NCBI GenBank assembly: GCA_027489895.1
Contig: JAIXZD010000126.1
Span: forward strand, 1 to 10,104
Direction of reading: 5' to 3'
Length of the DNA stretch: 10,104 nucleotides
DNA from: Planctomycetaceae bacterium
GTDB taxonomy: Bacteria > Planctomycetota > Planctomycetia > Planctomycetales > Planctomycetaceae
In this document: positions 1 through 10,104 of the stretch, one piece after another
Layout of the letters: each line of letters starts with the position of its first letter
Position numbering within the stretch: position 1 is the stretch's first letter
Made by a program: the position numbers and the translations under genes
Notes under the pieces: model-generated
The model's database searches: none
Seen by the model: the letters and a program-made list of their open reading frames with translations, nothing else
Told to the model about the DNA's origin: nothing

Positions 1-743
1 CCCGCCAGCGCCGTCGCCCGCCCTGTCATCAGCCGCTTCAACCAGGCCAACCCCTGGCCAGTCCGCGTGCTCACCGGGACCGTCTCGTAACCCAGCCCGG
101 AATACAGCCCGACCACCGGCTGCAGGTCGACCGGGTCGACCAGATCGACCTTGTTGATGACGACAATCGGCTGGATCTCTCCCAGGCTGGCAGAGATCAG
201 GTAGCGATCGATGAGACTCGGCTTGAGATGCGGGTCGCCCGCCGATCCGACAATCAGAATCTGGTCGACGTTCGCGACCAGAATATGCCGTCGCCCTTTG
301 GCTTTTCGCGACAACATTCCCCTTCGGGATTCGACCCGTTCGATCACCCCCTGCGATTCGGTGTCGGGGCGGACGAGGACCCGGTCCCCGGCCACCACCG
401 CGCTACGATGGCCCGTCACCATCGTCTTGAGGACCCGCCGAACGGTGCATTCCATCTGCCGGCCATCATCCAGGGCGACGACGTAGCCCGCACCGCGGGA
501 GACGAGCACGCGGCCCGCAACGCAGCCGACGACGTTGATGTCACGAATGAGATCGCCATCGGCACCCGTCTGGCCGATGACGGTGCGGGCACGGGTCAGT
601 TCACCCCGTCCCGAAATCCGCTCGTCGTTGGCGAGCTTGTCCAACGTCTCATCGGACGACAGGTCCGCCGCCTGCAACTGCCGACGCGGCGGCTTCCGCC
701 GGTTCTTCTGAAACTCGACTCGGATCTTCTTTTTGGCAGACAC
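1..743 (-). CDS. rsgA: Ribosome small-subunit-dependent GTPase A (RsgA/YjeQ/EngC), N-terminal ~247 codons. The 3' part of the gene, including the G1 P-loop, lies beyond the window start.
   Basis: Reverse-strand translation from GTG at 743..741 reads VSAKKKIRVEFQKNRRKPP...GELTRARTVIGQTGADGDLIRDINVVGCVAGRVLVSRGAGYVVALDDGRQMECTVRRVLKTMVTGHRSAVVAGDRVLV (OB-fold). It continues GRRHILVANVDQILIVGSAGDPHLKPSLIDRYLISASLGEIQPIVVINKVDLV...STRTGQGLAWLKRLMTGRATALAG. This is collinear with E. coli RsgA (AANIDQIVIV / IDRYLV / VLNKIDL / LTGRISIFAG), including the circularly permuted order with the G4 NKxD motif before G1. There is no in-frame stop before the window edge. The track omits this ORF because it is open-ended. 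Start codon choice (GTG 743) is uncertain. Confidence 0.85.
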   Translation of the reverse strand, partial: MSAKKKIRVEFQKNRRKPPRRQLQAADLSSDETLDKLANDERISGRGELTRARTVIGQTGADGDLIRDINVVGCVAGRVLVSRGAGYVVALDDGRQMECTVRRVLKTMVTGHRSAVVAGDRVLVRPDTESQGVIERVESRRGMLSRKAKGRRHILVANVDQILIVGSAGDPHLKPSLIDRYLISASLGEIQPIVVINKVDLVDPVDLQPVVGLYSGLGYETVPVSTRTGQGLAWLKRLMTGRATALA

Positions 744-789
744 GCGGGGCAGGTCCCCAACAGCGAACGGAGAACTCGATCAAAATGCC

Positions 790-806
790 GGGGCACGCGA
801 CGCCCC
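790..806 (-). other. Short GC hairpin (GGGGC-ACGCGAC-GCCCC) in the 167-bp gap between the FHA gene stop and the rsgA start. Possible intra-operon structure.
   Basis: Directly visible 5-bp GC stem with a 7-nt loop. No U-tract. Function unknown. Confidence 0.15.
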
Positions 807-910
807 ACGGAGTCTAATCGTACCCGACCCACCTGGCGGCATGGAGTCCTGGCCCCAGATCAGACCCAATTCCAACGGATAGCCGCCTCATTCACGGAAC
901 CAGTCCCACG

Positions 911-1393
911 TCAATCGCCGGTGAGCCACTTCATGGCTTCGTCTTCGTCGGGGTTGGCAGGGGGAGGCGGGGGAACGGCGGGCGTCGGCTTTGGAGGGCG
1001 TTTGGGAGCGGGACGCGGGGTCTCTTGCAGAACATCCCCCAGCAGGCCGGCTTTTCGCAGTAACCCCACGCTCAGATCGACACCATCTTCCGGTTTGGGA
1101 CCGGCGGTAAGCGGGGTGTAGGCAATTGTGTAGTAGTGCCGGCCAAAGCCGACTTCGTCGCCAGACATCAGGAACTTCGCGTCGACCCGCTCGCCGTTCA
1201 CGCGCACCCCGTTGGCGCTGCCCAGATCGCGAATCTGCCAGTAACCGTTGACCAGTTCCAGCTCGCAATGCTTCCCGGAGACATTCGCAAAATTGATGCA
1301 GATATCGCAACTGTCCCGTCGCCCGACGAGCAGTTTTTTCTTGAGGAGCGGAATCTCCTCTCCACCACCACGGGGTGTGAGCACGCCGTACAT
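911..1393 (-). CDS. Small FHA (forkhead-associated, phosphothreonine-binding) domain protein with a Pro-rich C-terminal tail.
   Basis: 160-aa ORF with an ATG start. The sequence KKKLLVGRRDSCDICINFANVSGKHCELELVNGYWQIRDLGSANGVRVNGERV matches the canonical FHA signature (G-R...D..I....VSR.H..I......W.I.DL.S.NGT.VNG..V). The C-terminal PRPAPKRPPKPTPAVPPPPPANPDEDE is low complexity. It sits on the same strand 167 bp upstream of rsgA, so co-transcription is likely. Confidence 0.8.
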   Translation of the reverse strand: MYGVLTPRGGGEEIPLLKKKLLVGRRDSCDICINFANVSGKHCELELVNGYWQIRDLGSANGVRVNGERVDAKFLMSGDEVGFGRHYYTIAYTPLTAGPKPEDGVDLSVGLLRKAGLLGDVLQETPRPAPKRPPKPTPAVPPPPPANPDEDEAMKWLTGD

Positions 1394-1591
1394 AGTCCCG
1401 AAAGCCTGCGTTCAGGAAATCGCGCCGGGAAACCTGCGCTCGAACAATTGAGCCCGCCTGTTCCGCCACCAGCCACGCGGCTGAACTCGGCTGCTTCATG
1501 GAGTGTAGCAGAACCTCCCGAGTGGCAGAAAATGGGAAAATGTCAGTTCGGCACCGGGGAGTGCGCGGCGGTCGCCCGGGTTGGTGAGGAG

Positions 1592-1775
1592 GGTTTTTGC
1601 CCACCACCAAGGCACAAAGGCACCAAGGAAAGACAGGGCAGGGGGGCTGGAGCGAATCCGTCGACACACGCGACGAGGGAGTGATCAGGGAGTAATCAGG
1701 GCGAGCCGACCAGACTTCGCACCAGAGCTTGATCTGTCTTTCCTTGGTGCTCTTGGTGTCTTGGTGGTGAAAACC
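1592..1775. repeat. Long imperfect inverted repeat. The ~45-nt arms (1592..1636 and 1734..1775) flank a 97-bp spacer. Each arm carries three tandem CACCAAG(G/A) heptads, so there are six CACCAAG/CTTGGTG units in total.
   Basis: Seen directly. The left arm is gggtttttgcc-CACCACCAAGG-CACAAAGG-CACCAAGG-aaagacag. The reverse complement of the right arm (ctgtctttccttggtgctcttggtgtcttggtggtgaaaacc) is ggtttt-CACCACCAAGA-CACCAAGA-GCACCAAGG-aaagacag. That is roughly 35 of 36 core positions matching, with 3-4 mismatches or indels. It lies in the divergent intergenic region between the FHA gene (start 1393, minus strand) and the GTPase gene. Confidence 0.7.
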
Positions 1776-1880
1776 AAAAGTCCGAAGTGGGGAAACATCA
1801 TCGCGTCTTCGCTCAGCTCCCTCCCGGAATCCGCTGAGTTGGTATCCTGTTCCCAGAGGCTCCGTCCCGACCCGGCTCGC

Positions 1881-3695
1881 GTGAACCGCATTGTGATCGA
1901 ATCCGCTGCTGAACTGTCCCACCTGGCGCTCCTGGGTCGGATCGATGAGTTTTCCGACCGGCTGGCCGCGTGGTGCGAGCATCCCGGCCATTGGCAACCG
2001 GCCCGGGCCGAGCAGTTTTTCTTGCGGCGAGTCCGCGAACGGCTGGACAAGATCCGTGCGCGGATCACGGCGCCGCTGGTCGTCGCCACGTTTGGCGGAA
2101 CCGGGACGGGGAAAAGTTCGCTCGTCAATGCGCTCGTGGGCGACGATGTCACCCGGAGCGGCCGACAACGACCAACCACGACCCGCCCCATTCTGATTGT
2201 CGGTCCCGAAACCGATCTTGCGGCGATCAGTTTTCTCACGGTCGAAGACTGTGAAGTCGTGCAGGCCTCTGGCCTCCTGCTCGACCAGATGGTGCTGCTC
2301 GACTGCCCCGACCCGAACACGAGTGAAACGGATGGAGAGGGCACAAACCTCGATCGTCTTCGGCGCATGCTGCCCCATGTCGATGTCCTGCTGTGTACCG
2401 CCACCCAGGAAACCTACGCGTCGTCGCGGGTGCTGGAAGAGCTGGCGGGCGCGGCCGAGGGCTGTCGGCTCGTCTTCGTGCAGACTCGGGCCCACCTCGA
2501 CAGCGATATTCGCGACGATTGGCGCGATCGGCTGGGCGATTCGTTCGAAGTTCCCGAGATGTTTTTCGTCGACTCCGTCGAAGCGCTCGACGACCACAGG
2601 AACGGTCGTCCTCCCACTGGCGAGTTCGCGCGACTGACGCATCTGCTGACCCATGAACTCGCAGCGACCGAGCGAATTCGGGTGCGGTGGGCGAATGTCG
2701 GCGATCTGGCTTCTCGGGCGATGGGAGATGCGTCGGCCCGACTGGAGCGTGCGGTCCCGCGACTAACGCAACTCGAAGACAAGCTGAATCGGCAGCGCGA
2801 CGAAGTGGCCCGAAGCTGGCTCTCCGAGATCGAGCGTGAACTCGGCGCGAATCGTGGCCTGTGGGAGCGGCGGCTGCTCGCGGGGGTGTCGCGACAGTGG
2901 GGGGCGACGCCGTTCAGCCTGCTGATGAAGTTCACGGGGGGGTTGGGCGGCTGGTTCGCTTCGCTGGCGCTGGCTCGTTCCCGATCCGTCGCACAAATGG
3001 CGCTGGTCGGCGCGACCGAGCTCGCTCGACTCGCGGCGCGGGAGGCGGGCGATCTGGGGGCCGAAGAGAGATTTTTGCTGGCCGCAACCGGGCCGATCGA
3101 CGAGGCCCGCCTGAAGGGATTGCGGCTGGTCGCCCTGGGGTATGCCCGTGATGCCGGTCTGGAGCTGCCCCCTCAACGAGAGTCTTCGACACTGGCGGAA
3201 AGTCGTCCGGTTGTGATGGGCGAACTGGCCGCCCGAACGCGCTCCGCCATCGAGGGCGCCGTGGACGAGACGGCGCGGTCGAGCGGTCGACTGACGCGGT
3301 TCGCCTGCGAGTGTGCCATCATCGGTTATGTGGTTTACGCGCTCGCCAAGCCCGCGAAGAACTTCTTTTACGAGCACCCCTGGCTGGATGCGCCGCTGCT
3401 CAGTTCCGACTACTACATCCACGCCGGGCTGTTCTTCGTGCTTCTGACCGGGCTGCTTGTCGTCTGGATGACGTCTGTTCTGCGGCGCGCGTTGCGCCGC
3501 CGCCTGCCTGCGGCGTTGCGACGTCTGATCGAAACGGGCCGAGAGCCGCTGCACGCCGATCTCGACGCGGCCCGGTCCGCCGCGCAGGAGCAGGTCGACG
3601 CGCTTCTGAAGCTGCGCGGGATGGCCGACGCACTCCGTCCGGTTGCGACCTCTGCGGGACGCCTAGGGCGGCGGATCGCTCAGACCGTCCCGTGA
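1881..3695 (+). CDS. Large dynamin-like (BDLP/YjdA-like) P-loop GTPase with a C-terminal membrane-inserting hairpin. The start is uncertain: in-frame candidates are TTG 1581, GTG 1764/1767, and GTG 1881/1893.
   Basis: The G1 P-loop is VVATFGGTGTGKSSLVNALVG (about nt 2085..2150). The switch-I-like segment is RPTTTRPILIV. The G3-like segment is MVLLDCPDPNT and the G4-like segment is LVFVQTRAHLDS. A long helical middle region follows. Near the C-terminus there are two hydrophobic helices, CECAIIGYVVYALAKPAKNFFYEHPWLDAPLLSSDYYIHAGLFFVLLTGLLVVWMTSVL (about nt 3300..3480), and then an Arg/Ala-rich helix. At ~600-700 aa, with the GTPase at the N-terminus and a paddle near the C-terminus, the architecture mirrors bacterial dynamin-like proteins. 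There is no in-frame ATG in the first 230 codons of the maximal ORF. The maximal ORF's 5' end overlaps the inverted-repeat element, so I favour a downstream GTG start. A start at 1881 places the P-loop ~73 aa from the N-terminus, as in BDLPs. Confidence 0.6.
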   Translation: MNRIVIESAAELSHLALLGRIDEFSDRLAAWCEHPGHWQPARAEQFFLRRVRERLDKIRARITAPLVVATFGGTGTGKSSLVNALVGDDVTRSGRQRPTTTRPILIVGPETDLAAISFLTVEDCEVVQASGLLLDQMVLLDCPDPNTSETDGEGTNLDRLRRMLPHVDVLLCTATQETYASSRVLEELAGAAEGCRLVFVQTRAHLDSDIRDDWRDRLGDSFEVPEMFFVDSVEALDDHRNGRPPTGEFARLTHLLTHELAATERIRVRWANVGDLASRAMGDASARLERAVPRLTQLEDKLNRQRDEVARSWLSEIERELGANRGLWERRLLAGVSRQWGATPFSLLMKFTGGLGGWFASLALARSRSVAQMALVGATELARLAAREAGDLGAEERFLLAATGPIDEARLKGLRLVALGYARDAGLELPPQRESSTLAESRPVVMGELAARTRSAIEGAVDETARSSGRLTRFACECAIIGYVVYALAKPAKNFFYEHPWLDAPLLSSDYYIHAGLFFVLLTGLLVVWMTSVLRRALRRRLPAALRRLIETGREPLHADLDAARSAAQEQVDALLKLRGMADALRPVATSAGRLGRRIAQTVP

Positions 3696-3760
3696 GGGCG
3701 GTTTTGTGGCGGAAGCCGTGAGGCTGCTGGTGGTAGCGGAAGCCGTGAGGCTTCCCCCGG
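3683..3760. repeat. 27-bp tandem repeat, about 2.5 units, just after the GTPase stop codon. An exact 17-mer, GCGGAAGCCGTGAGGCT, occurs at 3709..3725 and again at 3736..3752. The CCGTGAGG core also occurs at 3690.
   Basis: Seen directly. The CCGTGAGG core occurs at 3690, 3717 and 3744, a period of 27. It lies in the convergent 3' intergenic region. Confidence 0.55.
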
Positions 3761-3793
3761 CGTGCAATTGATGTTGAATGCGTCCGGGGAGGG

Positions 3794-3837
3794 TTAGCGG
3801 TCGGAAGCGCGAAGCTTCCGGGCGCTAACGCTTCCGG
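3794..3837. terminator. GC-rich imperfect palindrome, candidate bidirectional intrinsic terminator between the convergent GTPase (+) and GNAT (-) genes.
   Basis: TTAGCG-GT-CGGAAGC-gcgaa-GCTTCCG-GG-CGCTAA gives a stem of about 13 bp with one internal 2-nt mismatch. It contains a HindIII-like AAGCTT centre. An extra CGCTTCCGG copy at 3829..3837 allows alternative pairing. It sits ~100 nt after the GTPase stop and ~155 nt after the GNAT stop. There is no U-tract, as is common in high-GC genomes. Confidence 0.35.
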
Positions 3838-3991
3838 CTCTCTTCGCGGAGTTTGGTCGCCCGGAACTTCGCGACGTGACCTCTGTCCTGCGTGGACTTC
3901 CCCGGCGTTGCGAGTCTTGGGAACTCTCACGAGTTCCGCTACGGCAAGATGACCTACCGACGCGATGGACTACGACTGGCGGGGAAACGCT

Positions 3992-4591
3992 TTAGCGCCA
4001 CATTGGGCCGACGCCTGCGACTTCCTGTTCGACCGCCTTGTACGACGTTTTGACGAGTCGAAACCCGAGCGAGCGATACAGTTGCACAGCGGGGGCGTTG
4101 TTGGCCGTCACCTCCAGGAAGGTCGACCGCAGGCCAGCTTCCCGAAAGCCCCACAGCGCTTTGGCGACCAGCAGCCGCCCCAGCCCCAGACCGCGATGTT
4201 CGGGGGCCACGCCCACATTCTGGATCGCACCGATCGACTCCGAGCGAAACAGCCGGTCGACCGTGCCGATCAGGCCCTGAATCGTCGCAGCGTCTTCGTA
4301 GTTCTCATCGCTGTGGAGCTGCGTGATCAACCAGGTCGCCTGCGGCAAAAAGCCTTCGCGACGGGTGATCTCGCTCATCAGCCGCAGGCAGCCTTCGTGC
4401 GTCGAGAGCGAGGGAAAGACATGCGCATCGATTTCGGCGTTGAAGCTGCGGTACTTTGTCCAGGCGTGCCGTTCCAGGCGATCGGGACGCCACGGAGTCC
4501 AGACGTACCCGTCGGGTAGCCGCGGCTCGGGAAGCCGGGCGGTGCGAAAGTCGAGTTCCATGCGGAACCGCTTGTAGTACACCAGCGACAT
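3992..4591 (-). CDS. GNAT-family N-acetyltransferase, ~199 aa. I take the start as the internal ATG at 4591..4589. The track's 346-aa ORF ending at 5032 is over-extended.
   Basis: The sequence MSLVYYKRFRMELDF...IQNVGVAPEHRGLGLGRLLVAKALWGFREAGLRSTFLEVTANNAPAVQLYRSLGFRLV contains the GNAT motif A (Q/R-x-x-G-x-G/A, acetyl-CoA binding) and the motif B region. The upstream 147 codons of the maximal ORF (4592..5032) are Arg/Gly/Ser-rich low complexity with no domain signature. They would also overlap the start of the neighbouring AAA+ gene. Confidence 0.8.
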   Translation of the reverse strand: MSLVYYKRFRMELDFRTARLPEPRLPDGYVWTPWRPDRLERHAWTKYRSFNAEIDAHVFPSLSTHEGCLRLMSEITRREGFLPQATWLITQLHSDENYEDAATIQGLIGTVDRLFRSESIGAIQNVGVAPEHRGLGLGRLLVAKALWGFREAGLRSTFLEVTANNAPAVQLYRSLGFRLVKTSYKAVEQEVAGVGPMWR

Positions 4592-4942
4592 AATGGACGA
4601 CCACCAGGACCAACAGTCAGCGGACGCAGAACAGTCGACCGAACCGCGGATGCGTTCCGTCGCCCCGGTGGCCCCCGGTCGAAACAGACATCTGCCGGCG
4701 CGCAACCGCCCGAGACCACCAAGTGTAGCGCGCCTAAACGCGACGTCAATCACGGCGTGGCGGGACCAGGGAAACAACTCAGTCACAGTGCCCAATTGAC
4801 GGACAAGGCAGGAGATTTGCCCTCGCCGTCGGGCTGGCCGCGTGACGACTTCGCCGCCTTTGACGGTTTCAACCGCCGGGGGGGGATTTCGCCCCCTCAC
4901 GACAGACGCTCTTTTTCCGACCAGAGAGTCGACCGTGCCCCT

Positions 4943-4948
4943 ATAATC
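4943..4948 (+). promoter_or_regulatory. Perfect TATAAT hexamer 63 bp upstream of the AAA+ ATPase start. Candidate -10 element.
   Basis: cccctATAATcg stands out in a ~65% GC context. No convincing TTGACA-like -35 at 17±1 bp spacing (TTCCGA at 4915 is too far, and TTGACG at 4796 is too distant). Planctomycete promoter consensus is poorly defined. Confidence 0.2.
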
Positions 4949-5010
4949 GTTGCATTCCGGTTGTTCGCGCGTCGTGGCCTGGCCCGACTGTTCCTGAGAA
5001 AACGTGCTGT

Positions 5011-6429
5011 ATGCCTGCTCTTCCAACGACACTGGGTGCTCTTCGCGACTCCGGCTACCAATCCCGCTCGGTCAAGCAGGAGATGCGGGACAACCTCATC
5101 CGCAAACTGCGGGCGGGCGAACCGCTGTTCCCGGGGATCGTGGGCTACGAGGAAACCGTCTTCCCCCAGATCGAACAGGCGATTCTCTCGAAGCACGACA
5201 TCCTGTTTCTCGGTCTCCGCGGCCAGGGCAAAACCCGGATGCTGCGAATGCTGGTTAATCTGCTCGATCCCGCGCTGCCTGTGATCGCCGGGTCGGAGAT
5301 CAACGACGACCCGCTCGCTCCGCTCTCGAAGTTCGGCCGCGAACAGGTGGCCCGGCTGGGGGAAGACTGCCCGGTCGCCTGGCTGCCCCCGGCCGACCGC
5401 TACAAGGAAAAGCTGGCGACTCCTGATGTGACGATCGCCGACCTCGTCGGTGAGATCGACCTCATCAAACATGCCGACGGCAAGCATCTCTCCAACGAAG
5501 ATGTGCTGCATTTCGGGCTGATTCCGCGCAGCCATCGCGGCATTTTCTGCATGAATGAACTGCCCGACCTTGGCCCGAAAATTCAGGTCGGCCTGTTCAA
5601 TATTCTCGAAGAGCGCGACATCCAGATTCGCGGGTTCCCGGTCCGACTCGACCTCGATGTCCAGATGGTGTTTAGCGCGAATCCCGAGGATTACACCAAC
5701 CGCGGACGGATCGTCACGCCGCTCAAGGACCGCATTGGCTCGGTCGTCGAGACGCATTACCCGGCGACCCGCGACCTGGGCATTCAGATCATCGAAGAGA
5801 ATGCCTGGACGCAGCGGGATAGCGGCGTCGCCGTCGTCGTGCCCAAGTTCATGAAGGAGATCGTCGAAGAGACCTCGCGGCTGGCGCGGACCAGCCCGCA
5901 CGTCAACCAGGCGTCGGGCGTCAGCGTGCGGATGTCGATCGCCAACTACGAGAACCTGATCTCCGCGGCCGAGCGGCGGGGCATCCGTCAGGGGGAAGAG
6001 ACCGTCGTGCCGCGGGTCAGCGACCTCGCGGCCCTCCTGGCGAGCTCACGCGGCAAGCTCGAATTGAACATGACCGAAGAAGTCGGCCAGGAAGACCGCC
6101 TGATCGAACGGATCATCGGCGAAGCGGTCAAAAATCTGTTCGATGCGAAGTTCAAGCCGAACCAGTTCAAAAGCGTGATCGAGCATTTTGAAACCGATAA
6201 GACGTTGTCGCTGGGCGACGCGCTCTCGACCGCCGATGTCGTCTCGCGACTGGGCGAGATTCGCGACTTCCGCAAGCAGATCGACCTGGCGGCCCGCGAG
6301 ATTGCCGGTGATCTGCCCGCGAGCGCTGCCCAGGTGGCCTGCGTGGGAGAGTTCATCCTCGAGGCGCTGCACTGCCACAATCGGCTGAACAAGCAGTCGC
6401 GGGGCGGCCAGGCGACGTTCCGCCGGTAG
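5011..6429 (+). CDS. AAA+ ATPase of the Mg-chelatase ChlI/BchI (MoxR-like) family, with a ~120-aa C-terminal extension.
   Basis: The Walker A motif is DILFLGLRGQGKTRMLRML. The Walker B motif is GIFCMNELPDL. The stretch VGLFNILEERDIQIRGFPVRLDLDVQMVFSANPED is collinear with BchI [37 protein letters not shown]. The N-terminal PGIVGYEETVFPQIEQAIL resembles ChlI's IVGQE.MK.ALLL. The sensor-2 region is present. ATG start at 5011. Confidence 0.8.
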   Translation: MPALPTTLGALRDSGYQSRSVKQEMRDNLIRKLRAGEPLFPGIVGYEETVFPQIEQAILSKHDILFLGLRGQGKTRMLRMLVNLLDPALPVIAGSEINDDPLAPLSKFGREQVARLGEDCPVAWLPPADRYKEKLATPDVTIADLVGEIDLIKHADGKHLSNEDVLHFGLIPRSHRGIFCMNELPDLGPKIQVGLFNILEERDIQIRGFPVRLDLDVQMVFSANPEDYTNRGRIVTPLKDRIGSVVETHYPATRDLGIQIIEENAWTQRDSGVAVVVPKFMKEIVEETSRLARTSPHVNQASGVSVRMSIANYENLISAAERRGIRQGEETVVPRVSDLAALLASSRGKLELNMTEEVGQEDRLIERIIGEAVKNLFDAKFKPNQFKSVIEHFETDKTLSLGDALSTADVVSRLGEIRDFRKQIDLAAREIAGDLPASAAQVACVGEFILEALHCHNRLNKQSRGGQATFRR

Positions 6430-6460
6430 GTGAGGGTGCGCTGGAGGAGCCGCGGTGCGG

Positions 6461-6479
6461 GGGAAGCGTCACCGCTTCC
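6461..6479 (+). terminator. Small GC hairpin 32 nt downstream of the AAA+ stop codon. Candidate terminator or attenuator ahead of the P-type ATPase gene.
   Basis: GGGAAGCG-tcac-CGCTTCC gives a 7-bp stem with a 4-nt loop. No U-tract. Confidence 0.25.
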
Positions 6480-6620
6480 GCTACAGGCGTTTGGCTGGGG
6501 GGAGGCGTCGGGGCTGAATTCGCTGGCGGAGGCTGGTGGGCAGGGGGCACACTGGGAGTTTGCCGGTCTGCCGATTCAGTCCGCCCTGGTGGGCTGTGAC
6601 GACCCTGCGTTTGAGTTGCG

Positions 6621-9600
6621 ATGCATTACATTCCCGATTCCGCCCGAGCACTTCTGGAAGGCAGTGCGGACGCGTCCTCGCGAACCGAGGCCGAGGGGAA
6701 CTTTCATCTGCGGTCGGCCCCGATCTATCTGCTGACCTTGCTGGTGGGCGGATTGCTGGCGACTGATCTCGTTGCGACGGCGCTAAACTCGGATCAGGCG
6801 GGAAGCAACTCGGGCTGGAGCACGACGTTCTGGGGGATTCGCTGGGCGGTCTGGGCGGCGGTGATTGGCGGCAGCCGGATTCTGGGGCAGACCGTTGACG
6901 GGCTGCTGTCGGGTCGGGTTGGAGCAGATCTGGCACTGACGATCGCCTGCGTCGCGGCGATTCTCGTGGGCGAACACCAGACGGCGGCCCTCGTCGTGCT
7001 GATCGCGTTGTTTGGCGAGTGCCTCGAGGGTTACACGGTCGATCGGGCCGGGCGAACGATTCGCAAACTCTGGCGCAACACGCCCGAGATGGTGCATGTG
7101 GTTCGCGGGGGGAAGGAGCTGGATGTTCCGGCGGCTGAGGTGACGGTCGGCGAAGTGTTGATTGTTCGTCCGGGAGAACGAATTCCCGTGGATGGACTGG
7201 TGCAATCGGGGCAGTCGGCTGTCGACGAAAGCAGCCTGAGCGGGGAAAGTCTGCCGCTGGAGAAACGGACGGGCGATCGTGTCTCGGCCGGAACGCGCAA
7301 CCAGTTTGGGTGGCTCACCCTTTCCGCAGAACGCGTGGGCGAGGCGACGACTTTTGCGCAACTGGTGACGCTGGTTACCGAGGCAGGGGCACGGAAAACC
7401 GGGTTGGAACGGGAAGCCGATCGCCTGGCGCGGTACTTTCTGCCTGCGGTCTTGCTGGCGGCCGGACTGACGCTGCTGGGTTGGCGGTGGTCGACGGGCG
7501 AATGGCAGCGGGGCGTTCTGCCGGCGTTGTCGGTGCTGGTGGTGGCGTGCCCGTGTGCGCTCACTTTGGCGACGCCGAGCGCGGTCGTGGCGGCGCTGGC
7601 GTGGCTGGCGCGACGGGGCGTGGTGGTGAAGGGGACGCAGGCGCTGGAACGACTGGCAGGAGTGGACCTCGTCGCCCTCGACAAGACCGGAACATTGACC
7701 ACGGGCGACCTGACACTCGTCACGACGCAACCTCTGGCCGGGCTGACTGGTTCAGAACTGCTGCGGTTGGTGGCCGCGGCCGAGCGGCCGAGCGAACATC
7801 CGCTGGCCAGGGCGCTCGTTCGGGCTGCCGACGAAGCCGGCGTTGTCGTGCCCCGGTGTACCGCGTTTCAGGCGATTCCCGGGCGGGGGGTACGGGCGGC
7901 GATTGATCTGGTCGACCTGCCGGCCGACCTGCGTCGGATGGTGTCCGGGGTTTCGGCTCAGCCCCACATTCTCGTGGGGACGCTCGCCTGGCTGGAGTCG
8001 CAAGGGGCCATGGCCCGCGATAGCAACCGGTTTCTTTTGGAAGAGCTGGCAGCGCGGGGTGAGGTGCCGTTGGGCGTCGCCCTGGTCTGGAATGAGGACG
8101 ATGCGGACGGGTCGGAGGTGGCGGGCGGTGCCCCGGTGATCCGCTTCCAGACTGCAGTTGCTGCGGGCGAATCTGGGACCGGATTGCCAACGGAGATAGC
8201 GTCGGGCGGACAGTGGCTGGGGCTGCTGGGACTGCGGGACGTGCTGCGCAGTTCGTCGGTCAGCGCGCTGGACGAGCTTCGCGAGTTGGGGCTGGTCGAT
8301 CTGGTGATGCTGTCCGGAGACCGCGAGGCGACGGCCGTGCGGATGGCGCGTGAGTCGGGGTTGATTCGCGAGACGGGCGCTGGGCGTGTCGTCGCCGAAC
8401 TGTCTCCTGCGGACAAAGCGCGATGGGTGACCGAGGCGCAGGCCGGTGGGCGAAAAGTGCTCATGGTGGGCGATGGGGTGAATGACGGTCCGGCGCTTGC
8501 CTCGGCGGAGGTCGGGGTGGCCGTCGCTCGTCCCGGAGCCACCGGCTCGCTCGCCGCGGAAGCTGGGGACATCGTGCTATTGGGTGATCCCATGGCGACG
8601 TTGCCGGGCCTGGTGCGGCTCTCGCGATCGCTGGTGGCTGTCATCCGGCAAGGCATCTACCTGTTTGCATTTGGGTTCAACGGGCTGGGAGTGTTGCTCT
8701 CGGCGGTAGGCTGGCTCAACCCGGTGGGCGGGGCGCTGTTTCACGAGGTGGCGTCGCTCGCGGTGATGGTCAATGCGCTCCGCCTGTTGTGGGTGGATGA
8801 CTGGCGGACGACCGCTTGGGGGCGGGGATTCGTCGCGACGAATCGCTGGCTGGACCGGGCGGCCGAACGCCTGGCTCCGAGTCGGATCGTCACGGCCCTG
8901 GCGAGCCAGGCGGGACGAGTCGGGCAGGTCGCGCTGGCGGGACTGGTCGCGGGCTGGCTCTGCTCGAACATCGTGTTTTTGCGGTCGGACGAGCAGGCGG
9001 TGATTCTGCGAAATGGACGATTTCGCGAGGTCGCGCAGGATGGCTGGCGGTGGGCTTGGCCGCGTCCCTTTGAGACGGTGATCAGGCTGCGTCCGGGAGA
9101 ACTGAGGAAGGTGACGATTGGGCCGGACAGCCCGACTCCCGCTCGTCTTCCAGGGGCCGATGCGCCGGTGATTGAATGGCAGGCCGAACATGGCGACGAG
9201 GAAGGCCTCGTGGCGGATGACCGACTGCTATTGGTCGCCGATGAAGTGGCCCTCGAACTGACGGCGGAAGTTCAATACCGCATTCGTGACGTGCGGGCGT
9301 TTGCCCTCGCCACGGCTGATGCCGAGCGCTCGATCCGCCTGTTGACCGAATCGCAACTGCGGGCACGCGTGGCGCGGCTGGCACTCGATGAACTGTTGAC
9401 CTCGGCGCGCGAGAGTTTGTCCCGCGCGACGCGTGAAGCGGTGCAGCAGGCGGCGGATAGTTCGGGGCTGGGCGTCGAGGTGGTGGAGGTCTGCCTGCTC
9501 GATGTGCATCCGCCCACGCCGGTCGTCCCCGCCTATCGCGATGTGGCCAACGCCCTCGAAGAAGAGCAGCAACTGAAGAACGCTGGGGAAGTCGAATACA

Positions 9601-10091
9601 CGCGGCAGATTCTGGCGGCCACGGGCGAACCGGGGTTGGCTCTGCTGGCAGGGGAACCGGTCGATCAACCGCTCGCCGAATCGGTCTGGGAGCGGCTCTC
9701 CGCCCGAGATGCGGCGGCACCGCTAGCGGGTCAGGCGGCGGTGTTGCTGGAAGCGGCGGAGGGACAGCGCATCGAGCGACGATCTCTGGCTGAGATCGAA
9801 GCAGCGCGGTGGAAGGCGCTCGCGACCGTGCTGCCCACGGGTCGGCCGCTCGTGGCGCTGGAACAGTTCTGGACGGCGATGGAACAAAGCCTCGCCGACC
9901 GTCCGCTGGTGGCGATCGACCCGGTGCTGGGGGGGCGACGTCAACTGCTGTTCGTCAATCCGCCCGCACCACCCGTCTTGAGCAGCGAAGCTCAAGACGC
10001 TGCCCGCGAGGCCGCGCGGGAGGCCCAGGAACAGCGCGACCAGGCGCCGTTTCTACGAAGAGAACCGGGGACAAGTTCCAACCCGCAATAG
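6621..10091 (+). CDS. Fusion protein. The N-terminal ~720 aa are a CPC-type P1B heavy-metal-translocating P-type ATPase with no N-terminal HMA metal-binding domain. The C-terminal ~430 aa carry an extra TM helix, an HflK/HflC-like SPFH (band-7/stomatin/prohibitin) domain, and an Ala/Glu/Arg-rich coiled-coil tail.
   Basis: P-type ATPase motifs: actuator [10 protein letters not shown] (TGES-like); TM6 [13 protein letters not shown] (CPC); phosphorylation site DKTGTLT (about nt 7680..7700); N-domain SEHPLARAL (HP); hinge [13 protein letters not shown] (about nt 8470..8505); eight predicted TM helices; terminal [19 protein letters not shown] (about nt 8730..8790). The frame then continues with no stop into a hydrophobic anchor, [21 protein letters not shown]. 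The SPFH part follows: [31 protein letters not shown] ... [19 protein letters not shown] ... [23 protein letters not shown] ... [35 protein letters not shown]. This is collinear with E. coli HflC/HflK (ITLRFGKV...PGLHFKIPFIE...DSYIKWRISD...LKRKFSDRLRSEIG...LGIEVVDVRIKQINLPTEVSEAIYNRMRAERE). Confidence 0.85.
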
Positions 10092-10104
10092 GTCGACAGC
10101 GCGA

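Follow-up and report, generated by a model that had tools for sequence, protein, structure and literature searches.

The inverted repeat at positions 1592-1775 of the window, the 10,104-nt stretch of a Planctomycetaceae contig analyzed here, belongs to a dispersed family with a fixed polarity and defined ends, whose members either enclose a gene for a GxxExxY protein or are empty. It is considered likely that the copy in the window is a gene-less ('empty') derivative of a dispersed GxxExxY-bounded foldback cassette and not a regulator of the FHA-domain and GTPase genes that flank it. Across the family, the arms are under constraint in copies that have the gene and have decayed in at least one empty orthologue. 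Probably, the element is selfish or else serves the cassette and not the genes on either side. The family is apparently an undescribed cross-phylum foldback repeat; no description of the repeat or of its link to GxxExxY was found in the literature searched, an absence that is not proof of absence.

The left arm, GGGTTTTTGCCCACCACCAAGGCACAAAGGCACCAAGGAAAGACAG, was read from the sequence at 1592-1636 and the right arm, CTGTCTTTCCTTGGTGCTCTTGGTGTCTTGGTGGTGAAAACC, at 1734-1775, with 97 nt between them and a total length of 184 bp for the inverted repeat (Table 1). Two inverted arms around a 97-nt spacer had been described in an earlier, sequence-only reading of this DNA, and both the sequence and a repeat search confirmed them. 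Because one 1-nt indel and two substitutions separate the arm cores, the search reported the pair in two parts, of 22 nt (91% complementarity) and 18 nt (89%), that are shifted against each other by the 1-nt indel. The 17-mer GCACCAAGGAAAGACAG is present without mismatch in both arms (2 matches versus 0.01 expected). In the core of each arm, CA-CCACCAAG is followed by two more 7-nt units and then by GAAAGACAG. The six CACCAAG heptads reported previously were present as six 7-nt units, three per arm, of which five are CACCAAG; the sixth (1613-1619) is CACAAAG. CACCAAG itself was counted 6 times in the 10-kb window versus 1.07 expected, and 5 of the 6 occurrences are inside the arms. The arm CCACCAAGGCACAAAGGCACCAAGGAAAG is devoid of T and cannot fold on itself.

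Table 1. Coordinates of the inverted repeat, its parts, and the adjacent genes in the window.
Feature	Position	Strand	Remarks
FHA-domain gene, divergent left neighbour	911..1393	-	context
Left outer flank GGGTTTTTGC	1592..1601		GGTTTT pairs with AAAACC at 1770-1775
Left arm CA-CCACCAAG G CACAAAG G CACCAAG GAAAGACAG	1602..1636	+	three 7-nt units and GAAAG(R)CA tail
Spacer, 97 nt	1637..1733		no GxxExxY remnant; inner stem extension, 11-mer duplication, second-repeat fragment
Right arm, inverted copy: CTGTCTTTC CTTGGTG CT CTTGGTG T CTTGGTG GTG	1734..1769	-	
Right outer flank AAAACC	1770..1775		with GTG 1767-1769, forms the TGAAAAC boundary typical of the Planctomycete-type subfamily
Dynamin-like GTPase	1893..3695	+	probable start GTG 1893, or GTG 1881

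RNA folding of the plus strand gave -93.9 kcal/mol (z -6.0) and that of the minus strand -90.8 kcal/mol (z -6.8), with none of 200 shuffled sequences as good in either case, in agreement with the very stable hairpin proposed before. Each strand folds into one long hairpin, the stem of which runs on into the spacer, where 1647-1656 pairs with 1716-1725. Remnants of GxxExxY were sought in the spacer and none was found; the element in the window is without coding capacity. The segment AATCAGGGCGAGCCGACC at 1694-1711 is a fragment of a second dispersed repeat, GGCGAGCCGACCCTGTGAGGGGTCGGTGG, which is described with the family below. The spacer also contains a tandem 11-mer duplication, AGGGAGTGATC / AGGGAGTAATC (1676-1686 and 1687-1697).

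The repeat is located between the FHA gene (start at 1393, minus strand) and the dynamin-like GTPase gene, downstream of which are genes for a GNAT acetyltransferase, an AAA+ protein, and a P-type ATPase. The last of these, a 1156-aa protein at 6621-10091 (+), is a P-type (E1-E2) ATPase fused to a C-terminal SPFH/Band 7 domain, which is an unusual combination. An exact-protein look-up of the FHA protein returned no match, and promoter and terminator scans of 1300-2000 identified no site. No integrase was detected in 22 kb around the window, and no Y1_Tnp domain was present among the genes called in a second assembly of the same species (L001).

The maximal ORF of the GTPase (1581-3695) spans the repeat, and the gene caller placed the start of the annotated protein P0001 at GTG 1764, within the right arm; on these grounds the repeat could be regarded as the translated N-terminus of the GTPase, or else as an artefact of assembly. 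In ten homologues, the protein begins at positions equivalent to 1881-1893 (to residues 101-108 when counted along the maximal ORF). This places the repeat in intergenic DNA, about 105-118 nt upstream of the coding sequence, and bears out the proposal of the sequence-only reading that the GTPase starts downstream of the maximal ORF start. The left arm lacks T and therefore cannot hold a stop codon in any forward frame, which renders the open frame there uninformative. The public N-terminus of P0001 is probably 39-43 codons too long. As for assembly, the repeat is identical in L001 (ENA) and L002 (GCA_947458185.1), two further assemblies of this species with 2.5% and 1.8% divergence from the window, respectively. 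Identity of the repeat in assemblies of diverged strains excludes local mis-assembly, the condition under which the earlier reading would have dismissed the repeat as spurious; three such assemblies agree, and the same architecture was found in a complete isolate genome. The probability of an artefact or a translated N-terminus is thus negligible.

Segment 1460-1978 of the window (519 nt) showed zero differences from L001 and L002, despite 245 mismatches in 10.1 kb overall, and the mismatches were clustered elsewhere (811-894 and 3137-3335). The difference-free segment may reflect recombination tracts rather than constraint; local constraint in the lineage of the window could also account for it.

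The next relative (L003/L004) encodes a GTPase of 83% identity in the same FHA-GTPase arrangement and is without the inverted repeat. In L003, the right arm alone can still be recognized, at 77% identity and with damage to its units, and the region is shorter by about 70 nt. The element was thus at the site already in the common ancestor with the 83% relative and has since decayed there, which indicates that neither the FHA gene nor the GTPase gene needs it. Upstream of more distant GTPase orthologues, the neighbouring genes are different. Among non-coding blocks, conservation between the window and L003 is highest in TAGCAGAACCTCCCGAGTGGCAGAAAATGGGAAAATG (1506-1540; 31 of 35 positions), and this block makes a stronger candidate for a promoter or operator shared by the divergent FHA and GTPase genes than the inverted repeat does.

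These comparisons bear on the view that the repeat is a cis-regulator specific to this locus, whether as a hairpin in the 5' UTR, as a small RNA, or as an operator with six sites that controls the FHA/GTPase pair. The divergent intergenic position just upstream of the GTPase start and the very stable fold are as such a regulator would have them. However, the closest orthologous locus retains a degraded right arm only, distant GTPase orthologues have different genes upstream, the same arms recur at 120 or more unrelated loci, and there is no match in Rfam (none at E<=1 in the window, and none at the gathering score in 18 family loci). The conserved 5'-UTR regulator or small RNA that had been envisaged for the FHA/GTPase pair was therefore not upheld, either by the orthologous locus or by the covariance-model search, and a locus-specific regulator is considered very improbable.

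Dispersed copies were sought with the 17-mer shared by the arms in 185,579 species genomes, which gave 45 single hits versus about 70 expected by chance. Chance matches accounted for 43 of the 45, with matching limited to about 17-21 nt except for one 26-nt extension in L033. The remaining two were homologues of the whole arm at unrelated loci: in a Holophagaceae metagenome-assembled genome (MAG; L032), two inverted arms around a 22-nt loop, situated between convergent genes, and in a Planctomycetaceae MAG (L048), a single arm directly after a stop codon. The integron integrase encoded at 1164-2153 (-) of L032 (TIGR02249, 394 bits) is about 0.9 kb from the hairpin copy, with a methyltransferase-like ORF between the two; the hairpin is 3' of intI and not on the cassette side.

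A pattern of 28 positions, CCACCAAGRSACNAAG(N)GCACCAAGRAAAG, which covers all five known arms (the left arm at 1602..1636 among them) and is too specific for chance, matched at least 120 stretches in a metagenome collection and gave no match in viral contigs. The arm-bearing loci span 47.5-71% GC, and one locus of the subtype found in the window carries Planctomycete-type PSCyt1/PSCyt2 domains. The arm, about 35 nt in length, is also present in the complete isolate genome of Geothrix sp. PMB-07. Two to three copies are present on single contigs in L089, L122, and L180, and one copy only in the 22 kb around the window in the same genome. The family spans at least two phyla, probably three. A shared contaminant or vector as the origin of the metagenome hits is unlikely, given that the hits have different flanks and that a finished isolate genome also contains a copy.

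The iteron and operator readings of the repeat were set aside because the same sites recur at 120 or more unrelated loci. Of the options raised from the sequence alone, a MITE-like element or multi-site transposable-element ends came closest, given the dispersal at many unrelated loci, and was retained in modified form only.

Inverted partners within 500 nt downstream were found for 77 of the 113 unique arms, and an upstream partner was essentially never found; the order is fixed as CACCAAG-arm, loop, CTTGGTG-arm. Loop lengths are 8-65 nt in most copies, 90-300 nt in copies of the Planctomycete type, and about 390-410 nt in copies with a GxxExxY gene. In the majority of copies, the one in the window among them, the loop is short and non-coding. 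Each end is composed of a (T)TCA/TGAA boundary, CCAC, three direct units of 7-9 nt (CACCAAG with a variable fourth base), and an (A/G)AAAG tail, such that the outer ends of the element read (T)TCA-CCACCAAG ... CTTGGTGG-TGA(A). The Planctomycete-type subfamily is distinguished by a GGAAAG(R)CA tail, a longer stem, a left flank that is G-rich and then T-rich, and a TGAAAAC right boundary. The copy in the window aligns with this subfamily at both ends, tail and boundary included, and its left outer flank (1592..1601) matches the G-rich-then-T-rich tract ahead of Planctomycete-type arms.

Complementarity reaches only 1-6 nt past CCAC...GTGG. Direct repeats of 2-8 nt at any offset were searched for in the flanks of 52 doublets, and no excess over permuted flanks was detected; the flanks of the window copy are ..TGCC and AAAAC. 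The earlier remark that no target-site duplication flanks the repeat thus agrees with the doublet test. When the variable positions of CACCAAG-family arms were examined for covariation, matches were as frequent as expected, with the exception of second-spacer length, which tracks the subfamily. The family thus offers no compensatory evidence of the kind expected for a structured RNA, and the absence of covariation at these positions implies that the units are kept as sequence and not merely as pairing partners. The only covarying change is the switch to CACAGAG arms at the level of the superfamily.

Elements of the family are nested within one another's loops in L114, L153, L171, and L174. Several Planctomycete-type copies contain or adjoin the second dispersed repeat, GGCGAGCCGACCCTGTGAGGGGTCGGTGG, which is itself a small hairpin, is often present as inverted pairs in Planctomycete-type contigs and foldback loops, and recurs in L075, L077, L124, L150, L153, L165, L171, L174, and L177. 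A small conserved hairpin of about TCTCGGCATCGCCTTCGGCGATACGCGAGA follows the left arm in L080, L094, L110, L127, L128, L141, L142, and L157, precedes the right arm in some copies, and replaces it in others, as a module that travels with the family. Arms built of CACAGAG/CACGGAG units adjoin CACCAAG elements or nest in them (upstream in L096, L122, and L166; in the loop of L114), and arms of CACGAAG, CACAAAG, and CACAGAT units also exist. The unit sequences suggest a superfamily of CCAC-N3-G unit hairpins.

The long loops of about 390-410 nt encode a GxxExxY protein (TIGR04256/PF13366; E 1e-40 for TIGR04256). Six GxxExxY ORFs were present in the fetched family loci, and all six were located between arms, with the stop codon about 10-15 nt ahead of the right arm. 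In the finished genome of Geothrix sp. PMB-07, the order is argS-[arm-GxxExxY-arm']-pyrG, with another arm 5.5 kb away, and a second Geothrix copy is located between convergent genes. Alignment of four orthologous argS/pyrG loci revealed nearly invariant arms, an ORF that varies mainly at third codon positions, and poorly conserved outer spacers. The third-position variation indicates that the GxxExxY gene is under purifying selection. By the same alignment, the arms are under even stronger constraint at the nucleotide level than the ORF where the gene is present.

The association was also visible in the protein databases, in which GxxExxY N-termini such as MNHQDTKAPRE and DHHQDTKAPRK (from Geothrix, Holophaga, Terriglobia, Acidobacteria, and Verrucomicrobiae) correspond to the translated arm. 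N-termini encoded by the units, TE-rich ones included, were found in about a tenth to a fifth of 150 GxxExxY cluster representatives. At one locus, a GxxExxY gene of the TE type is flanked by TTCA-CCACAGAGGCACGGAGGGCACAGAGG... and an inverted ...CCTCCGTGTCTCTGTGGGTGAA; these arms are built of CACAGAG/CACGGAG units and retain the same architecture, both arms having changed together. The HQDTKAPRK or HRGTEGTEDTE-type N-termini of many GxxExxY entries are probably repeat DNA. Gene callers translate the T-free arm as protein, and the GTPase P0001 likewise gains about 39-43 probably spurious N-terminal residues.

The GxxExxY family comprises 21,674 representatives (clusters at 50% identity) at E<=0.001. 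An AlphaFold model of the protein (pLDDT 91.9) was compared with PDB structures, and the best matches, with weak E-values, were Cas4 SSO0001, lambda exonuclease, archaeal splicing endonucleases, and restriction enzymes; the model thus indicates a PD-(D/E)XK nuclease fold. PADLOC and PDB sequence searches with GxxExxY yielded no hits, and nothing relevant was found in the literature on GxxExxY, TIGR04256/PF13366, and 23S IVS proteins. GxxExxY is not among the known transposases and has no known activity.

Under the preferred reading, in which the window repeat is an empty copy of the cassette, the unit that moves or is copied would be arm-GxxExxY-arm, spreading by a process that leaves no target duplication, possibly with the GxxExxY nuclease acting in trans and the arms as its recognition sites. 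The lack of target duplications would point away from DDE-type cut-and-paste and towards hairpin or single-strand mechanisms or recombination-based copying. A protein would read the 7-nt units, the nuclease itself being the most economical choice, or else the stem would serve as an RNA processing site. Empty hairpins would be deletion derivatives that have lost the gene; they carry (g)cttttgcagtt, which in full-length copies is located just ahead of the right arm. Orthologous sites filled in one genome and empty in another were absent from the sample, every group being in the same state. Transcribed in either direction, the element in the window would form a very stable hairpin, in the leader of the GTPase mRNA or in an RNA antisense to FHA, and this hairpin RNA would be a plausible RNase III substrate. 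Such a hairpin, formed on transcription, is the one effect that can plausibly be ascribed to the window copy.

Another explanation is that the repeat is a structural module of use to the host (a bidirectional terminator, an mRNA-stabilizing or RNase III processing hairpin, or an insulator) with 7-nt units that are read by a conserved host protein and kept in sequence for that reason, in which case the window copy would insulate or tune the divergent FHA and GTPase promoters. The short-loop subtype is terminator-like, being A-rich upstream and T-rich downstream as in bidirectional intrinsic terminators, and the L032 copy and the second Geothrix copy lie between convergent genes; moreover, the arms are conserved as sequence with no covariation at variable positions, and the window repeat is identical in three strains. 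The subtype found in the window lacks this base composition, however: its copy has a T-run before and an A-run after the hairpin, which is the reverse of a terminator, the terminator scan was empty, and the genes that flank it are divergent, leaving nothing there to terminate. In addition, the 83% orthologue allowed decay, and a host module leaves unexplained both the bracketing of GxxExxY by the arms and the nesting of elements within one another. A host-useful module is for these reasons regarded as rather unlikely.

A bolder form of the preferred reading is offered tentatively, namely that the arms are the ends of a previously unrecognized selfish cassette in which GxxExxY is carried within inverted 7-nt arrays, and which has crossed phyla, makes no target duplications, and leaves empty hairpins behind. 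The arrays would be recognized by GxxExxY or by RNase III, and the cassette would be spread over Acidobacteriota, Planctomycetota, and probably Verrucomicrobiota. If true, it would amount to a protein-coding 'intervening sequence' of intergenic DNA and operons instead of rRNA.

For the window itself, the preferred reading is deflationary, as the hairpin would be a passenger and not a regulator built for the FHA/GTPase pair. More generally, it is unusual for a dispersed repeat that a sequence of about 35 nt stays nearly unchanged over 47-71% GC and in at least two, probably three, phyla. The large and uncharacterized GxxExxY family gains a concrete candidate for a nucleic-acid partner, that is, the arms as DNA or the hairpin as DNA or RNA, and the odd HQDTK or TEDTE-like N-termini of many database entries would be explained as translated repeat DNA.

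Several known systems share features with the family. An intrinsic terminator differs from the window copy, which has no T-run after the stem and in which an A-run follows the hairpin on both strands; the scan of 1300-2000 was empty. Integron attC sites resemble the family in that an imperfect inverted repeat accompanies a single small ORF, but the outer ends here have no RYYYAAC/GTTRRRY core sites, and the copies are solitary and not in arrays. The intervening sequences (IVS) of 23S rRNA, to which GxxExxY may be linked, also consist of inverted flanks that form a long stem and enclose a short loop or small ORF. RNase III cuts them out, and small proteins from expanded families of paralogues are encoded in some of them. 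The copies described here, in contrast, are in intergenic or mRNA contexts, and the window contains no rRNA. Correia, ERIC, and BOX elements are likewise dispersed inverted-repeat elements of about 100-200 bp in intergenic DNA, and repeats of this type are transcribed together with adjacent genes and can change the expression of the latter. Their sequence and host range differ from those of the family, Correia elements make a TA duplication, and no repeat of the Correia/ERIC/BOX type is known to bracket a nuclease-like gene.

The family behaves most like REP/REPIN elements and MITEs, yet fails defining features of each. With MITEs and composite transposon ends (Tn7, Mu, and CACTA-type), it shares small, non-coding, dispersed elements with terminal inverted repeats of 35-45 nt, ends made of direct sub-repeats, and a longer relative with the same ends that carries a gene. 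It differs from MITEs in having no target-site duplication and no conservation of internal sequence between copies, and its candidate 'autonomous' gene, GxxExxY, has a predicted nuclease fold and is not a known transposase. With the REP/REPIN elements associated with RAYT (Y1) transposases, it has in common short extragenic repeats present as single units and as inverted doublets that form long hairpins, the lack of target-site duplication, many copies at unrelated loci, and a protein gene that can be located between inverted copies. In REP/REPIN systems, however, the repeat is a palindrome, whereas the arm here, with no T in its left copy, is built from three 7-nt units in direct orientation; no RAYT is known for the family, and the gene between the arms is a GxxExxY gene with a predicted PD-(D/E)XK fold instead of a Y1 transposase gene; and the arm, rather than being species-specific, is common across phyla.

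Follow-up and report, generated by a model that had tools for sequence, protein, structure and literature searches.

A P1B heavy-metal ATPase fused in frame to an HflK-type SPFH subunit in planctomycetes

The cages built by SPFH proteins (HflK/C, stomatin, prohibitin, flotillin, and erlin) have recently been solved, with the identity of their clients and their effect on those clients still largely open. A gene in the 10,104-nt stretch of planctomycete DNA analysed here (the window) raises the question of whether a scaffold of this type can be joined permanently to a membrane transporter, and to what end. A single ATG-initiated open reading frame (6621..10091, + strand; 1156 codons plus stop, with no internal stops in its translation) encodes a P1B ATPase (aa 1-723), a 45-aa cytoplasmic linker, a ninth transmembrane (TM) helix (TM9, aa 769-787), a Band_7/SPFH domain (aa 788-987), and a helical tail. 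The first-pass annotation had read this as a complete CPC-type P1B ATPase that continues in frame into a TM-anchored HflK/HflC-type SPFH domain, and Pfam, NCBIfam, and the reading frame all agree with it. Its positions were right to within a few bases (pump end at nt 8789, TM helix at nt 8925-8981, Band_7 at nt 8982-9581), and the HMM search that it proposed returned all three Pfam domains far over cutoff (E1-E2_ATPase, 175 bits; Hydrolase, 84 bits; Band_7, 71 bits).

The same annotation had allowed for a frameshift or lost stop codon between two adjacent genes and had suggested examining the junction in an independent assembly. Such an assembly, a separate ENA metagenome (L084), is 97.0% identical to the window across all 10104 nt, and 97.3% identical with zero gaps over the junction (nt 8700-9100). 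Synonymous to non-synonymous codon changes between the two stand at 65:5 in the pump and 48:14 in the SPFH domain and tail, pointing to purifying selection that is strongest in the pump half. The start at 6621 is supported by the invariance of M1, H2, Y3, and P5 in 50 aligned homologues; a database protein of the same length (P0023) is 98% identical, and uninterrupted single-ORF copies of 1074-1215 aa occur in 52 species-representative genomes. All 120 full-length database matches listed contain PF00122, PF00702, and PF01145. Among the best 150 cluster representatives at 50% identity, 62 reach at least 950 aa, and each of the eight of this size that were scanned with Pfam has all three domains. 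The frameshift or lost-stop alternative, and with it any assembly or annotation artefact, is refuted by the 52 intact ORFs, at least 120 three-domain database proteins, and the ungapped junction; these comparisons indicate that the fusion is a real, conserved planctomycete gene under selection.

The fusion constitutes a sizeable planctomycete family that is present in RefSeq and UniProt. The first-pass annotation knew of no described case: a literature search for a pump-HflK/SPFH fusion likewise found no paper describing such a protein, but the architecture itself is not rare. Database names such as 'Cu+-exporting ATPase' or 'P-type Zn(2+) transporter' record a P-type ATPase only and leave the C-terminal third of the protein out of account, which bears on the annotation of the whole family. 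Frameshifted copies in some assemblies show up as spurious 'Hydrolase+Band_7' proteins of 630-750 aa.

The pump half begins with an invariant MHYxPE and helices MA, MB (with a Gly-Gly kink), M1, and M2 (6621..7040, +), delineated by conservation and by hydropathy, which peaks at aa 37-55, 100-118, and 122-140. A classical N-terminal metal-binding domain is absent, with no CxxC within the first 100 aa. The actuator domain and helices M3 and M4 follow (7080..7616, +; Pfam E1-E2_ATPase at aa 154-332), in which the window has SGES at aa 207-210 where 92% of relatives have TGES. The ion-site motif of M4, C310 P311 C312 (7548..7556, +), is invariant or 98% conserved at each position, and CPC is found in 120 of the 120 full-length database matches listed. 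Within the phosphorylation and nucleotide-binding domains (7662..8507, +; Pfam Hydrolase at aa 348-629) lie DKTGT (aa 354-358, nt 7680-7694), SEHP, and GDGVND (aa 617-622); DKTGT and GDGxND are 100% conserved among relatives, and an insertion at aa 495-525 is modelled with low confidence (pLDDT <50). Helices M5 and M6 (8631..8789, +) are marked by hydropathy, by N687, and by the F-H-E-x-x-S motif of M6, whose H708, E709, and S712 are invariant together with N687; the clade to which the window belongs has H-E in this motif, and distant fused clades have H-Q. The last helix closes at ...VMVNALRLL (aa 723, nt 8789), the canonical end of a pump.

An eight-helix membrane domain (MA, MB, and M1-M6) is supported by hydropathy and by the invariant G83 G84, and the NCBIfam model for P1B heavy-metal ATPases (TIGR01525) reaches 482 bits (cutoff 346). 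The predicted pump superposes best on ZntA (TM-score 0.87, rmsd 3.8 Å), with TM-scores of 0.81-0.82 for CopA and 0.81 for the P1B-4 pump 7qbz. With its catalytic and ion-site motifs kept, its sequence under purifying selection, and its predicted fold that of a P1B pump, this half looks like an active transition-metal export pump.

The likely substrate can be approached through the subgroup signatures. P1B-1 pumps (the Cu+ CopA type) are characterised by CPC, Y-N in M5, and MxxSS in M6. The window's pump has F-N in M5 (M-N is commonest in its relatives) and no MxxSS, so that these ligands of CopA are absent, and the Cu-type model TIGR01511 reaches 357 bits, under its cutoff of 397. CPC in M4 and all catalytic motifs are nevertheless shared with both CopA (3rfu) and the P1B-2 pump ZntA (4umv/4umw). 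P1B-2 pumps add to CPC an M5 Lys/M6 Asp pair (K693/D714 in ZntA; PMC8880997); here, the Cd-type model TIGR01512 passes (405 bits, cutoff 313.5), but this counter-ion pair is absent, M5 ([22 protein letters not shown]) having no Lys and M6 ([21 protein letters not shown]) no Asp. P1B-4 ATPases (sCoaT, PDB 7qbz; CtpD, PfeT) resemble the fusion in their eight-helix membrane domain, their want of a classical N-terminal metal-binding domain, their fold, and the His-Glu that opens the M6 motif, the His being an internal counter-ion in sCoaT (PMC8880997). Their signature, however, is SPC in M4 and HEGxT in M6 (PMC8880997), whereas the fusion has CPC in M4 and F-H-E-V-A-S in M6, that is, H-E-x-x-S (H-Q-x-x-S in distant fused clades) with His-Glu but without the Gly and Thr. 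Unlike the fusion, P1B-4 and the other P1B pumps compared all end after M6. By its motifs, the pairing of an M4 CPC with an M6 His-Glu or His-Gln appears to mark a distinct pump group outside the classical P1B subgroups. A divalent metal (Zn/Cd/Co/Fe-like) is predicted to be a more likely substrate than Cu+ because of CPC, the M6 His-Glu, the missing N-terminal metal-binding domain, and the respective pass and failure of TIGR01512 and TIGR01511.

Beyond the pump lies a conserved linker (aa 724-768; 8790..8924, +), delimited by alignment and modelled as two helices (732-750 and 753-762). It follows the pattern W-[F]-[E]-[R]-W ... G734 ... S752 P753, in which W724 and F725 are at least 90% conserved, G734 and S752 are also conserved, and P753 is invariant. 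The SPFH domain begins 67 aa past the end of M6, with an interquartile range of 67-67 across 143 proteins, suggesting a tether of constrained geometry and fixed length. TM9 (8925..8981, +; hydropathy 1.76) is the counterpart of the single TM anchor of HflK: in a PDB sequence search aa 764-812 align with E. coli HflK residues 77-125, and TM9 aligns with the TM helix of a free HflK-like paralogue. Since the eight standard helices bring the pump's end to the cytoplasmic side, and since TM9 matches the anchor that HflK itself uses, all that follows it (SPFH domain, coiled coils, and C-terminal segment) is predicted from the 8+1 helices to lie on the periplasmic side, as it does in HflK.

The SPFH/Band_7 domain itself (aa 788-987; 8982..9581, +) is recognised by Pfam (PF01145 at 71-74 bits, cutoff 23.6), by structure prediction, and by Foldseek. 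Its pLDDT is 82-92 in the full-length model and over 90 in a C-terminal model, apart from a low-confidence loop at aa 837-862. The best Foldseek matches (E about 1e-17) are the HflK chains of two HflK/C-FtsH cage structures, 9cz2 and 7vhq; the cages of stomatin, erlin, prohibitin, and flotillin are also paired with it, with a probability of 1.00 throughout, and HflK is the best PDB sequence match of the C-terminal part (E = 2e-13). The coiled coil and 'hat'-type C-terminal tail (9582..10088, +) were defined from the model and from an hhalign comparison with the free HflK-like paralogue, which aligns from TM anchor to C-terminus (probability 100%, E = 4e-44, template 35-349 of 364). Tail helices are predicted at 970-1009, 1037-1068, and 1075-1091, at only moderate model confidence (pLDDT 40-80), and a conserved segment, ...L(T/V)I(L/I)DP..GRR.L..., includes an invariant D1100 and a P1101 present in at least 90% of sequences.

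The first-pass description of the fused part as an SPFH domain with a tail thus holds for the SPFH domain but falls short of what is there: by alignment, it is an essentially complete HflK-type subunit that lacks only the N-terminal cytoplasmic tail. Because the match to the free paralogue runs from TM anchor to C-terminus, the pump in effect takes the place of that tail. The layout accordingly resembles that of HflK in the E. coli HflK/HflC-FtsH complex (7vhp, 7wi3, and 9cz2), its best match in sequence and fold, with a single N-terminal TM anchor, a periplasmic SPFH domain, coiled coils, and a C-terminal segment; but where E. coli HflK has a cytoplasmic tail of about 76 residues, the fusion has a 723-aa P1B pump and linker. 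The fused paralogue further differs from E. coli HflK in scoring under the hflK equivalog cutoff (TIGR01933, 98-102 bits against 159.4, matching profile positions 4-186 of 261; PRK10930, 54-59 bits against 660) and in a family-specific insertion of about 35 aa in the coiled coil (aa ~1003-1037, nt ~9627-9731), visible in hhalign. For these two reasons, the fused part may not assemble exactly like canonical HflK.

The neighbourhood of the gene extends the resemblance. Of 80 loci examined, 76 could be scored for downstream partners, and in 42 of these (37 of the 64 with enough downstream sequence) an hflC-like and an hflK-like gene follow the fusion directly, as in cultured Symmachiella dynata; in distant fused clades, they lie 3 bases apart or overlap. 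The hflC-like gene is clearly recognised by TIGR01932 (171-181 bits, cutoff 134). Fusion operons thus encode HflC-like and HflK-like partners, as E. coli does, but have three SPFH paralogues in place of two and the gene order fusion-hflC-hflK; the three form separate monophyletic groups in a tree, which indicates one old fusion. The partners are absent at about 30 loci, among them those of the window's own 'solo' clade: neither gene adjoins the fusion in this lineage (L084, and L088 at 65% identity), and the SPFH part is still intact. Neither ftsH nor any other conserved partner was found near the fusion loci, in contrast to the E. coli system.

What an HflK-type subunit does on a metal pump was anticipated by the first-pass annotation as microdomain localisation, oligomerisation, or quality control. 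These are still the most sensible functional readings, and they are strengthened by the hflC- and hflK-like genes that follow the fusion in most relatives. An HflK/C-type ring on the periplasmic side probably tethers the pump and would cluster it or control its turnover. On grounds of homology and operon context, the fused part would build a ring or cage of the HflK/C kind. In most relatives, it would do this together with the products of the hflC-like and hflK-like genes that come next, and in the solo clade with itself or with partners encoded elsewhere; at the window's locus, whose lineage lacks adjacent hflC and hflK, the case for a heteromeric ring comes from its relatives. Every fused subunit would thereby keep a single pump at the edge of an SPFH membrane microdomain, with the likely benefit that pumps are clustered and stabilised in a defined membrane patch; if FtsH were recruited as in E. 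coli, pump turnover would be coupled to the protease. In the HflK/C assembly, 24 subunits alternate around FtsH (PMC12048511), and a simple steric estimate suggests that twelve pumps would be too bulky for the interior of an E. coli-sized 24-mer, so that they would sit outside the ring or be thinned out by free HflK-like subunits.

Functionally, the nearest parallel to a scaffold with a transporter client is the stomatin cage (PDB 9zd2), which encapsulates AQP1 and UT-B (PMC12407830) and in which an SPFH oligomer is likewise physically tied to a specific membrane transport protein. The stomatin association is, however, non-covalent, its clients are channels and facilitators rather than an ATP-driven pump, and stomatin inserts as a monotopic hairpin on the cytoplasmic face, whereas the fusion has a TM helix and a periplasmic domain. 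An extension of the tethered-ring reading, unlikely but worth stating, is that fused HflK-type, HflC-like, and free HflK-like subunits share one ring in which the free paralogue sets the number of pumps, and that the pumps release their metal inside the periplasmic chamber and membrane patch that the ring encloses, or at its edge. If so, the cage would be a dedicated compartment for sequestering metal or metallating exported proteins, and by Rosetta-stone logic unfused P1B pumps would become candidate clients of HflK/C-type cages in other bacteria.

A different role for the same parts, possible although improbable as the main function, is delivery of the pump to FtsH within an HflK/C-FtsH holoenzyme, with regulated proteolysis rather than clustering setting pump abundance. 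The moiety is of the HflK type, with HflC-like and HflK-like partners downstream in relatives; HflK/C assemblies are bound to FtsH and modulate how membrane proteins are degraded (PMC12048511), and in Salmonella two P-type ATPases, MgtA and MgtB, are broken down by this protease (PMC10580885). For a 1156-aa pump, however, being covalently and permanently joined to a protease adaptor would be costly, ftsH is not linked to the locus, and the solo clade retains the fusion without adjacent partners.

Those partnerless loci, with their intact SPFH parts, could be taken to mean that the domain acts in cis, confined to its own pump or to a dimer, with no large cage being built, as a periplasmic regulatory or stabilising domain that might sense the state of the envelope or its lipids, or gate metal release. 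The coiled-coil insertion and the sub-cutoff hflK score fit this proposal, as does the reported ability of isolated SPFH domains to form dimers or trimers (PMC3433786, PMC9663324). It is rather doubtful even so: the complete coiled-coil and C-terminal region, which builds the cage wall and cap in other SPFH proteins, is retained and conserved, and the ancestral state, an operon with two further SPFH paralogues, is hard to explain without a hetero-oligomer.

Very improbable is a degenerate pump, its ATPase half no longer transporting metal but giving an SPFH complex a cytoplasmic module, either driven by ATP or with a structural role only, as the missing metal-binding domain, the SGES and MLSGD carried by the window, and the unusual ion-site combination might hint: DKTGT, GDGxND, TGES/SGES, CPC, N687, and the M6 His are conserved in more than 100 proteins, selection is strongest in this very half, the model superposes on complete P1B pumps, and P1B-4 pumps likewise do without classical metal-binding domains (PMC8880997). 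Next to no probability attaches to a merger of the pump with an adjacent hflK-like gene in one contig, even though hflK/hflC-like genes adjoin the pump in relatives and some related contigs (L001, L002, L003) have the gene split into two to four calls, since the breaks in these contigs map to the N-terminal half of the pump with the pump-to-SPFH junction in one frame in all three, the majority of broken copies across loci keep the junction in frame, most come from 'MFD...' assemblies with 'contig_' names (from which they would be indel-prone long-read data), and the linker is conserved in both sequence and length.

The gene matters for what it supplies by itself: an ancient, conserved covalent fusion, on a fixed-length tether, of a complete HflK-type subunit to a membrane transporter names the client outright and provides a natural example in which a scaffold cage and its known client can be put to the test. 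By the logic of gene fusion, it also suggests that P1B pumps are functionally connected with scaffolds of the HflK/C type, or with quality control by FtsH, perhaps even in genomes that encode the two apart. The fusion occurs in culturable planctomycetes with complete genomes, such as S. dynata, in which its structure, localisation, and turnover can be studied directly.

The fused gene is one continuous open reading frame (ORF) on the forward strand of the window (nt 6621–10091; 1156 aa), which begins with ATG and is free of internal stop codons throughout its translation. Pfam places E1-E2_ATPase at aa 154–332 (175 bits), Hydrolase at aa 348–629 (84 bits) and Band_7 at aa 788–987 (nt 8982–9581; 71 bits), all well over their gathering scores. 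The last pump helix, ending ...VMVNALRLL, closes at aa 723 (nt 8789), and hydropathy reveals an extra hydrophobic helix, TM9, at aa 769–787 (nt 8925–8981); Band_7 is followed by a helical tail up to nt 10088. The first-pass annotation had described this same frame continuing from pump to SPFH domain, with coordinates that are correct to a few bases, and the HMM search it advised recovers all three domains above the Pfam cutoffs. No internal promoter or terminator for separate expression of the SPFH part was found in nt 6300–10104.

The top PDB sequence match of the SPFH half is Escherichia coli HflK (E = 2e-13). TM9 and the opening SPFH strands (fusion residues 764–812) align with residues 77–125 of HflK, where its TM anchor lies and its SPFH domain begins. 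In a model of the C-terminal 457 aa, the SPFH core is predicted with pLDDT >90, and the closest folds are the HflK chains in HflK/C–FtsH cages (E ~1e-17), with stomatin, erlin, prohibitin, and flotillin cages coming next. The Band_7 HMM, together with the HflK sequence and fold matches, bears out the earlier description of an HflK/HflC-type SPFH domain preceded by an additional TM anchor. Profile–profile comparison with the free HflK-like paralogue of related operons gives a probability of 100% (E = 4e-44), over an alignment spanning template positions 35–349 of 364, from the TM anchor nearly to the C-terminus. The HflK match, the fold match, and this near-full-length paralogue alignment thus identify the fused part as a complete HflK-type subunit. 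It shares the architecture of HflK but is not an equivalog-level HflK, the tail's top NCBIfam match being hflK (TIGR01933) at 98–102 bits, under the equivalog cutoff of 159. At the sequence level, the pump and linker stand in place of HflK's cytoplasmic N-terminal tail. P1B pumps end in the cytoplasm, and therefore, by helix counting, the ninth helix would leave the SPFH part facing the periplasm, the arrangement seen in HflK. The sole large difference from the free paralogue is a ~35-residue coiled-coil insertion in the fused form (aa ~1003–1037; nt ~9627–9731, forward strand). A D-W-x-L-x-D-x-L-W motif is conserved within it (W1023 in ≥90% of sequences), and the insertion could provide a contact that only the fused form makes.

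Two Band_7 genes lie directly 3′ of the fusion in 37 of the 64 loci with enough downstream sequence, or in 42 of 76 scorable loci. The first encoded protein passes the NCBIfam hflC equivalog cutoff (171–181 bits versus 134), and the second is HflK-like (119–141 bits versus a cutoff of 159). This three-gene module of fusion, HflC-like, and HflK-like genes is present in the complete genome of the cultured Symmachiella dynata and also in distant fused clades of ~1000 aa and 1301 aa; in one locus (L086), its genes are 3 bases apart or overlapping. When all neighbouring ORFs were clustered, no other conserved neighbour—ftsH, metallochaperones, and metal regulators included—was found in more than 10 loci. 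In a neighbour-joining tree, the fused SPFH (n = 81), HflC-like (n = 49), and HflK-like (n = 45) sequences form three clean monophyletic groups, which indicates one old fusion event and three distinct SPFH paralogues. Whether a locus is paired or solo (lacking the adjacent hflC-like and hflK-like genes) tracks phylogeny, and the window's clade, ~24 species-level genomes including Schlesneria MAGs, is all solo. The downstream context of the window's own lineage was read from L084, a contig of a separate ENA metagenome assembly that carries a 98%-identical fusion; here, a convergent DUF1501 gene lies downstream. A look-up of the exact protein, as well as scans of metagenome contigs with an exact 45-mer and for close relatives, yielded no match from which the window's own contig could be recovered. 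In S. dynata (CP036270.1; L085), a 103-aa ORF without a Pfam match (13327–13638 of the locus) sits between the fusion and the hflC-like gene, and the two Band_7 genes occupy 13664–14824 and 14821–15780. In L087, the locus of the 1301-aa fusion, the two downstream Band_7 proteins (10131–12114) also match PF28068 (Scy), and the N-terminal extension of the fusion is longer, E1-E2_ATPase beginning at aa 313.

In this protein, a P1B pump that looks intact is coupled to a complete HflK-type subunit through a cytoplasmic linker of fixed length followed by a TM anchor. The explanation we favour, with somewhat better than even confidence for the model as a whole, is that an HflK-type ring or cage tethers the pump. 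On the periplasmic face, the HflK-type part would build an HflK/C-like ring or cage, for which the HflC-like and HflK-like proteins encoded alongside it would serve as partners in most lineages; each fused subunit would hold one pump at the edge of an SPFH membrane patch. The likely benefit would be to cluster and stabilise the pumps within one defined microdomain, perhaps with a coupling to turnover by FtsH. By a rough steric estimate, twelve pumps would be too many for the inside of an E. coli-sized ring; they would then lie outside it or be interspersed with free HflK-like subunits, which would give a function to the third paralogue. In E. coli, HflK and HflC alternate in a 24-subunit assembly that surrounds FtsH and modulates membrane-protein degradation (PMC12048511), stomatin cages enclose the transporters AQP1 and UT-B (PMC12407830), and the P-type ATPases MgtA and MgtB are degraded by FtsH (PMC10580885); ring tethering is therefore plausible. 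Beside this same FtsH background stands the alternative that proteolytic control is the main purpose of the SPFH part, which we regard as unlikely, and a cis-acting SPFH domain working without a large cage is a slightly weaker candidate again.

The first-pass annotation had proposed a complete CPC-type P1B ATPase, and the P1B domains, motifs, eight helices, and fold were all found. The NCBIfam models for P1B heavy-metal ATPases (TIGR01525; 482 bits, cutoff 346) and the Cd type (TIGR01512; 405 bits, cutoff 313.5) are passed, and the Cu-type model (TIGR01511; 357 bits) falls under its cutoff of 397. Conserved across the family are DKTGT, GDGxND, TGES (SGES in the window), CPC in M4, N687 in M5, and F-H-E-x-x-S in M6; hydropathy, along with a Gly-Gly kink in MB that is invariant, identifies the standard eight pump helices. 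The AlphaFold2 model of the whole protein (mean pLDDT 77.7) superposes on ZntA with a TM-score of 0.87 (rmsd 3.8 Å), on CopA with 0.81–0.82, and on the P1B-4 pump 7qbz with 0.81. Every defining feature tested for the P1B family and the SPFH superfamily is present in the fusion. It is concluded that the pump half is a putative active transition-metal exporter; a degenerate ATPase half that no longer transports metal is highly improbable.

The pump matches none of the P1B-1, P1B-2, and P1B-4 motif definitions. P1B-4 pumps have SPC in M4 where the fusion has CPC, the M6 His-Glu being common to both; the M5 Lys/M6 Asp pair of ZntA is lacking, as are the Cu+-pump ligands Y-N and MxxSS. In the P1B-4 pump sCoaT, the M6 His acts as an internal counter-ion (PMC8880997). 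As judged from sequence, a divalent metal is the more likely substrate than Cu+; no riboswitch or other RNA element that could reveal the metal was matched in Rfam at E ≤ 1 anywhere in the window. Distant fused clades have M6 His-Gln instead of His-Glu. An independent fusion origin for the ~1000-aa clade was considered and rejected, as it has the same junction geometry, CPC, and M6 His, with only Glu replaced by Gln. The pump has no N-terminal CxxC metal-binding domain; its N-terminus reads MHYxPE (window 6621–6638; aa 1–6), with M1, H2, Y3, and P5 invariant in 50 homologues (alignment A2). Such conservation is unusually strong at the very start of a pump that has no classical metal-binding domain, and MHYxPE may be a metal-binding or regulatory peptide; it is absent from the distant ~1000-aa clade.

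That adjacent pump and hflK-like genes were merged by a frameshift or lost stop in one contig, as the first-pass annotation had allowed, deserves virtually no credence, being excluded by four independent lines of evidence: the L084 assembly, 52 intact genomic loci, three-domain database proteins, and a conserved linker. A full-length search recovered a protein (P0023) 98% identical to the fusion and of the same 1156 aa, encoded on the 34.5 kb contig L084, which is 97.0% identical to the window across all 10104 nt. Across the junction (nt 8700–9100), for which comparison with an independent assembly had been advised, L084 is 97.3% identical and ungapped. Purifying selection acts on both halves of one fused polypeptide, the synonymous to non-synonymous codon changes between L084 and the window being 65:5 in the pump, 3:3 in the linker and TM9, and 48:14 in the SPFH domain and tail. 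A scan of species-representative genomes yielded 80 loci (76 labelled Planctomycetota), and 52 of these contain an uninterrupted fused ORF of 1074–1215 aa, 42–47% identical to the window, which one tblastn alignment covers across query residues 1 to ~1115. PF00122, PF00702, and PF01145 occur together in all 120 full-length database matches listed. An exhaustive profile search covered 1.84 billion 50%-identity representatives; of its best 150 matches, 62 reach 950 aa or more, and all eight of these that were scanned against Pfam contain the three domains. Within the linker, W724, F725, G734, and S752 are each conserved in ≥90% of sequences and P753 in all of them, and 67 residues separate the end of M6 from the SPFH start (interquartile range 67–67; 143 proteins); the linker is thus not read-through junk.

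Broken copies of the fused gene do exist: in loci L001, L002, L003, L016, L019, L036, L073, L076, and L082, it is interrupted by between one and seven frame changes, most of them within the pump. In L001–L003, the changes sit in the N-terminal half of the pump and the pump–SPFH junction is in frame, as it is in most broken copies across the loci. They are concentrated in assemblies named 'MFD...' with 'contig_' names, which suggest long-read data. Such frameshifted copies give rise to spurious 'Hydrolase+Band_7' proteins of 630–750 aa in databases; these were rejected as genuine relatives, being contig-end truncations or frameshifted copies. One fused pump–SPFH protein of 1331 aa, 44% identical to the window, is listed among the genes of a dinoflagellate, Durusdinium trenchii (P0126; eukprot EP00913, g8285.t1). 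Its most likely source is planctomycete DNA contaminating the dinoflagellate assembly, not a eukaryotic gene.

The fused architecture is already in public databases, as in S. dynata (QDT47166.1/WP_145423967.1; UniProt A0A517ZJN0), under names that leave the SPFH part unmentioned ('P-type Zn(2+) transporter' for A0A517ZJN0, and 'Cu+-exporting ATPase' among those at JGI). No description of a P-type ATPase–SPFH fusion was found in the literature searched, which included a recent P-type ATPase review and left most subscription journals outside; this agrees with the initial remark that no such fusion was known. Neither component is new. As a natural covalent union of scaffold and client, with a three-paralogue operon that is conserved and occurs in a culturable organism, the fusion allows SPFH client handling to be tested directly; it also predicts that P1B pumps are linked to HflK/C scaffolds elsewhere.

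The genes upstream of the fusion were rejected as parts of the system: none has a tblastn match in 83 related loci, and they are missing from a 65%-identical relative (L088). They comprise an FHA-domain protein (911–1393, reverse strand; 160 aa), a large dynamin-like GTPase (1581–3695, forward, likely start near 1839; 618–704 aa; borderline Dynamin_N, 26 bits versus a cutoff of 27), a GNAT acetyltransferase (3995–4594, reverse; Acetyltransf_1, 52 bits; equivalent gene called in L084), and an AAA+ protein (5011–6429, forward; 472 aa; weak AAA_5, Mg_chelatase, and Sigma54_activat matches of ~26 bits). All four are syntenic in the near-identical L084. The AAA+ gene is directly 5′ of the fusion on the same strand, across a 191-nt gap. 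The dynamin-like GTPase and FHA genes could form a small GTPase/FHA signalling cluster; an RsgA-like GTPase is encoded further upstream in L084. A 184-aa ORF without a family match overlaps the GNAT gene (3965–4519, forward) and is probably an antisense shadow ORF of GC-rich sequence. GC skew is positive throughout the fused gene (0.09–0.27; nt 6200–10104) and approximately zero over the upstream 6 kb, with the cumulative skew climbing steadily from ~nt 6200, which is probably a coding-strand composition effect.
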